DNA from: Nitrospirota bacterium | GTDB lineage: Bacteria; Nitrospirota; UBA9217 | DNA: 64,000 nucleotides | Direction of reading: 5' to 3' | Assembly (NCBI GenBank): GCA_963737155.1 | Contig: CAVTRN010000001.1 | Coordinates: forward strand, 832,001-896,000 | Shown here: positions 1-64,000 of the stretch, in pieces | Numbering within the stretch: position 1 is the stretch's first letter | How the letters are laid out: each line of letters opens with the position of its first letter | The notes under the pieces: generated by a model | What the model was told of the DNA's origin: nothing | The model's database searches: none | Seen by the model: only the letters and a program-made list of their open reading frames with translations | Position numbers and translations under genes: made by a program

Positions 1-286
1 CCGCTTAATATCTAAGCATGTTATCTTTATTTACTTCTGATAATACGACAGGCCGAAGTATTTATGAGAGATTGAAGAACCGATCTCACTAATGCAATTA
101 GGCCCGTGCAGATGCTGAGCTGAACGATAAAACGTTAGAAAAGGTGTGTTTCCTACTTTTTGCGACCGTATTGCTTAGCCAAGTAATCTCTATCACACAC
201 AGTATTATCCGAAGTAAATGAAACGCAAACGTAACCGTATCAAGTGTTTGCAGCTTTTACTTCGCATAATGTGATACTTCTGATAA

Positions 287-970
287 GGCGGCGTGATTTC
301 CCCCATGCTGAGTAATATTTATCTTCATGAGGTGCTGGACATGTGGTTTGAGAAGGAAGTAAAACCGCGCCTCCGCGGTAAAGCGTTTCTGATTCGTTAC
401 GCAGATGATGCAGTGTTGGGGTTTGCGTTTGAAGCAGATGCCCGGAAAGTGATGGAAGTCCTTCCGAAGCGGTTTGGCCGATATGGCCTGACGATCCACC
501 CGGAGAAGACCCGCGTGGTGAGGTTCGTCAAGCCGGATAATACGAACTCGGGAGGCCACAGCCAGGACAAGGACAACACGTTCAACTTTCTAGGATTTAC
601 TCACTACTGGGCAAAGACCCGTAAAGGTACAATGGTAATCAAGCGAAGTACCGAGAAGAACCGGTTCGCGCGAGCGCTCCTGAAGATCAAGGAGTGGTGC
701 AGGATCAATCGGCACAACCCCCTGAAGGAGCAGCATAGGACGCTGAACCAGAAACTTCGAGGCCACTACGCCTATTACGGGATCACAGGCAACAGCAAGA
801 TGGTGGGGAGTTTCTACCACAGGGTGAGGCGGCTGTGGCGCAAATGGCTACAGCGAAGGTCGTGCGATGGCAGTATCCCGTGGGAGAACTTCGAACTGCT
901 TGAGAAAGTCTATCCACTGGCACCAGCGAGAATCGTTCACTCTGCATACTTACGCAAAGCTACAGCATGA
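287..970 (+). pseudogene. Group II intron reverse transcriptase/maturase, C-terminal fragment
   Basis: SPMLSNIYL, LIRYADD, HPEKT, FNFLGF and LRGHYAYY motifs; RT0-RT3 absent; no endonuclease domain. Confidence 0.9.
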
Positions 971-971
971 A

Positions 972-1045
972 GAACCGAATGCGTGAATTACGCACGTTCG
1001 GGTCTGTGGGGGGCTGGGGCAAGTGACTGCCCTGGCCTACCTGGC
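972..1045 (+). ncRNA. Group II intron domains V and VI
   Basis: GAACCGAATGCGTGAATTACGCACGTTCGGGTC folds as DV with an AC bulge. It is followed by GGGGGCTGGGGC-AAGTGACT-GCCCTGGCCTACCTGGC (DVI with bulged A). The 3' end is approximate. Confidence 0.85.
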
Positions 1046-1365
1046 TAGCATTGTATTTTGTTATAAAGATTTCTGTCAGCAACTCCTTTCCAGAGCAGTT
1101 GAAATTTCCATTAGCTGCAAATTCACTTTTCAACTCGAAAGCCATACGGTAAAAAACTCAAGTACACTATTTTATGAGCTTTTATAACGTTATTTTTTCT
1201 CTTTTCGGATGATTTTTTGACAATACGGGAACATTCCTGAGAGGAGGATCATCCCCCAGGTAATTACAAAGCGCCATTACTTGCATGGATTTTATGTTTC
1301 AGTTATCAGTCAAAAGGTCCTTCGTAATATGGATCCAATCATTGACAACCCATCTCCCGTTGTTT

Positions 1366-2838
1366 TCACTGCATGGTGTAAATCGGCATTTTCTTTTCCA
1401 CCATGTCTACAACTGGCAAGGTGGGGACCTTCTTCAAGCCATACGTGGCTTCCAGGATAATGTCCGGCGGAACATTTGAGAGCAGATCTTCAGCGACTTC
1501 CTGATCTGCCTGACGATAACGGAGCTTCGTCTCAATCATGATGCGCTGGGGACTTTTCATCGGGGGGACGCCGTAATAAATATCTTTATAACCGCGGGGT
1601 GGAATGGTCTCATGACGCGAGAAGGCCGTGATGACCCACGGATGTAAGGAAAAATGGAAATCCTTTCCCATCCCGTCCGAGTTGAAAATACGGGACTCAG
1701 GCATAAGCTTGCCATGTTCATCCAATTGACCGCTGCTCATAATCACCTTGCCTGTTTCATCTCGGGCGATGATCTCCAGCCACATTTCCCGGACGTTCGT
1801 GAGCGACGTAGGCAGGTTGTGCCCAGCCCTAATGTTCTTGACCCTGATCTTCACTTCCGTCAGCTCGTTGTTCTGGTAGACGGGGAAGATTTCCAGGTCC
1901 GCCGCTAATTTGAGCCGCTCAATAGACATCTCATATTTTTTTGTAAGATTGGCGGCCAATTCCTGATTTCCTGCTTTTTCCGCAGCGTTCTTCGCCAAGT
2001 AGTAGAGAAGATAGTTGGCACCGTTGAAGTAATGGTGATATTCCTCGCGAACCGGCTTCTGGAACGTATCTGCCGACCGCTTGAAGACATCAATCTCCAC
2101 CATGTGGCAATCCTGGCACATAATCCCTTTTTGGGCATAGGGCCCGTGCTTCCATTCATTGTATGTTGCTTCAATGGGGAACTGGTCGTCATAATGGTAC
2201 ACATTATGGCAGGAAGCGCACAAATCGGCCTTCATGTGGAGTGGGGACTCAATGCACACATGAAATCCCATGCCGCATCCGTCGTAAGGAGTAAGTGGCC
2301 CGCGCTTCGTGAGCTCGGTCCCTCCCGTTGCGTCCACTCCAGGCGTAAGGATAAAAGATCCGTTTTCCGCCTCGTGGGTCGGCGTCTGCCAATGGGTCAC
2401 TCCACTTATCGAATGACAGATATCGCAGGACACCCCTGCCATAGCCATGGCGGAGAGGCCTTTGAGCCCTGGACCCTTAATCTCGCCCGTCACCACCCCG
2501 GCAGGCGAATGACAACCCTCGCACTGGCGAGTTACCTCATGTCCCACGGCTTTGAACCCTTTATTCAGCTCGCCCTGGTAAACTGGGTCTTGAAAGGCCA
2601 TGGAATGCATCGAACCAGTCCATTCTTTGAATTTATCCGGATGGCATCCAGCGCAGACTTCGGGCTCGGTGAATGGGGTAGTTGATTTATCCCATTTTAT
2701 TAATGAAGGGTAGTAGGGGTAAAAATCATGATCAACCTCGAATTCCTTCGGTTGTGGCCATTGCGACCAGGAGATCCGGGACAGGCTGACCAGCAGAACA
2801 ATTGCAAGAAACAAAACCAATACCATATGTCGCTTCAT
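1366..2838 (-). CDS. Exported multiheme c-type cytochrome (c554/c-552-like N-terminal domain)
   Basis: Signal peptide MKRHMVLVLFLAIVLLVSL after an AAGGAG RBS; five CxxCH motifs (CAGCH, CEGCH, CDICH, CASCH, CQDCH); WTGSMH and AGHNLPT motifs. Confidence 0.85.
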   Translation of the reverse strand: MKRHMVLVLFLAIVLLVSLSRISWSQWPQPKEFEVDHDFYPYYPSLIKWDKSTTPFTEPEVCAGCHPDKFKEWTGSMHSMAFQDPVYQGELNKGFKAVGHEVTRQCEGCHSPAGVVTGEIKGPGLKGLSAMAMAGVSCDICHSISGVTHWQTPTHEAENGSFILTPGVDATGGTELTKRGPLTPYDGCGMGFHVCIESPLHMKADLCASCHNVYHYDDQFPIEATYNEWKHGPYAQKGIMCQDCHMVEIDVFKRSADTFQKPVREEYHHYFNGANYLLYYLAKNAAEKAGNQELAANLTKKYEMSIERLKLAADLEIFPVYQNNELTEVKIRVKNIRAGHNLPTSLTNVREMWLEIIARDETGKVIMSSGQLDEHGKLMPESRIFNSDGMGKDFHFSLHPWVITAFSRHETIPPRGYKDIYYGVPPMKSPQRIMIETKLRYRQADQEVAEDLLSNVPPDIILEATYGLKKVPTLPVVDMVEKKMPIYTMQ

Positions 2839-4007
2839 AGATGGCTCCTTTCGAGTTGTGGTGAAAGCTTTCTGCATATAGGCAATATTATAGCAGAAAA
2901 AAATTTGGCTTATTCTGATGACATTTCGTTTACTGCTCTATTCTAAAAAACCTCTTGAGAAGTCGGCAAGTAACGGAATTTCTTGGCGGGGATAGCACTT
3001 TTTTTGAGGTAGAAAAGCACTCCTTCTGATAAGATTGGTTTGACAGCAAATCAAACAAAATGGAGTGCCGATGAATACGCTGTGAGAAACTATACATGGT
3101 CGAAATCCAAAGTACCGGATGATCTTTCCCTACCTGCAATCATATTAACCGATCCGATGACGGACAAGCAGAAACAGCTTATAACTATTCTCGAGATTGT
3201 GCAGGTAGAAAATTATGTAAAAACTCGGATGTGGCAGTGGTTGCCAGTAACTGGTGAATCGCTACCCGATAGCGCGGGCTTTTGTAGCAAAGGCGGTGTA
3301 TAAGTTTCCCACGACGCGGGCTCTCCTGGAAGGGTTGTATTTCATGCCGAATCTGCGGACCATCTGCGGGTTCAGCGGTAGCGGGTTCAATCTTGTCAGG
3401 CAAAGACCTTTCAATTGATATTTTTAACATTGCTTGCATATTTGCTTTATATATGGGTCATACATGTGCTTCTATAGAAACTATCAGAAGTTAATCAAAG
3501 CGACTAAAACTTTACAATAAAGGTCAGCCGCACATTTCTATGCACTATTCAAGTCGTATCCTGCATTTATCGCGTTTTGATTCTCTCATTTTGTATACGT
3601 CGTTGATAATTTTCTTATCGCGCTTATCAGTTTGGATCAAAATACTTAGATAAGCTACATCATCCAGATTACTTTCTGAACCAAACAATAATTACATTTT
3701 TTTACGAAATGATAGCACAAAAAATAATTCTCCTCGCGCTAGTTCGGTGTCTAACTCGTTTATGTAAAGACAATGTTGTGATTTAACCAATTTAAAGATT
3801 AAAACCCCAAAACACAATTCTCAAAACATTTAGTAGGTAAAAGGATAAAAAAAATATTTCGGGCAGAAAAATGGTTTTGCATCGTTTAGGTTGTTGTTAG
3901 ATTTAATAATAACGCCTATTTGCCTCGAATAAACGTAACAACAACGATAGAAAATGGGAAGGTATAAAATTTGCTACCAATTTTGTAGCATCTATAGAAT
4001 TTATCAA

Positions 4008-4038
4008 TGAACCTCCCCGCAGCAAGCTGCGGTGTATC
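4008..4038 (-). mobile_element. Solo IS200/IS605-type end hairpin
   Basis: TGAACCTCCCCGCAGCAAGCTGCGG is near-identical in reverse complement to the right-end hairpin of the IS200 at 52543-52562. Confidence 0.7.
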
Positions 4039-4296
4039 TATAAAAAAAAGACGATTATCGTTTGAGAAACCTGCGGTTTCTCAAACTCTTCCCTCTATGC
4101 GGTGCCCCTGTAGAAAGCTAGGGAATCGCGATTAAATAAGTCACCTTTTTTTGATGATAAAGCAAGTGATCGAATACACGCACATTAAGGAAAATATCAT
4201 AACGACTTTGGCAAAACGCACCTAACTCGGGTTGGCATTTTTGCCATTATGCTTCTTAGATTGTACGCATTCTTAACAGTTGCAAATGGAGGCGAA

Positions 4297-4488
4297 ATGC
4301 ATAATAACCAAGAGTCTAAGACCGACAAAGAAGAGCCAACAAAAAAGCTCAAGGAGTTGCTTACTGAGTTCAATAATATTGAAGCCAAGCTGAGATCGCT
4401 AGAACAGCATATAACCGAAATACGAAATGGAATGTCCATTTTAGTGTTGAACATGCGGAGCAAGGGAAACGGTGATCATACGCACTGA
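4297..4488 (+). CDS. Small hypothetical coiled-coil protein
   Basis: GGAGG RBS before ATG 4297; heptad-like LKELLTEFNNIEAKLRSLEQHI. Confidence 0.4.
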   Translation: MHNNQESKTDKEEPTKKLKELLTEFNNIEAKLRSLEQHITEIRNGMSILVLNMRSKGNGDHTH

Positions 4489-4989
4489 GTCGCAGTAAGA
4501 CAGCGAATATGCGACAATTTCAGAAAACCATACTTTATTCAACAAACACGAGTATTTTAAGGGCAAACTGTGTCGAGGGGAGACAATAGGAAGAGACGAG
4601 CTGGTAACCGACTTACGAAGTTTTAGGAGATATCTTCGCGAGCGTAAAAAAATGACCCGTATATGTCATGCTTAGAATTGCAGAAATGGCAACAGGCACA
4701 CCCAACATCGGGCAACAAGATTGCAGGGGTTGATTAGTGAATTTTCTGTCAGTGATTTACAACTCAGGTATCCATGGCACGGCAACAGGATATACCGTCG
4801 GTGAAGGAAGTTGTGTTAAGGGAGCATGCGGCACAAGACCGCATCCGGGTCGTAGCAGAGAGTTCGCTGCGGCTCGACCTTTTTTAATCCCCATTACTTT
4901 ACAAGCGCTATTTCGCTCAACAGAACGTACTGATATCTATTCAAAGACTGAGAAAGGTAATTAGCATCGAGTTCTACCTTTCTGACAAT

Positions 4990-5155
4990 GAATTTACGTC
5001 TACCTTTGTTGTTGGTCGATATGGAGGAGATGAGTTCATTATTCTTCCAGAGATGCGCAGCACCTTAATTGCAAATCTTGCCGAGAAACTCAGTCGAAGA
5101 GTAAGGATTACACCCTCGAGGGCCATTCAGTAACTATCAGAGTTGGTTATGCCAA
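4990..5155 (+). pseudogene. Degenerate GGDEF (diguanylate cyclase) fragment
   Basis: 5011-5052 reads VGRYGGDEFIILPE; a VTIRVGYA-like motif follows near 5130; frameshifted, with no intact ORF. Confidence 0.7.
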
Positions 5156-5170
5156 AGAGACTCAGAAGAG

Positions 5171-5228
5171 CATCTGTACAACTTGCCGTTGCTTCTTAAA
5201 AAGCGGACATTTTTACTTTGCCTTGGCA
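5171..5228 (+). mobile_element. Isolated IS end (IS1202/ISNCY-like)
   Basis: About 58 bp similar to 45043-45101, sharing GCGGACATTTTTACTTTGCCTTG(G/A)CA. Confidence 0.6.
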
Positions 5229-5307
5229 TACTCAGACAACGTCATTGACATAGATTAGCAGCAAGAATATATTCGTCTAATGAGGAGCTTGCTGTTATAA
5301 AGCAAAT

Positions 5308-5838
5308 ATGCGGATCGCTATATCAGGTACTCAATGTTCAGGAAAATCGACGCTCGTCGAGGCGTTGTCCGAAGCTCTCCCCCAGTATATGACCGTCGAC
5401 GAGCCCTACCATCTCTTGCAAGAGGAGGGGTACGAGTTTGCAGAGTTGCTCACCATCGAGGACTTCGAGATACAACTGGAGCGATCCATCGAGAGTCTGG
5501 ACGAAAAAGCTCCGAACATCATTTTCGACCGATGTCCAGCCGACATCCTAGGCTATCTTCTTTCGCATACCGACATTGAAGCGTTTGATCTCGAGGACTG
5601 GCTACCTCGCGTTCAAATTGCGATTAGGAAGCTTGATCTATTAGTCTTCTTACCAATCGAAGAGCCTGACCGGATAGTTCTACCATTGTCGGAGGACGCC
5701 GCGTACAGACAACGTGTGAACGAAAAACTCAAAGAGATTATTCTAGAGAATTCATTCGACTTCAAGGTGGACGTGCTGGAAGTCAAGGGTAGCGCGAAAA
5801 CGCGTCTTGAGCAGGTTTTAGCGCGTATCTACAATTAG
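5308..5838 (+). CDS. AAA_28/NadR-type ATP-binding protein
   Basis: MRIAISGTQCSGKST Walker A and IIFDRCPAD motif. Confidence 0.8.
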   Translation: MRIAISGTQCSGKSTLVEALSEALPQYMTVDEPYHLLQEEGYEFAELLTIEDFEIQLERSIESLDEKAPNIIFDRCPADILGYLLSHTDIEAFDLEDWLPRVQIAIRKLDLLVFLPIEEPDRIVLPLSEDAAYRQRVNEKLKEIILENSFDFKVDVLEVKGSAKTRLEQVLARIYN

Positions 5839-6294
5839 GGTGTCAGGCGTTATAAGAGAAACTCGGGAAGTCCAGACTCAGATTGTTTTTTGTATATAAA
5901 AACTTCCTGGTTTATTGTTGTCAAGTATTTTTGGAATAAAATAGAGTTTACTTGATTTATGGTTTTTGTTCTTGGTCACGATAAATATACCAGTAAGGGA
6001 TATCGCTCCAAAGTGATGGTTGAACAGGTTCTCAGTCCTTCGGGGCCAAAATTTTTTCTCACAAGTGCCCCAGTATCGGTTTCTCACTGGCAGTCCATAT
6101 CCTGATCACCCTAAACATTAATCTGTGCGGCACCTTGTCCAACCCTGGTAATTAGAGGGTCTCAAGAGAGTCCTGACCCTGCTTCATGGGGACAAAGGTG
6201 CAAGCGGGGATTATTGATTCTGTAGCCGAAGGTCGGCATGGCCGCCTTAGTGGAAGTTGAGATAATTTCCCCGCTTACACGCAAAGATTTTAAG

Positions 6295-7064
6295 TTATGC
6301 AGCCTCCTTGAACTGAAATGATGTCCTGGAGTAATCAAAAACACTATTATCTCGCACGATGGCAAATATGATCCGGAGAAGCTTACGAGCGACAGCGATC
6401 AAGGCCTTAGTTGATAACGTTCAGGACATCGTTTACTGATTTTATGCTCAGGACATCGTTTACCTTCAAGCATTTAGTACCTGGTGCTGAATGCTGAGTA
6501 GGTTATTATAGCCTTGTTAACACTGCTTAAAACTGATCGTTACATCAGTTAGCTAATTGTTTGCTAATACGCGATTAAACGATGTTGTGAGTGTTTTTTG
6601 AGTTAACGATGTCCTGAACGTTGTCACTTAGTCTTTAACATGCCCCGATCAAGGTATCTCTGATACTGATGTTCCATAACGCAACCTTGACGAACCATAT
6701 TCATCGCGGCAAAATATAAGAGTTTTCGCATCAGGGGGCGACCACGCTTGGAAATACGACGAGTCCCCCGGTATTTGCCGGAGCTGACTTCAAATAGATT
6801 CAGACCGGCGAGTTTCATAATTTCCCCGATGGTGCTGTACCTCCGAAAGTCGCCCACTTCACCGATGAGGCCAGCAGCGGTAACCTCACCTATTCCCTTG
6901 ATCGAAAGAAGAGAATTGCTGTAGGGAATCTGTTTAAGATGATGACTCATTCCCTTTTCCAGCCCTTCCGTAAACTTTTTAGAGGCTTCCATGGCAGCAA
7001 GTATCCCTTGGGTTTCGAGGAGGATGCTCGCTTGGCCCTCAACCACGCCTACGGACGCTTCCGC
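6295..7064 (-). pseudogene. IS110 transposase C-terminal half, interrupted by a MITE
   Basis: LLSIKGIG, LAGLNLFEVSSG and ISKRGRPLMR motifs. Removing 6412-6632 restores the frame to KTKALIAVARKLLRIIFAIVRD...KEAA* (stop 6295-6297). Confidence 0.9.
6412..6626. mobile_element. 215-bp MITE, IS481-like ends
   Basis: 25-bp TIRs TGA(T/C)AACGTTCAGGACATCGTT(T/A)AC with 2 mismatches; internal repeats of CAGGACATCGTTTAC; 6-bp target duplication CTTAGT at 6406-6411 and 6627-6632. Confidence 0.9.
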
Positions 7065-7172
7065 AAAGCCTCTATTCCTGTTTATATGCACTACCTCCCC
7101 TCTGATGATCCTATAACCTTCGATCTGGGAGATTATATCAGTAACAGGTTCGACAGGATTGAGCAAGCTTAA

Positions 7173-7272
7173 GAGCCTGTTGCACAAATAGCCTTTTGGA
7201 TCATTTTGTAAAAAATATGTTCAATAAAATCAATGGTCGTATTTCACAAAAAATGGTTTGAGCAACAGGCTC
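7173..7272. mobile_element. 100-bp MITE (IS5/IS1182-like ends)
   Basis: 16-bp TIR GAGCCTGTTGC(A/T)CAAA flanked on both sides by TTAA (7169-7172, 7273-7276). Confidence 0.8.
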
Positions 7273-7461
7273 TTAACATCGATAAATTAGATTAGCACGT
7301 AATTTTAGATGTTCTGCTGTCTGTCACGAATTCCTAGTCCGAGATTCACCCTCCGGCCAGAGCAGCATGATTATCGGTGCCAGTTATTGCCGCCATATTG
7401 ACTTTCCACAGGCGCAACTCTCAAAAAAAGAATTGATAGCTCGCCCCTGGACTATCAGCTT

Positions 7462-7905
7462 CTACGCAGTCTTGAGTTCCGCAGTACAGTGCGCACAACG
7501 GGTTGCTTTTATCGGGATGACCGACAAACAAAAAGGACACTCTTTCGTCGTGGGTGCTGCCGGGGCTTCGGTTTTCTTGAATTGGAGGCGGTTCGCCACG
7601 CGTATCATCAGGAAGATGACGAAGGCTATGATGACGAAATCAATGGCTGCATTGATGAACATCCCATATTTGATAATGGGCGCACCCGCTTTCTGTGCTT
7701 CTGCGAGGGTAGCGTAGGTTTCACCGGACAGATTCAGGTACAAACTGCCGAAGTCGACTTTCCCCACAAGAAGCCCGATCGGGGGCATAAGCACATCGTT
7801 GACCAGCGATGTGACGATCCTGCCGAAAGCCCCACCTATGATGACCGCTACAGCCAAATCAAGAACACTACCGCGCAAAACGAATTCTTTGAATTCTTTC
7901 AACAT
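7462..7905 (-). CDS. mscL: Large-conductance mechanosensitive channel with C-terminal zinc-ribbon
   Basis: [44 protein letters not shown]; C-terminal CPFC..RCAHC. Confidence 0.95.
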
Positions 7906-8370
7906 GGCTTGACCTACCTTCACAATGTAGATGAATAGTTCATCTACTTATTCTGCTGGTTTTTTTAATTCCTTAGTATGAAGACAATTTATTGGAGGAG
8001 GGCCTCTTGCTGTGATACTAGTGGAATTATATCAGAACCGTTGCATTATTGCAGCTCCAATTCTAAAAAGCGCAATAGTCGTGAATCGTAGTTTTATTTT
8101 ATGCATGATTCATAATTTGGAAGTTTAATCGATATGATTCCATAACATAAAAACATTTGAAGATTTTACATTGCCCTCTGGGCAACCATCCGCCATTTCT
8201 TTCCCAATCAGTTAAGCCAATAGTACATAAATTCTATGCCAGAATTCAGTGGATTTTACCCATTAAAGCTATTTTTTACTGTCTTGACATAGAATAATTA
8301 TTTTAGGTATGTTATTTTTCATAGGAGTCATCAAAAAGCGATAATTATACCCAAACGAGTTTTGCTGAGG

Positions 8371-8388
8371 GTCCCGCTCGGGGAGCCA
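8371..8388 (+). other. Isolated tRNA 3'-end (tRNA-Asn-like), possible att remnant
   Basis: GTCCCGC-TCGGGGA-G-CCA has the layout T-stem 3' strand, acceptor strand, G73 and CCA; no tRNA 5' half upstream. Confidence 0.5.
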
Positions 8389-8661
8389 TCGCCACAAAAA
8401 GGACCGACTTCTTAGGAGATTGGCCATTTTTACATTTTATTCCATGGATATGGTCTTATGGATTAAATCAGAATTAGAGTTAGATAACTCCGGAAACTCG
8501 TCGATTAAACCACATTTACTGAATAGCAGTCAAACTCTAGGTATCGATTACATTACTACGGTATTAGTGAGAACACACCGGTACGTAGAGTTAGACCATA
8601 TATCTGCATATTCGATTAAGCAATTTTGTGTCACGATCATCACCTGGGTGCGCTATACCGA

Positions 8662-9213
8662 TCATGGTTTGGCGATATAAAAGTAATATTTGGCTTTGTA
8701 GGACGCCCTCGACTCTTTGCCTATCTGCGATTGGTTACAGCCTTCCGTAGGCGCTTTGCCACCGGAAGTATTTATACGCAGGATACTTAGCGTCTTACTG
8801 AAGATGCCGTTTCCCGAAGTTGATTTCGCACTCAGCAGTAACCATGGGATGGCATTGGGATCCGGACCATTGTCGCGCGCTCTAACCTCGCCGACCACTT
8901 TGCTTCCATCGTTCGACTCCCAAGTAGGGCCAGCGTAGTGCCTACCGATTTTTTTCCCAGCGCTATCGAACAGTTCAGCTTCCGGCGCTTTGAAGACCCA
9001 CTCGAACCGCGTCGGGTCGTCTTTACGGGCCTCGCACTCGTAAATCTGTACTCCGGCGGCTTTGATCTCAAGCGATAATACTTGAGTTGCTGGAACCCTG
9101 AGAGCTTCAGGAACCTCAGGCAACGTTCCAGCTTTAGTAGTTGAGAAACCCGCAATAAGCGGGACGAGTGAAACTCCGGCAATTGCCAATACGTATACAT
9201 ATCTTAGTTTCAT
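8662..9213 (-). CDS. DUF3455 family exported protein
   Basis: Signal peptide; GVQIYEC, APEAELFD, GRHYAGPTW, AIPWLLL and RINTSGGKAP motifs. Confidence 0.85.
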   Translation of the reverse strand: MKLRYVYVLAIAGVSLVPLIAGFSTTKAGTLPEVPEALRVPATQVLSLEIKAAGVQIYECEARKDDPTRFEWVFKAPEAELFDSAGKKIGRHYAGPTWESNDGSKVVGEVRARDNGPDPNAIPWLLLSAKSTSGNGIFSKTLSILRINTSGGKAPTEGCNQSQIGKESRASYKAKYYFYIAKP

Positions 9214-9546
9214 TGCTACAGGCCTCCGGTATTAAGAAGTTTATAGTTACAGCTCCTTACCATATTATTGAGCAGTTCTGGTTAACACGCTAAAAAGCGC
9301 GAAGTCCGACAATTAGATTGATTGTTTACATGTGTTGTTATGAATACATGACTGATTCGAATCTATGTCAATGTCTTCTAAAGGGGATGAATGGGCCTGT
9401 CAAATGGATTATTTAAATGTATATCGCTAATAAATATATAGACATAATGGTTGACAGTTGAAAAAGTGACCTGCCCCTTGTCACCGTGGGTTATACTTGG
9501 ATGCAATGGGTGTCCAAATACAGAGCCACAAACAAGGAGGCAGGTC

Positions 9547-10659
9547 ATGAAAGATTCTATCACAATCGTAGGACTCGATTCAGCAAAAAACTCCATAGCT
9601 GTAGCAACGGCCGAAATTGGCGGCAGCCAAGAGGTTCGCTACTACGGCAAAATCGGCGGCGACATGGCGTCATTGGACAAAATGGTCAGAAAGCTTGAAA
9701 GCAAAGGCTCAGAACTGCACTTCGTCTATGAAGCCGGGCCGTGTGGTTACGAAATATACCGCCATCTAACCAAGAGAGGTTACAAATGCACGGTTGTGGC
9801 ACCATCGCTGATTCCCAAGAAAAGCGGAGATCGCGTCAAGACCGATCGTCGTGACGCGCAAAGTCTAGCCAGGCTGTATCGGGCCGGAGAACTGACTCCT
9901 GTTTACGTGCCCCAAGAGGATGAGGAAGCCATGAGAGACCTGACCCGATGCCGCGAAGACGCAGTCAAGGCCCATCGCACTGCCCGGCAGAGGTTAGGCG
10001 CGATGCTCCTGCGGCATGGACACCGTTACTCTGGAGAAACCGCATGGACCCAAGCCCACATGCGCTGGTTGTCTGATATCAAGATGCCACACCCTGCACA
10101 GCAGATCACGCTGCAAGAGTACATCAACACGGTGAAGGAATGCGCAGAGCGTGTGGCCCGGCTTACGGAGCAGATTCAAACGCTTATGCCCACATGCCGA
10201 ACGGCCCCTGTTGCACTCGCAATCCAATCGTTACGCGGCATCGCGGATGTAACTGCCGCGACCACCATGGCCGAGATCGGAGACTTGGGACGTTTTGAAA
10301 ATCCCAAGCAGCTCATGGGATACCTTGGATTGGTCCCTTCCGAATACTCCAGCGGCGACAGCACCAGACGGGGTGCTATCACCAAAACCGGAAACACCCA
10401 CGTCAGGCGCGCATTGATTGAAGCGGCCCAAGCCTACAGTCTGCCGGCCCGAGTGAGCCGGGTAATCCTCAAGCGGCAGGAGGGGCTGCCGAAAAATATC
10501 TGTGATATCTCCTGGAAAGCCCAGGTGCGTCTCTGCGGACGGTTCCGTAAACTCACGGCCAAAGGGAAGCCCAGGAACAAGGTGGTAACCGCCATTGCCA
10601 GGGAACTATGCGGCTTCATATGGGCAATTGCCCGGGAAGTGAATCTCCAGAGCGCATAA
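9547..10659 (+). CDS. IS110-family DEDD transposase/recombinase
   Basis: VGLD, YEAGPCG, KTDRRDA and GLVPSEYSSG (catalytic Ser) motifs; AGGAGG RBS. Confidence 0.95.
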   Translation: MKDSITIVGLDSAKNSIAVATAEIGGSQEVRYYGKIGGDMASLDKMVRKLESKGSELHFVYEAGPCGYEIYRHLTKRGYKCTVVAPSLIPKKSGDRVKTDRRDAQSLARLYRAGELTPVYVPQEDEEAMRDLTRCREDAVKAHRTARQRLGAMLLRHGHRYSGETAWTQAHMRWLSDIKMPHPAQQITLQEYINTVKECAERVARLTEQIQTLMPTCRTAPVALAIQSLRGIADVTAATTMAEIGDLGRFENPKQLMGYLGLVPSEYSSGDSTRRGAITKTGNTHVRRALIEAAQAYSLPARVSRVILKRQEGLPKNICDISWKAQVRLCGRFRKLTAKGKPRNKVVTAIARELCGFIWAIAREVNLQSA

Positions 10660-10933
10660 GAAGATTAACCCAAGAACAAGGCGTCACACAAAACTTGAGG
10701 GGGTATCTTGGCATGGACTGTCTCTGGAAAATCAATCCTGGGGCATTTATGAAAGAAAAAATCAACCCTCAAAGGTAAAAACCGCTCAAATCGTCAACAT
10801 AGGCGGAAGCATCGAGCTTTCCAAAGAACAGGATCAAAAACTTGAAGTCACCCGGTAACAATGGCGACTCAAACGACTGAGGCAAAACAAAGGAGGACGC
10901 AAGCAAACAATAAACAACCTCCAAGGCATAAGC

Positions 10934-11097
10934 GGGGACGCGGCCACGTTTACGGAGAATCCTCGTCCAAACTATGGAATAAGGCAATGCCGAACTTCCG
11001 TTAATAGAGCGAGGCAGCTCCGCGGCGAAGAAAGGTCTTGCGGTCAAACCCGCGAATATCAGAGTGATCAAACGTCGCACAAGTCGGCCCCGTCCCT
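10934..11097 (+). ncRNA. Putative bridge/seek RNA of the IS1111 element
   Basis: Closing stem GGGGACGCGGCC/GGCCCCGTCCC with two internal loops whose segments match the insertion site and the circle junction. Confidence 0.75.
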
Positions 11098-11252
11098 CCT
11101 TACGCCTTGGAACATATTGAAACAACGAACCCTTTGAAAAAAAGGGGCAGGAGACTATTTTCCCTATTGACAACTGTCAACCATATCAGTTTGTTAACTT
11201 GATCGGTTTAAAGAACTGGCAACATCACTAGAAAAAGGATACACTTGCCGAA

Positions 11253-11873
11253 TTAAATTCGGCGCGCATTGTCATCAGGATAGACGTACTCCATGTGTTT
11301 GGCTGTCGCCCTGGCAACATTTTCCCCGTAATGGAGCGCCACTACCTTAAGTGCCATGTCGATGCCTGCAGAAATTCCAGCCGATGTAAACACGCGCCCG
11401 TCCACAACAACATGCTTGTCATATTCAACTTTTACAGAGGGAAATGAATCACGCATCCAATCCAATGAACGCCAATGCGTCGTAGCGTGGAGTCCGTTTA
11501 ACAACCCCGCGGACCCAAGAAGCATAGCCCCAGTACAAACTGATGATAACGTTTCAACCTCCGATGCACGATGCCGTAACCAATCAAGCATTGCGAGGTT
11601 CTGTAGTGCCTTCCGAGTGCCCCACCCGCCAGGAACTACAAGAATGTCCACTTTAGGGCAGCTGTCAAATGTATAGTCTGGAAGTACCCTCATACTCCCT
11701 GCTGTCACTACTTGAGATAATTTCTCCGCAACGAGTAATATTTCAAAAGGTGAATCCTCTTCGCGTCGTTTCTCTTCGTTTAATCGGGTTACGGAAAACA
11801 CCTCAAAGGGACCGCAGAAATCGAGTACTTCGACATCCTCAAACAATACAATGGCAACACGCTTTCTTTCCAT
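11253..11873 (-). CDS. DJ-1/PfpI family protein (InhA-like)
   Basis: EVLDFCGPFEVF, VVPGGWG, SVCTG, ATTHW and TSAGISAGID motifs. Confidence 0.9.
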   Translation of the reverse strand: MERKRVAIVLFEDVEVLDFCGPFEVFSVTRLNEEKRREEDSPFEILLVAEKLSQVVTAGSMRVLPDYTFDSCPKVDILVVPGGWGTRKALQNLAMLDWLRHRASEVETLSSVCTGAMLLGSAGLLNGLHATTHWRSLDWMRDSFPSVKVEYDKHVVVDGRVFTSAGISAGIDMALKVVALHYGENVARATAKHMEYVYPDDNARRI

Positions 11874-12575
11874 CAACTATGCCCTTTTAATTTTCCCCTT
11901 AGATTGATGTACAAGCATTCGTTTGGTTTTACACACATGTTTCAGTTGTCACATTTACCTGTGCCCACCATGCTCATGATGCAGTATATAGGAAGAAAAC
12001 TGCGCCGCATGTTTCAACCACGAAACTACACACCTTCTTAAACTATTTCTATTTCATGTCCACCTAAAAGGTAGCAATGTCACCCACTTGAAGGCGCACC
12101 GTCAAGAGAAACAGTCAACTTTTCTCAAGAGAAATGATATTTTCTTGTCGATGTTTTATCAGTCATCAACAGGCATACCATTGCTGTAGTTTCATTTAGT
12201 TTGTGTATCAGCAGTGCTGTACCACTTACCCATCTGGATTAAGGTCTTGTTGGTGATGAGCGGCTTTCAGCAGCACCCTTTCCCCGCTGAGCGGGGAGCA
12301 AAAAATCATCGGCTCCTTGCCGTGCCCATAAAAGATTATAACAATACTTGTGGTTTTTTTACCAGCCTCTGAGTGGTTCACGGCACGGGCAGTAACGATG
12401 CTGATGACCCTATAGTTTTGGGTGGAATGGTTTACCAATCAATTTTTTAGTCTTCCACCAGTGCACCTGGGTCCCGCTCCGGCCATCTTGTCATCATTAT
12501 AGACCTGCCCCCAAGATGGTGTTGCAAAGAAAGACGAGAACGGACCTGTCCCTAAGATGTTCCCTTCTAACCTCA

Positions 12576-12698
12576 CTACTTCGATCCAAACGTGTTCTTT
12601 GGCTGATGGTCCTTCTTCTGCTGTACTTCATGCTCATGCTTCATTATTTTCTGCTTCTGACTCTTATCTTTGCCCTTCTTGCCACCCTTGTCTCCCAT
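12576..12698 (-). CDS. 40-aa Lys/Gln-rich small protein (MGDKGGKK...)
   Basis: AAGGAGG RBS 6 nt before ATG; below the ORF-track size cutoff. Confidence 0.55.
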   Translation of the reverse strand: MGDKGGKKGKDKSQKQKIMKHEHEVQQKKDHQPKNTFGSK

Positions 12699-12878
12699 CG
12701 TGCGCCTCCTTTTTACACCTGCATATAGTGCATGTAAGCAGTATACCATATTTATGCTTTCTAGTAGTTGCAGAGGACAGATTAGGGGACCTATTTCACG
12801 TCGCTTTTCTTGGCCCGCTTTTTTCGCTTTATTCTTCCTGCCTGCTAAGTACGCCTCCTCGGGCCTCCATCTAAAAGA

Positions 12879-13090
12879 AATCCTGGCGAGCTGCTAGGGG
12901 AGGATTATATGCCTGATTACGGCTTAACAATATCAAGTTTGGCCGAGAAACTTGGGGTATCGCGTCAGACGATTAATGAACTGCTCCGTGAGCGGAGTTT
13001 GATTTCGCCCGCGATGGCACTACGGCTATCCCGGCTATTCGGCAATACGCCCAAATTTGGCTGAAGGCTTAGCATGCCGTTGATCTTTAG
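12879..13090 (+). pseudogene. higA: HigA-family antitoxin remnant
   Basis: Reads PGELLGEDYMPDYGLTISSLAEKLGVSRQTINELLRERSLISPAMALRLSRLFGNTP, then a frameshift to WLKA*HAVDL; start missing. Confidence 0.8.
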
Positions 13091-13220
13091 TATTCTCCGC
13101 TATTCTTTAAAGCGTCTATCCAATATGGAACTGTGGTGTGGCCGAGAAATATTGAAATTGTACCCGAGACGTTCTGGACCCGATAGGTGCACGAAGAGTC
13201 GGCCCTGTCCTCTATGCCAT

Positions 13221-15008
13221 TCAACCTTTGTTTGCGCTTTCTATTGTTGCCTTGATCCGCGCAAGCCTACTTTTTATTTCATCCAGCTTCCCCGTTGTCT
13301 CGGCCAACATCTGCTTTCGCACCTCGACATCATGTGCGCCCTTCGACCTCTGCACCATGCCTTTTTCGATCGCACTGGCAATCCCCTCTATAGTTGTGTC
13401 GATCTTCTGGAAAATTTCCCAGCGGAAGGCGAGCTTGCTTTTATCCAGGCGTTCTTCAAAATCGTTTCCTGCCCTGGCGGCCTGCATGGTCACAACTCTC
13501 TGGAGGTATTCCTTCATCTTCTTAAGGATAATTTTATCGCCAATGAATTTCGGCAGGGCAAGGGTTAAGGTTGAAGCAATGATCGCCATGCCCACAGGTT
13601 GTTCCTTAAACCTGTAGTAGAAGTCGGACTTGACGCTCCAGAGGGCTTCCGCCTTGACCGTATCGAAGGGTACGGAGAATAGCTCGGAGGAATAGTGCAG
13701 CAGCTCATCCACCGTTTCATTGATCTTGGTAATGAACCGTTTGCAGATGGCTTCAAAGGCCCTTGCGAGCCGTTCGTCTTCCATGGCGCGCCAGGTGATA
13801 AACGCCTGCTTGACATGAACAATGACAGCTTGCTCAAGGGTGCTACGAAGATCTTTGAGGGAAAGGCCCTTATTCTGTTCAAATTGCTCTGTGAGATGCT
13901 CATGTTCGCGAGTCATCAGGTCCCTGACGAATCCCTGCAGATCATCGTTCAGTTCGCCCTTGTCCAATCGTGAGACTTCGCCCTCTAGCAGGATCTCGAA
14001 GTCCCGCTTCACCTGCTCCACTTCGCCTTTTTTACTTTCAAATGCCCGCAATTTGTCTTTCAGTTGTTCGAGCGGTGATGTGAGCGACTTCAGTTCAAGT
14101 TCCAATTCGAGCTTTGCCTGAGAAATACTCCTGAGCAGGTTGTTTGTGACGGAGAGGATGAGTACATTTCCCTTCTCTTCCATCAAAAACCTATGTAAGT
14201 CTTTGGAAAAAGGGGGAAGCCTGCTTTTCTCCATCAGCTCCGCGGACTTCGCGGCCACCGCGTCAAGGGCGAGCCGCGCAGAGATAGGGAAGAGCTTTAC
14301 CTCAGAACGCATGACATCCTTCAGCCCATGCTTGGAAAATTCAATGGACTCCTTAAGATCGTTCTCCCGCAGGTAATCGGCCTTGTTCAGAACAAAGAAT
14401 ATTTTGTTTGAATACTCTTTCACGTCCCTCAAGAAGTCAAGCTCGGCCCTGCTCATTGGCTGATCCACAGAGAGAAGAAAGAGCGCGGCATCCGATTTTG
14501 GCAAATACTGGTACGCAACATCCGTATTGTGTTGATATATCGAGCCAACGCCAGGTGTATCGATAAGCCGTACACCGTCCTTAAGATAAGGTGAAGGGTA
14601 CGAGAGGATCACTTCGCGGACATCTTTTACATTTTTCGGATTGCCTTTTTCCGTAACATATTCCACGAGACTATCCGACTTGATTTCGGCGATTTTGCCG
14701 TCATTGAAATATACTTTGATCCTGAGCGCTTCGCCCCAGGTCATAATGGTCACGATGGAGGTAAGCGGAACGACCGCTACAGGTAGGATTTCGGCACCCA
14801 AGAGCGCATTTACGAGGCTTGTTTTTCCGCGCTTGAACTGGCCAACAACCACAAGATTGAAGGTGTTGCTCCTAACCTTTTCTTTCAGATCTTCGCAGGC
14901 GCAGCTCCGGATGTTCTCGATCATAAGCATTTCGTCCATGCACTGCAAGAGGCCGTTTTTCAGTTGGGCATATTTTGAGGTTGAAGATGGTTGCACTGCC
15001 GGATTCAC
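13221..15008 (-). CDS. Bacterial dynamin-like protein (Dynamin_N GTPase plus helical stalk)
   Basis: G1 GQFKRGKTS, G2 VVPLT, G3 DTPG and G4 NKAD; long coiled-coil C-terminus with a hydrophobic paddle-like segment (GMAIIASTLTLALP). Confidence 0.9.
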   Translation of the reverse strand: MNPAVQPSSTSKYAQLKNGLLQCMDEMLMIENIRSCACEDLKEKVRSNTFNLVVVGQFKRGKTSLVNALLGAEILPVAVVPLTSIVTIMTWGEALRIKVYFNDGKIAEIKSDSLVEYVTEKGNPKNVKDVREVILSYPSPYLKDGVRLIDTPGVGSIYQHNTDVAYQYLPKSDAALFLLSVDQPMSRAELDFLRDVKEYSNKIFFVLNKADYLRENDLKESIEFSKHGLKDVMRSEVKLFPISARLALDAVAAKSAELMEKSRLPPFSKDLHRFLMEEKGNVLILSVTNNLLRSISQAKLELELELKSLTSPLEQLKDKLRAFESKKGEVEQVKRDFEILLEGEVSRLDKGELNDDLQGFVRDLMTREHEHLTEQFEQNKGLSLKDLRSTLEQAVIVHVKQAFITWRAMEDERLARAFEAICKRFITKINETVDELLHYSSELFSVPFDTVKAEALWSVKSDFYYRFKEQPVGMAIIASTLTLALPKFIGDKIILKKMKEYLQRVVTMQAARAGNDFEERLDKSKLAFRWEIFQKIDTTIEGIASAIEKGMVQRSKGAHDVEVRKQMLAETTGKLDEIKSRLARIKATIESANKG

Positions 15009-15028
15009 GCTATGGTCTCCTGTACATA

Positions 15029-15065
15029 GAAAAAACTCCTACCCTCAGGCTTAGAGAGTAGGAGT
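15029..15065 (-). terminator. Expression-platform terminator of fluoride riboswitch 2
   Basis: ACTCCTACTCTC-TAAGCCT-GAGGGTAGGAGT-TTTTT; the 5' arm overlaps the aptamer 3' strand. Confidence 0.8.
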
Positions 15066-15108
15066 CATCAGCTTCACAAGAAGCGGTTAATGGCGAACTC
15101 CATCACCG
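15055..15108 (-). promoter_or_regulatory. Fluoride riboswitch (crcB motif) upstream of the dynamin-like gene
   Basis: GGTGATGGAGTTCGCCATTAACCGC...GCTGATGACTCCTAC matches the crcB aptamer consensus. Confidence 0.92.
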
Positions 15109-15168
15109 TAATTCAAACCAATCACCTATTGGTCATGTTTGTCAAAAAAGGCCAGGGATTCTGTGCAA

Positions 15169-15414
15169 TCATTCGAAACCGCTTTCCTGATTTTCCTTAT
15201 TTTCCGCGCCTTCTTTTGCTTTTTCACCTTCGCTAGCAGCCTCTCCCTGTGAACTGTCTTCCTCTTCGGGTTCCTCGATCTCCTGCCCAGCATGCTTTGC
15301 TAATACGCTCCGTTCTGCATCGAGCCAATCATCAAGATCATGACCGCGGATATACCCTCTCGTCTCATATAGTTGATAGGCAACCGCTGCGATCTCACCA
15401 TGCAGATTCATCAC
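15169..15414 (-). CDS. DUF2934 family small protein
   Basis: IAAVAYQLYETRGYIRGHDLDDWLDAE signature; acidic tail. Confidence 0.8.
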   Translation of the reverse strand: MMNLHGEIAAVAYQLYETRGYIRGHDLDDWLDAERSVLAKHAGQEIEEPEEEDSSQGEAASEGEKAKEGAENKENQESGFE

Positions 15415-15508
15415 TTTTCTCCTTCATATCGCAATGAGACGGTCATTCTCGCAGGTGATACAGGTTGGACTCTATCGTGCAATGATTCAGCGAAATTGAC
15501 AGGCACTC

Positions 15509-16228
15509 TCAACCGTCAACCAGGCCAGCGGCGTCTCTATGGGTGTACTTTATCACATTCACGTCCGAAAGGACGACGATCCCTTCTCCCACCAGTTCAT
15601 CAAGGATGGGGATAACTTTATTGATTTTCTCTTCGCTGTCCATGACGGTGATCAGGATCGGAAGTTCGCCATGCATCGTCATGGTTTTCTTTTTGTGATA
15701 GCGCTTGTGCGGGCCGTACCCTGCGATGGCCTTGTAAACCGTTGCTCCCGCGATATCGGTCATGATAAGCCTTTTTACTATAGCTTCGTACAGCGGTTCG
15801 CCTTCCCACTTGTCATCCTCGCTGATTAAGATACGGAGCATTTTTGCCTTGCCTTCTAGCTTCATATGTTCTCCTTGTTTTTCGCGCTTCTCCTCCGCCT
15901 TCGGGCAGCACTTGATGACGTTCGTGTCTGCGATCTCCACCATGCCCTTTTCTACTACATGGTAAATGTCCGGGAGCACCTTGTTGATCATCTCCTCGGA
16001 TTCTACCACCTCGATCTTCATTGGCATGCTCGTGGACATTTCAAGCATCTTGGCCGTATGAAAGAGGCCGTCGCTTCCATAGCCCGCAATGCCACGGAAT
16101 ACACTAACGCCCACGATCTTTTTTTTGAAAAAGATATCGAGCAGTACTTCATAGACGGGCTTTCCGTGGAACTTGTCCGTCTCATCTACATAGACAGTCA
16201 GTTTTTTCGCCGGCCCATTGGTTACCAT
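15509..16228 (-). CDS. Tandem DUF190 (COG1993, PII-like) protein
   Basis: Two repeats (KLTVYVDETDKFHGKP..GVSVFRGIAGYG and MLRILISEDDKWEGEP..GATVYKAIAGYG); lies next to crcB. Confidence 0.88.
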   Translation of the reverse strand: MVTNGPAKKLTVYVDETDKFHGKPVYEVLLDIFFKKKIVGVSVFRGIAGYGSDGLFHTAKMLEMSTSMPMKIEVVESEEMINKVLPDIYHVVEKGMVEIADTNVIKCCPKAEEKREKQGEHMKLEGKAKMLRILISEDDKWEGEPLYEAIVKRLIMTDIAGATVYKAIAGYGPHKRYHKKKTMTMHGELPILITVMDSEEKINKVIPILDELVGEGIVVLSDVNVIKYTHRDAAGLVDG

Positions 16229-16238
16229 GCTTTGTCTC

Positions 16239-16613
16239 CTATATCCCCTTTGCAATCACTTCACCCAGCTTCAAGGCCATGAATCCAACGACAACGCTTA
16301 AAACCATATTGAGCGCTGCGAAACCAAGTTCTCCGTCAATGACCAGTTTGCCGGTCTCATACTGAAATGTTGAGAATGTAGTGTAACCGCCCAGTCCCCC
16401 GACAACGAGAAGCAGTCTCCACTGCGGATTTTCCAGGAAGCGTTCCGCCATCAGAGTCATGAGAAAACCGATAAGAAAGCTTCCGCTGACGTTAATCAGA
16501 AAGGTCCCGAGGGGAAAGCTCCTTCCCCACCGTTGGCCGATCCAGGTTGCCAGCATGAAGCGCGCAACGGAGCCGATGCCACCGCCCGCGAAAACTACAA
16601 TATAGTTTATCAT
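16239..16613 (-). CDS. crcB: Fluoride efflux channel Fluc/CrcB
   Basis: GGGIGSVARF, FPLGTFLINVSGSF and GGYTTFSTF motifs. Confidence 0.95.
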   Translation of the reverse strand: MINYIVVFAGGGIGSVARFMLATWIGQRWGRSFPLGTFLINVSGSFLIGFLMTLMAERFLENPQWRLLLVVGGLGGYTTFSTFQYETGKLVIDGELGFAALNMVLSVVVGFMALKLGEVIAKGI

Positions 16614-16634
16614 GGATAGTATGTCCCTTGATCG

Positions 16635-17059
16635 TTATTTTACGATTGCTACAGTGCACGGAGCATAGGTCGTCACGCGTTTTGATACCGATCCCAGAAG
16701 CCAGGTCGCTATTTTCGATTTGCCCCGCTGGCCTACAAAGACCATGTCGCGCTTTTTTTCGATGGCATATTTTATAATTTGATCCGCTGGATGGCCGACA
16801 ACGATCTCTGTTGTAATTTCAATATTATATGTCTTCGCTTTGTCCCTGAGTCCTTTGAACAGTCCTTCGTAATGCTCAGTAGCGCCGTCGATTATTGCAT
16901 CCATTTCGACAATATCGATAGGCTCTGGCGGCTGCGCCACCGATAAGACTGCAATCTTCGGTGATGCCCCGGTGCAAATCCGGGATATTTCAAGGCAAAG
17001 TCAAAAGCTTTATACGACTGCGGAGAGCCATCAAAGGCAACGAGTATCTTGATCAGCAT
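16635..17059 (-). pseudogene. Universal stress protein, single-base frameshift
   Basis: N-terminus MLIKILVAFDGSPQSYKAFDFAL and C-terminus GHPADQI..GQRGKS..LLGSVS are in different frames; the 425-nt span is 1 nt short, with the shift near 16988. Confidence 0.85.
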
Positions 17060-18273
17060 GGAAGCCTCCTCTTGGATAACTGCCAGGGTAATAAATTATT
17101 TCGGCGAAGCAGCAATTTTTCCCCCTTTTTCGGTAATAGATAACGAGGAACGAAGAAGGCATTCGCAATGAGGGTCGGCACAACGGCGCTCCCAATGACC
17201 GCTACGATCAGCAGGGAATACTGCACCTGATCGATGATCTTATGGGAAAGCCCGAAAAGCGCGGCAATGGAACCGAAAGTCAATCCAGTGGACATGAGAA
17301 GCGTGGTGTAGATGCCTTCCTTCTGCGCGTATTTGTACGCCTTCGTTGCTGGATACACGCCGATGATCTTCGTAATCATCTTTGTTACAAACAGCACGAG
17401 CAAAGCAACAGGCGCGGCGATAATCGCCGGGACCGACACATATGAACCGGCGCGGATGAAATAGAACGGCGTGAGCAGGCCGAATGTCAGCGTCCTGAGC
17501 CGCCTGATGAGGACGTGGTCCTTGCCCACGGTCCCAGCGAGCACCATGCCGATGATATATGCCGGCAGCACTGCTTCGCTGTCCGACCATACTGCGAGTG
17601 ACCCGAGGCCAAAAAGAACCATCAGGAGGTATTTAGCTTCGAGTTCCGACGGCCGGTCCCCGTATTTCTTGAAGAACCACGGCGTGAGATAAGGGAGAAT
17701 AAAAAATACGGCAGCTCCGACGCCGACAAAGATCAGTGTCCTCACCGTGAATGGCGCGAAGATCAGACCCAAGGCAAGGACTGCACCGAGGCCAGTGACA
17801 AAGCAAGCAGCAAGGACTGCCTTGCCGAAGTCGGTCTTGTTGAGCCCTAGTTCCAGCATCACCGCGTAGACCACGGCAACCGAGGTCGTGGAAAGGGCCA
17901 CGCCCGCCAACCAGCTTGCTTGCACGGTCCAGTGAAGGAGGTAGTACGCGGCCGCAGTGCAACCGAGAAGGTGCGAGAGAAATGAGATAAAGCCGATGGC
18001 AGTCGCTTCCTTGAGCTTAGCCTTGAACACCATAGGGTCAAGCTCCGCGCCTGCAAGAAAAGTAAGAACAATAGCACCAGTGCTGGACAGGAACTTGATC
18101 CATGGCTCGTTGGAGCCAAGTGTTGTTCCTATAAATGCGCCGATGATCAACTGGGCTACGGTGCCGACAACGATTTCCGAGAGTGCCATGGCAATTCTGA
18201 GCCAGATGGAAAACAGGGTGGCGAGCAAGGCCAGACCCAGCCAAAGCGCGGCCATTCCCCAAACCTCATGCAT
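17053..18273 (-). CDS. Cation:proton antiporter (CPA2, Na+/H+ exchanger family)
   Basis: About 12 hydrophobic segments, TFLAGAELD and LSTTSVAVV motifs; the real start is MHEVWG, downstream of the riboswitch. Confidence 0.9.
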   Translation of the reverse strand: MHEVWGMAALWLGLALLATLFSIWLRIAMALSEIVVGTVAQLIIGAFIGTTLGSNEPWIKFLSSTGAIVLTFLAGAELDPMVFKAKLKEATAIGFISFLSHLLGCTAAAYYLLHWTVQASWLAGVALSTTSVAVVYAVMLELGLNKTDFGKAVLAACFVTGLGAVLALGLIFAPFTVRTLIFVGVGAAVFFILPYLTPWFFKKYGDRPSELEAKYLLMVLFGLGSLAVWSDSEAVLPAYIIGMVLAGTVGKDHVLIRRLRTLTFGLLTPFYFIRAGSYVSVPAIIAAPVALLVLFVTKMITKIIGVYPATKAYKYAQKEGIYTTLLMSTGLTFGSIAALFGLSHKIIDQVQYSLLIVAVIGSAVVPTLIANAFFVPRYLLPKKGEKLLLRRNNLLPWQLSKRRLPC

Positions 18274-18293
18274 CCTCTGTCCTTTCCGGGCAT

Positions 18294-18374
18294 AAAAAAC
18301 TCCTGCCCTCATCATATTGAGAGTAGGAGTCATCAGCCCGAGAAACAGGGCGGTTTTGGCGAACTCCATCGCCT
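18294..18374 (-). promoter_or_regulatory. Fluoride riboswitch (crcB motif) with terminator, leading the antiporter-usp-crcB operon
   Basis: GGCGATGGAGTTCGCCAAAACCGC...GCTGATGACTCCTAC, then ...GAGGGCAGGAGTTTTT. Confidence 0.93.
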
Positions 18375-18384
18375 TCTTTTTTTA

Positions 18385-18413
18385 ATGGTATCAAAATAAG
18401 CTCTAACCGTCAA
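18385..18413 (-). promoter_or_regulatory. sigma70-type promoter for riboswitch 1
   Basis: TTGACG-17 nt-TACCAT just upstream of the aptamer. Confidence 0.6.
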
Positions 18414-18475
18414 TAGGAATATCGGGAATCGTAGAGGGTTAGACGTTTATGAGTTCTATCTTCGGCAACCTAAAT

Positions 18476-20098
18476 TTAGAGGAGTTTATAAATCAGTTCG
18501 TTGTCCGAGTAATCGATGGGCACGTCTATGATAACAGGTACCTCGCTGCTCAAGGCCTCCCGGAGCAGTGGCCCGAAGTCCTCGGCTGTCTGGAGTCTCA
18601 AGCCGATTGCACCGAAACCTTCAGCAACCTTGATAAAGTCGGGGTTCATGAAATCGACACCGTAGTACGTTCCAAACTTTTTCATGGATTTCCATTTAAT
18701 CAGGTTGTAGCTGCTGTCATTAAAGACGACGATTGCCATATTGAGCTTCATCCTGACCGCAGTCTCGAGGTCTTGCAAATTCATCAGGAAAGCACCGTCG
18801 CCACTGAGGGCGACCACCTTGCGGTCAGGATGCACGAGCTTGGCCACGGCGGCTGTAGGAATTGAAAATCCCATGGAGGCAAAACCGTTCGAAAGGATAA
18901 AGGTGTTGTTGTCATATACTGGAAAGAATTTTGCCGCCCAGAACTTGCAAGTTCCCACATCCGAGATCAAGATATCGGAATCGCCGAGCACCTTTCTGAT
19001 ATCATAAAGCACCTGCGGGGGACGGACGGGCCAGGTCTTCTCTACACCGATGCGTTCGAATTCATCACGGAAGTTGTTATGGAGATCAATGGCGCACTGA
19101 CTCTTCTTGTTCGTGCTGAGCATGCCTTCGAGGAGATCAAGGCTTTCTCTAATGTCTGAAACGATCTCGACTTCGGGCACGTAATGAAGATCAACCTCGC
19201 TCGAAGTAAAGTCAATATGAATGATCCGCTTGTTCAGTTTAGGGTTCCAGTTCTTCGGCGCATATTCGACAAGCCCGTACCCGACGGCAATGATAAGGTC
19301 GGCATGGCTGAAGACATCGTCGATCTGTCGATCGTTCTGGAGACCGATGGCACCGATGCAGGACTCGCTCTTAGCACTGACCGCACCCTTGCCCATAAAG
19401 GTTGTCACAACGGGAATGCAGAGCAGTTCGGCAAACTTCTGGAGTTGGGCGTTCGCACCCTTGCGGACAACGCCGTGGCCTGCTAGAATAACGGGAAAAG
19501 TCGCTGACTCTATCAAGTCAGCCGCCTTTCTGAGGGACTGCCGGTCAGGAGAGCTCCTGCGCGCCCTGATGGGCGGAATCATCGCAGCATACATCTCATA
19601 TGCGTTCATGGAGGCGATGTTCTCGGGAAGCTCCAGGTGTGTGGGACCCGGCTTTTCCGATTCAGCGAGCTTGAAGGCCTTGCGGACCATCTCGGGGATG
19701 ACCTCCGGTGTCTCGATCCGTCCATTCCACTTTGTCACACACTCGCACATTTCGACGATATTGATGTACTGGTGCGATTCCTTGTGAATCTGCTTGAGGT
19801 CCGCCTGGCCTGTGATCGCGACCATGGGGGAACCGTCAAGAAAAGCGTCGGCAACGCCAGTCAAAAGGTTGGTGGCGCCCGGTCCCAGCGTCGACATGCA
19901 GACGCCGGCTTTGCCGGTAAATCTGCCATAAGCGTCGGCCATAAAGGCCGCTGCCTGTTCATGGCGGGTGACGATGAATTTTATCTTCGAGGTCCGCAGC
20001 GACTCCATGAGGTCGAGCGTTTCTTCGCCGGGAATGCCGAAGATATACTCCACACCCTCATTTTCGAGACATTTAACAAGCAGCTCCGAGGCCTTCAT
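18476..20098 (-). CDS. Acetolactate synthase large subunit-like ThDP enzyme
   Basis: FGIPGEE, RHEQAAAFMA, TLGPGATN and the GDGAFLMN ThDP motif; no small subunit adjacent. Confidence 0.9.
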   Translation of the reverse strand: MKASELLVKCLENEGVEYIFGIPGEETLDLMESLRTSKIKFIVTRHEQAAAFMADAYGRFTGKAGVCMSTLGPGATNLLTGVADAFLDGSPMVAITGQADLKQIHKESHQYINIVEMCECVTKWNGRIETPEVIPEMVRKAFKLAESEKPGPTHLELPENIASMNAYEMYAAMIPPIRARRSSPDRQSLRKAADLIESATFPVILAGHGVVRKGANAQLQKFAELLCIPVVTTFMGKGAVSAKSESCIGAIGLQNDRQIDDVFSHADLIIAVGYGLVEYAPKNWNPKLNKRIIHIDFTSSEVDLHYVPEVEIVSDIRESLDLLEGMLSTNKKSQCAIDLHNNFRDEFERIGVEKTWPVRPPQVLYDIRKVLGDSDILISDVGTCKFWAAKFFPVYDNNTFILSNGFASMGFSIPTAAVAKLVHPDRKVVALSGDGAFLMNLQDLETAVRMKLNMAIVVFNDSSYNLIKWKSMKKFGTYYGVDFMNPDFIKVAEGFGAIGLRLQTAEDFGPLLREALSSEVPVIIDVPIDYSDNELIYKLL

Positions 20099-20565
20099 AA
20101 TATCGATACCTCCCTGGGTCAAAATGATAGGGACAGGCGAAGGCTGATACAAGGTTATCCTGAACGCCCTGTCCGAATTTGATTAATATCACATTCTGGC
20201 GAACAAATCAATTGCCTGGGCTGGCATTGTCAACCCAAAGTTAAAATGTCCGGTTTTGTGATACTGCCTGACGTTGACTTCGTGCTTTAGCCATTGCCCT
20301 CGCGGGAGACTTCCACAGACGAATTGCTGGCTGTTTGCGCACTCGAATGAGCCTCGATTTGTTTATTGGCGTCTCTTCTTTCGGTATTCGAACTTGAATC
20401 TTCTTAAACTTTGGCCGAAGGCTGTTATGAAGGATGCGCATGCTGCCGTCAGTTAAGGAGTTCTTGATGTTATAGAGAACATCCCCGGTTCATCTTCACC
20501 GGTTTGTCGCGAAGCTATGCCATATCGTCCTCTCCTGCCCCCGAAAAATTTTGTGAAAAAAATAG

Positions 20566-20611
20566 TTGACAAACCGGCACGGTTTGCTGCATAATGAGAA
20601 CGATTTTCATT
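20566..20611 (+). promoter_or_regulatory. fur promoter overlapped by a Fur-box-like operator
   Basis: TTGACA-18-CATAAT overlapping AATGAGAACGATTTTCATT. Confidence 0.65.
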
Positions 20612-20636
20612 ACTAATAAACATAACTGAAACCGAG

Positions 20637-21062
20637 ATGAAAGAAGCGAGAGACATTTTCATTGATTGCTTGAAAGAGCGTGGGCTGCGGTACACGAGCC
20701 AACGGGAGGCCATTTTAGAAGTATTTCTTTCGTCCAAGAAGCATATTACTGTTGAGGACCTGTATAATATCATCAGAAAGAAGAAGCCGAACATTGGATA
20801 TGCCACGGTTCACCGCAACCTGAAGTTTTTGGCCGAATGCGGCATCGCAGACGAGATCAAGATTGGCAACAACAGAGCGAGATTCGAGCAGCACTACGGA
20901 CAGGAACATCACGATCATCTGATCTGCCTCAACTGTGGAGCATTCATTGAGGTACACGATGAAAAAATAGAGATGCTACAGAATAAGCTTGCCGAGGCTA
21001 ACAACTTTACTCCCCAGCGACACAAGCTTGAGATTTACGGAATTTGCAGAAAATGCAGGTAA
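20637..21062 (+). CDS. fur: Fur-family transcriptional regulator
   Basis: TSQREAIL, ATVHRNL, HHDHLICLNCG and GICRKC motifs. Confidence 0.92.
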   Translation: MKEARDIFIDCLKERGLRYTSQREAILEVFLSSKKHITVEDLYNIIRKKKPNIGYATVHRNLKFLAECGIADEIKIGNNRARFEQHYGQEHHDHLICLNCGAFIEVHDEKIEMLQNKLAEANNFTPQRHKLEIYGICRKCR

Positions 21063-21078
21063 ATTTTTTGTCACTAAG

Positions 21079-21095
21079 ATGATAATGCATATCAT
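21079..21095. promoter_or_regulatory. Fur-box-like palindrome upstream of the RND operon
   Basis: ATGATA-ATGCA-TATCAT resembles the 7-1-7 TGATAATnATTATCA site. Confidence 0.55.
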
Positions 21096-21289
21096 TTACA
21101 AGAAGCAACGGGACGGTCAAGTATACCACTCTAACGGCAACGAGCCTTCCGCAGGGCGCGACTGAAGCCACAGCTGTCAATATCGGCACTCCCTATCAGT
21201 GATGAAGTTAAACCAGGATAAAATTCTCGGCGCATTTTGCTCTGACAATTATTTTGTCTGCAGACTTATCTTGCTTTAGGAGAGATCAC

Positions 21290-22453
21290 ATGTCTATTTT
21301 AAATAACCAAGCACGACAAAAGCGAGTCGCTTTAATAGGCGTCGCAATAATAATTTTCGTACTGGGCATTGGGTTGAGCATGCGCTTTTTCCACTCGTCC
21401 AGCCATGCTGCCGTGCAGGAGTCTACACCGCCCGCTCTTGTTCGTCAAGGCGACCAATTCATCATCCCCCAGGGTTCTGCACTTCGTTCACGGTTGCTCG
21501 TGCAACAGGTCGCTGTAAACAATAGCCCCCACACGCTCGAGTCGCCGGCTGTGGTGGAGGCTGATCCCGCGCGCACGGTCAATATCCTGCCGCCGGTTTC
21601 CGGCAGAGTGGTCAAACTTGGAGTCAGGCTTGGCGACCGTGTTGTAAAAGGCCAACTGCTCGCTGTGATCGAATCGGGCGACCTCGCGCAAGCTTATGCT
21701 GATGACGATAAAGCGCGCGACGCACTGCAACATGTCGAGCGAACCCTGGAGCGCGTACGCGGTCTGCATCAAGCCGGCTCTGGTTCCCTTAAGGACCTGG
21801 AGCAGGCCGAGAGTGATTATGCCCAGGCGAAAGCAGAGTTCAGCAGGGCTGAAGCGCGGCTTGAAGAAATCGGTGTTCCGTCACAGCCCAAAGACGGGTT
21901 GCGTCTCTTGACAATTACTGCGCCAACGACCGGAAGCGTCACCGCACTCATGACCGCTCCAGGCGCATTCGTTAATGATGTGACCGCATCGCTCATGACG
22001 ATTGCTAACCTCGATTCTGTCTGGGTCACGGCGAATGTGCCGGAGACTGATATCGCATACATTGCCAAAGGGCAGTCCGTCGACGTATCCTTTTCAGCCT
22101 ACCCTAAACACGTCTTTCACGGCACTGTCACGTTCGTAAGCGACGTGGTGGAACCGGATACGCGCCGCAACAAGGTGAGGATAGTTTTTCCCAACCCTGG
22201 CGGCAAGTTCAAACCCAATATGTTTGCCAATGTGAGCTTCAATATACCGCAGAAATCCGAGGTGTTCGTGCCGAATTCAGCCCTACTCATGGATAACGAC
22301 AACACTGTTGTGTTTGTCGAGGTTGCGCCCTGGATTTTCATCAAGCACCCGGTCATCCCCGGTTATAGTGAGGGCGAGGGCGCCCGTATTGACCAGGGGT
22401 TGAAGCCCGGCGACCGCATCATTGTCAAGGGCGGGGTGCTGCTCAATGATTAA
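21290..22453 (+). CDS. RND periplasmic adaptor (CzcB/CusB-like)
   Basis: N-terminal TM, lipoyl-like GDRVVKGQLL motif, helical hairpin; precedes CzcA. Confidence 0.9.
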   Translation: MSILNNQARQKRVALIGVAIIIFVLGIGLSMRFFHSSSHAAVQESTPPALVRQGDQFIIPQGSALRSRLLVQQVAVNNSPHTLESPAVVEADPARTVNILPPVSGRVVKLGVRLGDRVVKGQLLAVIESGDLAQAYADDDKARDALQHVERTLERVRGLHQAGSGSLKDLEQAESDYAQAKAEFSRAEARLEEIGVPSQPKDGLRLLTITAPTTGSVTALMTAPGAFVNDVTASLMTIANLDSVWVTANVPETDIAYIAKGQSVDVSFSAYPKHVFHGTVTFVSDVVEPDTRRNKVRIVFPNPGGKFKPNMFANVSFNIPQKSEVFVPNSALLMDNDNTVVFVEVAPWIFIKHPVIPGYSEGEGARIDQGLKPGDRIIVKGGVLLND

Positions 22454-25400
22454 TCGAATCATCAGCATCTGCCTTCGCAAGCGGCTTGTTGCAATTCTGG
22501 TGGCGACCCTGCTCGCCGTTTTCGGCTATTATTCGTGGACAAAAATGGCGGTCGAGGCGTATCCGGAAATCGGCGATGTCACTGCGCAGGTTGTCACACA
22601 GACACCCGGACTCGCCTCCGAGGAAGTGGAGCAGCAGATTACAATCCCGCTAGAGCGTGCGCTGGCCGGCACTCCCGGCCTTGATTCCATGCGTTCAAGC
22701 AGCACGTTCGGTCTTTCTCTCATTACCCTGGTGTTCAGCGATGGCGCCGAAGACTACTGGTCGCGTCAACGCATCATGGACCGCATCAACCAGGTCAGCC
22801 TGCCTGCCGGCATCCAGCCGGGCCTCGATCCGGTAACAGGCGCGGTTGGTGAAATCTACCGATATACGCTGGAGTCTGATACCAGGAATCTGATGGAGCT
22901 TTCGGAAATCCAGCGCTGGATCGTTATCCCGGCACTGGAGCAGGTGCCCGGCGTGGTCAACGTCGACAACTTCGGCGGTTTCACCATGCAGTATCAAGTT
23001 GAGCTCGATCCTGCCCAGCTCCAGCGTTATGGCGTCGGCCTCGATGACGTGGTTACGGCTATCAACAACAACAGCTCGAATGCCGGCGGCAGCCGCATCT
23101 CGCGCGGCGAGCAGGGCTATGTTATCCGCGGCATCGGCATGGTACGTACCCTGGGAGATCTTGGCAATATCGTCGTCACTCAGCGAAACAGTGTGCCAAT
23201 TCTGGTGCGTGATCTCGGCAGGACGACGTACAGCCATCAGGAGCGCGAGGGCATCCTCGGCAAGGACAACAATCCGGATACCATAGAAGGCATCGTAGAT
23301 CTGCTCAAGTATCAAAATCCATCGGAAGTTCTGAAAGGCATCCATGCCAAGGTTGCGGAACTGAGCAAACAACTAGGGCCCATGGGTGTGCGCATAGTTC
23401 CCTATATCGACAGGGACGACCTGGTGCAGAATACGATTCACAAGGTTTCGCATACCGTCCTTTTAGGCATCGGGCTGGTGTGCATTGTGTTGATTTTGTT
23501 CCTCGGGAGCCCGCGCAGCGCCTTGATCGCAGCGGTTACCATCCCTTTTGCCCTGGTAGTCGTCTTTATCGTAATGCACCTCACAAAGATGCCTGCCAAC
23601 CTGTTCTCGCTTGGCGCTATCGATTTCGGCATTATCGTGGATGGCGCTATCGTCGTGACCGAGGCCATGCTGCGAAGGCGGGAGGCGGAACCCTCCGTCA
23701 CGTTGAGCGAGCATGATGTGTTTAACACAACGACACAGGTGGCGCGGCCGATTTTCTTTGCCACCCTCATCATCATCACAGCCTACCTACCGCTGTTTTC
23801 GTTCGAGCGGGCCGAAGCCAAGCTGTTCTTGCCCATGGCTTATACTGTGAGCTATGCCCTGTTCGGTGCACTTCTGTGTACCTTTACTCTGATTCCCGGC
23901 CTCGCCTATATCGCCTTCCGCAAACCCCGGCCGGCTTTCCACAACCTGCCGTTTCAATGGCTGCAAGATGGTTTCCGCCGGACACTGGAACGTATGCTGG
24001 GCGTTCCGAAAATTGCATATATAATAGGTGGAGTAGCGCTTATAGCCGTCATCGGGCTGGGCATGACCATCGGCCGGGAGTTCCTGCCCGAACTGGATGA
24101 GGGCGCCTTGTGGCTTCAAGTGCAATTGCCGACCGGCCTGTCGCTCGACAAGGCGAGCGAGATGGCCGGGGAACTGCGGCGCACGCTGCTCGAATTTCCC
24201 GAAGTATCTTACGCTATCACCCAGCTCGGGCGCAGTGATGACGGAACCGACCCATGGACGCCCTCCCACATAGAAGCGCCCGTCGGTCTGAAACCCTACA
24301 ACACCTGGCCCGAGGGCGAGACCAGGGCGGAGTTTCTTCGCCGACTCAACGCCCGCTTGCAGCAGCTGCCGGGGTTCCAGATCGGTATCAGCCAGCCAAT
24401 CATCGATATGGTCTACGATGCGATGGGCGGTTCGCACAGCCCGCTGGTCATCCGCATTGTCGGCAACGATCTCAATGAGTTGCGCCGCATCGGCGGCGAA
24501 ATCGTCAACGTGCTGCATGGTATTCGGGGCACAGCGGACGCCTCTGTCTTTCAGGAGCCTCCGATTCCACAGATCGCCATTAACATCGACCGCGAAGCGG
24601 CTGCCCGTTACGGCATAAACGTATCGGATATCACCAACCTGATCCAGACCGGGGTTGGCGGCGCACCGGTCAGCACTGTCTATGTTGCCGATCGGACGTA
24701 CAACGTTACCGTGCGGTTCCCGAAAAATACCCGCAACAATCCTGAGGCTCTTGGGAAGTTGGAACTGACTACCTCCAGTGGTGCACAAATCCCTCTTTCT
24801 GAGGTTGCACAGATCAAGCTGCAGACCGGCGAAAGCGACATCACGCACGAGATGGGCCGCCGCGTACTGCTCGTACGAATCGACAATCGGGATCGGGCCC
24901 TGTCCGATTACCTGGCGGAGGCACAGCGCAAGATCGCCCAGTCGGTGAGCTACGACCACACTAAATATCGCCTTGAATGGGGCGGTGAATTCGAGAACCA
25001 GCAGCGTGCCCAAGCCCGATTGACGGTGATTATGGGCATCGTGCTGGCGCTCATGGCCGTATTCCTGTTTGCCGAATTCGGCAAGATGCGTCAGACGGTG
25101 TTGATCCTCGGGGTAGTGCCGCTGGCGACCTTGGGAGGCCTGATCTCGCTCCACCTCACCGGCGAGACGCTGAATGTCGCTAGTGCTGTTGGCTTCATCG
25201 CACTATTTGGCGTGGCCGTGCAAAACGGCATCATTATGATCTCCAACATCAACCGGGTGCGCGAGCAGGGCGCGGCGCTGCGCGAGGCCGTCCTGTCTGG
25301 TGCGGTTGAGCGTTTCCGTCCGGTGCTCATGACCGCCACTGTGGCGAGCGTAGGCATGCTGCCCGCGGCATTGGCCACCGGCATCGGTACTGATGTGCAG

Positions 25401-25562
25401 CGCAACCTCGCTACCGTTGTGGTAGGCGGTCTGGGTCTTGCCACCCTGCTCACGCTGTTTATTCTACCGACCTACTACTTTGTCCTGGAAAGATGGGTGG
25501 AAAGTCATCCAACCACAAAACCCCAGGTGCTGGAGATGGAAACGAGGGATGGCGATGTTTAG
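22446..25562 (+). CDS. CusA/CzcA-family heavy-metal efflux RND transporter
   Basis: About 1040 aa; GAIDFGIIVDG, FLPELDEG and RFRPVLMTA motifs. Confidence 0.93.
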   Translation: MINRIISICLRKRLVAILVATLLAVFGYYSWTKMAVEAYPEIGDVTAQVVTQTPGLASEEVEQQITIPLERALAGTPGLDSMRSSSTFGLSLITLVFSDGAEDYWSRQRIMDRINQVSLPAGIQPGLDPVTGAVGEIYRYTLESDTRNLMELSEIQRWIVIPALEQVPGVVNVDNFGGFTMQYQVELDPAQLQRYGVGLDDVVTAINNNSSNAGGSRISRGEQGYVIRGIGMVRTLGDLGNIVVTQRNSVPILVRDLGRTTYSHQEREGILGKDNNPDTIEGIVDLLKYQNPSEVLKGIHAKVAELSKQLGPMGVRIVPYIDRDDLVQNTIHKVSHTVLLGIGLVCIVLILFLGSPRSALIAAVTIPFALVVVFIVMHLTKMPANLFSLGAIDFGIIVDGAIVVTEAMLRRREAEPSVTLSEHDVFNTTTQVARPIFFATLIIITAYLPLFSFERAEAKLFLPMAYTVSYALFGALLCTFTLIPGLAYIAFRKPRPAFHNLPFQWLQDGFRRTLERMLGVPKIAYIIGGVALIAVIGLGMTIGREFLPELDEGALWLQVQLPTGLSLDKASEMAGELRRTLLEFPEVSYAITQLGRSDDGTDPWTPSHIEAPVGLKPYNTWPEGETRAEFLRRLNARLQQLPGFQIGISQPIIDMVYDAMGGSHSPLVIRIVGNDLNELRRIGGEIVNVLHGIRGTADASVFQEPPIPQIAINIDREAAARYGINVSDITNLIQTGVGGAPVSTVYVADRTYNVTVRFPKNTRNNPEALGKLELTTSSGAQIPLSEVAQIKLQTGESDITHEMGRRVLLVRIDNRDRALSDYLAEAQRKIAQSVSYDHTKYRLEWGGEFENQQRAQARLTVIMGIVLALMAVFLFAEFGKMRQTVLILGVVPLATLGGLISLHLTGETLNVASAVGFIALFGVAVQNGIIMISNINRVREQGAALREAVLSGAVERFRPVLMTATVASVGMLPAALATGIGTDVQRNLATVVVGGLGLATLLTLFILPTYYFVLERWVESHPTTKPQVLEMETRDGDV

Positions 25563-27021
25563 ACTTATAAGCATCTTATGTATTTTCTTGGCCGGATGTG
25601 CTGTTGGACCGAATTTCCAGCGCCCGACCGCGCCCACTGTCGATCGCTACACACAGCAGCCACTGTCTGCGCTGACGGTATCGGCCGAGGTCAAGGGCGG
25701 CGAGGCGCAGCGCTTCGTGCAGGGCATGGACATCCCCGGTCAATGGTGGACACTATTTCATTCGAAACCGCTCAACGACCTGATTGAGCAAGCGCTCAAG
25801 GCCAACCCTGACCTGGAAGCCGCGCAAGCCGCACTAAGGGGCGCCTGGGAAAATGTCTATGCACAGCAGGGTGCGTTCTTTCCCAGTGTAGATGCCAGCT
25901 TCAATCCAACGCGTCAGAAGACTGCCGGAGTGTTGACTAGTCCGTTAGCAAGCGGCAGCAACATCTTTAGCCTTCATACCGCGCAGGTTTCTGTGGCCTA
26001 TGTACCCGATGTGTTCGGCGGCACACGACGGCAGGTGGAATCGCTGAAAGCGCAAGCCGATTCGCAACACTTCCAACTCGAAGCGACTTATCTTACGCTT
26101 ACCTCCAATGTGGTCACCGCTGCGATAGAAGAGGCGGCTTTGCGCGGGCAGATCGAGGCAACCGGGAAAATTATCGAGTTTCAGAGCAAATCTCTTGAAT
26201 TGCTGAAGCGTCAATATGAGCTTGGCCAGATTGCTACAGCGGACGTACTTGCGCAGGAAGCGACGCTGGCACAAGTGCAGACCATGCTGCCACCGCTGGA
26301 AAAGCAGTTGGCGCAACAGCGCGACTTGCTGGCCCGGCTTGCCGGCCGTTTCCCCAGCGAGACACTCGTAGAAGAATTCAAGCTCTCATCGCTGCAACTG
26401 CCGCAAGAGCTTCCCGTGAGCCTTCCTTCTACCCTCGTGGCGCAACGACCGGACGTGCGCTCAGCCGAGGAGCAATTGCACGCCGCCAGTGCAGAGATTG
26501 GTGTCAACGTAGCTAACCGACTGCCGAACATTACGCTGAGCGCCAACTTGGGCTCAAGCGCAACCGCGATCAATCAGTTGTTCACCTCCGGCACCGGCTT
26601 CTGGGCTTTGGCCGCGAATCTGACGCAGCCAATCTTCCAAGGGGGCACATTACTGCATCGGCAGCGTGCCGCTGAAGCGGCCTATGAGGAAGCGGCAGCG
26701 GAGTACCGTAGCGCCGTGCTTGCTGCTTTCCAGAACGTGGCCGACACGCTACATGCCATCCAAAGTGACGCAGATGCCCTGAAAGCGGCCGTCGCCGCCG
26801 AGAATGCTGCCGCCAGAAGTCTCACCATTGTGCAGAAGCAGTTGGAGTTGGGCGATGTCAGCTATTTGGAGCTTCTGAATGCCGAACAGACATATCAGCA
26901 GGCAAATATCAATCTCGTGCAGGCCCTCGCCAACCGTTACGCCGACACTGCGGCGCTGTTCCAGGCGCTGGGCGGCGGCTGGTGGAACCGATCCGATGTA
27001 CTCTCCACGTATGGCCAGTAA
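25549..27021 (+). CDS. Outer-membrane efflux lipoprotein (NodT/OprM family)
   Basis: Lipobox LAGC, PGQWW, QRPDVRSAE and ALGGGWW motifs. Confidence 0.92.
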   Translation: MAMFRLISILCIFLAGCAVGPNFQRPTAPTVDRYTQQPLSALTVSAEVKGGEAQRFVQGMDIPGQWWTLFHSKPLNDLIEQALKANPDLEAAQAALRGAWENVYAQQGAFFPSVDASFNPTRQKTAGVLTSPLASGSNIFSLHTAQVSVAYVPDVFGGTRRQVESLKAQADSQHFQLEATYLTLTSNVVTAAIEEAALRGQIEATGKIIEFQSKSLELLKRQYELGQIATADVLAQEATLAQVQTMLPPLEKQLAQQRDLLARLAGRFPSETLVEEFKLSSLQLPQELPVSLPSTLVAQRPDVRSAEEQLHAASAEIGVNVANRLPNITLSANLGSSATAINQLFTSGTGFWALAANLTQPIFQGGTLLHRQRAAEAAYEEAAAEYRSAVLAAFQNVADTLHAIQSDADALKAAVAAENAAARSLTIVQKQLELGDVSYLELLNAEQTYQQANINLVQALANRYADTAALFQALGGGWWNRSDVLSTYGQ

Positions 27022-27356
27022 GACCGGTCGGGGCACTCGCAACGAATGGATTTCTTCATTTTATTCGGTCCTATCTCCGGGCATCACCTACATGCGAGTA
27101 TGGCTCACTGTTTAAAATAATCGCCAAAATCAGTTTATAAATTGCATATGAATATTGATCTGAGGCGCGCCGTGGCAAGCACCTCCTTTCCGTGCTCAAC
27201 AGCTCCGAGGGCTTTATTGGCTTCGGCATAAAACTACGTACCGCGCCTCGTCATTGCACGGGTTTAAAGCTATGGGCGCGGAGCATAATTAGTCACACCA
27301 CTCTCGAAAATAGGTGCGACATTATGAAACGTCACTGAGCAGGAACCTTTGGTTGT

Positions 27357-27383
27357 CTCGCACAAAATAGTATTTTGTGCGAG
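27357..27383. repeat. Perfect 13-bp inverted repeat between convergent genes
   Basis: CTCGCACAAAATA-G-TATTTTGTGCGAG. Confidence 0.7.
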
Positions 27384-27422
27384 TAACGGGCCCCCGCGTT
27401 CCTATCTGACATCGATATGCAG

Positions 27423-27863
27423 TCATGCCGCTTTTTTTAGATGTACGCCGAGCTGATCCAACATACCTATGACGCCACCACCCGGCACAGCATCGGTAAC
27501 AATTTCGCAGATTTTATCTCCACGTACCTTGATCGATAAGTGCTCCTCGGGAAGAATGAAGCATTTGTTGGTCGGAGGCAGCGCTTGCATACCTGGCATG
27601 ATCACCGGTAGTTTTCGGGTCTGCGTGCCTGTTATGCCGACTGTGACCTTGATTGTGTCGCCGAGTACTTTGAAGTCGCGGGCATGAAAATTCCAATCCG
27701 GGGACGCTCCTACTAGGTTCTTAATCAGCGTTACATACTCATCCTTTTTTATGGGCTGCGGCACCGGTCCGCTGAAGATCATGTCCTCGGTATAGGTAGA
27801 TGCATCAATAGTACCTTTTTCGATCTCCGCTAAAGCCTTTTTAACAATTTCTTGTGCATTCAT
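27423..27863 (-). CDS. SnoaL/NTF2-like (ester cyclase-like) protein
   Basis: GGAGG RBS; ASPDWNF, ITGTQT, LPPTNK and GMLDQLG pattern of SnoaL-like proteins. Confidence 0.65.
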   Translation of the reverse strand: MNAQEIVKKALAEIEKGTIDASTYTEDMIFSGPVPQPIKKDEYVTLIKNLVGASPDWNFHARDFKVLGDTIKVTVGITGTQTRKLPVIMPGMQALPPTNKCFILPEEHLSIKVRGDKICEIVTDAVPGGGVIGMLDQLGVHLKKAA

Positions 27864-28355
27864 AGATTCCTCCTCCCATTCATGCTAAGTGCCTCTCGTC
27901 GCGAACAAACGCGACAGCAACTGAACTGTCGCCACATTAGCATTGAAACACGCATGAATTCGTATCCTCAATGCTAAGGATATCCACTATTATAAGTATA
28001 TCACCAGAAAAATGTCGGTATTTGGTAAGATCCCGAACAGCACCATCAACAATATCTAATGGGTAATCCGATAGCATTGTATGAAGTATATATTCGCGCA
28101 AAATGTGGTAATAATAATGTATGCTAAATATTAGGTTTCCCAAGCTCGCCATTGAGCTTAACTCTTCGTGGGGATTGCCGGGGCTATGAGACTATGCGTA
28201 GGAAGTTTATCACCTCTAAGGAGAATTCTTCAATGCGGCCAATCAAGTCCTTCGTCACTTAACCATCACTATTGTGCCATTCGCTTGATTCCTTGTCAGC
28301 CGCGCTATAATTGTAAAAAAGACGGGAATGACCTGAACGGGAAAGGAGCACGGAT

Positions 28356-28742
28356 ATGAGCTACTATTTTAGCAAAACGCTGCAGACAACCTTCGACGAC
28401 GCGGTGAGTCGGGTTAGTGAGGAACTGAAAAAGGAAGGCTTTGGCGTACTGACGGAGATTGATATAAAAGAGACTCTGAAGAAGAAACTGAACGTCGATT
28501 TCAGGAAATACCGTATCCTCGGTGCTTGTAACCCGCAGTACGCGCTCAAGGCCCTGGAAGTGGAGGACAAGGTCGGCACCATGCTCCCCTGCAATGTCAT
28601 CGTGCAGGAAATAGCAGGCGTCGGCGCGGAGATCGCCGCAATTGATCCGGTTGCTTCACTGCAGGCCATCAAAAACCCCGCACTTGAGGAGATCGCCAGG
28701 AAGGTGAGTGGTAAGCTTCGGGACGTCATCGAAAGGCTGTAA
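28356..28742 (+). CDS. DUF302 family protein
   Basis: EGFGVLTEID, YRILGACNP and GTMLPCNV motifs. Confidence 0.9.
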   Translation: MSYYFSKTLQTTFDDAVSRVSEELKKEGFGVLTEIDIKETLKKKLNVDFRKYRILGACNPQYALKALEVEDKVGTMLPCNVIVQEIAGVGAEIAAIDPVASLQAIKNPALEEIARKVSGKLRDVIERL

Positions 28743-28966
28743 GAGGAAGTATTTATCTTAGCATAGATGACCATACTAAACAGATCCGTTTAAAAAGTTC
28801 GTTAATAGAGTCATTTTGTACACTGTGTAAAAACATTTTCTGATCCTGCAGATGTTTCCCGTGACATTATCAATCATGATAATACCCGCATCTCTTACCT
28901 GATCTAGAATATGGTTATGAAGAATTACTTGAGCGGTTTTACGATCTACGAGAACCGCATGGCGGT

Positions 28967-29622
28967 ATGGCTCATAGCTACTCAACATTCAGGCTTGGAA
29001 CCGACGAGGCCCATTATGTCCTTTATGCAAAGTTTCGTGACCTGAGCTACTTTGATCATCCACCCCTTGTCGGCCGGACCCACGCACTTTTTTTCAACAC
29101 GCTAGGTACGAATGAGTTCGTAGCGCGACTGCCCGCGATACTTTTTTTTGCCATCACATCATTTCTCTGCTATAGGTTCACACTTCCGATGGGAGGGAAG
29201 AGGCCTGTGCTGCTCGCAACTGCGGCACTGAACAGCTCGTTTCTTCTGAGTGGGCTTGGTCTTATGCTGTTCCTTGAGTCACTTTCCTACCACTCGTTTT
29301 TGCGCTCATGTATGCGGTCAGGAGGCTCGAACGCTCTCTTGAGTTCATGAACTTCATTTTACTCGGGCCGTTCCTGGGCTTCGCCGGTCTAGCCAAATAT
29401 ATGGCCATTTTGTTTGTCCTTGCAATTGCTCTTCACGTAGTGATTAAAAAGCGGTATAATCTACTTTTTAATCGCAGACTACTTATAACAGCGGCTGTTT
29501 CCTGTTATCATCATGCCCGTACTGTACCGGAATCAGAACGACTTTATGAGCTTCCGTTATCAGGTCGGCCATGTGGCCGCCACTCAAGACTTGCACAAAG
29601 TTTAAGACGATACCGGGTTTAG
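28967..29622 (+). pseudogene. Glycosyltransferase family 39 (ArnT/PMT-like), fragmented
   Basis: DEAHY..LSYFDHPPLVG and GLAKY motifs lie in different frames; truncated. Confidence 0.8.
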
Positions 29623-30561
29623 TATAGGTTATTACCACGTTATGTAGTGCTGACATTTGGCGACATCAACTAGGAGAAGCGATTGAGAATTAAAATAAAT
29701 CCCATACAGCCCGGGGTTCTGCTATATTTCTCATATTTATTTGGGGCTAGTCACACTCGTTCTGGAAGGACCAAGTTTAATAAACTCGAATAAACTCGTA
29801 AAAAAGCCGGTCGATCTGTTCATTTGACACTCAAAAATAAAAGTGGACTTGGCCAATCGCAATCAGATAAACTAACCGAAGACTACCGCATTCTTAAGTA
29901 TTCAGTATATTGTTTCCAATGGATACAGTATAAATCTTTAATTTCTTTAGATATATGTTTCCTTCAGAAACACATCTCGTTCAATAGTGGTTTTTGGACC
30001 ACACTGCTCACGAAAACAATGTAATAGGAGGTATTACTTTCCTTCTTGTAGTTCCGAAAGCCTGAAAAGAATCATAGAAATAGACGTTCTGAAATGATAT
30101 AAGTACTTGAAAAATTGTTTTAAAAAATTGTAATTGGGAGCTCGGCTTTTAAAGTGCTGGCAAATATTGTCGTTAACTGAGTCAAGGTGATGCACCCCTT
30201 TTAGATAATATAAAAGGGTATAAGCATTGCATGTAAACCTCAGAACGGTAGTTGTATATTGCTGATTTTGTCCAACAATACTGTCAAAAGTTTTATGAAA
30301 ACTAATGAGGCATGCATGAAACCACTGCGGGAACGGAGTGAAATTGCCTAAATGGCGTGCCTGATTTTTCAAAGACATACACTGTGCTTGTGTGGTTGAT
30401 AGGTTAAGAACGTTAAGAAAGGTTCAGAAGCGCTGGGTAATAAGGAGTAGCATAGAGGGGGAGAAATGACAATAAAGGATGTTCTCTCTGGATTCAATAT
30501 AGTTCTCTGTTTTTTATGCTTAATAGTTTGACAATACGTGTCCAAAAAGAGGAGGGTATTT

Positions 30562-32745
30562 ATGAAACGGATTTTCAACAGCTTGGTTCTTTTTGCAGTG
30601 GTGTTGCTTGCCGCCTGTAGCGGAGGCGGAGGTAGTACTACGCCGTCATCACCAAGTACATCAACAGGTACGGACTCTGTTGCAGTAGCCGTACAGAATC
30701 AAGCGCCAGCAGATGTTTGTCCATATGGTGGCATTACCGTACTGTCCGGAATTGTTACAAACAACACTGGCAGCCTCGATACGTCGGATGTTCAGAGCAC
30801 CCAGTATGTCTGCAATGGCGCGCCCGGCTCAACCGGCCCAACTGGCTCAACCGGCCCAACTGGAGCAACTGGAGCAACCGGCGCAACTGGAGCAACTGGA
30901 GCAACCGGTCCGGCGGGGAATAATGGTTCGAACGGTAAAAATACCCTTGTGTCCATCTCGAACGAACCGAGCGGCTCCATCTGTCCAACCGGAGGCGATA
31001 TTGTGAACGTAGGCCTGGATTCAGCGGGAACAGGTAGTCTTTTACCATCGGAAGTAATATCCACAAGTTATCTCTGCAACGGACCAGCCGGAGCAACTGG
31101 AGCAACTGGACCGACCGGAGCAACTGGACCGACCGGAGCAACTGGACCGACCGGAGCAACTGGACCGACCGGAGCAACTGGACCGACCGGAGCAACTGGA
31201 GCAACTGGAGCAACCGGAGCAACCGGAGCGACTGGAGCAACTGGAGCAACTGGAGCAACCGGCACGAACGGCTACAATACCTTGGTGACCATCACGTCCT
31301 TGACCTCGGGAACGTTTTGCCCTTACGGTGGGATTTTGATCAGCTCTGGAACTGATTCCAATAGAAATGGAATCCTCGATCCCAGTGAAGTTCAATACAC
31401 ATCCCATGTATGCAACAGTGCGACGATTATCGAGAGCATTTATATCTATCCACAGCCGGTTCTGACTTCTGCGAACCTTCTAGCGAGCGCCGTTGACCAG
31501 AACGGAGACTCCCTTACGTACTCCTGGACCATTGGAGGGACCAGTACGGCAACAGGAGCGAGCGCAATCTGGAATTCACCCGGCATCCCGGGCAATTATC
31601 TTGTGAATCTCGCGGTTAGCAATGGAACAGATACGGTAAACGGAACGAGCGGTGTAAGCGTTGGCAGCGCCAGCCCATGGCCTAAACGACACTGGGGTAT
31701 CCAATCAACCGGCTTAAGCCCGACAGATACGAGTGCTACGACAGGCACGACCGCAGAGAACATCATTACGCCAGGAGGTGTTTCCGCACTTGTCTCTTCC
31801 CCAGCCATCGGTGAAGACGGGACCGTGTACGTGGGGTCGACTAATGATATAGTCTATGCCATAAACCCGCATAATGGCGGGATCATATGGAGCTATCCGA
31901 CAGGAAGCTACGTGTGGTCTTCCCCGGCTGTTGGTGCTGATGGGACTGTGTACGTTGGGTCGTTTGATGGTAGCGTCTATGCCTTAATCTCGAATGGCAC
32001 AGCAACAACACCAACGCCCAAGTGGAAATTTACGACAGAAGGTGCAGTGTACTCCTCTCCGGCCATCGGAGCAGACGGGACCGTGTATGTGGGCTCGGAA
32101 GACGATTACGTCTATGCTATAACATCCAGCGGCACGCTCAAGTGGCGCTATCTGATGGGAGGCGAAGTGGAATCCTCCCCGGCCATTGGTGCAGACGGGA
32201 CCGTGTATGTGGGTGCGGATGACGATTATGTTTATGCTATAACTCCAATCGGTACTCTCAAGTGGCGCCATCTGACGGGAGGCGCAGTGCAATCCTCCCC
32301 GGCCATTGGCGCAGACGGGAGCGTGTATGTGGGGTCGAATGATGGTAATGTCTATGCTTTAACCCCCAACAACGGTACAATCATATGGAGCTATCCGACA
32401 GGAAGCGCAGTGGATTATTCCTCCCCAGCCATCGGTGCGGACGGGACCGTTTACGTTGGATCATCTAATGGTAATGTATATGCCTTAGCCCCTAATGGCA
32501 CACCAACACCAACCCTCGAGTGGATCTATACGACAGGAGGAGCGGTGGACTCTTCCCCGGCTATCGGTGCGGACGGGACCGTTTACGTGGGTTCGGATGA
32601 TAATAATATTTATGCTATATACCCTGATGGCACATTCAAGTGGGATTTTTCGACATCTAGTTCTGTAGAAGCCTCCCCGGCCATCGGTGCTGACGGGCAC
32701 ATTTACGTGGGGTCGGATAATGGCGAATTCTTTATTATGAAATGA
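30562..32745 (+). CDS. Lipoprotein with collagen-like repeats, Ig/PKD-like domain and 8-bladed PQQ-type beta-propeller
   Basis: Lipobox LAAC; three CPxGG modules; two Gly-X-Y tracts; eight [15 protein letters not shown] repeats. Confidence 0.9.
30817..30942 (+). repeat. Collagen-like tract 1 (14 Gly-X-Y)
   Basis: 9-nt periodic GGA GCA ACT/ACC units. Confidence 0.9.
31081..31278 (+). repeat. Collagen-like tract 2 (22 Gly-X-Y)
   Basis: Includes five exact copies of GGACCGACCGGAGCAACT (31108-31197). Confidence 0.9.
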
Positions 32746-32762
32746 AGAAAGATGCTTTGAAT

Positions 32763-32790
32763 GAGGCGGGGCATGGCCCCGCCTCTTTTT
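32763..32790 (+). terminator. Rho-independent terminator
   Basis: GAGGCGGGGC-ATG-GCCCCGCCTC-TTTTT after the lipoprotein stop. Confidence 0.9.
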
Positions 32791-33002
32791 GAAGATATGG
32801 TGCACAATCGAATTGCTTCTCGATGTTTGACAAACGTACTATCCTAGGGAAATCTTATTCATGATTCTCCCAATGTTCTTTACTCCTATCACAAAATTAG
32901 CATTGCAGAACAGAACCGGCTGAAACAGTAAAATATCTCCTACCAATACGCTAATCGGAAGATTCAGCTCGCACTTTCATCTGATGACCGAAAGACTTCT
33001 TC

Positions 33003-36000
33003 ATGACCGCTACTGATGATTCTGCAAAAGAAAAAATCCTCGTCGCCATGCGCGCATATCATGGGGGCAAGGTGTATCTCATGGGTCCTTCAGGGCTTGT
33101 CGACGCGGGGTTTAGCCTCTATCACGACAATGAGGTTTCATCGATCGAATGGGACAGGAACTTTGCGTGTCTTCATGTCCGGATAGGCCATGCCGGCCGC
33201 GTGGTCGTGAATGTCCGGATCAGGGAAGGCCAGCTTACGTTTTCCTGTACCTGCTCACGAGTAAATAAGGAAAGCGGCTGCGAGCATACGGTCTGTGCGG
33301 TCCTGACTCTCAAAAACCTGTTGATGCCCGAGGTGTTCAAACCAAAAACTCCAAATCCCGCGTATCGCCGAACGTTGCTGGCCGGGTTAACCGGGGCCTT
33401 ACGGGATACCCGGAAAACAAAGTCTAATGCCGGTTATTCCATTGTCCTGGAGCGTAATGACACCGGGGTATCCGATGTCTATGTGGCAATGGGAGGCGAG
33501 CGGCTGACAAAGCTTGCAGACATACTCCGGTCCCCTGTACTCGAGCTTGCAGCTGCCGATTTGCATTTTCTCCAAAAGATCGATGTGCTTATCGGGTTTC
33601 TGAAGCGCAAGAAGAATAAATATCCGGTCATCATCAGGATGGAGGGAAAAGACGCGGAAGCAGAATTCGAGTCCACACTGTTTCCCGAAGCTTTCACCGA
33701 GCTTGCGCTGAACGGCGAAGAGGTTTCCGTAATCAAAGGCCTGCGAGATCTGGACCTGCTAAATTTGCGATTCGTCCTTTTCGGTGATCTTGCATTTTTC
33801 CCCGAGATGGGAAAACTGGCGGTGGTTGAAAACACAAAGGGTTGGGAAACATGGCGAGCATTCGAACGCGAAACTAAAACAACCATACATGACGGAGGTG
33901 GATCCGAGCCCGAAGGGGCAGTCCGTTTCTCCATACCGGTCGACCGGTTCGAAATCATGCAGCACGCTTGTCTGGCAGGCGTGAGCACTAAAGGAAAAAA
34001 GGACATACTCTTTACGCTCAACGGGAAAAAGGCCTGGCCCGCCCCAATAGCCCTCGAGCCGCGCATGACTATCATACTGCCGGAGAAGAGTGCTGGTTCA
34101 GCGCTCCTGCGCGCGGAGTGCGCGCACGGTGCCATTGCCGGTTCGATCGATTTTCGCCGCTTCCGTTTCTTTGAGGATCTCACCCTGTTGTTGTTCCGTA
34201 ATTCGCACGCTAAAAAAAGCAGGGAAGCGCTGGTGTGCGCCTTTTTTGAACTTATGGATGCAAAGTCGGATGCTCAGTCCGAAAAAATCATCAGGACCGC
34301 GCTTGATGAAGGCGAAATCGTGAAGCGCGAAATGCGGAACGCTGCACGAGCCCTCCTGCAGCCGCACCGGCGCGGGCGGAAAACAGACGATGAGCAGGTG
34401 TTCGCTCAAGGCGGCAAATGGCACATTGCTTTTCACGACAACGAACGCGAAGCGCTCCTGTTCAGGATTCCTTACGAGGTCTTTGGCTGGGAGCTCTTCG
34501 AAAACGCGGCAACCACCGGCAACATGCGCGTTCCGGCTGATCTTCTCCATGACCGCCTCCCCCTGCTATGCGACCGCTTTTCGAACCATGGCATCGGGCT
34601 TTTTCTGAAGGGAAAGCCGGTGCGGCAGGCGCGCTGGGAATTTGCGGTGACCGCCTCACGAAAAGCGGACATAGATTGGCTCGAGATAAAGCCGGAAATT
34701 CGGTGCGACGGCAGGCTGGTGGACGATATTTCACTGGGCGCGCTCTTTACCGGCCGCAACGTTGTTGAAGAAGACGAATTTATTCAAATACTCGATGCAA
34801 ATACGCAAAAAGTCCTTGCGCGGATAATGGCCGTATACCGGGCCTCCGAAGCGCGTGGCAAGAATGAGCGCGAGCCTGTGCGCGTACCCAGACTCCAGAT
34901 TCTCGACTGGGCAGCGCTCCGGAACAGCGGTGTAACCGTCTGGCTTCCGCCCGAGGACGAGTCTCTCGTCGAGCGTCTGCTGAATTTCAAAAAGATCGAG
35001 GACAAACCGCTCCCGGAAGGGCTTCAGGCAACGCTTCGACCCTATCAACGGGAGGGTTACTCCTGGCTCGCCTTTCTGTATGAACATCGTCTCGGTGCCT
35101 GCCTTGCCGATGACATGGGGCTCGGTAAAACCGTTCAGGCCATCAGTCTCTTGGGCGGCATCCATGAAGGCATTGTGGAGTCTCAAAGGGGCGCCGGGGG
35201 TCTTCCTCATCTGATTGTCGTGCCGCCCAGCCTGGTGTTCAATTGGGAGCAAGAGCTGAACAGGTTCTATCCCCGCCTCAGGGTCCATATCTACACCGGT
35301 AGCGTGCGAAGCGACGACTTTGACAATTCCGACGTGGTGCTGACGACCTATGGAACTGCCCGGCGGGATATAGAGAAGCTCAAGGACAGGCAGTTTCATG
35401 TAATTATTTTCGATGAAGCCCAGACCATCAAGAACCTCTACGCCGATACGACCGGCGCCATACGTCGGCTGCGGGGTTTTTTCAAAATCGCGATGACCGG
35501 CACGCCGGTGGAAAACCATCTGGGCGAATATTACTCCATCGTGGATCTTGCCGTGCCGGGTTTACTTGGAGAATATGACCGATTCAGGCCCCTCATCAAG
35601 TCCAGTACCACCGCGGACCTTGATGTTATTATCGGGAGGACGCGGCCCTTTGTGCTCAGACGCACGAAGGAAGCGGTGCTCTTGGACCTCCCCCTCAAGA
35701 CCGAAATGGACTTCTACCTCGATATGACGGAGGAGCAGAAGGCGCTCTATCAAAAGACGGTGGAGCAGGTGCGAAGGACTGTTGACGAGGCATACCAGAT
35801 GAAAATTTCCTCCCAGGCCAGGATTATCGCGCTCACGGCCATCTTGAAGCTCCGGCAGATCTGCATTGCCCCTCGGCTTGCCGACCGGGAACTCGCGGGG
35901 GCTTCTCCGAAAATGGATTTTCTGATCGCGCAGCTTCGGGAATTGATGGACGAAAACCACAGCACCCTTGTGTTCTCTCAGTTTACCTCCGTTCTTGACA

Positions 36001-36473
36001 TTCTCGGCGAAGCGTTGGACCGGGGCGGGATCCACTATTTTCGTCTTGATGGGTCCACACCAACGACAAAACGGAAAACACTGGTGAAACAGTTTCAATC
36101 AAGCGAAGGGCCATCAGTTTTTCTTCTTAGCCTCAAGGCGGGCGGCCAGGGATTGAATCTGACGCGGGCTTCCTATGTCTTTCACCTTGATCCCTGGTGG
36201 AATCCCGCGGTGGAGAGCCAGGCCTCGGACCGGGCGCACCGCATCGGCCAAAAGAACAAGGTGACAATTACGAGACTTCTCATGCGGCATACTATCGAGG
36301 AAAAGATGATGGAGCTGAAGAAAAGAAAGGGGGCGCTTTACGATGCCATTCTCGGCGATGGAGCGATGATCAACAAAAGCACCGCAATTTCGCGCGACGA
36401 TTTTGTTTTTCTGCTGGATTCGACGGAAAATACGGAAAACCAAAACGGGCGGCAGTTATTAAAACCGATTTGA
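33003..36473 (+). CDS. SWIM zinc-finger SNF2-family helicase
   Basis: FSCTC..CEH (SWIM), LADDMGLGKT, DEAQ, TGTPVEN and QASDRAHRIGQ motifs. Confidence 0.93.
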   Translation: MTATDDSAKEKILVAMRAYHGGKVYLMGPSGLVDAGFSLYHDNEVSSIEWDRNFACLHVRIGHAGRVVVNVRIREGQLTFSCTCSRVNKESGCEHTVCAVLTLKNLLMPEVFKPKTPNPAYRRTLLAGLTGALRDTRKTKSNAGYSIVLERNDTGVSDVYVAMGGERLTKLADILRSPVLELAAADLHFLQKIDVLIGFLKRKKNKYPVIIRMEGKDAEAEFESTLFPEAFTELALNGEEVSVIKGLRDLDLLNLRFVLFGDLAFFPEMGKLAVVENTKGWETWRAFERETKTTIHDGGGSEPEGAVRFSIPVDRFEIMQHACLAGVSTKGKKDILFTLNGKKAWPAPIALEPRMTIILPEKSAGSALLRAECAHGAIAGSIDFRRFRFFEDLTLLLFRNSHAKKSREALVCAFFELMDAKSDAQSEKIIRTALDEGEIVKREMRNAARALLQPHRRGRKTDDEQVFAQGGKWHIAFHDNEREALLFRIPYEVFGWELFENAATTGNMRVPADLLHDRLPLLCDRFSNHGIGLFLKGKPVRQARWEFAVTASRKADIDWLEIKPEIRCDGRLVDDISLGALFTGRNVVEEDEFIQILDANTQKVLARIMAVYRASEARGKNEREPVRVPRLQILDWAALRNSGVTVWLPPEDESLVERLLNFKKIEDKPLPEGLQATLRPYQREGYSWLAFLYEHRLGACLADDMGLGKTVQAISLLGGIHEGIVESQRGAGGLPHLIVVPPSLVFNWEQELNRFYPRLRVHIYTGSVRSDDFDNSDVVLTTYGTARRDIEKLKDRQFHVIIFDEAQTIKNLYADTTGAIRRLRGFFKIAMTGTPVENHLGEYYSIVDLAVPGLLGEYDRFRPLIKSSTTADLDVIIGRTRPFVLRRTKEAVLLDLPLKTEMDFYLDMTEEQKALYQKTVEQVRRTVDEAYQMKISSQARIIALTAILKLRQICIAPRLADRELAGASPKMDFLIAQLRELMDENHSTLVFSQFTSVLDILGEALDRGGIHYFRLDGSTPTTKRKTLVKQFQSSEGPSVFLLSLKAGGQGLNLTRASYVFHLDPWWNPAVESQASDRAHRIGQKNKVTITRLLMRHTIEEKMMELKKRKGALYDAILGDGAMINKSTAISRDDFVFLLDSTENTENQNGRQLLKPI

Positions 36474-36757
36474 CGCGGTAAGACGGACATCTTCCGGAAC
36501 ACACCCGTGAACATGACAAGCTGCAAGACAATGATAATAACTTCAATATCTGGCGATGATCGCCGGTATGATATCGATCCCCTGGGAATGATGTGCTCCA
36601 CTATCCTGAGATGATATTTAGGCGCAACCTCCGTCATCTACGTTGCAGCCCCATAATGAGCGAATATGAGGTTTCCCCTCCGAACAAAATCTTCAGCACT
36701 CGCAGGTGAACTGACCCCGACCGATGCAAAGAGAAGTGCTGCCACAATCTTTTCATC

Positions 36758-37102
36758 TTATTCCTCATCAGAATGGCCACCCACCCGCCTCATCGGGTAT
36801 CCTGCCTTTTTCCAGCCTTCTACCCCGCCGCCTAGAACACTGACATTCTGAAATCCCTTCTCCATATACTCTGCCGCCCGACCGGCGGCACTCGCCTCTT
36901 TTGCTCAAGCACAATAAAAAATAATTTCCTGTTCGTTGGAAAAAGAGGCGATCTTATTTTTAAACTCATTTAACGACATAGCCCCTTCAAGATGCGCATT
37001 CCTGAACTTTTCCTCGTCCTCATAAGCACAGACAAGGATGGCTTGTCCGGATAGGACTTTTATTCTTGCCTCTTCAGCAGGAATCCTTACGGGTTCTGCC
37101 AT
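36758..37102 (-). CDS. Rhodanese-like selenoprotein (CxU motif, Sec66)
   Basis: In-frame TGA (36905-36907) at IIFYCA*; the rhodanese fold continues in frame (ASAAGRAAEYMEKGFQNVSVLGGGVEGWKKAGYP); SECIS-like hairpin downstream. Confidence 0.85.
36868..36904 (-). promoter_or_regulatory. Bacterial SECIS element
   Basis: TGCCGCC-GGTCG-GGCGGCA stem-loop beginning 14 nt after the UGA, with G at the start of the loop. Confidence 0.7.
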
Positions 37103-37739
37103 ATTCCTACCCCCTGGATTGACGGTTGTAATATTATATTTCAAGTATAACACAGGTAGGAAATGAGGTAAGGTTGTCCCCCGCCAATCTACAAAAGACA
37201 TTTCTGAATAGAGCCAACTCAAATTCTTCATGATGCAACTTATAAAAAATTCACTCCAAAATCTGGTAAAGGGAATAAGGGTGTGTTCCTCCAGGCGTTT
37301 ATGGATAGGGATATTAAGTGGTATAGAGATGCAAGGATTATAACGATAAAGGTTCAGTCAATGGGACGACTGTCAGTTTTAGGGGGCCATCGTCACAAAT
37401 TACCTTCTGTAACCTTCTAGCCCCAACGAGAATTCTCCAGCAAACAACGCTTAAAATTTTTTCATTTTTTTATAATCACCTTATCGCTGCAATCCTCGCA
37501 TACGACCACTACACTGACATATACATCCTGTGTTACTCTTGTCAAGGATCAATTTCTTCAATTCCTAATATTATTATCTCGTATGGAGTGCGAAACAGTG
37601 TGTTCGCTGTTCCACTAAACTACATAACGATTGATATGAAACGATTCATATGAATCCGAGGTGCTTTAAGATGTCCACTAAACGTATTCTACCATGATTA
37701 TGGAGCCCCCTTAACCGTTCAAAGAATGCTCTAACACTG

Positions 37740-40736
37740 TCATTTCAATTGAAAGTCAGCACGGAGGTTGCTAACTTTGCCTTTTCCGTTTACAAGAGTC
37801 CCGGCCCCTACTATGAAGATGCGACCCGGCTCTATCTGCCCCGACTGCAACAGGTAGGCTTCGACCGCACGCGCGCGCTCTGCTGCCAGCTCCTTCAGGT
37901 CGTCATCAGTTACCTTCAGGTTGGCTAACATGAGCTTCTCCATCTCAGACACGGGCAGGTCTTTAGCGATGCCGATAAAATTACGAGGCTTTGGAAACTT
38001 TTCTTCCTTGTATGCTCGCTTCAGGAGCAGGGGATATTCCTGGGGCGTCACGGTTACTGACCCGAGGGAGGAGATGTCACCATTTTTTCCTGCCAGTTGC
38101 CTGATCTTCTGAGCTTTGATTCTTATTAACAAGAGGCTTTGCTTCAGCCCATCACGGTCTTTTTCTGGGTCTGCGTTGCCGATAATGTCCATCTTAAGCG
38201 CGGGTCGGTCGTGAAGTGCTTTCTCAAGAATATCGAGCTTCTTGATTGTATCGGTCGTCAGGGCCGCCGAACCGGCCTTGAACTCTGCATACCCAAGCTG
38301 CTCATTACTGCCGAAGATGGCGCCTAGAAGCGCAAAAGGAGATGTGGCGGCCTTTTCAAGAAGGTTCACGATGACTTTGAGGATGACGCCCTGCACGCTG
38401 AACTTGGGATCTCTCAGTTCACCCGATACGGGTATGTCGAGCTTTATCTCGCCGTTGCGATCTTTCAGAAGCGCCACAGCCAGTCTCACGGGCAACGATG
38501 TTGCATCAAGGCTTTGAACATGGTCCCCGAAGGTGAACTGGTCCAGGAAAATATTGTTCTTTGCATCGAGCTTGTTCTTATTGATAAGGTATTGAAGCTG
38601 AAACGAGAGATTTCCTTTCTGGATCGTATAGCCGGCGTAGTGTCCTGAATATGGGCTGAGCGAGGTGAGATCCATGTCCTTGAAATCTGCCTTAAGATCT
38701 ACATACAGATCATTGCGAAGCGGGTTTACCTTGCCAGTGATCTCAAGGGGCGCCGATTCATTATATTTTCCGCTGAGTTCGAATACGCCGAGTATGTTTT
38801 GCTCCGACGAGAGTCCGGAAACGTTACCGCTGATCTCGCTCAGGTTCGAGGTGAACCGCGGTTTGATGCTGCGGTCGGTAAAGTTAACCGTACCTCCCTT
38901 GAAAATGATCTTGTCGATGCGAACACTATAAGGATGCGATTGCAGCTGCCTGTCTGCTTCCGGGGCCCATTTTTTTATGGCCTCCTGTCTCGGAGCAACG
39001 TTGTTCGAGTCGGGTGTCTCGGGCTTGAATGCCTCCAGCAGATTTATCGTCCGGTCCTCATTCATAGTGATTTGTGAAGAAAAATTGGATAGTGCAATTT
39101 CGCCGATGCGCAGAGACAGCGGAGCGGAGCGAGCTTCTATTCCTCGCACGAAGAGCGCGTTCCACTTGAATAGATCTTCTGCATTCTTTTTGTCGAGCAA
39201 GGAGAACCTCTTGATGCTGAGTCTCCCGCTGACGGATGCACGCAGCTCCTCCGCGTTTTTTCGTCCTACGATAAGGCTGCCGCTCGCGGTCAACAGACCG
39301 TCAGCAAGTAAAACCTGCGTTCGTCCGGCTAGATAGGGTTGCAGAAGCTTGAGACGGACATCATCGACTTTCGCCGCGAGGTCGGCGGCAAAAGGATCCG
39401 GTGTGAGGTCGCCGTTGGCCGAAGCAGATCCTCCTTGATCGATGCGGAAGGATAGCGCGACTGTCCCTTTTGTGTTTTTTTCAGTAGAAATATTTTGCGC
39501 TTTAAACTGGATCGCGGAGATGGTGGCTCCAAAAGGCTCTACGAGACTCTGATCCGCTATTTTAACGGTATAATCATCAACGACGAAGGACTTTAGCGCT
39601 ATAGTCCATGGAGCAGCAGCGTTTTTCTCCTCAGCGATTCTCTGGGGTGGTGCTGCCGGGGATGACTCCAGCAGCGGATTTATATTCATCCGGCCGTTCT
39701 TCAAACGGGAGATTGTCAATCGACCCTTTTCGGTTGTAACAGCCCCGATGTCAATTTTTCTTCCTTCAAGATCGAATAAAATGTCTTTAACGCTCAAAAG
39801 AGGAATGTTGATAAACTGCGATCCCTTCTCCCGGGTGCTTATCCCAATGTCCCTGATCCGCGTTTCGCCGGTCAGAGCAAGAACCGGCGCGTGTTTGGTA
39901 TACTCGTGGTAGGTAAGCCTCATCATTATGTCGAGTTTTCCTGACAGCACCTTGATTTTGGGCTGTACGGGTGCGTAAGCCAAATATTTGGGGATGTCTA
40001 TATCTTTGAGCGCAATATCCAGCGACGTCTCTCGAGAGTCAGAGAATATCTTGGATGCGCCGTTGATGATCACCTGCTTGCCGTCTATCAGCGCGCGAAG
40101 CGAAGGCTGAACAAATGTATCGACATAGGCAGGAAGGTTTGAAATGAAAGGTATCGAAAGATCTATCTGCTTTATTTCGTGCTTCGCTGCAGCCAGTCGA
40201 TCGTCAAATACGATGTCACCATCTTTGATCTGGATATTGCTTAATGAAAATACCAAGGGCTTGCTCGGTTTTTCGGACACGGTGGCTTCCTGCGTAGAAC
40301 GGAGTCTGTCTACGAGCGGAGAAAAACTATATGTATTCATATTTGTTCGTATCATATGAACATAAGGCTTTTCAAGCTTGACCTCTCCGATTACCGGCCC
40401 TCCTTTGAATAGTGATATCAGTTTTGTGTCAACATAAAGTTTATTGAAAGAAATAAAAGTGGCTTGACCGTCAGCTTCCTTGATCTCAAAGTTATTGATA
40501 ACTATCGTAAAAGTATAGGGATTGAAACGAATCGATTCGAGATTTACGGCTCGGCCGAGCTGTACGCTCAATTTTTCCGTCGCAATCTTCTTGGCATAAT
40601 AAGGCAGGATGAAAAATCCAGAAATCGAGTAAATGACAAAAAAAGCGAGTAACAGGGTACCTGCCAATCGAACCTTGTGTGTTTTGAGTAGGTTATAACG
40701 GCCTAAAGAATATTTTTCGTGCTTGGGGCTGTTCAC
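37740..40736 (-). CDS. DUF748 (AsmA-like) protein with OmpA-like C-terminus
   Basis: N-terminal TM, repeated beta-taco segments, LSPYSGHYAGY, LPVRLAVALLKD and KAATSPFALL motifs. Confidence 0.85.
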   Translation of the reverse strand: MNSPKHEKYSLGRYNLLKTHKVRLAGTLLLAFFVIYSISGFFILPYYAKKIATEKLSVQLGRAVNLESIRFNPYTFTIVINNFEIKEADGQATFISFNKLYVDTKLISLFKGGPVIGEVKLEKPYVHMIRTNMNTYSFSPLVDRLRSTQEATVSEKPSKPLVFSLSNIQIKDGDIVFDDRLAAAKHEIKQIDLSIPFISNLPAYVDTFVQPSLRALIDGKQVIINGASKIFSDSRETSLDIALKDIDIPKYLAYAPVQPKIKVLSGKLDIMMRLTYHEYTKHAPVLALTGETRIRDIGISTREKGSQFINIPLLSVKDILFDLEGRKIDIGAVTTEKGRLTISRLKNGRMNINPLLESSPAAPPQRIAEEKNAAAPWTIALKSFVVDDYTVKIADQSLVEPFGATISAIQFKAQNISTEKNTKGTVALSFRIDQGGSASANGDLTPDPFAADLAAKVDDVRLKLLQPYLAGRTQVLLADGLLTASGSLIVGRKNAEELRASVSGRLSIKRFSLLDKKNAEDLFKWNALFVRGIEARSAPLSLRIGEIALSNFSSQITMNEDRTINLLEAFKPETPDSNNVAPRQEAIKKWAPEADRQLQSHPYSVRIDKIIFKGGTVNFTDRSIKPRFTSNLSEISGNVSGLSSEQNILGVFELSGKYNESAPLEITGKVNPLRNDLYVDLKADFKDMDLTSLSPYSGHYAGYTIQKGNLSFQLQYLINKNKLDAKNNIFLDQFTFGDHVQSLDATSLPVRLAVALLKDRNGEIKLDIPVSGELRDPKFSVQGVILKVIVNLLEKAATSPFALLGAIFGSNEQLGYAEFKAGSAALTTDTIKKLDILEKALHDRPALKMDIIGNADPEKDRDGLKQSLLLIRIKAQKIRQLAGKNGDISSLGSVTVTPQEYPLLLKRAYKEEKFPKPRNFIGIAKDLPVSEMEKLMLANLKVTDDDLKELAAERARAVEAYLLQSGQIEPGRIFIVGAGTLVNGKGKVSNLRADFQLK

Positions 40737-41059
40737 ATTGCGCCTCCCGATCAGCTAATATATATTCTATCCAAGGTAGAAATGAATGGCAAGGCCAGGC
40801 AAAGATAGATGTTACTAAAGTGCACTTTATAGAGAGGGTCGTTCTTACATGGCATCGCGGCCAGAATGGCAAAGAACTTGCGATAGATGGTTTTCTTGCT
40901 ATATAAATAATGCTGGAGGGAGTGTAACAAACAGGATTCGAAATTATCTGGATTCTTAAAATGGATATATATTATTTCCAACTAAGTAAGCTTGCATGCA
41001 TAACAAGTCCGCAAATAGCAATAAATGCGCATTTTACGCTATCAACACATTATCAGAAA

Positions 41060-41530
41060 GCGCCTGCGCGAAAAAGCTTCTACCGGTGTGAGGTGTTTCT
41101 GTTCATAAACGGATTTGAACAAGTCTCAATCGATGATGGCGAAGACATTCGCAACCTTCGGCTAGTCGACCAAAAGCTCTGGGTAGCCTTGGGCTGTCCA
41201 GCGCAGGGCATCGAATTTGACCGGAAAACCATCGATTGCCTTGATACGAATCAGGAAGGTCACATTAGGGTCCCAGAAGTGCTTGCCGCAACTGACTGGC
41301 CCATTGCCTGCTCAAAGATACTGTAGTCTTGGCAGTAAGAAAAAGGTTGCCCCTTTACCGCCATTAACGATGCTATTGATGAGGGGAGGACGCTGCTGAA
41401 AAACGTGCGACGCATGCTTGGAACCTTGGGGAAAAAGGATACCGACGTCATCATTGTGGAGGAAACGGACCACGTGGAGGAAACCCTGTTCAAAAAGCCG
41501 TCCAGCGGGAACCGGTTCATCACAACCGAC
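41060..41530 (+). pseudogene. N-terminal fragment of a conserved EF-hand-like hypothetical protein
   Basis: FEQVSID..LVDQKLWVALGCPAQGIEFD..LDTNQEGHIRVPEVLAA, then frameshifts and stops. Confidence 0.55.
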
Positions 41531-42148
41531 GCTTCGGATGATGAGCAGATCCGTGGGGGGGCTATAATGACCCGCGCGGAGCCCATCGGAAAGGCGGGGT
41601 TATGCTAATCCTGAGAATATCCGAGGGGCATTCAAACCAGCAGATTGCGAGAAAACCAAGCACATCTCGCTGAGTCTCAGGAAACGCTCGTGTCTGCGAC
41701 TTAGATTCTGAGCGGTTGTTTGCATTACTCGGTCGGTATCGATCAGACTTCTAACACGCTGATCATCGTCAACGTATGGAAGTTGATTACAGATGGAAAG
41801 GGATGAAACGCTGGTCTCTGTGCGGTGGGAGTCGGCGGGCGAGTTTGCCAAACAGGGTATGATATTTGAGGATCCGATTGCTAACTATGGAACACTTTGT
41901 TTGACAGATCTAGGTGTCGCAGGCATTTCCAGGCCATCGACAGCCGCAATCATTATGAGACGTCTTGTGGCATGTTGTTCCCCTCAAACGCCTTGATGCG
42001 GATTATGCTTGAAAAAGCATACAGTGCGAGGGGGATATGAGCTGGTATAGCGATAATAGAATTTCCCTTCTTCGCTCTTGAATAGTATGGATCATGGTCG
42101 TATTATATGTTATATAAGTAAAGATATTGACGTCGGCAGAAGGGGACC

Positions 42149-42808
42149 ATGAGCTATTCAGTCATTTTTCGGAGATTCGGTCTAATGGTTTTATGTTTGT
42201 CCCTTTCTGCAACGGCTTTCGCCGGGGAACACGGCGCTGGCGTTGTACTGGCTGGAAATGGCGTTGTCCCTTGGGAAGTAAAAAAAGATAACCTTATTCC
42301 GCCAAAGGTGAATGAAAAATATATCTACTATGATATCTGCGGATTGTGCGAAACAGACCTCCAATGCGACCTAAAGAAAAAATGCATCAAGTGGACTGAC
42401 GGAGAAAAATATGATTCCGTGACGAGTTGGGAAATAAAGTGGGATTACGTTCGCAGCCGTGCTCCCGGAGTTTGCTCAGCCGAAGATTTTACAGTCACAG
42501 TTAACGTCGTTTTTCGCCTGCCCAGATGGCAGCGAACCAACGCCGTGCCGCGAGCGCTTGCGGACAAATGGGATACGTACATGAAAAACCTAATGACGCA
42601 TGAGAATGGGCATCGCGACCTAGCTGTTGCCGCCGCCACTGATCTGTCACGCGATGTCGCCGAATTGGCCCCGGTCCAGACCTGTGATGAACTTGACCGA
42701 CGCATAGATGCCCTCAGCCGCATCCGGATGAGAAAATTAGATGAGGCTCAGAAAGAATACGATGAAAAAACAGAGCATGGTAGGAAGCAGGGAGCTGTTT
42801 TCCCCTAG
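42149..42808 (+). CDS. DUF922 family secreted Zn-dependent protease
   Basis: Signal peptide; LPRW, HENGH and YDEKTEHGRKQG motifs. Confidence 0.85.
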   Translation: MSYSVIFRRFGLMVLCLSLSATAFAGEHGAGVVLAGNGVVPWEVKKDNLIPPKVNEKYIYYDICGLCETDLQCDLKKKCIKWTDGEKYDSVTSWEIKWDYVRSRAPGVCSAEDFTVTVNVVFRLPRWQRTNAVPRALADKWDTYMKNLMTHENGHRDLAVAAATDLSRDVAELAPVQTCDELDRRIDALSRIRMRKLDEAQKEYDEKTEHGRKQGAVFP

Positions 42809-43184
42809 CATTATTGTCCGTTGAAATCATTTCGGTTGAAAACACTTCTCATGGGAATAATATAAGGCAGGCATTGCGGTAAACTGCCGGATCATTTGAG
42901 CGACATGAAAGTTCAAGATCCTTCTCACCGACTCGAGCAAATAACCAGAAGAATACCTCTACTCCTTTTCCTTTTTCGAAAAGGTATTTCGCTCGATGCT
43001 TGATTCAGAAATAGTCCCCAGCTGTCTCCAAAGTTTTTAATAGTTCCTACCCCCCACAGCATAGGTGTATTCAAGCGTACGGGGGGACATCTATCATTTT
43101 TTCTCTTTGTGCCGTAAGGTTTGGATACTCCGTACGCCAATCGCTGATAATGGTTACTAGCCACGAATAACAGGAGGGCAAACA

Positions 43185-43628
43185 ATGGAAGCATTTGCAT
43201 GTTTCAACAGAAAAAGTCTCGAAACCTTGTTACCGCATAGAGGAGCTGCACTCAGAAAAATCGACGGGGTGTTTTACAATTTCGAGACTCCAAACATGCT
43301 GATCGGGCTCAAAGAGATCTGGATGGATGATCCGGATTTAGAAGGTCATTTTCCTCAAGCGCCTACTTATCCGGGATACGCGCAAGACGAATTTGTGTGC
43401 CTCGTAGCTGCGGCACTCATTCCGATCGCGATTGAAGGCTTGAAGACGGATCCACACGTTGTTCAGAAGATCGTCCGATATAAAAAGAACGTCGTCCCCG
43501 GTGACCAGCTCATTGCCGAGGTTAGACTGAACGGAAGACGCGGCAAATTTTTTATGTTCTCCGCCGATATTAAAAACCAGAGTAAAGAGGTTATCGCTGA
43601 ATATGAAAAAATTATCGGGGCGGTTTAA
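43185..43628 (+). CDS. FabZ/FabA-like hotdog dehydratase (divergent)
   Basis: LLPHR, GHFPQAPTYPG..E and VVPGDQL motifs. Confidence 0.8.
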   Translation: MEAFACFNRKSLETLLPHRGAALRKIDGVFYNFETPNMLIGLKEIWMDDPDLEGHFPQAPTYPGYAQDEFVCLVAAALIPIAIEGLKTDPHVVQKIVRYKKNVVPGDQLIAEVRLNGRRGKFFMFSADIKNQSKEVIAEYEKIIGAV

Positions 43629-44134
43629 AGATCAATTAAAATTGGAATCCAGGGGGCAAGGATTGGTGTCCAAAATTGACATCCAGGGATTCACTTTGGC
43701 TGTATACACTTGGATCATATCGTCACTGACTACCATAAGACATTGTCGCCCAATGGAAGTTAAATATGATATTCGCATATTTGCTGCAACGCGTAACGTT
43801 GAATTTCGTTTCTAATATTAATCTCTATTTTTTGACGTATGCGGGGTTTATCAGTAAGTAGGTCAAGTAGGTCAACGAAACGAATTTCGCTGCAGTGTGA
43901 TAGCAGCGCTTTTGCGGGTAAAGGGAAATAACTCCCCCCTCAACCAATCATCCACGAAAACAGTTGGTTTTGAATTATGTATTATATTCAGGCAGTCTAA
44001 TACCAAAGATTTTCATGTGTAATCAGGAGGAAAAGCACTGCGAATTGAAAAAACACACACATTTTCCCCCCTTTTATCAATCGGAATCTTTATTGATGGA
44101 TCACTCCCCTAATCACGACAGAAGTTGTGACACA

Positions 44135-44323
44135 TCAGGCCGCTTTTTTCAGTTTTTCGAGCACGTTCTTCAGCGTTGCCTCGTCCATTTTTAGCTCATC
44201 GCGGTTTTCTTTTCGCATTCCAGAGGCTACCAGCTCCCTGATCTGCGGTATCGTTGTCTCCTGCAGTTCTTGAACGAGCAGGTCCCGCTCCTTCATGTCC
44301 AAATCGACGATCATACGACTCAC
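44135..44323 (-). CDS. Small hypothetical protein
   Basis: 62-aa helical ORF with a plausible RBS, ending KKAA. Confidence 0.5.
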   Translation of the reverse strand: MSRMIVDLDMKERDLLVQELQETTIPQIRELVASGMRKENRDELKMDEATLKNVLEKLKKAA

Positions 44324-44534
44324 CTCTTTTCTTTTGGAACGTTTATTCTGAATAATTAAAGTATAGCACTTGACAAGAAATTAAGGAGCCCCTTTAGCTT
44401 GTCACGATACTGGCTAATATACGTACGAAAATAAATATCAAAGTTCAAAAGGCTGCCCTAAATGAGCTAATCTAGGATAACCCAGAATAGAGGAGAACTC
44501 GGAGAGGCACAGGTGTAGAAATGTTTTCTCATCG

Positions 44535-44925
44535 TTAACGTCCTCGCGCAAGGCCATACTACAAGTCAAAACAGAGATAAAGAGACTTACCCGAGAAGCG
44601 TGTCTTATAATTCTCTTGCAGGAATATATCAAGAATCTCAATAGCATAGCTCGAGGCTGGATGAGCTACTTCCTTTATCGCAACTGCAGCAGGCAATTGT
44701 AAAACCTCAAATACTATTTTGGGACAAGAGTTTGGTGGCACCTCATACGTAAACGCGGTAAGAACGGATGGGGTACGCGATTTATACAACCGGCTATCTG
44801 TACAAACTTGGGTTCTTTAAATGACGACGATGCTCCTTGAAAGATCACGACGAAAACTGCGGGATGAAGAACATGGGAAAGTCCTTTTCGGGAAAACTGA
44901 ACATAAAGATTGATACAGAGCAATG
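44535..44925 (+). pseudogene. Decayed second group II intron 3' fragment (domain X plus degenerate DV)
   Basis: SSRKAILQVKTEIKRLT..IKNLNSIARGWMSYF..NCS with an internal stop, then GGAAAGTCCTTTTCGGGAAAACTGAACATAAAGATTGA (eroded DV). Confidence 0.65.
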
Positions 44926-44934
44926 GTTGGTTAA

Positions 44935-45101
44935 TGAGGAACTGCCAAACCATAGGGATAGAAACAGATAGGCAAAAAAGAGAAAGCAGACTCAACTCGC
45001 AGACCACCCATGGAAACGATCGTTTAAGTCCGGCCCGAGATACATCAGTACAGCTTCCCGTTGCTTGCTAAAAAAGCGGACATTTTTACTTTGCCTTGAC
45101 A
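44935..45101 (+). mobile_element. IS1202/ISNCY-like right-end remnant
   Basis: ADHPWKRSFK transposase C-terminal motif followed by GGACATTTTTACTTTGCCTTGACA (TGT terminus). Confidence 0.65.
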
Positions 45102-45502
45102 AACCCATTCGACACCCATTCGAGATCCATTGACATCTCGCTTTGTCAGGAATATATTCTTTACAAAAAATCAATAAAGGTCGTCGAAGCCGGGCTCCAC
45201 TATGCTTACTTCGTGCGCGCATTACACTTTGATATTTAAAAATGTGCGATAAAGTAACATTATTACAGAATGTTGCGATGCTCATAGGTTCTATTATTCT
45301 TGGTGTTATCGGGCCCGATGGACTAATTCGCACCGAAAAATTTATGTTTATTTTTCCGAAATAATCCTTCTGTAGGCTGCACGTTGGGAAACTTTAATCG
45401 AGCATACATCAGAATCATCGGGCAAAAGATTGTCATTAAATTGATTCAAATAAACTAGTAAGATAATATCTGCAATGCGTATTACTTGTGCAAGGAGTTT
45501 TC

Positions 45503-46183
45503 ATGAATATTCTCGAAGCGCATAGCATTTCCAAAACTTACATAATTGTTAGCCGAAGCATCACGGTTCTTAACGATGTTTCCCTTGCCGTGGCTCAAGG
45601 AGAATTTTTGGTTGTGGAAGGAGAAAGCGGAAGCGGAAAGTCAACACTCCTGTCGATTCTATCGGGGCTTGACTCGAGCGATCAGGGCCGTGTTCTAATC
45701 GACGGAAAAGACATTACTAACCTGCATGAGGACGAGCTAGCGCCGCTCAGAAATACTACCTTTGGCTTTGTGTTCCAATCGTATCACCTCGTTCCATCTC
45801 TCACGTGTCTGGAAAATGTGATGTTCCCCGCCGAGCTGCGAGGCGATGTTCGCGCGCGCGATAAGGCCGAACTTCTTCTCACACGGGTAGGACTTTCCGA
45901 ACGGGTTGCCAGTTTTCCCTACCAGCTGTCGGGTGGTGAGAAGCAACGATGTGCTATCTGTCGCGCCCTGATCAACAATCCGAAGATCATTTTTGCAGAT
46001 GAGCCGACCGGCAACCTCGATTCGGTTAATGGCAAAATCGTCCTAGATTTGCTTCTTGAGCTCCACCGAGAGCGGCATGCGACCCTTGTTCTCGTAACCC
46101 ACAATCAGGAAATCGCCCGCATGGCCGACCGGGTTGTTACGCTCCAAGACGGCAGGATCATTGCGAGTATTGCTCATGCTTAA
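45503..46183 (+). CDS. ABC transporter ATP-binding protein (YbbA-like)
   Basis: GESGSGKS, LSGGEKQR and DEPTGNLD motifs. Confidence 0.92.
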   Translation: MNILEAHSISKTYIIVSRSITVLNDVSLAVAQGEFLVVEGESGSGKSTLLSILSGLDSSDQGRVLIDGKDITNLHEDELAPLRNTTFGFVFQSYHLVPSLTCLENVMFPAELRGDVRARDKAELLLTRVGLSERVASFPYQLSGGEKQRCAICRALINNPKIIFADEPTGNLDSVNGKIVLDLLLELHRERHATLVLVTHNQEIARMADRVVTLQDGRIIASIAHA

Positions 46184-48791
46184 CATCCATCTCATTCGTC
46201 GCCAGATAAGGGCATCGGCTCACCAGTCATGCATTCTCATACTCTGCGTGGTTCTATCGATGATTACCTTGGTATCTCTCGGCGGTTTCAGCCGGAGCGT
46301 CCACTTGTCTTTTCTCCATGATGCCCGAGCCCTCCATGCCGCCGACATCATTATTCATTCTCATTCTTCCATCTCACAGCGCCTTCTCGACTCCTTGACA
46401 GCCTTTGAACAACAAAAAGTTATCGAAAAAGCGCGGGTCTATGAGTTTTACTCAGTAGTACAAACCACTAAAAATCCTAAGTGGAGCGTGAGCCGGGATG
46501 AAAAAAAAGGAGAGACAGGGACTTATAGGAGGGAACGTCGGCTTCCCGACGAAACCAGTGCAGCGATGTATTCGAAAGCAGAGTCCTCTACAGGTGAAGA
46601 ATCTCTTCTGTCCAGCATCAAAGTGGTGGAACCTGGATATCCCTTCTACGGCGCATTGGAACTCGATTCTGGACGACCATTCCGTGAAGTACTGACCCAA
46701 GGAAGTCTCGTTGTAGAGCAGTCTCTCCTCGACCGCCTCCACATCAGAGTGGGCGACAGGCTCAGGGTTGGGAGCGCAGTTCTTACCATCCGAGACGTTG
46801 TACTCCAGGAACCCGACCAGCCGGTAAATTTCTTTGCCTTGGGACCACGTGTCTTTGTTTCCTCAATAGACCTACCCTCTCTTGACCTCATCGGCAAAGG
46901 AAGCAGAGTGGACTATACCATCCTCGTCAAAGTTCGGAATGAGAAAGAAATGGAACGGATTGCGAATCAGCTCCGGGACGCATCAATGAAGAACCGGGAA
47001 CGGGTCGAAACCTACCAGACGGCCGACTCCGGAGTGAAACGGTTCTTCGATAATTTCCTGTTTTTTCTCAACCTTATTGGCATATTTACGCTGCTTCTGG
47101 CGGGTATTGGCATCCAGAGCTCTCTGATTGCTTTCCTGAAAGAGCAGGAGCATACAATCGCCATCATGAAAGTAGTTGGTTCGCGGAGCCGTTTTATTAT
47201 CACCCACTATTTTATGGTAGTAGCGGTTCTCGGCTCTATCGGGACAATCATCGGCATTCCAGCAAGTTTTTTGCTTGAAAAGATCGTACTCGGCCTATTT
47301 AGAGGGCTCATTCCCTCAAATGTGGAACTGACCATTTCTAGAGGCGCCGTGGTTGAAGGGCTCATAATCGGTTTTCTGGTAGTAATTCTCTTCACCGCTC
47401 TTCCCCTTTTGCGCCTCAAGGAAGTTAAGCCCCGTGCCATCTTCGGCAAAGAGGAACAGCGTTCGATACAGAGTCGCACAACATGGCTCACCGGCAGCGC
47501 AAGTGTCATCTTTTTCATTCTCATCGTTCTCTGGCGGATTCGGGAGTTAAAAACTGGCATATACTTCGTCTTCGGCTTAGGACTACTCATATTAATATCC
47601 TTTGTCTGCTCAGAAGGGACCATTCGTCTGTTAAAGATAGTGAATGCGAAGAATCTTATTCTAAGGCAGGCCCTGAAAGGACTTTTTCGCCCCGGCAACG
47701 CGACACGGCCGATAATCGTTACCCTCACAGCATCTCTGGCCGTTCTTTTCTCAATAACCGTAGTGGAGAGAAATCTGAATGCTACCTTCATCCGCTCCTA
47801 TCCGCCGGACGCCCCCAATCTTTTCTTTATTGATATTCAACCTGGGCAGAAGGAAGCTTTCGCTCGTGACCTTGCGATACCGACGATATACTATCCATTG
47901 ATCCGGGGGACTATCATCGCTGTAAACAACGAACCGATTGACCGAGAGGCAGAACGGCACAAGCATGGGGACAACCTTGCTCGGGAGTTTAATCTAACCT
48001 ATCGTGAGAACCTACTGGAAGACGAGCGGATTGTAGAAGGAAAAAGTTTATACCGCGATGACTGGCCAGAAATGCAGGTTTCAGTCCTGGACACGGTATT
48101 TAAGATGAAGGATTTAAAAGTCGGTGATACGATCACTTTCGATATACAAGGGATACCGTTTGAAGCAAAAATTTCAAGTGTGAGAACCAGGACCCGTTCG
48201 GTGCTCCAGCCTTTCTTTTATTTTGTTTTCCCCGAGAGGGTCCTTAAGGATGCGCCCCAGACGCTCTTCACCGCTGTCCGAGTAGAAAAAAAGCAGATTG
48301 TCCCGCTTCAAAATCTAATCGTTTCCCGCTATCCGAACGTGACCGTTATCGACGTCACTGAGACGGTGCAGGTATTCGCAAGGGTCATGGATAGACTCTC
48401 GTCGATTGTCCGTTTCTTCACCCTTTTCAGTATCATCGCAGGCATACTTATCATCATAAGCTCCGCATTTGCAACCCGATACACTCGCATTCGAGAAGCG
48501 GTCTATTTCAAGATCCTGGGCGCGCGCGGACGTTTTGTTCTGGCTGTCTTTACCTGGGAAAACCTGCTTATTGGTCTTGTAAGTGGTCTCATCGCTTTTG
48601 TTCTCGCCCAAGCAGGAAGTTGGCTTATTTGCCGATACGCTCTAGATGTACCCTACAAACCGTTTTTGGGCATAAGTGTCCTTATGATTATCGCAATGAC
48701 AACCCTTGTGATTGCTGTCGGTCTCGGGGCCTCTCTCTCGATTCTTCGACAAAAACCCACTGCTTTCCTACGGGAACAGACTGAGGAGTGA
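46176..48791 (+). CDS. ABC transporter permease (YbbP-like, double FtsX)
   Basis: GYPFYG, APNLFFIDIQP and REFNLTY motifs; context with ybbA and tesA. Confidence 0.9.
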   Translation: MLNIHLIRRQIRASAHQSCILILCVVLSMITLVSLGGFSRSVHLSFLHDARALHAADIIIHSHSSISQRLLDSLTAFEQQKVIEKARVYEFYSVVQTTKNPKWSVSRDEKKGETGTYRRERRLPDETSAAMYSKAESSTGEESLLSSIKVVEPGYPFYGALELDSGRPFREVLTQGSLVVEQSLLDRLHIRVGDRLRVGSAVLTIRDVVLQEPDQPVNFFALGPRVFVSSIDLPSLDLIGKGSRVDYTILVKVRNEKEMERIANQLRDASMKNRERVETYQTADSGVKRFFDNFLFFLNLIGIFTLLLAGIGIQSSLIAFLKEQEHTIAIMKVVGSRSRFIITHYFMVVAVLGSIGTIIGIPASFLLEKIVLGLFRGLIPSNVELTISRGAVVEGLIIGFLVVILFTALPLLRLKEVKPRAIFGKEEQRSIQSRTTWLTGSASVIFFILIVLWRIRELKTGIYFVFGLGLLILISFVCSEGTIRLLKIVNAKNLILRQALKGLFRPGNATRPIIVTLTASLAVLFSITVVERNLNATFIRSYPPDAPNLFFIDIQPGQKEAFARDLAIPTIYYPLIRGTIIAVNNEPIDREAERHKHGDNLAREFNLTYRENLLEDERIVEGKSLYRDDWPEMQVSVLDTVFKMKDLKVGDTITFDIQGIPFEAKISSVRTRTRSVLQPFFYFVFPERVLKDAPQTLFTAVRVEKKQIVPLQNLIVSRYPNVTVIDVTETVQVFARVMDRLSSIVRFFTLFSIIAGILIIISSAFATRYTRIREAVYFKILGARGRFVLAVFTWENLLIGLVSGLIAFVLAQAGSWLICRYALDVPYKPFLGISVLMIIAMTTLVIAVGLGASLSILRQKPTAFLREQTEE

Positions 48792-48899
48792 TGAGCTGAA
48801 ATAAGCGAGTACGTTCAACTTGGCATTAATTCACGATCGACTAATATGCTTTTGAAAACGTGGCACAGATCTTCAACGATTTTGGGAAAGAGGTAACTT

Positions 48900-49574
48900 A
48901 TGAATGGTTCGACTATGCATTCAGCGGGAACGATCCTTATCCTGTTGCTCCTTCTTCTCGGATGCAAACGACAGAATGAAACGGCGTTGGCCATTCAACA
49001 CGAGCAAGCTGTTTATGACGGAACAATAGTGGCGGTGGGCGACAGTCTCACGGCGGGTTTAGGCGTTAACGAAGAAGATGCTTATCCCGCCCAACTCGAA
49101 AGAAAACTCCGTGCAGCAGGATATCGCTGGCGAGTTATAAACACAGGCATCGGTGGTGAAACCAGTAGTGGGACTCTCTCTCGCGTCCATTGGGTGCTGA
49201 AGCTCAAGCCCGACATCGTTATCCTCGAAACCGGTGCCAATGACGGGCTTCGGGGAATTAACCCGCAGGTAACGAGAAAGAACTTAGATGAAACTATTCG
49301 CATCCTGAAGGAGAACAATGTTGTCGTGGTGCTAGCCGGCATGCGAATGCTCACAAATTTGGGACGTCGATTCACCGACGAGTTCTACTCTAACTATCCA
49401 GCTGTCTCTGCGAAGTATGATATCGTGCTGATCCCTTTTTTTCTAGTGGGAGTTGCAGGTGATCCGGCTCTCAATCAATCTGACGGAATCCACCCTACGG
49501 CAGAAGGCTACCGGATCGTCACCGGGACAGTTTATCCTTACGTGCTGAAGGCGATTGAGCGGATAAAAAAATAG
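48900..49574 (+). CDS. SGNH arylesterase/acyl-CoA thioesterase I (TesA-like)
   Basis: GDSLTAG, GANDGLRG and DGIHP motifs. Confidence 0.92.
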   Translation: MNGSTMHSAGTILILLLLLLGCKRQNETALAIQHEQAVYDGTIVAVGDSLTAGLGVNEEDAYPAQLERKLRAAGYRWRVINTGIGGETSSGTLSRVHWVLKLKPDIVILETGANDGLRGINPQVTRKNLDETIRILKENNVVVVLAGMRMLTNLGRRFTDEFYSNYPAVSAKYDIVLIPFFLVGVAGDPALNQSDGIHPTAEGYRIVTGTVYPYVLKAIERIKK

Positions 49575-49869
49575 GACGCCCCTGGCAAGAGGTCAAATCG
49601 TCACCGTTACCGGAGGCACTCCTCAAGTCACCCTGCAGTAAATTGCCACATTTACTTCCAAAGGATCGACGTCTTCTTGCACAATCACGTACAATTATGC
49701 GTTTGGTACGCGTTCAGTTTACCGGAACGATAATAGTTCCATGCGGTTTTGCAGGTTGCCCCTTTTATTTCGCATAATCAGATAGCCTTAGATGGCATAA
49801 TATAGCACAACGTATCTCAAGCTATAAATGTATTATCGAAGTTTCGCTATACTCATTTCCCCGTATAAA

Positions 49870-50320
49870 CAGATCATCTTTTCACAATGAGAACGGGATT
49901 TTTGTATCCCTGAGAATAACGTCGAAAGTAACTCTGCTGAGAACAGCTGCACTGAGCTTTTGCCATGGGATCCTATTACAATGAAGCCGGCTTTCAATTT
50001 TTTATCTTCCTTCACAATTTCCTCCACGGGATGCCCCGCTTTCATTACCGTTTCTCAATGAATGCGACTCCGTTTGCATATTTATTCTATTTCCTCCATG
50101 AAAGATGTTGCCGCCTGTTTCAGGTAATCTTCGATAGGTTCTGTTAAATAGGTTGGGGATGACGCAGAAGGGGTAGACTGACTTACCACAAAGCGTCTAT
50201 CAATGACGTTAGGCAGCGTTAACGAAGCACCTGTCTGCTTTGCTAGTTCGACTGCATATATTGCCGCTTTTTGCGCCATCTTTGAGCCATCTGTTGATAC
50301 GAGTAGACTTGAAATTATAA
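49870..50320 (-). pseudogene. Universal stress protein pseudogene
   Basis: LVSTDGSKMAQKAA..., GHPVEEIV and IVIGSHGKS are split by stops and frameshifts. Confidence 0.8.
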
Positions 50321-51020
50321 GCTACCCTTTACTCTCCTTAAGTTAATATGATCCAGCTTTTCAAATTTCTCTTTTGTTATCTTGCCCATGACAGAACGTT
50401 GCTTGAGCATATCGGGCGGTCGTTCTTCTCGTCAACCGGCCATTAAAGTCATATGATAAAAGGCGCCGAAGATGATTAATGCTGAGAAAAGATTGATAAA
50501 CAATCATCGTCACTCCATTCCCCTTTCCGCGAATTATCAGCACCTCATTGTCTCCTTTATTTCTCGGGATATTCAAAAATGGCAAAGAAGGAGTCGAGCA
50601 GGCTAGCAATTATATATCCTCCACGCGTAATTTATACAGCACAGGAGACTCCACTTTTCGATCTAAGAGCACCCCTGAGATTAGTTTAACGGTGATATTT
50701 CTACTTTTCACTTTATGCAATAATTTTCTGGTATAACACTCGATTTTAAAAACGATGTTCGCCGCCGGAGACCATTTCAACCATAAGAATGTCAGTAACG
50801 AAAGAATTAAACCAATTCCTCTTGCGAGCAGGGATGTTTAATACTTCAGAAAATCTGTTCAATATGGTTTCCCATTTGCGCACTGGACTGCAATTCTTTA
50901 AGCGCTCTCTTGCAAGCAATATCTATGTTTTCATTGCCTCTCTTCGAGCGGTTTCTGACAGGATAACCGTTGACACCTTCACATTCTGGCGTTTTGGACA
51001 GTAATATCTCTACTTATAAG

Positions 51021-51064
51021 AAAAGTAAAGGCGGAAAGGCTCACGGAGACCTCCGCCTTTATTT
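51021..51064 (-). terminator. Intrinsic terminator
   Basis: TAAAGGCGGA...TCCGCCTTTA stem with A/T flanks, downstream of the His-rich gene. Confidence 0.7.
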
Positions 51065-51081
51065 GTGATAGGCTAACGAAT

Positions 51082-51429
51082 TTACACTGTCAGATTGACA
51101 CTATTGTTCGTTGCCGGCATGGAGTTGGTGATGGTGTTGGCAGCTGTACTGCTAGTCCCGGAATTAGTAGCACTCATCTGGTAATGATGGTGATGATGGT
51201 GGTGACCCTGGATGCCCTGGGTGCCCTGGGTGCTCTGCTCGAGGTTGGCGATGTCAGTCTGAACTTGAGTTAGAGCCTGCTGCATCGCTTGTTGCGATAA
51301 GGAGACCTGGTCTTGACTACCTGAGCTAGTCGGATTCTTCATGGTTTGGATGTCGCTTTGAAGAGTCTGAAAGTCACTATTCAGAGCGCTGATGTACTGA
51401 TTATTGCTGCCGACCGATTGAATAGACAT
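51082..51429 (-). CDS. Ser/Gln-rich protein with poly-His tract
   Basis: GGGAGGTG RBS; QGHHHHHHHYQ; ends SVNLTV; has its own promoter and terminator. Confidence 0.75.
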   Translation of the reverse strand: MSIQSVGSNNQYISALNSDFQTLQSDIQTMKNPTSSGSQDQVSLSQQAMQQALTQVQTDIANLEQSTQGTQGIQGHHHHHHHYQMSATNSGTSSTAANTITNSMPATNNSVNLTV

Positions 51430-51483
51430 GCTTTTCACCTCCCTTCAATGGAACGATTTATCTGTTGTTATATATACAGTGTA

Positions 51484-51499
51484 AGCAAATTACATACCA
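51484..51499 (-). promoter_or_regulatory. sigma54 -24/-12 promoter
   Basis: TGGTATG-TAAT-TTGCT matches TGGCACG-N4-TTGCW. Confidence 0.65.
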
Positions 51500-52029
51500 A
51501 AAGTTTAGAGAAACGACTCTTTATTAAACATAGCAATAAGAACATGTTAGAGTGTAGGGTAAATGAACGATAGATCTACGGTCCAGGAAATATTTTCCTA
51601 TTATCTTTCATTCGGGGAAATATAATCCCACTGTTTAGTCGAATTCAGGAAGATATATATTATTGGAGGGATAGATGAACTAATCAATGTGACAGGGAAA
51701 TTTATTTTGTAATCTGCTAGAAACAGAAACCGTCAGCTAAGAATGTGTTCCCTTGTGGAACTTAATTCTTGTACAGAGGTTTCGCATGAATAATGTTGAT
51801 GGAGTTAGGAGTTTTGTCGATTTAAGAAAGCTAATTTCATTTCTACTGAGCAATTGGTGGTTAGTCTGGACATCGCCAGCGAGAATCGCAACACCTTCTT
51901 TGGCATAGCAACCGATACTGCATGAAAATGGCTTTACATCGACTAAACTGCCAAGTTATATAGCATTGAATCCTTTACACAGCGTACTCTATGTGATTAC
52001 ATAACTTCCCTGAAAATTTATAAAAAACA

Positions 52030-52570
52030 TCCTTGAATACCCAGCAGCTTGCTGCTGGGATGAAAAGGATATCCTGACGAGTCTGGATGATTTTCTGATA
52101 CAATACGGGCCATGAGCCCATTGAGAAGAAGCAGACATTGTGTCTATGATCTCAAGTACCATTTCGTATGGATACCGAAATATCGTAAAAAACTGTTCGA
52201 CGATCGGATGACGAAACGATTGAAAGAAATCTTTCGTGAGATAGCTGAACAGTACGATTTGGAAATAGATACGATGGAAGTCATGGATGACCATGTACAC
52301 TTGTTTTTGGTTGTTCCTCCGAAGTATGCGCCTGCGAAGGTAGTACAAATGATTAAAAGTATCTCCGCCAGAATAATGTTCCAAGAGTTCCCGGAGATAA
52401 AGAAAAAGCTCTGGGGAGGGGAACTGTGGAACGATGGTTACTTTGTCCGTTCGGTTGGCGACAAAGTAACGGCGGAAGTGATTAGAAACTATATTCGGTA
52501 TCAGCATGATGAGCAAATAGGTTTTAGATTCTAGTCAAAATGCCTCGCAGCTTGCTGCGGGGTTATTTAC
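52030..52570 (+). mobile_element. IS200-type element (tnpA only)
   Basis: Sub-terminal hairpins CCCAGCAGCTTGCTGCTGGG (52040-52059) and CCTCGCAGCTTGCTGCGGGG (52543-52562); no tnpB; ends approximate. Confidence 0.88.
52112..52534 (+). CDS. tnpA: IS200/IS605 Y1 HUH transposase
   Basis: YHFVWIPKYR, DHVHL (HUH), LWNDGYFV and YIRYQ motifs. Confidence 0.95.
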   Translation: MSPLRRSRHCVYDLKYHFVWIPKYRKKLFDDRMTKRLKEIFREIAEQYDLEIDTMEVMDDHVHLFLVVPPKYAPAKVVQMIKSISARIMFQEFPEIKKKLWGGELWNDGYFVRSVGDKVTAEVIRNYIRYQHDEQIGFRF

Positions 52571-53326
52571 TCAATATAGTTGACCATGATTTTCAAATAA
52601 TTCGTGTTGCGACAAGGATTTATCAGAGGGGTTCTATTATCGGTGTCAAAGAATAATGAGCAGATTTCTTTTATCAAAAGCGAAGCAGAAGACCATGGGC
52701 GTAAGTGCGTGTGTATCTACTCGTCTATTGGAGACAATATTTTTTACAAAAATATTGAAATGCTAAATCCGGTACGAGCCATGAGAGCAGTCGGTTCATA
52801 ATCAAATTGTGTAAAAATCAATAAGGAAACAAAGATGGGCATAGTCTTCCTGATACGAGTTCTGAACTGATTTATAGTTGCACTGCACAATATGTATTTA
52901 ATGATCACGTCTGGCAATGGTTATATCGTATGTCACGGAGTGTGAAGTGGAGTGTAAGATGTTTCGACAATCAATATAACCTCGGATGCAACGATTACCT
53001 CTTGGAAATTATTATCATCACCTGAGATTTCTTCCAGTAAATTTTTTTATGATATCGGTTTTCCTTTAAGTCAATCGATCTGAAAATTCATTTAACGGAA
53101 CTTTAATATTATATTAATAATCTTGTAATACTTCAGGCGTATTGTTCTCCAAAGAAGCTTTCCTTCTTTTGTTCTTCAAGGCCAGCATAGGTTTCTTCGA
53201 TACAGAAGATTTCCTATTGTTTATTGTTGCAGGAGGTTGGAGAAGGGGGGCGTTTGCTGGAACAAGTCGAATATAAGTTTAAATCGCTGAATAGCGTTTG
53301 AAAAACTGGGAACTAGGGAGGTGTCT

Positions 53327-53491
53327 ATGCCGGAACAAAGCGTAATGACGGTTACCCCATACTTGAATGAAGTAGAATCAGCGCAACTTGCCGCAGCCGT
53401 CCAAAGGCTTGTGCTGGAACTAGGCTTTCCTCCGAGAGAAGTAGACCGCTCATACCGGGAAAGTCTTGCATATTTCCTCAGACAGACTTAA
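53327..53491 (+). CDS. 54-aa hypothetical protein
   Basis: GGGAGGTG RBS; MPEQSVM...LRQT*; no recognised family. Confidence 0.35.
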   Translation: MPEQSVMTVTPYLNEVESAQLAAAVQRLVLELGFPPREVDRSYRESLAYFLRQT

Positions 53492-54088
53492 GGATGGTAT
53501 CAACGACCTACAGTCGTTATATTCAGAATTGACATTGTACTGCGGGAATCGTCATAATTAATTTGTTGCAAATGTAGATTTGCGCACAGATCGCCAGCCA
53601 CAAAAGAGCTGCACGAATCAAAGCGTGAGAACGGATCGTTTATGCGTCACGAACAATAATTCTTCTTCTCTCTCCTGTAAACACCACACTATTACGGTTT
53701 GCCTGCATTCGCGCCAATCGAGGGTCCCGGGGATCTGCTGGACTTCCCCAACTAAGTAAAAATATGCTATAGTCGATCAGGCTTTTAATTATCTTGCGCA
53801 AGTTTGGATAAGGTGAATTTAAAGCTTATTGACTATGATCAATCTATATTATATTAATTGTAGCCATTACAAGTAGCCGCCTTTTGAGGGTATAGTTCCG
53901 GTAACATGAATTATGAGTCAACGAAATAATTCAGGATTCGCTTGGGTAGATCGAAAAGTATTGTTAGAAATTTTGACGTTGTGATATATTCATCAGATAT
54001 GATGTGTTTCCGATAGTCCATAATAGGTTCATCATTCGAAAATTGCAGAGCATATATAGAAGGATACCATTCACGCAGATTTGCAGAA

Positions 54089-55672
54089 ATGAATTTAGAT
54101 AGCAAATATTCTGATAAAATCGATGATAAAAAGTATCGTCGTCGCATTCTGTCATGGTCTTTATACGACTGGGCTGATCATGCCTACATTACCACGACAG
54201 CGACAACTTATTTCCCACCATATTATCTCGCGATAGCCGCGCCCGCATTTATGAAAGCCGGCACTGTACTGACCGGTGATGCGGCTAAAGCCCTGGCACA
54301 GGAGACGGCCTCTGACATATTTGCCTTCACGATCTCCTTTTCCCTCTTCGTTGCGGCGATCCTTGCTCCGATCGTAGGCACCTACGCTGACATAACCGAT
54401 CAACGAAAAAAAATCCTCGTAAGAATATCAGTTGTCGGTGGAATACTCGCTTCATCGATGTTCCTGCTGAAAACCGGCATGTGGATACCTGCACTGTTGT
54501 TATATTTTTTTACCCAGATCATCATTAATATCGCCTTGGGACTGAACAGCAGTCTCTTGCCTCACATAGCGCTTCCGGAGGACATGAACCGCGCGTCAAG
54601 TCTTGGTTATGCAATGGGCTATATCGGGGGGGGCCTCCTACTTGCCATCAATACAGGCGTCTTTCTCTTCGCTGATCGGCTTGGGATTAGCAATGACTTT
54701 GCCATACGGATGGCTTTTTTTTCCGTCGGGATATGGTGGATCGGCTTCATGGGCCCCTTTGCGATAAGCGTTCCGGAACCGAGAATACAGTCTCTGGCCA
54801 GGAAAAGAAGTAGGACGCCGGTGCGCGATTCATTTGTCCAGCTCGCCAAAACCGCTCATGATATCAGTAGGTACCGCGAGCTTTTCAAAATGCTAATTGC
54901 ATTCTGGTTCTACATGGAAGGAGTTGGTGCGATCATCCTTCTTGCAACGATCTACGGTGCGGTTCTCGGACTTGATATGACAGTACTCATTGGAACACTG
55001 CTCATGACGCAGTTGGTAGCCTTCCCATATGCCATTATATTCGGCCGAATCCCTGATTCTGCTAACACGCGGCGAAGTGTCTATCTATCGATGGTACTTT
55101 GGACGGCGACGACTCTGCCTTTGGCGGGTATCTATGCAAAGAGCATCGGTCCCATCAGCGTCCTATTTACATTGCTGATTCTCGCTGTTGATCAGATCAC
55201 GGGAATAGTTTTCTCACTGACGCTCGGGCGTTTTCTTTTTTCCGGTCTTGTCAAAAAAGTAGATGCGAAACGAGCTGTCATGCTCGGGCTCGTCATATAT
55301 ATCATAATCCCGGTCTGGGGTTTTTTTCTGACAACAAAAGCAGAGTTTTTCATGATCGGATGGCTCGTAGGCACAGTTCAGGGCGGTACACAGGCACTGA
55401 GTAGAACAATTTATGCAAGGCTCTTACCTCCTTCCAAATCGGGAGAGTTCTTCGGACTTTACGGGTTGAGCGAAAAGTTCGCAGGAATTCTCGGACCATT
55501 GCTGTACGGTGCAGTAGGTCAAATCACCCACAGCCCTCGGTCAAGCATATTGTCCATCGCCGTTTTTTTTGTCATCGGCATTATCTTACTCTGGCGGGTG
55601 AATATCGAAAAAGGTGCAAGGATTGCTGCAGAAGAGGAGCATAGAGTTCAGTCTTTACTCACGGTGTTATAG
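54089..55672 (+). CDS. MFS transporter (UMF1/ATG22-like)
   Basis: SWSLYDWA, SSLGYAMGYIGG, QGGTQALSR and SGEFFGLY motifs. Confidence 0.9.
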   Translation: MNLDSKYSDKIDDKKYRRRILSWSLYDWADHAYITTTATTYFPPYYLAIAAPAFMKAGTVLTGDAAKALAQETASDIFAFTISFSLFVAAILAPIVGTYADITDQRKKILVRISVVGGILASSMFLLKTGMWIPALLLYFFTQIIINIALGLNSSLLPHIALPEDMNRASSLGYAMGYIGGGLLLAINTGVFLFADRLGISNDFAIRMAFFSVGIWWIGFMGPFAISVPEPRIQSLARKRSRTPVRDSFVQLAKTAHDISRYRELFKMLIAFWFYMEGVGAIILLATIYGAVLGLDMTVLIGTLLMTQLVAFPYAIIFGRIPDSANTRRSVYLSMVLWTATTLPLAGIYAKSIGPISVLFTLLILAVDQITGIVFSLTLGRFLFSGLVKKVDAKRAVMLGLVIYIIIPVWGFFLTTKAEFFMIGWLVGTVQGGTQALSRTIYARLLPPSKSGEFFGLYGLSEKFAGILGPLLYGAVGQITHSPRSSILSIAVFFVIGIILLWRVNIEKGARIAAEEEHRVQSLLTVL

Positions 55673-55967
55673 TACCTACCCAGCCGATAGCAGCAAAACG
55701 ATTTGTCTTGTCCAATTCATCAAGTTATTTTGGGGAGAAATGCATAGCACGGCGGGTCCTACAGTAAATGAAACTCATGCGGCCATACTGGAATATCCTG
55801 TTACAGCGGAAACGTACAAAGCGTCCTCGATAATCTGGGACTGGATAAATGTCGCTTTTCATGCACGCGTACAGTTCTGCGACTCCAAGACATCTCTAAG
55901 TTTTGGCCGGGACTTTGGGTAACAATAATACGGAATGACACCTTTTTGCGAGGAATGGAGTAAACTG

Positions 55968-57542
55968 TCATTGTTTGATACCAGTGCCTATGTCATTTTC
56001 TTCAGCATTCCACCATCCTCCGCCAAGTGCCACAAATAGAGCGGCCGTATCCTGATAACGCTCAGCCAGAGCTTGAAGATAACCGATCTGCGCCTGATGG
56101 TACTGGCCATCTGCAACAAGAACCTGAAGATAGCTGGCCGTGCCAGCCTGGTAGTTCGCCTGAATCAATCGTAGGGTATCCTCCGCCGCATGGAGCGCAT
56201 GAGACTGAGCGTGCACCATCTCTGCATCATGTTCCAGAGCGCGCAGTGTATCGGCTACTTGCGCAAAAGCGCTGAGAACAGTCTGGCGGTAATTTGCTAG
56301 AGAGAACTGATAGGCATCAAGAGCGGCCTGCCTTCCGTACCATAACGTTCCGCCACGGAACAGGGGGGCGCTAATGCTTCCACCCAGGCTCCAAAAGGTG
56401 CTGTTACTTTTAAAAAGCTTATCGGTAGTATTACTTCCGACACCGTAAGATCCGTTCAATGTAAAGCTGGGGAATAATGACGCGGTAGCCACTCCGACTT
56501 CAGCGCTGGCACTATGGAGCTGCGCCTCAGCGGCGAGAATGTCGGGACGTTGACGAACGATCTGCGAGGGCAACGTTATCGGCAGCTCGCCGGGAAGCGT
56601 GAGGTCCGTCAGCTCGACCTGCTGCGGAATCCATTCCGCCGGCGTGCGGCCCACCAGGGTTGCAATCAGGTGCTCCGTCTGGCTTATGTTCTGGCGGAGC
56701 GGCGGAAGCGTTGCTTCATAAGAGGCAAGCTGACTCTGGAGACTGAGTACGTTCGCGTACGAGACCGTTCCAGCTTGCGCCTGAAATTCGGTAAGCTTGA
56801 TTTGTTCCCGTTGTAGACCGATCAGTTGCTCCGTGGCCTTGATCTGTTCTTGATAACCTGCCTTCGCTATCATGGCATTAACAACATTACCGGATAAGGC
56901 TATGTATGTTGCCATAACCTCAGCATGTTGAAAATCCACCTGGGCGCCGAGACTTTCCACGGCGCGGCGCTCTCCTCCGAAAACATCGAGGGTATAGCTG
57001 ACCGTAGCCGAAAGGGTGAACAAATTAAAAATGCTGCTTGGGGTAATTCCTCCTTCAGCGGCCGAAGAAGATTTTTGTCGAGATGCACCCAAACCGGCAT
57101 TCAATTGGGGATAAAATACACCATAGCCTGCGCGAAGGTTATCTTGGCTTTGGCGCAGGCCAGCCTGTGCCGACAGAAGGTTTTGATTGTTAGCGATGGC
57201 TTCTTTTACAACGGCGTCGATTTTGGGAGAGTTAAAAAGCCGCCACCAGTCCGAAACGATCTTGGCACCCTGTTCAAAGTATTGCGCCTTTCCGTCCGCT
57301 AGTATCGTCGCGGTCGGCGTTGTCCCGGTGGTGTAGCTCTCGATCGACGGCGGTTTGGGACGCTCAAAATCCGGCCCCACGGCGCAACTGAGTATACAGC
57401 ATACCAATACGGCGCACAGCCCCTTGAGACTGGACATCTGTGTCCTCTTGATGCTGGCCTTCTTCGGTATTTTCGAGCAACCTGTCAGTTTTTGTCGATA
57501 CAATGACATTGACCTTTCTCGGAAAATGTTTCTTGCATTCAT
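55968..57542 (-). CDS. Outer-membrane efflux lipoprotein (NodT family)
   Basis: ILSCAVGPDF lipobox, QRPDILAAE and ALGGGWW motifs; the true start may be near 57437. Confidence 0.9.
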   Translation of the reverse strand: MNARNIFRERSMSLYRQKLTGCSKIPKKASIKRTQMSSLKGLCAVLVCCILSCAVGPDFERPKPPSIESYTTGTTPTATILADGKAQYFEQGAKIVSDWWRLFNSPKIDAVVKEAIANNQNLLSAQAGLRQSQDNLRAGYGVFYPQLNAGLGASRQKSSSAAEGGITPSSIFNLFTLSATVSYTLDVFGGERRAVESLGAQVDFQHAEVMATYIALSGNVVNAMIAKAGYQEQIKATEQLIGLQREQIKLTEFQAQAGTVSYANVLSLQSQLASYEATLPPLRQNISQTEHLIATLVGRTPAEWIPQQVELTDLTLPGELPITLPSQIVRQRPDILAAEAQLHSASAEVGVATASLFPSFTLNGSYGVGSNTTDKLFKSNSTFWSLGGSISAPLFRGGTLWYGRQAALDAYQFSLANYRQTVLSAFAQVADTLRALEHDAEMVHAQSHALHAAEDTLRLIQANYQAGTASYLQVLVADGQYHQAQIGYLQALAERYQDTAALFVALGGGWWNAEENDIGTGIKQ

Positions 57543-58495
57543 TGTTGAGTGCCTGTACTTTTTGTCTCTTTTTCTGCAACATAAACATCCACCAGTTCAC
57601 CCGGATAAACATTGATATCTGGTAGCTTCTTAAACCTGAATATAACCGGCAATACTCTCACATCTACCGTTTCATGTCTTTCATCCGATAACTCAATTTT
57701 AGGCGATATATAAGGCTGTATCCGCACGAATTCAAGAGGAAAGCTGATATTCGTGCCTCGAATAAACATTTGCGCTCGCATTTGTGACGTTTCAGGCAGT
57801 TTGGATACGAGTATCTCGTCAATATAGCATCTGACGTTGATATAGGCTTGTGAACTTCCCATGACAAGGATCGGGTCAAATCCCTGCGTATAGCTATCGT
57901 ACGTGCCTTGCGCGGATATATAACTGCCGACCGCGCCATTGATCGCCAGGATCGTGCCATTTGCAGGTGCTTTTACAGTGTACTTATACAGCAATGCTTT
58001 GGCAAGTTCGTACTGTTTTTGCGCTAAGTTGATATTTGTTGTTGCCACTTTTACTGCATTTTCCGCGTTATCCAGATCGTTTTTAGCCACGGATCTTGGA
58101 TCCAGTTCATATGATTTCCTTATTTTGTCAAGTTGGTCCTGAACGTTTTTGAGATTTGCGATCGCGACTTCTATCTGTGATTTCTGCTGCTCGACAGTTG
58201 CCCTCTGAATGGAATCCTCGATCCTAAACAGCGGGGTACCTTTTTTTATGATTGCTCCCTCGGAAACCAGGATTTGTACGATAACTCCCGGAACCTCTGG
58301 ATATATATTAATGTTCTCGCCGGTTCCTTGATAACTTTCAACCATGCCATCGGCATAGATCCCCTTTGCATAGGGGTTGGAAGCCGGATTGAACGCAGGG
58401 GGCATAGGTTTCTGCTCTATGCCGAACATGTAGGCGCTCCCGAGTCCGATCAGCAGGCCGATGATCGCAGCGATGAATATCACCTTATTCCTCAC
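57539..58495 (-). CDS. HlyD-family periplasmic adaptor
   Basis: N-terminal TM, lipoyl-like and coiled segments, ETVDVRVLPVIF motif. Confidence 0.88.
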   Translation of the reverse strand: MRNKVIFIAAIIGLLIGLGSAYMFGIEQKPMPPAFNPASNPYAKGIYADGMVESYQGTGENINIYPEVPGVIVQILVSEGAIIKKGTPLFRIEDSIQRATVEQQKSQIEVAIANLKNVQDQLDKIRKSYELDPRSVAKNDLDNAENAVKVATTNINLAQKQYELAKALLYKYTVKAPANGTILAINGAVGSYISAQGTYDSYTQGFDPILVMGSSQAYINVRCYIDEILVSKLPETSQMRAQMFIRGTNISFPLEFVRIQPYISPKIELSDERHETVDVRVLPVIFRFKKLPDINVYPGELVDVYVAEKETKSTGTQQ

Positions 58496-59189
58496 GTGGT
58501 CCTCCTTTTTCGATGCCGGTGATTTTGCCGTCTTCCATTTTCATGATTTTGTCGGCGTATTCAAATATTCTGCTGTCATGGGTAACGATGATGATGCACC
58601 GATTCTCATTGAGGACATTTTTCTTGACGAAATCCACAATTCGTCTCCCCGTGTCACCGTCCAGCGATGCGGTTGGCTCGTCGAATACCAGGATATCAGG
58701 GCTGCTGGCGATCGCTCTGGCGATCGCCACCCGTTGCTGCTCCCCGCCGCTTAATTTGATCGGTTGGAGATACGCACGATCTTTAATTCCTACTATTTCA
58801 AGATACTCCATGGCCTTGTTTATGGATTCATCCCAGTCGCGCCTTTTCAGGATAAGGGGGATCGCCACGTTTTCAACTGTTGTAAGCCGCGGAAAAAGGT
58901 GGTAATCCTGAAACACGAATCCAACCTTGTTAAGTCTGAAATCGGCGATCTGGTCGCTTGGCATGCTCCAGATATCCTTGTCCTCGACCAGCACTGTGCC
59001 CGAATTCGGCTTGAGAATCCCTGAAATCAGACTTAACAAGGTTGTTTTTCCGCTGCCTGAGGGGCCCTCAATGTAAAACATTTCCCCAAAGTTGGCTTCA
59101 AAACTGACGCCCCGCACAGCAATCGTCTTTGCTTCTCCTTCGCCGAACCATTTGATCAGTTCGTGGGCTTTTACCGCCACAATGGCCAT
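58485..59189 (-). CDS. ABC transporter ATP-binding protein (MacB/DevA-like)
   Basis: GPSGSGKT, LSGGEQQR and DEPTASLD motifs. Confidence 0.93.
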   Translation of the reverse strand: MAIVAVKAHELIKWFGEGEAKTIAVRGVSFEANFGEMFYIEGPSGSGKTTLLSLISGILKPNSGTVLVEDKDIWSMPSDQIADFRLNKVGFVFQDYHLFPRLTTVENVAIPLILKRRDWDESINKAMEYLEIVGIKDRAYLQPIKLSGGEQQRVAIARAIASSPDILVFDEPTASLDGDTGRRIVDFVKKNVLNENRCIIIVTHDSRIFEYADKIMKMEDGKITGIEKGGPREE

Positions 59190-59190
59190 A

Positions 59191-60327
59191 TTATCCTCTG
59201 AAAATGTCGAATGGTTCTATCTTGAGAACTTTTCTAACACCGATATAGCTTGAAATGCCGGCGATGATCACGACCATGACAAAGGCGAAACCGAGGTTTA
59301 CATACGTTATTCTGGCTGCGTAGCTGGGCAGCCTGAGTCTTGCCATCGTGATTATGAGGGAGGCAAGACCGATACCGAGGCCGTAGCCGGTAAGCGACGT
59401 AAAAGTCGCTTGGAACAGAATCATAATTACCAGTTCCTTCCCCTTTGCTCCGATCGCTTTTAAAGCGCCGAATTTTTCCAGATTTTCAAGGATGAAGGTG
59501 TAAAATGTTTGGCCTGAAATGGATAAGCCCACGATGAAACTTATTACCGTCATGATGAGCACATTGATGCCCAGCCCTGTCTGGTACTTATAAAAAGTAG
59601 AAGTCTTATCCATAAATTCTTCATTTGTCAGCGCCTCGTACCCAAGCTGCGCTACCTGCTGCTTGATATACGGCACATCGTCATCGCTCTTCGGCTCGAC
59701 CAATATAAACGCGGTGGTAAATCTCGCGGACGGTATATAGGTGATAGCCCTGTTATACGTGGTGTAGAGGGTCGGCACTCCAAACAAGCCGCTGGTAGCG
59801 ACTTTTGCAATGCCGGTAATGACTCCCCGGTGATCGTTTATTTCGAACTCAGTTCCGATTTTGGGATTTTCGAGCTTGGGGAATTCCGCATCCTTAACCA
59901 CAATGAAAGCATTTTCTGCATAGATATCATCGATATTTCCTTCGATGAGCGCAGGCCTTCCATACAGGCTGGCGTCGTCCAACCCGAGAACCGTCACCGA
60001 TTGATAGACGCCATCGCGCAGCTTTACAAGCGCCCCAGCGGAATAGAGTGGTACTGCGTATTTGACGCCATTGATGCTCCGTACTGCGTTTAATACATAA
60101 TCCGGCAGAGGGATGCTATTCTGCGGGGTATTGACGGCCGGGTCTATCACCCAAAGCTTGGCACCTATGTTTAGGACAGTGGCAGACGACCGGTGCAGAA
60201 TGCCAGCGAACATCGACGTCATCATCACCATCAAAAAGACCGCGAATGTTATGCCTACGAGCAAAGCGACGAATTTACCCTTGTCATTCACTAACAACTT
60301 ATACGCGATTTTGAGAATCCCTTTCAC
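59191..60327 (-). CDS. ABC transporter permease (FtsX/DevC-like)
   Basis: GTG start VKGILKIAYKLL after GGAG; FGALKAIGA motif; 4-TM layout. Confidence 0.9.
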   Translation of the reverse strand: MKGILKIAYKLLVNDKGKFVALLVGITFAVFLMVMMTSMFAGILHRSSATVLNIGAKLWVIDPAVNTPQNSIPLPDYVLNAVRSINGVKYAVPLYSAGALVKLRDGVYQSVTVLGLDDASLYGRPALIEGNIDDIYAENAFIVVKDAEFPKLENPKIGTEFEINDHRGVITGIAKVATSGLFGVPTLYTTYNRAITYIPSARFTTAFILVEPKSDDDVPYIKQQVAQLGYEALTNEEFMDKTSTFYKYQTGLGINVLIMTVISFIVGLSISGQTFYTFILENLEKFGALKAIGAKGKELVIMILFQATFTSLTGYGLGIGLASLIITMARLRLPSYAARITYVNLGFAFVMVVIIAGISSYIGVRKVLKIEPFDIFRG

Positions 60328-61084
60328 AGCTGTTCTCCATTTATGGCACGGCGACGCGAGTGTTGGCGACTGGTCTGTTAGCGCTACCGATGATGACGGG
60401 AGTGTTTCGTGTTTGCGAAGCACTCATCTGAAAATGAGCTGGAATACGACAGTCATATGATACGCCTGAACTTACACAGTATCTGCTTCGAGGGCGACTC
60501 TCCGTAATGTCAAAGGGAAGACTCAGATGGCCTTATTTTAGCATATTTTCTGGCTTGCCGTTAAAACTCGATCCGTGACCTGTCTTGTGCGTTATTCGGT
60601 CGCAAAGCCGGTGAGGTTGTATTAATAAACCGCTTCTCATGCACGGTCAAGTCTAATCCGCAATCCACGATCATCACAAATGAACTGTTTAACGTTGTGA
60701 TCGCCCATGGCTGCATCCTGACATGAAACTGCAGCATCCGTCGTGAAGGCTATTAAGTATTTCGAGAAAGATCATTACTGGCCGGAATGCACGGAGAGCC
60801 GGTATTTTGATGATTGCATGTGCATCTTCATCTAGCAATCCTCTTTAATGAATCTTTGAAATAGGCTTGTTTTATGCTCACAAATTTTCTACATCATTAT
60901 TAAATAGACAATAGATTCAGTAAGTCTCTCAGCTTTCAAAAGTGATACCCTTTCATATTGACCCAGTTGGATTCATAATGACCCGGTCAGATTGATCAAT
61001 CAAGTATCAAAAACTTCTTCGTTAATCGCCTCAACTAACTGTAAATGTTATTTTTTTAAGCGCCTGAAGAGCATCAATTCTCCA

Positions 61085-61100
61085 TGGCATAGTGCTTGCT
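61085..61100 (+). promoter_or_regulatory. sigma54 -24/-12 promoter
   Basis: TGGCATA-GTGC-TTGCT. Confidence 0.65.
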
Positions 61101-61775
61101 TTTATAAGGTAAGATAATTCTATGCCGAAACCAGAAGCTGTTATTCCTCTGCAACGAATCCAGAGCACAAATAGAAGGAGATGCATGATATTCTGCCCGG
61201 TCTTTTTTACAAGCACACAGCATTCTTTCTCGTCGGCTTGGAGCACTACATTCCCATTCAGCTCCAGATCAAAGAGTCGGAGCGATCGATTTCATATGTT
61301 GTGTTCCTTGTTCCAGCACGTTAAGGACGTTAATCCTATGCATCAAAACGGATTGGTCTGTAAATATAACAAAATATTCCGTTCAGTAACTGAAGCGGAT
61401 GCAGATGATGCTCGTCTCGCGTAAAAGAACGCAAGAGAAGAAGAGCGGCGTTTGAAAATGATCACACGTGAAGAAATGCAAGAAATCCTTAAGGGGTCTC
61501 AGGCTGGGCCCTACCGGAGTGCCAAGGGGTAGCAGTCAGCCCAGCGCCATACGCGCTGAATCGACCCCTGTTCATAGATGACGAATCTCGTTATCGGCAG
61601 CACGAATGATCCGTTATTTAGCGATTTCACCGCCGACGGTTTCTGGGATCTCTTGGCGAAGTTAAGTTATTCACGTCCAAACAGCTCATTGGAGGCGGCT
61701 TCTGTTTAGCCCAGGCTGCATCTTCCAATGTTGCCCGTCTGTTGCTGTAGCACCAGGACTTGGAGGCAGGTATAT

Positions 61776-62261
61776 ATGACAGATCGCCACAATGACACCC
61801 ACAAGCCCACTGAATCGCCAGGACGTGATCAGCAGCAGGAGATCCTGTTAGTTGATGACGACAATTCAAACCTGATATACATGTCTGAGATCCTGCGGAT
61901 GAGCGGCTATGTCGTCGCATCTTTTCACGATGCGCCTTCAGCCCTTTTGGCGATTCGCGAAGGTATCAGGTTCGATCTCGTGATAACCGACTATCGTATG
62001 CTCGGTATGAACGGCTTGGAATTTATCGAAGCCCTGAGACGTCTGCTTCCCGTTGTGCCGGTGATCATGCTCACCGCTCACGGCGACATCGACACCTATT
62101 TCAAGGCGCTCAATCTAGGCGTCTTCGAATACGTCCACAAACCATTGAAAAAAAGCGAGATTCTCAGAATCACAAAAGTGGCACTGGACAAGGGCATGCA
62201 AGTGGGGGTTCCCTCCGTTCGGGGGCTCGGACAGCCCATCCTGGTCGATAAAGAGCAATAA
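61776..62261 (+). CDS. Single-domain response regulator
   Basis: ILLVDDD, DLVITDYRM, MLTAHG and YVHKP motifs. Confidence 0.9.
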   Translation: MTDRHNDTHKPTESPGRDQQQEILLVDDDNSNLIYMSEILRMSGYVVASFHDAPSALLAIREGIRFDLVITDYRMLGMNGLEFIEALRRLLPVVPVIMLTAHGDIDTYFKALNLGVFEYVHKPLKKSEILRITKVALDKGMQVGVPSVRGLGQPILVDKEQ

Positions 62262-62283
62262 CTATGTACAGCTCCTTCCAGAC

Positions 62284-63501
62284 ATGGAAGAGCAGCTAAT
62301 GCAAATTTTATTATCAAATGGCATTGACTGCATGGTAAGAAATGGAAATATTATGAGCGATAATTGTACAATTGAATATTCGACCGAGGTTAGAGACAAT
62401 GAAATGTGTCGTATCACTCCTTGGGACAATCAACATCCTGATGGCGAGGCTCACCTTTGTTCTTGTGTAAACCATAAAAAATTATCATTTCATACTGATA
62501 ATAAATTATGCATATGCTCATGGGATCAGGAAATCGAAACACATTCAGGACGGTCGTGTTCACATGCCATCGGAAATAAATACTACGAAATTCTTCCCAG
62601 AATAATGGTGGATGATAAAGATGCGATTGCCGAAGCAATTAAAAAAAATAAGGCAATAATATGTAAGGGTTACTCATTCAATTGTTTGGCGGGATGTATT
62701 AGGGCTGATATTCAAATTATGCCCATAAAACCGGACGGTTGTAAACAAGTTGAACTGGTAAAAGTCTTGATCCAGCCCTATTCAGTGTGCGCGGCGGAGA
62801 AGAAACTACATCATTCCCAGAAATTGATTGACATCGGCAAGATAGCATCCACCTTGGCTCATGGTGTACGAAACCCGCTGAATGCGATTAAAGGCGCCGT
62901 TGTTTACCTCAGGGAAAAATACCGTACCGAGGAGACACTCGCCGAATTCACCGCTATCATGGAAGATGAGATAACGCGCCTCGAGAATTTTATCACGAAT
63001 TTTCTGAGTTCATCAGTCTCGGAAACGGATCAGCGCTTAACAGACATAAATGCGTTATTGAAGAAAGTCGAAGTCTTCACCTCTCTCCAGATGTATTCGC
63101 GTAATATTCAATCGCGGTTCGAGTTCGGAGAAATTCCTCTCATCACCATGAATTCCTTTCATCTTGAGCAGGCAATTCTCAACGTCATGAATAACGCGAT
63201 CGAAGCAATGCAGAACGGCGGGAAGCTGAGCATTAAGACGGACACAGTAGAATGCTTCAGCAGTCCTTTTATCGTCATCGCAATCTCGGACAGCGGCCCC
63301 GGGATGGCCGATAAAAACCCCGATGACATCATTCCCAGCAGCAACGGCAATGGGAGGGGATTTGGCCTCTCCATCATCAATGAAATTATGAAGCACTATG
63401 GCGGTCATATGGAGATAGACAGCAAGAAAAATGAGGGAACAACGATTTCATTATTCATTCCTAATCGTACACTCATAACCTCGTCAGGACGCACATCGTA
63501 G
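62284..63501 (+). CDS. Cytoplasmic sensor histidine kinase with Cys-rich PAS-like N-terminus
   Basis: H-box LAHGVRNPL, N-box NNAIEAM, DSGPG and GFGL; start uncertain (possibly 62353). Confidence 0.9.
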   Translation: MEEQLMQILLSNGIDCMVRNGNIMSDNCTIEYSTEVRDNEMCRITPWDNQHPDGEAHLCSCVNHKKLSFHTDNKLCICSWDQEIETHSGRSCSHAIGNKYYEILPRIMVDDKDAIAEAIKKNKAIICKGYSFNCLAGCIRADIQIMPIKPDGCKQVELVKVLIQPYSVCAAEKKLHHSQKLIDIGKIASTLAHGVRNPLNAIKGAVVYLREKYRTEETLAEFTAIMEDEITRLENFITNFLSSSVSETDQRLTDINALLKKVEVFTSLQMYSRNIQSRFEFGEIPLITMNSFHLEQAILNVMNNAIEAMQNGGKLSIKTDTVECFSSPFIVIAISDSGPGMADKNPDDIIPSSNGNGRGFGLSIINEIMKHYGGHMEIDSKKNEGTTISLFIPNRTLITSSGRTS

Positions 63502-64000
63502 TAATAGTCAACGACCCGACTGCTTTCCCACTGCCCCCAGTAACCACAGACGGTGCGACAGAAAATTCGAGCAAGCAATCGGCGAAGCGAGCAGCTGTTG
63601 CTTGCGTCTCCGATAACGTGGCCGTAGCTCAAAACATGGGCCAACAAAGTCGTCTTCTCCGACGCATTCTTTCTATAAGTTAAAGGAAGATTGGCGTCCC
63701 CTCCGCGCTACTAGAATTACCTCTTGATACGGACTCCATCCCGAACGCACGGAGAGGCCGACACCGAATGATAAGCGGGTTGGAGAAGTCCCACGTCCCT
63801 GTCCCCTCAGGCTCCAATGGGCCCAGTCCTCATAACGGGAAAAAAGAAGAGGGTGTAATGCAGTTTGATGCTCACTATCAGCGATGATGCTTTCGCTGTT
63901 GAATATGCTGGCACCAACCAATCCATTGAATCGGAAGTGATTTATGTGCCAGTACTTAAAACTCCGCACCCCGATCCATGTGGCCGATGCTCTCGCACTT

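Follow-up and report, generated by a model that had tools for sequence, protein, structure and literature searches.

In this study, we analysed a window of 64,000 nucleotides from a Nitrospirota bacterium (GCA_963737155.1, CAVTRN010000001.1:832001-896000), and positions are counted from the first nucleotide of this whole stretch. The plus strand at 9440-11189 carries a whole mobile element of 1750 bp including the dinucleotide AG at both ends, or 1748 bp when one of these AGs is counted with the target. Its transposase gene has 530 nt of non-coding DNA downstream, compared with 107 nt upstream, and a structured RNA is predicted in the downstream part. The features are listed below.

9440-9441, plus strand: left core dinucleotide AG, placed by the flanks, the six genome copies and the empty sites
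9440-9446, plus strand: left terminal extension AGACATA, 7 nt with the core included; the 7-nt spacing is kept in 30/30 tabulated relatives
9443-9448, plus strand: CATAAT, the -10 half of a predicted promoter that only the circle would contain, about 98 nt ahead of the ATG
9447-9460, plus strand: left subterminal inverted repeat ATGGTTGACAGTTG, a perfect 14-bp reverse complement of 11171-11184
9547-10659, plus strand: gene for a 370-aa transposase/recombinase, with an AAGGAGG ribosome-binding site 7 nt upstream
10660-10919, plus strand: extra non-coding segment of about 260 nt between gene and RNA, missing in most relatives
10920-11113, plus strand: predicted bridge/seek RNA of 194 nt, with a closing stem plus two arms that both contain an internal loop (fold and covariation)
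10966-10975, plus strand: 5' strand of loop 1, UCCAAACUAU, containing CAAACTAT at 10968-10975
11001-11007, plus strand: 3' strand of loop 1, UUAAUAG, including ATAG at 11004-11007
11028-11039, plus strand: 5' strand of loop 2, AAGAAAGGUCUU; GUCU at 11035-11038 complements the AGAC that starts the left end
11055-11072, plus strand: 3' strand of loop 2, AUAUCAGA at 11056-11063 and then GAGUGAUCAAA
11130-11147, plus strand: hairpin CCCUUU/AAGGGG and a U-rich stretch after it, in the interval from the RNA to the right repeat
11167-11172, plus strand: TTGACA, the -35 half of the predicted junction promoter (joined ends)
11171-11184, plus strand: right subterminal inverted repeat CAACTGTCAACCAT, partner of 9447-9460
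11185-11189, plus strand: right extension ATC (3 nt) and right core AG (end alignment, empty sites)

An earlier note on this DNA had described the locus as an intact IS1111-type bridge recombinase whose RNA guides match its donor and target. Its coordinates were all correct, and every string it quoted lies where it had been placed. The element is intact as claimed, with the 370-aa frame open, both ends present and six near-identical copies in the genome, and the flanks given as ATATAT-AG and AG-TTTGTT are read in the sequence as ATATAT-AG...AG-TTTGTT. When one AG is counted with the left end, the terminal extensions are 7 nt on the left and 3 nt on the right. At 1750 bp, this copy is longer than its relatives, which are mostly 1534-1566 bp; parts of the extra segment at 10660-10919 resemble DNA beside other IS genes of the same genome. 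The hairpin at 11130-11147 is conserved, its pairs, which are of several types, being retained in 23-27 of the 28 sequences, and a separate scan reported it on the minus strand only.

The genome (4.84 Mb in 2 contigs) contains six full copies that are 99.7-100% identical and have exactly the same ends. Two of them are identical to each other, and the remaining four differ by 2-5 bases. All of these differences lie outside the RNA at 10920-11113, and the guide and scaffold bases are the same in all six. The transposase frame is open in 6/6 copies, with at most two amino-acid changes. Every copy sits in the site AT-AG...AG-TTT in a single orientation. The earlier note had named insertion sites that miss the loop-1 guides as grounds against its reading; the sites of all six copies match them.

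One copy interrupts a repeated 1.86-kb element, and 11 uninterrupted paralogues of that repeat serve as empty sites. They read GAT-AG-TTTGG with a single AG (GGCAAGAT-AG-TTTGGGACC) and match the reverse-complemented 5' strand of loop 1 over 9 nt. These sites are direct proof of the element boundaries, and of the empty site with one AG that had been reconstructed from the window. Insertion is site- and orientation-specific, with no target duplication beyond the shared AG core (six copies, 11 empty sites). The 7-nt string ATAGTTT occurs 588 times in the genome; together with the 11 perfect 9-nt sites that are still empty, this implies that specificity needs further bases or that movement is rare.

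The window's own insertion point is intergenic and not conserved, and no orthologous empty site was found for it among the 30 relatives searched; relatives align to its left flank only within the adjacent gene, where identity is 75-81%. In contigs from other soil samples, the element is found with at least three flanks absent from the six genome copies, and divergence starts exactly outside AT...TTT. The support from these flanks is weak because the contigs were matched at 90% likeness.

The transposase belongs to the IS110 family by its protein domains, with Pfam matches to PF01548 (DEDD_Tnp_IS110; E = 6.8e-17) for the RuvC-like DEDD domain at the N-terminus and to PF02371 (E = 1.1e-23) for the IS116/IS110/IS902 domain at the C-terminus, and it scores 273.9 bits against NCBIfam NF033542, 'IS110 family RNA-guided transposase' (cut-off 140). 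Alignment to IS621 places the catalytic motifs GLD (D11), YEA (E62), KTDRRDA (D100, D103) and YSSG (S269-G270) opposite GID, IEA, KTDTVDA and YESG of IS621, the residue numbers and roles of which are taken from PMC11208158. The similarity to IS621 in a PDB search is weak and covers partial stretches (E = 6.5e-11). IS5075, the sole named IS1111-group reference compared, shares 23.6% identity over 97% of the length (E = 5e-6). The protein is closer to ISSfr2 (56.6% amino-acid identity) and ISSso6 (48.6%).

The IS1111-type assignment is made by anatomy. Extensions of 7 bp on the left and 3 bp on the right are described as a hallmark of the IS1111 family (PMC11187229), and IS1111-group subterminal inverted repeats usually measure 11-13 bp, with a range of 7-17 bp in PMC11208160. 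The system may have been misfiled, in that the same RNA-guided machinery could belong to an IS110-group branch with a 3' non-coding region (NCR), or to a separate deep branch, and not to IS1111 proper. The enzyme, at 370 aa, exceeds the 330-350 aa given for IS1111-family transposases (PMC11187229), it is about as distant from IS5075 as from IS621 (PDB search), and some IS110-type elements are likewise described with a 3' NCR (PMC11187229). We nevertheless consider this placement unlikely, because a perfect 14-bp subterminal repeat with exact 7/3 extensions carries the IS1111 hallmarks (PMC11187229), and the long downstream NCR and a top-strand match that lies 5' of the bottom-strand match are as in IS1111 types. 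That guide order is the one described for IS1111-type seekRNAs (PMC11187229), and bridge RNAs have been predicted in the right end of 93.0% of IS1111 elements (PMC11208160).

The region 10900-11189 folds with z = -5.66, and 0/200 shuffles fold as well. In the predicted fold, the four strings cited by the earlier note are the 5' and 3' strands of the two internal loops. We fetched 79 related loci and derived a consensus structure from 29 distinct RNA sequences. The nearest relatives are in Nitrospirota metagenome bins (87-91% protein identity), and others are in Desulfobacterota and further groups. The consensus comprises 47 pairs, and 97.9% of the cells are paired across the 29 RNAs, compared with 35-43% when the partners are slid. 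Compensatory changes on both sides were seen in 21 of the 47 pairs. For four of five covariation measures, 0/500 shuffles reached the observed value; for the fifth, 'further standard pair types', 127/500 did. RNAalifold also drew a mini-hairpin, AUCA/UGAU, within the donor guide; we excluded it because its bases are invariant and it cannot form in loci L043, L048 and L089.

A covariance model built from the alignment (R1) gives the window RNA 201 bits and, of 35 further loci, places the RNA directly behind the gene in 27. In seven of the eight misses, a contig end interrupts the locus or the gene is truncated; the eighth, L077, shows neither. On plasmids, the model also hits downstream of transposases that carry the annotation ISSfr2-family (107.9 bits) or ISSso6-family (79.9 bits). 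No Rfam family reached its gathering score in 9300-11400, where the only two hits were at chance level (E = 0.36 and 0.45).

Loop 1 is the predicted target loop. The earlier note had placed CAAACTAT and ATAG in it, and both were found there. The 5' strand, (C)AAACUAU, is complementary to the top strand AT-AG-TTT(G), while the 3' strand has the same sequence as the left flank plus core and would therefore pair with the bottom strand. Across the family, the ends are nearly invariant, the flanks vary by lineage, and both strands of loop 1 vary alongside them.

We compared guides and targets in 38 distinct insertions carrying 18 different 5' guides, a set that excludes the duplicate sites L020, L021 and L057 and the contig-edge loci L027, L031 and L043. 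The 5' guide matches its own right flank at a mean of 4.45 of six positions, compared with 2.01 for the flanks of other lineages, and the contiguous match from +1 is 4.16 for own and 0.40 for foreign flanks. Exactly five of six positions are matched in 23/38 insertions and all six in none, so the 5' guide seems to read five bases past the core. With one insertion per guide, 80/108 positions match; permutations gave a mean of 37.3 and a maximum of 61, and 0/100,000 reached the observed value. The 3' guide matches the last four bases of the left flank in 33/44 positions (permuted mean 19.0; 0/100,000 reached the observed value), a count that leaves out three lineages with longer 3' loops. Two insertions miss their guides: the right flank of L022 agrees at 2/6 positions, and L040 is mismatched at +1. 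Comparison across the relatives demonstrates that the guides covary with their targets.

The loop matches could in principle be chance, the 3' region being merely a structured untranslated end and the target being chosen by the protein. By themselves, the guide matches would be only moderately surprising. When the 194-nt RNA was shuffled 5000 times, core-spanning matches of at least 8 nt arose 79 times to the target and 115 times to the junction, so each match alone occurs in about 2% of shuffles. Both occurred together in 2/5000 shuffles, and coincidence would also have to account for the guide-target covariation that 0/100,000 permutations reproduced and for the guide-end covariation in L089 and the ISSfr2-type element, which makes it very improbable. 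The observation is solid because it is backed by the six copies, the 11 empty sites and the covariation in relatives.

Retargeting is also seen at close range. A second relative in the same genome (C1:1719226-1720770, 1545 bp, 71% protein identity) has the target ..TT-AG-TAGGT and the guide ACCUACUA. One soil-sample contig has six differences from the window over 117 nt, and five of the six fall in the two guide segments. The earlier note had called the system potentially reprogrammable, and natural retargeting, seen as 18 different 5' guides on one scaffold, supports this.

Loop 2 is the predicted donor loop. Its 3' strand contains AUAUCAGA, which spells the right end ATATC, the core AG and the left end's first base; the earlier note had given ATATCAGA at 11056-11063 as identical to the junction, and it does stand at that position, with a right-end side that covaries. 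The adjoining GAGUGAUCAAA is nearly invariant, and a search by eye only found no DNA partner for it. We tabulated the donor loop for 30 of 34 elements, including distant relatives and the ISSfr2- and ISSso6-types, and left out L032, L087, L052 and L091; the L028 row of this table is mis-registered by one extra base. The 7/3 end geometry is kept in all 30. Again without exception, the inner stem of loop 2 is followed by eight nucleotides that copy the right end, made up of AT, the 3-nt extension and AG. The match at positions 2-8 of these eight is exact in 22/30. In 7/30, the sole difference is at the in-situ right core, which is GG or AA, and the guide reads AG like the left junction; the ISSfr2-type element (1/30) has one mismatch. 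The two lineages whose right extension is altered carry a correspondingly altered guide: AAG goes with AAUAAGAG in L089, and GAG with UAUCAGAG in the ISSfr2-type.

The left-end contact of loop 2 is shorter. The earlier note had proposed that GTCT at 11035-11038 complements the AGAC of the junction; the position and register were borne out, but the contact is short and a 4-nt match is weak. In the register that we used, the C of GUC lies opposite the core G, and the next two bases lie opposite the first two bases of the left end. All three central pairs are present in 21/30 elements and one or more are lost in 9/30; the fourth pair (GUCU) is found only in the close relatives of the window and in L043. 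Left-end changes are compensated in L068 (T/A), L075 (ATAA/UUAU), L089 (ATG/CAU) and the ISSso6-type (GCAG/CUGU), while mismatches occur in L062, L084, the L082 group and the ISSso6-type. GTCT thus stands at the correct position, though as a short contact; its register is compensated in four lineages, and in most relatives just 3 nt pair. Overall, the evidence for the donor loop is strong on the right-end side (two covarying lineages), and the contact is short on the left-end side.

These data leave some room for a reading in which RNA guidance is limited to the target and to the donor's right-end side, the left end being recognised mainly by the protein through the repeat and GUCU contributing little or nothing. 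Only 3-4 nt pair there, 9/30 relatives lack one or more of the central pairs, the left end and repeat are almost invariant in the family, and the donor-binding bases of many IS1111 orthologues are arranged differently from those of IS621 (PMC11208160). The same-register compensation in L068, L075, L089 and the ISSso6-type speaks against it, and we regard it as possible but doubtful. The element is part of a clade that is widespread in soil and sediment and has ISSfr2 and ISSso6 as its named members; in this clade, lineages of several phyla have the same ends and donor loop. Tentatively, this clade may be a hybrid, with a frozen donor module, a left end held mainly by protein-repeat contacts plus 3-4 RNA pairs, and the target loop as the sole part that is freely rewritten.

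Joining the two ends with one AG gives the predicted circle junction ...CCATATC-AG-ACATAAT... (right end to left end) and the sequence TTGACA-18-CATAAT, as the earlier note had stated. In the inserted state, a promoter scan upstream of the RNA found one site where 1.6 are expected by chance. The lack of a promoter-like site above chance there fits expression via the circle or by read-through. One metatranscriptome contig holds a short loop-2 segment of a relative; it says nothing on expression.

We propose a pathway for the element based on its anatomy and on the published systems. The DEDD/serine recombinase would excise the element as a circle, in which the joined right and left ends would create a sigma-70-like promoter. 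This promoter would drive the transposase gene and the RNA of about 190 nt from the 3' non-coding end as one transcript. The RNA would then guide the recombinase through its two internal loops, loop 1 to the target and loop 2 to the circle junction, where GUCU of the loop-2 5' strand may pair with the AGAC that opens the left end. Strand exchange at the shared AG would insert the element in a single orientation and duplicate nothing more than the AG. Sequence comparison shows directly how the element is built, its six genome copies, the empty site, the conserved RNA structure and the covariation of guides with targets and ends. By analogy with the literature, circle formation, promoter activity, RNA processing, RNA-protein binding and the chemistry would be as in the published elements. 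Taken together, 9440-11189 is very probably an intact, recently active IS110-family element of IS1111-type anatomy that moves like the published seekRNA/bridge-RNA elements.

The element may instead be a recent fossil, complete in sequence and no longer moving in this host, for example for want of a host factor or of RNA production. The assembled contigs (not raw reads) of four sequencing runs showed no circle junction and no empty/occupied polymorphism, 11 perfect target sites are unoccupied, and no promoter is evident in the inserted state. Six copies at 99.7-100% identity with open frames, guides and scaffold identical in all of them, and further flanks in other samples point to recent movement, and we judge inactivity decidedly unlikely. 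A recently active element remains our preferred reading.

The published description of IS1111-type seekRNA/bridge RNA elements agrees with what we found for the transposase, for the geometry of the ends, for where the RNA lies and how it folds, and for the guide order, in line with the bridge/seekRNA interpretation of the earlier note. The element is a new, well-documented example of a known bridge/seekRNA-guided IS1111-type element with no new mechanism. The IS1111 seekRNA elements ISEc11, ISPa11 and ISKpn4 (Siddiquee et al. 2024, PMC11187229) have the same DEDD transposase, subterminal repeat and 7/3 extensions, and the same long RNA-encoding 3' NCR and circle-junction promoter. The guide order is also the same, with matches that overlap at the insertion point, and so is the natural retargeting of close relatives, as in the ISEc11/ISXne4 pair (PMC11187229). 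In contrast to these elements, the transposase here is longer (370 aa) and distant (23.6% identity to IS5075), and the RNA model is 194 nt compared with 145-170 nt for the published 'long seekRNA' (PMC11187229). This copy also has the extra segment of about 260 nt between gene and RNA.

IS621 (Durrant et al. 2024, PMC11208160; Hiraizumi et al. 2024, PMC11208158) has the same two internal loops for target and donor. In each of its loops, one strand likewise pairs to the bottom strand left of the core and the other to the top strand right of it, with the core dinucleotide contained in both. The two enzymes share the catalytic D, E, D, D and SG, and the core, AG on the gene strand here, is CT on the other strand. 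Unlike IS621, this element has its RNA at the 3' end and not the 5' end, guides in the opposite order with respect to the gene strand, long subterminal repeats and a much shorter left-end donor guide (3-4 nt). The nearest named relatives are the ISSfr2- and ISSso6-families (plasmid annotations), which have the same downstream RNA and 7/3 ends; their targets differ from that of this element, and the right extension of ISSfr2 also differs. Among the matches listed in our search, no paper on ISSfr2 or ISSso6 RNAs was found; the supplementary tables of PMC11208160 and PMC11187229, which lay outside the search, may list them.

The element leaves the known mechanism unchanged and provides a clean natural case of RNA-guided recombination in an uncultured soil bacterium, with boundaries proven by empty sites. 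It is a new orthologue for bridge-recombinase engineering. Furthermore, its relatives form a data set on the informative guide positions, five bases to the right of the core and about three to the left, and offer at least 18 naturally rewritten target guides on one RNA scaffold. Several relatives have GG or AA as the right-junction dinucleotide where the left junction has AG, and their two target guides disagree in the same way. These discordant junctions and guides hint that donor-target identity at the first or second core base is dispensable, and that the exchange may resolve in one fixed direction.

The window element and a second intact member of the same family in the source genome are a natural retargeted pair. 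The second element occurs once in this genome, and its transposase of 369 amino acids is 71% identical to that of the window element. The two elements have the same ends but different loop-1 guides and targets, the target of the second being ..CTATT-AG-TAGGTGG.

C1:1719226-1720770 (locus L007:1501-3045), second intact same-family element, 1545 bp

A variant RNA on an assembled contig of run X3, from another soil sample, was aligned to window positions 10939-11055 and has six differences. Five of these are located inside the two target-guide segments (10969, 10970, 11001, 11003, and 11004), while the remaining one is in a stem (11025). The guides of this variant agree with those of the L019 type. 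In L077, a locus from a Geobacteraceae bin with 60% protein identity, an RNA was found by neither BLAST nor the covariance model built from the relatives' RNA alignment. L077 is the sole locus without such a hit that has approximately 1.5 kb of DNA 3' of a full-length transposase match.

The core dinucleotide differs between the two junctions in several relatives. The right junction is GG in L028-L038 and L066, and AA in L064, L068, L081, L082, L086, L079, and L078; the left junction is always AG in these lineages. Their 5' target guide (CC or UU) agrees with the right-junction version, and AG is read by the donor guide as well as by the target guide on the 3' strand. The right junctions and split guides suggest that a mismatch between donor and target cores is tolerated in these lineages and resolved in one direction.

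The segment GAGUGAUCAAA (window 11062-11072), which lies 3' of the loop-2 donor guide, shows almost no variation within the family, even in members with as little as approximately 50% protein identity. No DNA complementary to it was found by eye in element ends or targets, and its role may be to bind protein or to act in a handshake-like manner. The hairpin and the U-rich stretch listed below are located 3' of the RNA and ahead of the right repeat. Several pair types are seen across relatives in the hairpin, and the palindrome TTGACAACTGTCAA includes the -35 box and overlaps the right repeat.

Within window 11130-11184, conserved hairpin CCCUUU/AAGGGG and a U-rich stretch

The additional non-coding segment at window 10660-10919 is common only to the closest relatives, the 1721-bp elements L019-L021. 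Two of its parts (10695-10759 and 10814-10872) are approximately 79% identical to DNA adjoining other transposase genes in the source genome, and the segment resembles a mosaic of IS remnants.

C2:10593, 313412, 495772, places resembling pieces of this segment
C2:1916625, 1954848, places resembling pieces of this segment

The source genome also contains five decayed relatives of the window element (72-87% identity), comprising one copy with internal deletions, two left-end fragments, and two right-end fragments in which the loop 2 part of the RNA is retained and loop 1 is gone.

C1:1293384-1294242, decayed relative
C1:252827-253039, decayed relative
C2:266473-266712, decayed relative
C2:819629-819804, decayed relative
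C2:337106-337223, decayed relative

Another repeated element of approximately 1.86 kb is possibly a mobile element of a kind not yet described.

C2:1206284-1208140 (locus L126), example of the repeat

At least nine near-full copies are present in the source genome, where a 450-nt query matched 12 places with 97-98% identity. The repeat encodes an open frame of 451 amino acids, which had no Pfam match and no meaningful NCBIfam match, and no inverted repeat of at least 14 nt was found in the 3.45-kb locus containing it. One copy of the repeat hosts an insertion of the IS1111-type element seen in the window, and another is located 90 bp from a different copy of that element.

Follow-up and report, generated by a model that had tools for sequence, protein, structure and literature searches.

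Cell-wall drugs induce IniA of mycobacteria by way of protein regulators, and its gene lies in iniBAC together with that of a second dynamin-like protein (DLP), while for the BDLP of Nostoc punctiforme we know of no stress inducer. Metal fluorides are transition-state mimics for GTPases, and magnesium- and aluminium-fluoride complexes trap GTPases in the GDP-bound form. Drug-induced IniA is described as mediating membrane fission (PMC6715688), and DynA of Bacillus subtilis as clustering on membranes following exposure to pore-forming antibiotics and to phage (PMC12998192). According to a 2024 review (PMC11139923), fluoride raises the expression of membrane-integrity genes, favours autolysis and makes cell-wall drugs more potent.

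Here we analyzed a locus in which a DLP gene stands directly behind a fluoride riboswitch aptamer, and the pairing was followed through the relatives of this gene in other genomes. Regulation of the gene by a fluoride riboswitch is well supported, and the DLP family can be regarded with high confidence as a conserved member of the fluoride regulon. A fluoride-induced dynamin-like family that would maintain or remodel the membrane under fluoride stress is the best overall explanation and, on balance, a probable one.

Two fluoride aptamers and their operons

The window, which is the whole stretch of 64,000 nucleotides that was analyzed, comes from a Nitrospirota bacterium (assembly GCA_963737155.1, contig CAVTRN010000001.1). 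Rfam cmscan over the whole window returned two matches to the Fluoride model RF01734, both on the minus strand, both covering the model in full and both above its gathering score of 34 bits (Table 1), and the same two are the only aptamers above this score in the entire genome. A third candidate in the genome (26 bits) was set aside as probably spurious because a 474-aa ORF of the opposite strand spans it.

Table 1. Features of the two aptamer-headed units, in window positions.
Feature	Position	Strand	Description
Fluoride riboswitch aptamer 1	18317..18382	-	Leader of the exporter/antiporter operon; RF01734, 65.7 bits, E 5e-16, model 1-64
Na+/H+ exchanger family gene	17053..18369	-	Longest ORF; Pfam Na_H_Exchanger 1.6e-31
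Short universal stress protein (Usp) gene	16635..16940	-	Pfam Usp 1.8e-15
CrcB/Fluc fluoride channel gene	16239..16613	-	Pfam CRCB 5.8e-28
Tandem DUF190 (P-II-like) gene	15509..16255	-	Pfam DUF190 9.8e-61, two stretches
DUF2934 small acidic protein gene	15169..15414	-	Pfam DUF2934 1.4e-10; final gene ahead of aptamer 2
Fluoride riboswitch aptamer 2	15052..15116	-	Leader of the dynamin-like gene; RF01734, 59.6 bits, E 5e-14, model 1-64
Intrinsic terminator (expression platform)	15030..15066	-	13-bp stem 15066-15034, T-run 15035-15030
Shine-Dalgarno GGAG	15017..15020	-	8 nt 5′ of the GTG start; read from sequence
595-aa bacterial dynamin-like GTPase (DLP)	13221..15008	-	Pfam Dynamin_N; GTG start at 15008-06

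Aptamer 1 is preceded by a promoter-like TTGACG-17-TACCAT at 18413-18385 (consensus scan) and heads the operon of antiporter, usp, crcB and DUF190 genes that the first-pass annotation had recognized, to which Pfam adds the DUF2934 gene at the end. The true start of the Na+/H+ exchanger is probably an internal Met, since the first codons of the longest ORF overlap aptamer 1. The same annotation had reported a complete second crcB aptamer with an overlapping terminator before a 595-aa dynamin-like protein; this arrangement is confirmed, and the T-run ends 21 nt before the GTG.

The 5′ arm of the terminator includes ACUCC (15065-15061), which is the 3′ pseudoknot strand of aptamer 2 (sequence, consensus scan and RNA fold), and because these letters are common to the pseudoknot and the terminator stem the two structures are mutually exclusive. 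The leader is accordingly drawn here as a predicted switch: aptamer 2 would be a fluoride-responsive transcriptional ON switch for the single dynamin-like GTPase of the cell. When fluoride is absent, ACUCC would pair into the 13-bp terminator and transcription would end ahead of the gene; when fluoride is bound, the pseudoknot would hold ACUCC, the terminator would be blocked and the DLP mRNA would be made. The fluoride response of this particular leader is predicted from its sequence. In 26 related aptamers 97.6% of the cells are paired and P1, P2 and the pseudoknot covary, with compensatory changes on both sides at 7 of the 13 pairs, including 3 of the 5 pseudoknot pairs; the covariation score was reached by 0 of 500 shuffles, a figure to which the caveats of the control apply. 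A terminator-like hairpin followed by a U-run is present in 79 of 100 DLP leaders, and some of the remaining leaders have, by eye, helices which sequester the Shine-Dalgarno sequence. These mixed platforms suggest independent ways of coupling the DLP gene to fluoride.

Scanning found no promoter belonging to aptamer 2 itself, the TTGACA upstream of it being without a good -10 box. In the alignment of eight close loci, TTGAC(A/G)...CCAATAGG...TTTGAA is partly conserved in only the four which bear DUF2934; in the other four, where the aptamer directly adjoins DUF190, there is nothing comparable. A consensus scan also found no terminator between the upstream operon of aptamer 1 and aptamer 2, and therefore read-through transcripts would pass a second fluoride checkpoint. 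By such serial gating the DLP would probably be made only at higher or sustained fluoride, compared with the exporter genes.

Recurrence of the aptamer and DLP pairing

The loci of relatives were fetched by protein similarity alone, and an aptamer was counted as direct when it is at most 250 nt upstream of the DLP gene. Among 20 close loci, RF01734 is directly upstream in 11 and farther upstream on the same strand in 4 more. Across 80 loci (39-89% identity) the aptamer is direct in 54, farther upstream on the same strand in 16 and elsewhere in 2, and on 57 further contigs carrying distant relatives it is direct in 46 and farther upstream in 3. Thirteen of the direct matches scored below 34 bits with our own model, of which Rfam confirmed 7 and did not confirm 6, and 6 of the 100 direct aptamer loci (54 + 46) rest on such sub-threshold matches. 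The pairing is thus not unique to this genome, which was the refuting condition named in the first-pass annotation and clearly does not hold, and the claim of this annotation, that a riboswitch is dedicated to a dynamin-like GTPase, is both supported and generalised.

The pairing was also followed in even samples of genomes. In the phylum of the window (151 genomes) 10 genomes contain 11 orthologues, every one of which has a same-strand aptamer upstream; the distance is at most 70 nt for 8 of them and about 1.7 kb for the other 3. None of the 95 aptamer-free genomes of this sample has an orthologue. A second phylum, likewise of 151 genomes, holds 26 family genes in 24 genomes, and all 24 contain aptamers; the aptamer is direct for 19 of these genes and farther upstream for 4 (23 of 26 linked). 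DLP genes account there for 19 of the 74 aptamers above the cut-off, about a quarter of the fluoride riboswitches in this one phylum sample.

Family members without a detectable aptamer (8 of 80, 8 of 57 and 3 of 26) are concentrated in a beta/gamma-proteobacterial subclade, where regulation may differ. In a tree made by FastTree only, with long-branch warnings, from 136 family members and three outgroup DLPs (2 of the 137 loci were dropped for an open frame below 480 aa), aptamer-linked rows are on every major branch and the unlinked ones are scattered, with at least 14 changes. A separate subclade of aptamer-linked DLPs, as considered in the first-pass annotation, was therefore rejected. Members of this large family measure about 590 aa, occur in bacteria (relatives are present in Thermodesulfovibrio-, Syntrophobacter- and Desulfobacca-like genomes) and some archaeal-labelled MAGs, and are almost always under fluoride-riboswitch control. 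The pairing recurs in many bacterial lineages and a few archaeal ones.

The dynamin-like protein and its possible function

Dynamin_N (PF00350) matches residues 52-209 of the DLP with 103.6 bits against a cut-off of 27 (E 1.5e-29). The N-terminus read from the GTG is conserved among homologues, and the database gene call begins 23 codons later. Across 61 sequences there is no variation in the GTPase motifs G1 (GxxKRGKS/T), G2 (T83), G3 (DxPG) and G4 (NKxD), the invariant residues being G56, R60, G61, K62, T83, D150, P152, G153, N208, K209 and D211. The G domain extends over about 50-260, and in the AF2 model (pLDDT 84.9) long helices at 264-443 and 487-594 form the neck/trunk bundle, at the end of which is an aromatic tip at about 444-490. 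The best folds of the PDB are IniA (Foldseek E 6e-22) and BDLP (7.5e-21, TM 0.54), at an identity of only 16-18%; Cj-DLP1/2, SynDLP, mitofusins and LeoA are also matched over the full length. The profile search of PDB sequences gave BDLP first (1.5e-30) and IniA second (1.5e-26). On the basis of the modelled fold the DLP is a membrane mechano-GTPase of the BDLP/IniA type, with predicted activity.

The tip carries the conserved residues W457, F463, Y464, Y465, K466 and F467 together with LALP(K/R)FIG, and its motif SxFYYK[F/W] is conserved in the family. Segment 444-490 is aromatic and amphipathic, its hydrophobicity is moderate and below transmembrane grade, and pLDDT is below 50 at 456-477. 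By its position the motif would correspond to the lipid-binding tip of BDLP and IniA. The genome of the window gave one match to the family query (P0001), one Dynamin_N gene and a weak match of 44 positions in a 324-aa ORF, and the DLP is the only true dynamin gene of this genome.

The neighbouring genes were compiled for 137 loci, with enolase split by inspection from the DLP cluster of ORFs (chimeric ORF L083). At least one known type of fluoride-regulon gene (CrcB, Na+/H+ antiporter, Usp, DUF190, enolase, HAD-like or HIT) is present in 79 of them. The commonest neighbours downstream on the same strand are HAD-like proteins (23 loci), enolase (18), an AAA_16 ATPase (11) and HIT (7), all of which are cytosolic and lend no direct support to a membrane role.

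In the favoured mechanism the aromatic tip would attach the DLP to the cytoplasmic membrane, and the DLP would spend GTP to repair, seal or remodel membrane compromised by fluoride stress. The proposal is drawn from the parallel with drug-induced IniA and damage-recruited DynA. Membrane repair or remodelling had already been suggested in the first-pass annotation; it fits the IniA/BDLP fold and the reviewed effects of fluoride on the envelope, but as a function we put membrane maintenance or remodelling forward tentatively, a step short of calling it probable. A bolder variant appears improbable, namely that fluoride both induces the gene through the riboswitch and actuates the protein directly, as a dedicated cross-domain 'fluoride dynamin'. 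In this variant Mg- or Al-fluoride would trap the dimer of GDP-bound G domains in a form resembling the transition state, and the DLP would be locked as a stable membrane tether or coat, sealing or stiffening the membrane for as long as fluoride is there and no longer. If true, the chemistry of this mechano-enzyme would be tuned to its own inducing ion.

Among the other explanations, the one that survives best, though still unlikely, is compensation for GTPases poisoned by metal fluorides, where a surplus GTPase would replace the lost activity or soak up the inhibitor. It is modelled on the riboswitch-controlled enolase, which is thought to overcome enolase inhibition, and the DLP does often cluster with enolase, a classic fluoride-inhibited enzyme (28 of 137 loci), and has other P-loop NTPases nearby: 12 of the 137 loci include an AAA_16 ATPase, and 7 include MutS domain V proteins. 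This idea, also raised in the first-pass annotation, is weakened by the single true dynamin gene of the genome, which leaves no housekeeping copy in need of compensation; the phylum sample, moreover, never shows the family without aptamers, and a stoichiometric sink would be unable to buffer millimolar fluoride.

Slightly less likely again is vesiculation or sequestration, in which fission by the DLP would shed vesicles or build compartments and so rid the cell of damaged membrane or of precipitates rich in fluoride. The fold belongs to the IniA/BDLP type, which is competent for fission, the relatives IniA and IniC are reported to mediate extracellular vesicle release (PMC10240201), and some bacteria are described as sequestering fluoride in electron-dense granules (PMC11139923). 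On the other side, genes for cargo, lipid or mineral handling show no consistent linkage, the DLP is single in most loci (a second is present at 2 of 137), and the evidence does not separate vesiculation from repair.

We give about the same low standing to a role away from the membrane, in which the target of the GTPase would be, for example, the nucleoid, the ribosome or the enolase, HAD and HIT enzymes encoded with it, and the dynamin fold would be reused as a scaffold. The cytosolic enzymes encoded downstream and a tip that is not strongly hydrophobic agree with it, as do the unexplained MutS-like ATPases of fluoride clusters, mutS being noted in Weinberg 2010 (PMC2864571); against it are the full-length fold match to membrane-active DLPs and the SxFYYK[F/W] motif at the inferred lipid-binding tip position. 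The least probable is a partnership with the transporters, by which the DLP would arrange Fluc/CrcB or the Na+/H+ antiporter within the membrane or keep them stable there: the DLP follows NaH-Usp-CrcB-DUF190 in the window and close relatives and comes directly after NaH-Usp under one aptamer at L030, L031, L036, L050, L053, G013, G054 and G090, but of the 137 loci only 32 have CrcB within the fetched flanks and 47 have the antiporter there, and in many the aptamer and the DLP stand alone, which weakens the earlier suggestion of Fluc organisation.

Comparison with described systems

The described fluoride regulon (crcB/Fluc, CLC-F, Na+/H+ antiporters, enolase, pyrophosphatase, formate hydrogen lyase, mutS-like and Usp) has the same class of aptamer and the same ON-switch logic, as given in Weinberg 2010 (PMC2864571), and the DLP is embedded among its genes. 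The difference is the dynamin itself, since a text search found 'dynamin' or 'GTPase' nowhere in the text of the 2024 review (PMC11139923) and 'dynamin' nowhere in that of Weinberg 2010. A full-text literature search for fluoride or crcB together with dynamin also returned no paper, within a scope that excludes Baker 2012 and supplementary gene tables, which could list a dynamin-type GTPase; the view of the first-pass annotation that the system is undescribed agrees with this result. The riboswitch and dynamin pairing points to an apparently undescribed, membrane-directed part of the fluoride stress response, and it would add a membrane-mechanical effector to a regulon of exporters, pH and ion homeostasis and fluoride-sensitive enzymes. 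One large DLP subfamily would gain by it a specific, cheap and titratable inducing signal, fluoride, and its function therefore becomes directly testable. It also bears on the engineering of fluoride-tolerant hosts for organofluorine degradation and synthesis, which the review treats as limited by fluoride toxicity.

With tandem or serial riboswitches the locus shares two aptamers of the same class in one co-directional cluster, where no terminator sets the second aptamer apart from the unit before it; here, in contrast, about 3.2 kb lie between the aptamers, each of which is placed before its own genes, rather than adjacent in one leader.

DynA of B. subtilis is a dynamin-like GTPase with a membrane-integrity role of the kind proposed for the DLP (PMC12998192, PMC8844932), but it is a two-headed fusion of about 1190 aa, and the DLP is not a member of its equivalog family because it scores 88.7 bits with NCBIfam NF052648 against a cut-off of 1600. 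The Nostoc BDLP (PDB 2J68/2J69/2W6D) is the best profile match, has the highest TM-score and is likewise built of G domain, neck, trunk and tip; it is about 100 aa longer and 16% identical, and the family-specific aromatic tip motif is that of the DLP.

IniA (PDB 6J72/6J73), the isoniazid-inducible mycobacterial protein, is the best structural match, over the full length and at a similar size of about 600 aa. At 17-18% identity and with no adjacent second DLP in the window, the DLP is not classed as its orthologue, and the gene here is single. The expression of IniA is turned on by a specific chemical stress, as that of the DLP would be, the stress for the DLP being predicted as fluoride, acting through an RNA switch.

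Two fluoride aptamers in one gene cluster

The Rfam scan of the whole 64 kb returned only two matches, both of them full-length fluoride riboswitches (RF01734; gathering score 34 bits), and these are listed below together with the genes and signals which follow them.

Features of the fluoride cluster in the window
Feature	Position	Strand	Details
Aptamer 1	18382-18317	-	RF01734, 65.7 bits
Operon under aptamer 1		-	Na+/H+ exchanger, Usp, CrcB, tandem DUF190, DUF2934
Aptamer 2	15116-15052	-	RF01734, 59.6 bits
Terminator hairpin	15066-15034	-	13 bp, followed by six T's (15035-15030)
Shine-Dalgarno sequence	15020-15017	-	GGAG
Dynamin-like protein (DLP) ORF	13221-15008	-	595 aa, Dynamin_N 1.5e-29
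HTH fragment	12909-13064	+	51 aa, HigA/XRE-like (named by eye)

Both aptamers lie in one co-directional cluster (15052-18382), 3.2 kb apart, and a gap of 52 nt separates the DUF2934 stop codon from aptamer 2. The 3′ pseudoknot strand of aptamer 2, ACUCC (15065-15061), lies within the 5′ arm of the terminator hairpin as well, and the U-run ends 21 nt upstream of the GTG start codon. The first-pass annotation had described a second full-length aptamer with an overlapping terminator, about 20 nt before the gene of a 595-aa dynamin-like protein, and this description was accurate. The GTG start at 15008 is backed by the N-terminal motif YxxLK...LLxC, which is kept in homologues; the database gene call (P0002, 572 aa) begins 23 codons after it.

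Downstream of the DLP gene the stretch 11900-13220 is gene-poor, with only the HTH fragment on the other strand, so aptamer 2 serves the dynamin gene alone in this genome. No further aptamer above the cut-off was found in the window's genome. A third RF01734 match (G000:C2:3022338-3022419, or L003:1501-1582 in the fetched locus, minus strand; 26.4 bits) is sub-threshold and probably spurious; it falls within a 474-aa ORF of the plus strand.

The leader anatomy, together with the known behaviour of this class of riboswitch, predicts an ON switch: fluoride would stabilise the aptamer 2 pseudoknot, the terminator would not form and the DLP gene would be transcribed. No terminator-like site was found between the DUF2934 stop of the first operon and aptamer 2, which allows serial gating, and no convincing promoter was found for aptamer 2. 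Transcripts licensed by aptamer 1 therefore probably meet a second fluoride decision at aptamer 2, and the DLP would then be limited to stronger or longer fluoride exposure. The same two-aptamer layout is seen again in many relatives.

Conservation of the aptamer-dynamin pairing

Relatives of the window DLP were gathered by protein similarity alone and scanned for aptamers afterwards. Among 20 close loci the Rfam scan placed RF01734 directly upstream of the DLP gene in 11, at a greater same-strand distance upstream in 4 and adjacent on the opposite strand in 1; no aptamer was present in 3, and in 1 the DLP gene was truncated at the contig end. For 80 loci of 39-89% identity the scan used a covariance model made from 26 of the close-relative aptamers; the aptamer was direct (within 250 nt upstream) in 54, more distant but still upstream and same-strand in 16, elsewhere in the locus in 2 and absent in 8, two of which have less than 400 nt of upstream contig. 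A search with aligned representatives that share 29-38% identity with the window DLP brought in distant relatives on 57 further contigs (46 direct, 3 farther upstream, 8 none). Thirteen direct matches scored below 34 bits in our own model; 7 of them were confirmed by the Rfam model and 6 were not, so the conservative direct counts are 53/80 and 41/57. Uniqueness to this genome, one of the outcomes that the first-pass annotation had named as refuting its proposal, does not hold for the pairing. Going by record titles, carriers are found among Nitrospirota, Thermodesulfovibrionales, Desulfobacterales, Syntrophobacteraceae, Desulfobacca, Desulfurellales, Actinomycetes, Cytophagia, KSB1, Aquificales, Bacillota and beta-/gamma-proteobacteria, along with MAGs labelled Methanosarcinales, Methanobacteriota and Woesearchaeota, labels which may be wrong.

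The pairing was also counted in genomes of two phyla; related genomes are not independent, and the figures are counts rather than tests. Of 151 genomes sampled evenly from the window's phylum, 56 carry an aptamer and 10 hold 11 orthologues of the window DLP (E <= 1e-219). By coordinates all 11 have a same-strand upstream aptamer, 8 within 70 nt (one at 31 bits, below the cut-off) and 3 at about 1.7 kb, a gap occupied by antiporter and Usp genes in the corresponding fetched loci. None of the 95 aptamer-less genomes has an orthologue; two of the genomes without an aptamer have only distant 850-aa dynamins (E ~1e-14). In the second phylum (151 genomes sampled around that of locus L109; family profile search) aptamers occur in 58 genomes, and the 26 family genes fall in 24 genomes, all of them aptamer carriers. 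The aptamer lies within about 310 nt upstream in 19 of these genes (distances are counted to where the protein match begins, so true gaps are shorter), at 0.5-2.9 kb on the same strand in 4 and nowhere on the contig in 3. Over-cut-off aptamers precede the family in 19/74 cases there and in 7/77 in the window's phylum. One genome has three family paralogues, two of them in a 9-kb region with three aptamers (G151:C1:3794093-3802757); two of the aptamers are divergent, with about 190 nt between them, and the DLP gene at 3801018 is led by one of this pair.

In a FastTree phylogeny, a quick tree with long branches, 136 family members were split from three outgroup dynamins with support 100; its rows hold no characterised DLPs such as BDLP, IniA, LeoA and DynA. 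Every major branch holds aptamer-linked rows. The unlinked rows are scattered, which takes a minimum of 14 changes, and they are commoner in one subclade of beta- and gamma-proteobacteria. The linked DLPs do not form one clade, a point that the first-pass annotation had put up for checking; the aptamer link belongs to the family as a whole.

In 26 aptamers P1, P2 and the pseudoknot are paired in 97.6% of cells, with compensatory changes in 7 of 13 pairs. A simple scan found a terminator-like hairpin with a U-run in 79 of 100 direct DLP leaders; by eye, the remaining 21 include several long-loop terminators and several others with helices predicted to sequester the Shine-Dalgarno sequence, and some, including two of three archaeal-labelled leaders, stop about a dozen bases short of the start codon. 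That one gene family has different expression platforms speaks for selection on the riboswitch-gene coupling. The family is very probably a conserved member of the fluoride regulon.

Gene context of the family

By tblastn at least one gene of the cluster's fluoride-regulon types was found in 79 of 137 loci. The individual matches were Na+/H+ antiporter in 47, Usp in 44, DUF190 in 33, CrcB in 32, enolase in 28, HAD-like in 26, HIT in 13 and an AAA_16-type ATPase (~270 aa) in 12. The transporter set comprises most upstream genes, and the usual same-strand downstream order is (AAA_16)-enolase-HAD-HIT, whereas the window has a gene-poor stretch in place of enolase, HAD and HIT. Among the other neighbours are proteins with MutS domain V or HEAT repeats, subunits resembling those of Mrp or hydrogenases, and DUF6062; Weinberg 2010 (PMC2864571) lists mutS and formate hydrogen lyase next to the crcB motif. 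Many loci have the aptamer and the DLP gene with nothing else.

Several neighbours may be recorded in their own right. The AAA_16/STAND-like ATPase (~260-290 aa; L011:3712-4584, L010:7916-8701, L013:2827-3612) is same-strand downstream of the DLP gene in 11 of its 12 loci, matches no NCBIfam model and is absent from the window. MutS domain V (7 loci), HEAT-repeat (7 loci) and DUF6062 proteins recur (L100:8852-10828, L099:6886-8397, L010:5180-5947, L128:2470-4368), as do HIT-family hydrolases (L011:6702-7100, L015:1160-1546 and 11 other loci). A prenyltransferase/terpene-cyclase alpha-alpha toroid protein follows the DLP gene in a Sulfuricellaceae-labelled fluoride cluster (L015:5216-6109). In an Acidobacteria-labelled locus (L019:1-737, minus strand) a 49.4-bit fluoride aptamer (674-737 on the minus strand) is directed away from the DLP gene and faces a possibly frameshifted cyclopropane-fatty-acyl-phospholipid synthase (CMAS) gene, which is a second membrane-directed gene under predicted fluoride control. 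An M-box (magnesium) riboswitch (L108:4758-4935, 135 bits) lies just 3′ of a fluoride-linked DLP gene, and the flank of L018 has a SECIS_3 element and a ZMP/ZTP riboswitch (12873-12931, 11759-11844).

The protein, its possible role and known dynamins

The G1-G4 motifs are invariant in 61 family members, as are E120, N123 and N126 within a family-specific TExGNPxN segment. The AlphaFold2 model from the 61-sequence alignment (pLDDT 84.9, pTM 0.72) starts with two helices at the N-terminus, followed by the G domain (~50-260); three very long helices (264-443) come next, then a tip modelled with low confidence (pLDDT <50 at 456-477) and two further long helices (487-594). The tip has a conserved aromatic motif (W457, F463-Y-Y-K-F467) and LALP(K/R)FIG, with hydrophobicity below transmembrane grade. 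In the Foldseek comparison with the PDB, IniA came out on top (6e-22) and Nostoc BDLP next (7.5e-21, TM 0.54), followed lower down by Campylobacter DLP1/2, SynDLP, mitofusins and LeoA, and a sequence-profile search agreed. NCBIfam has no family-specific model.

On the fold, on the analogues IniA and DynA and on review statements about fluoride and the envelope, the favoured reading of the DLP is a membrane-active GTPase which would preserve or reshape the cytoplasmic membrane under fluoride stress; membrane maintenance or remodelling as its function is put at somewhat below even chances. According to that review (PMC11139923), fluoride raises the expression of membrane-integrity genes, favours autolysis and makes cell-wall inhibitors more potent. 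The DLP may alternatively act in vesiculation or sequestration, or may have a non-membrane role with cytosolic partners. Assistance to the transporters is weakened, as many family loci are without them. Compensation or a decoy for GTPases trapped by metal fluorides, of which the first had been offered in the first-pass annotation, is likewise weakened, since the window's genome has no housekeeping dynamin, nor any other true dynamin gene.

Neither fluoride riboswitches nor bacterial DLPs are new in themselves. No link of fluoride, the fluoride riboswitch or crcB with dynamin was found by full-text searches of the literature, supplementary tables and Baker et al. 2012 aside, where a table row is possible, in line with the first-pass annotation, to which no characterised fluoride role for dynamins was known. 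By title and start of abstract, none of the listed papers combining fluoride with "bacterial dynamin" concerned fluoride resistance; "dynamin" and "GTPase" do not occur in the 2024 fluoride-resistance review (PMC11139923), nor "dynamin" in Weinberg 2010 (PMC2864571). What is new is the kind of effector that a known switch class governs, and the assignment of a defined inducer to a DLP family. For the membrane role proposed here, IniA and DynA may serve as analogues, the former reported as stress-induced and the latter as damage-recruited. Most bacterial DLP genes are reportedly paired in operons (PMC6104087), whereas in this family a second DLP is present in just 2 of 137 loci.
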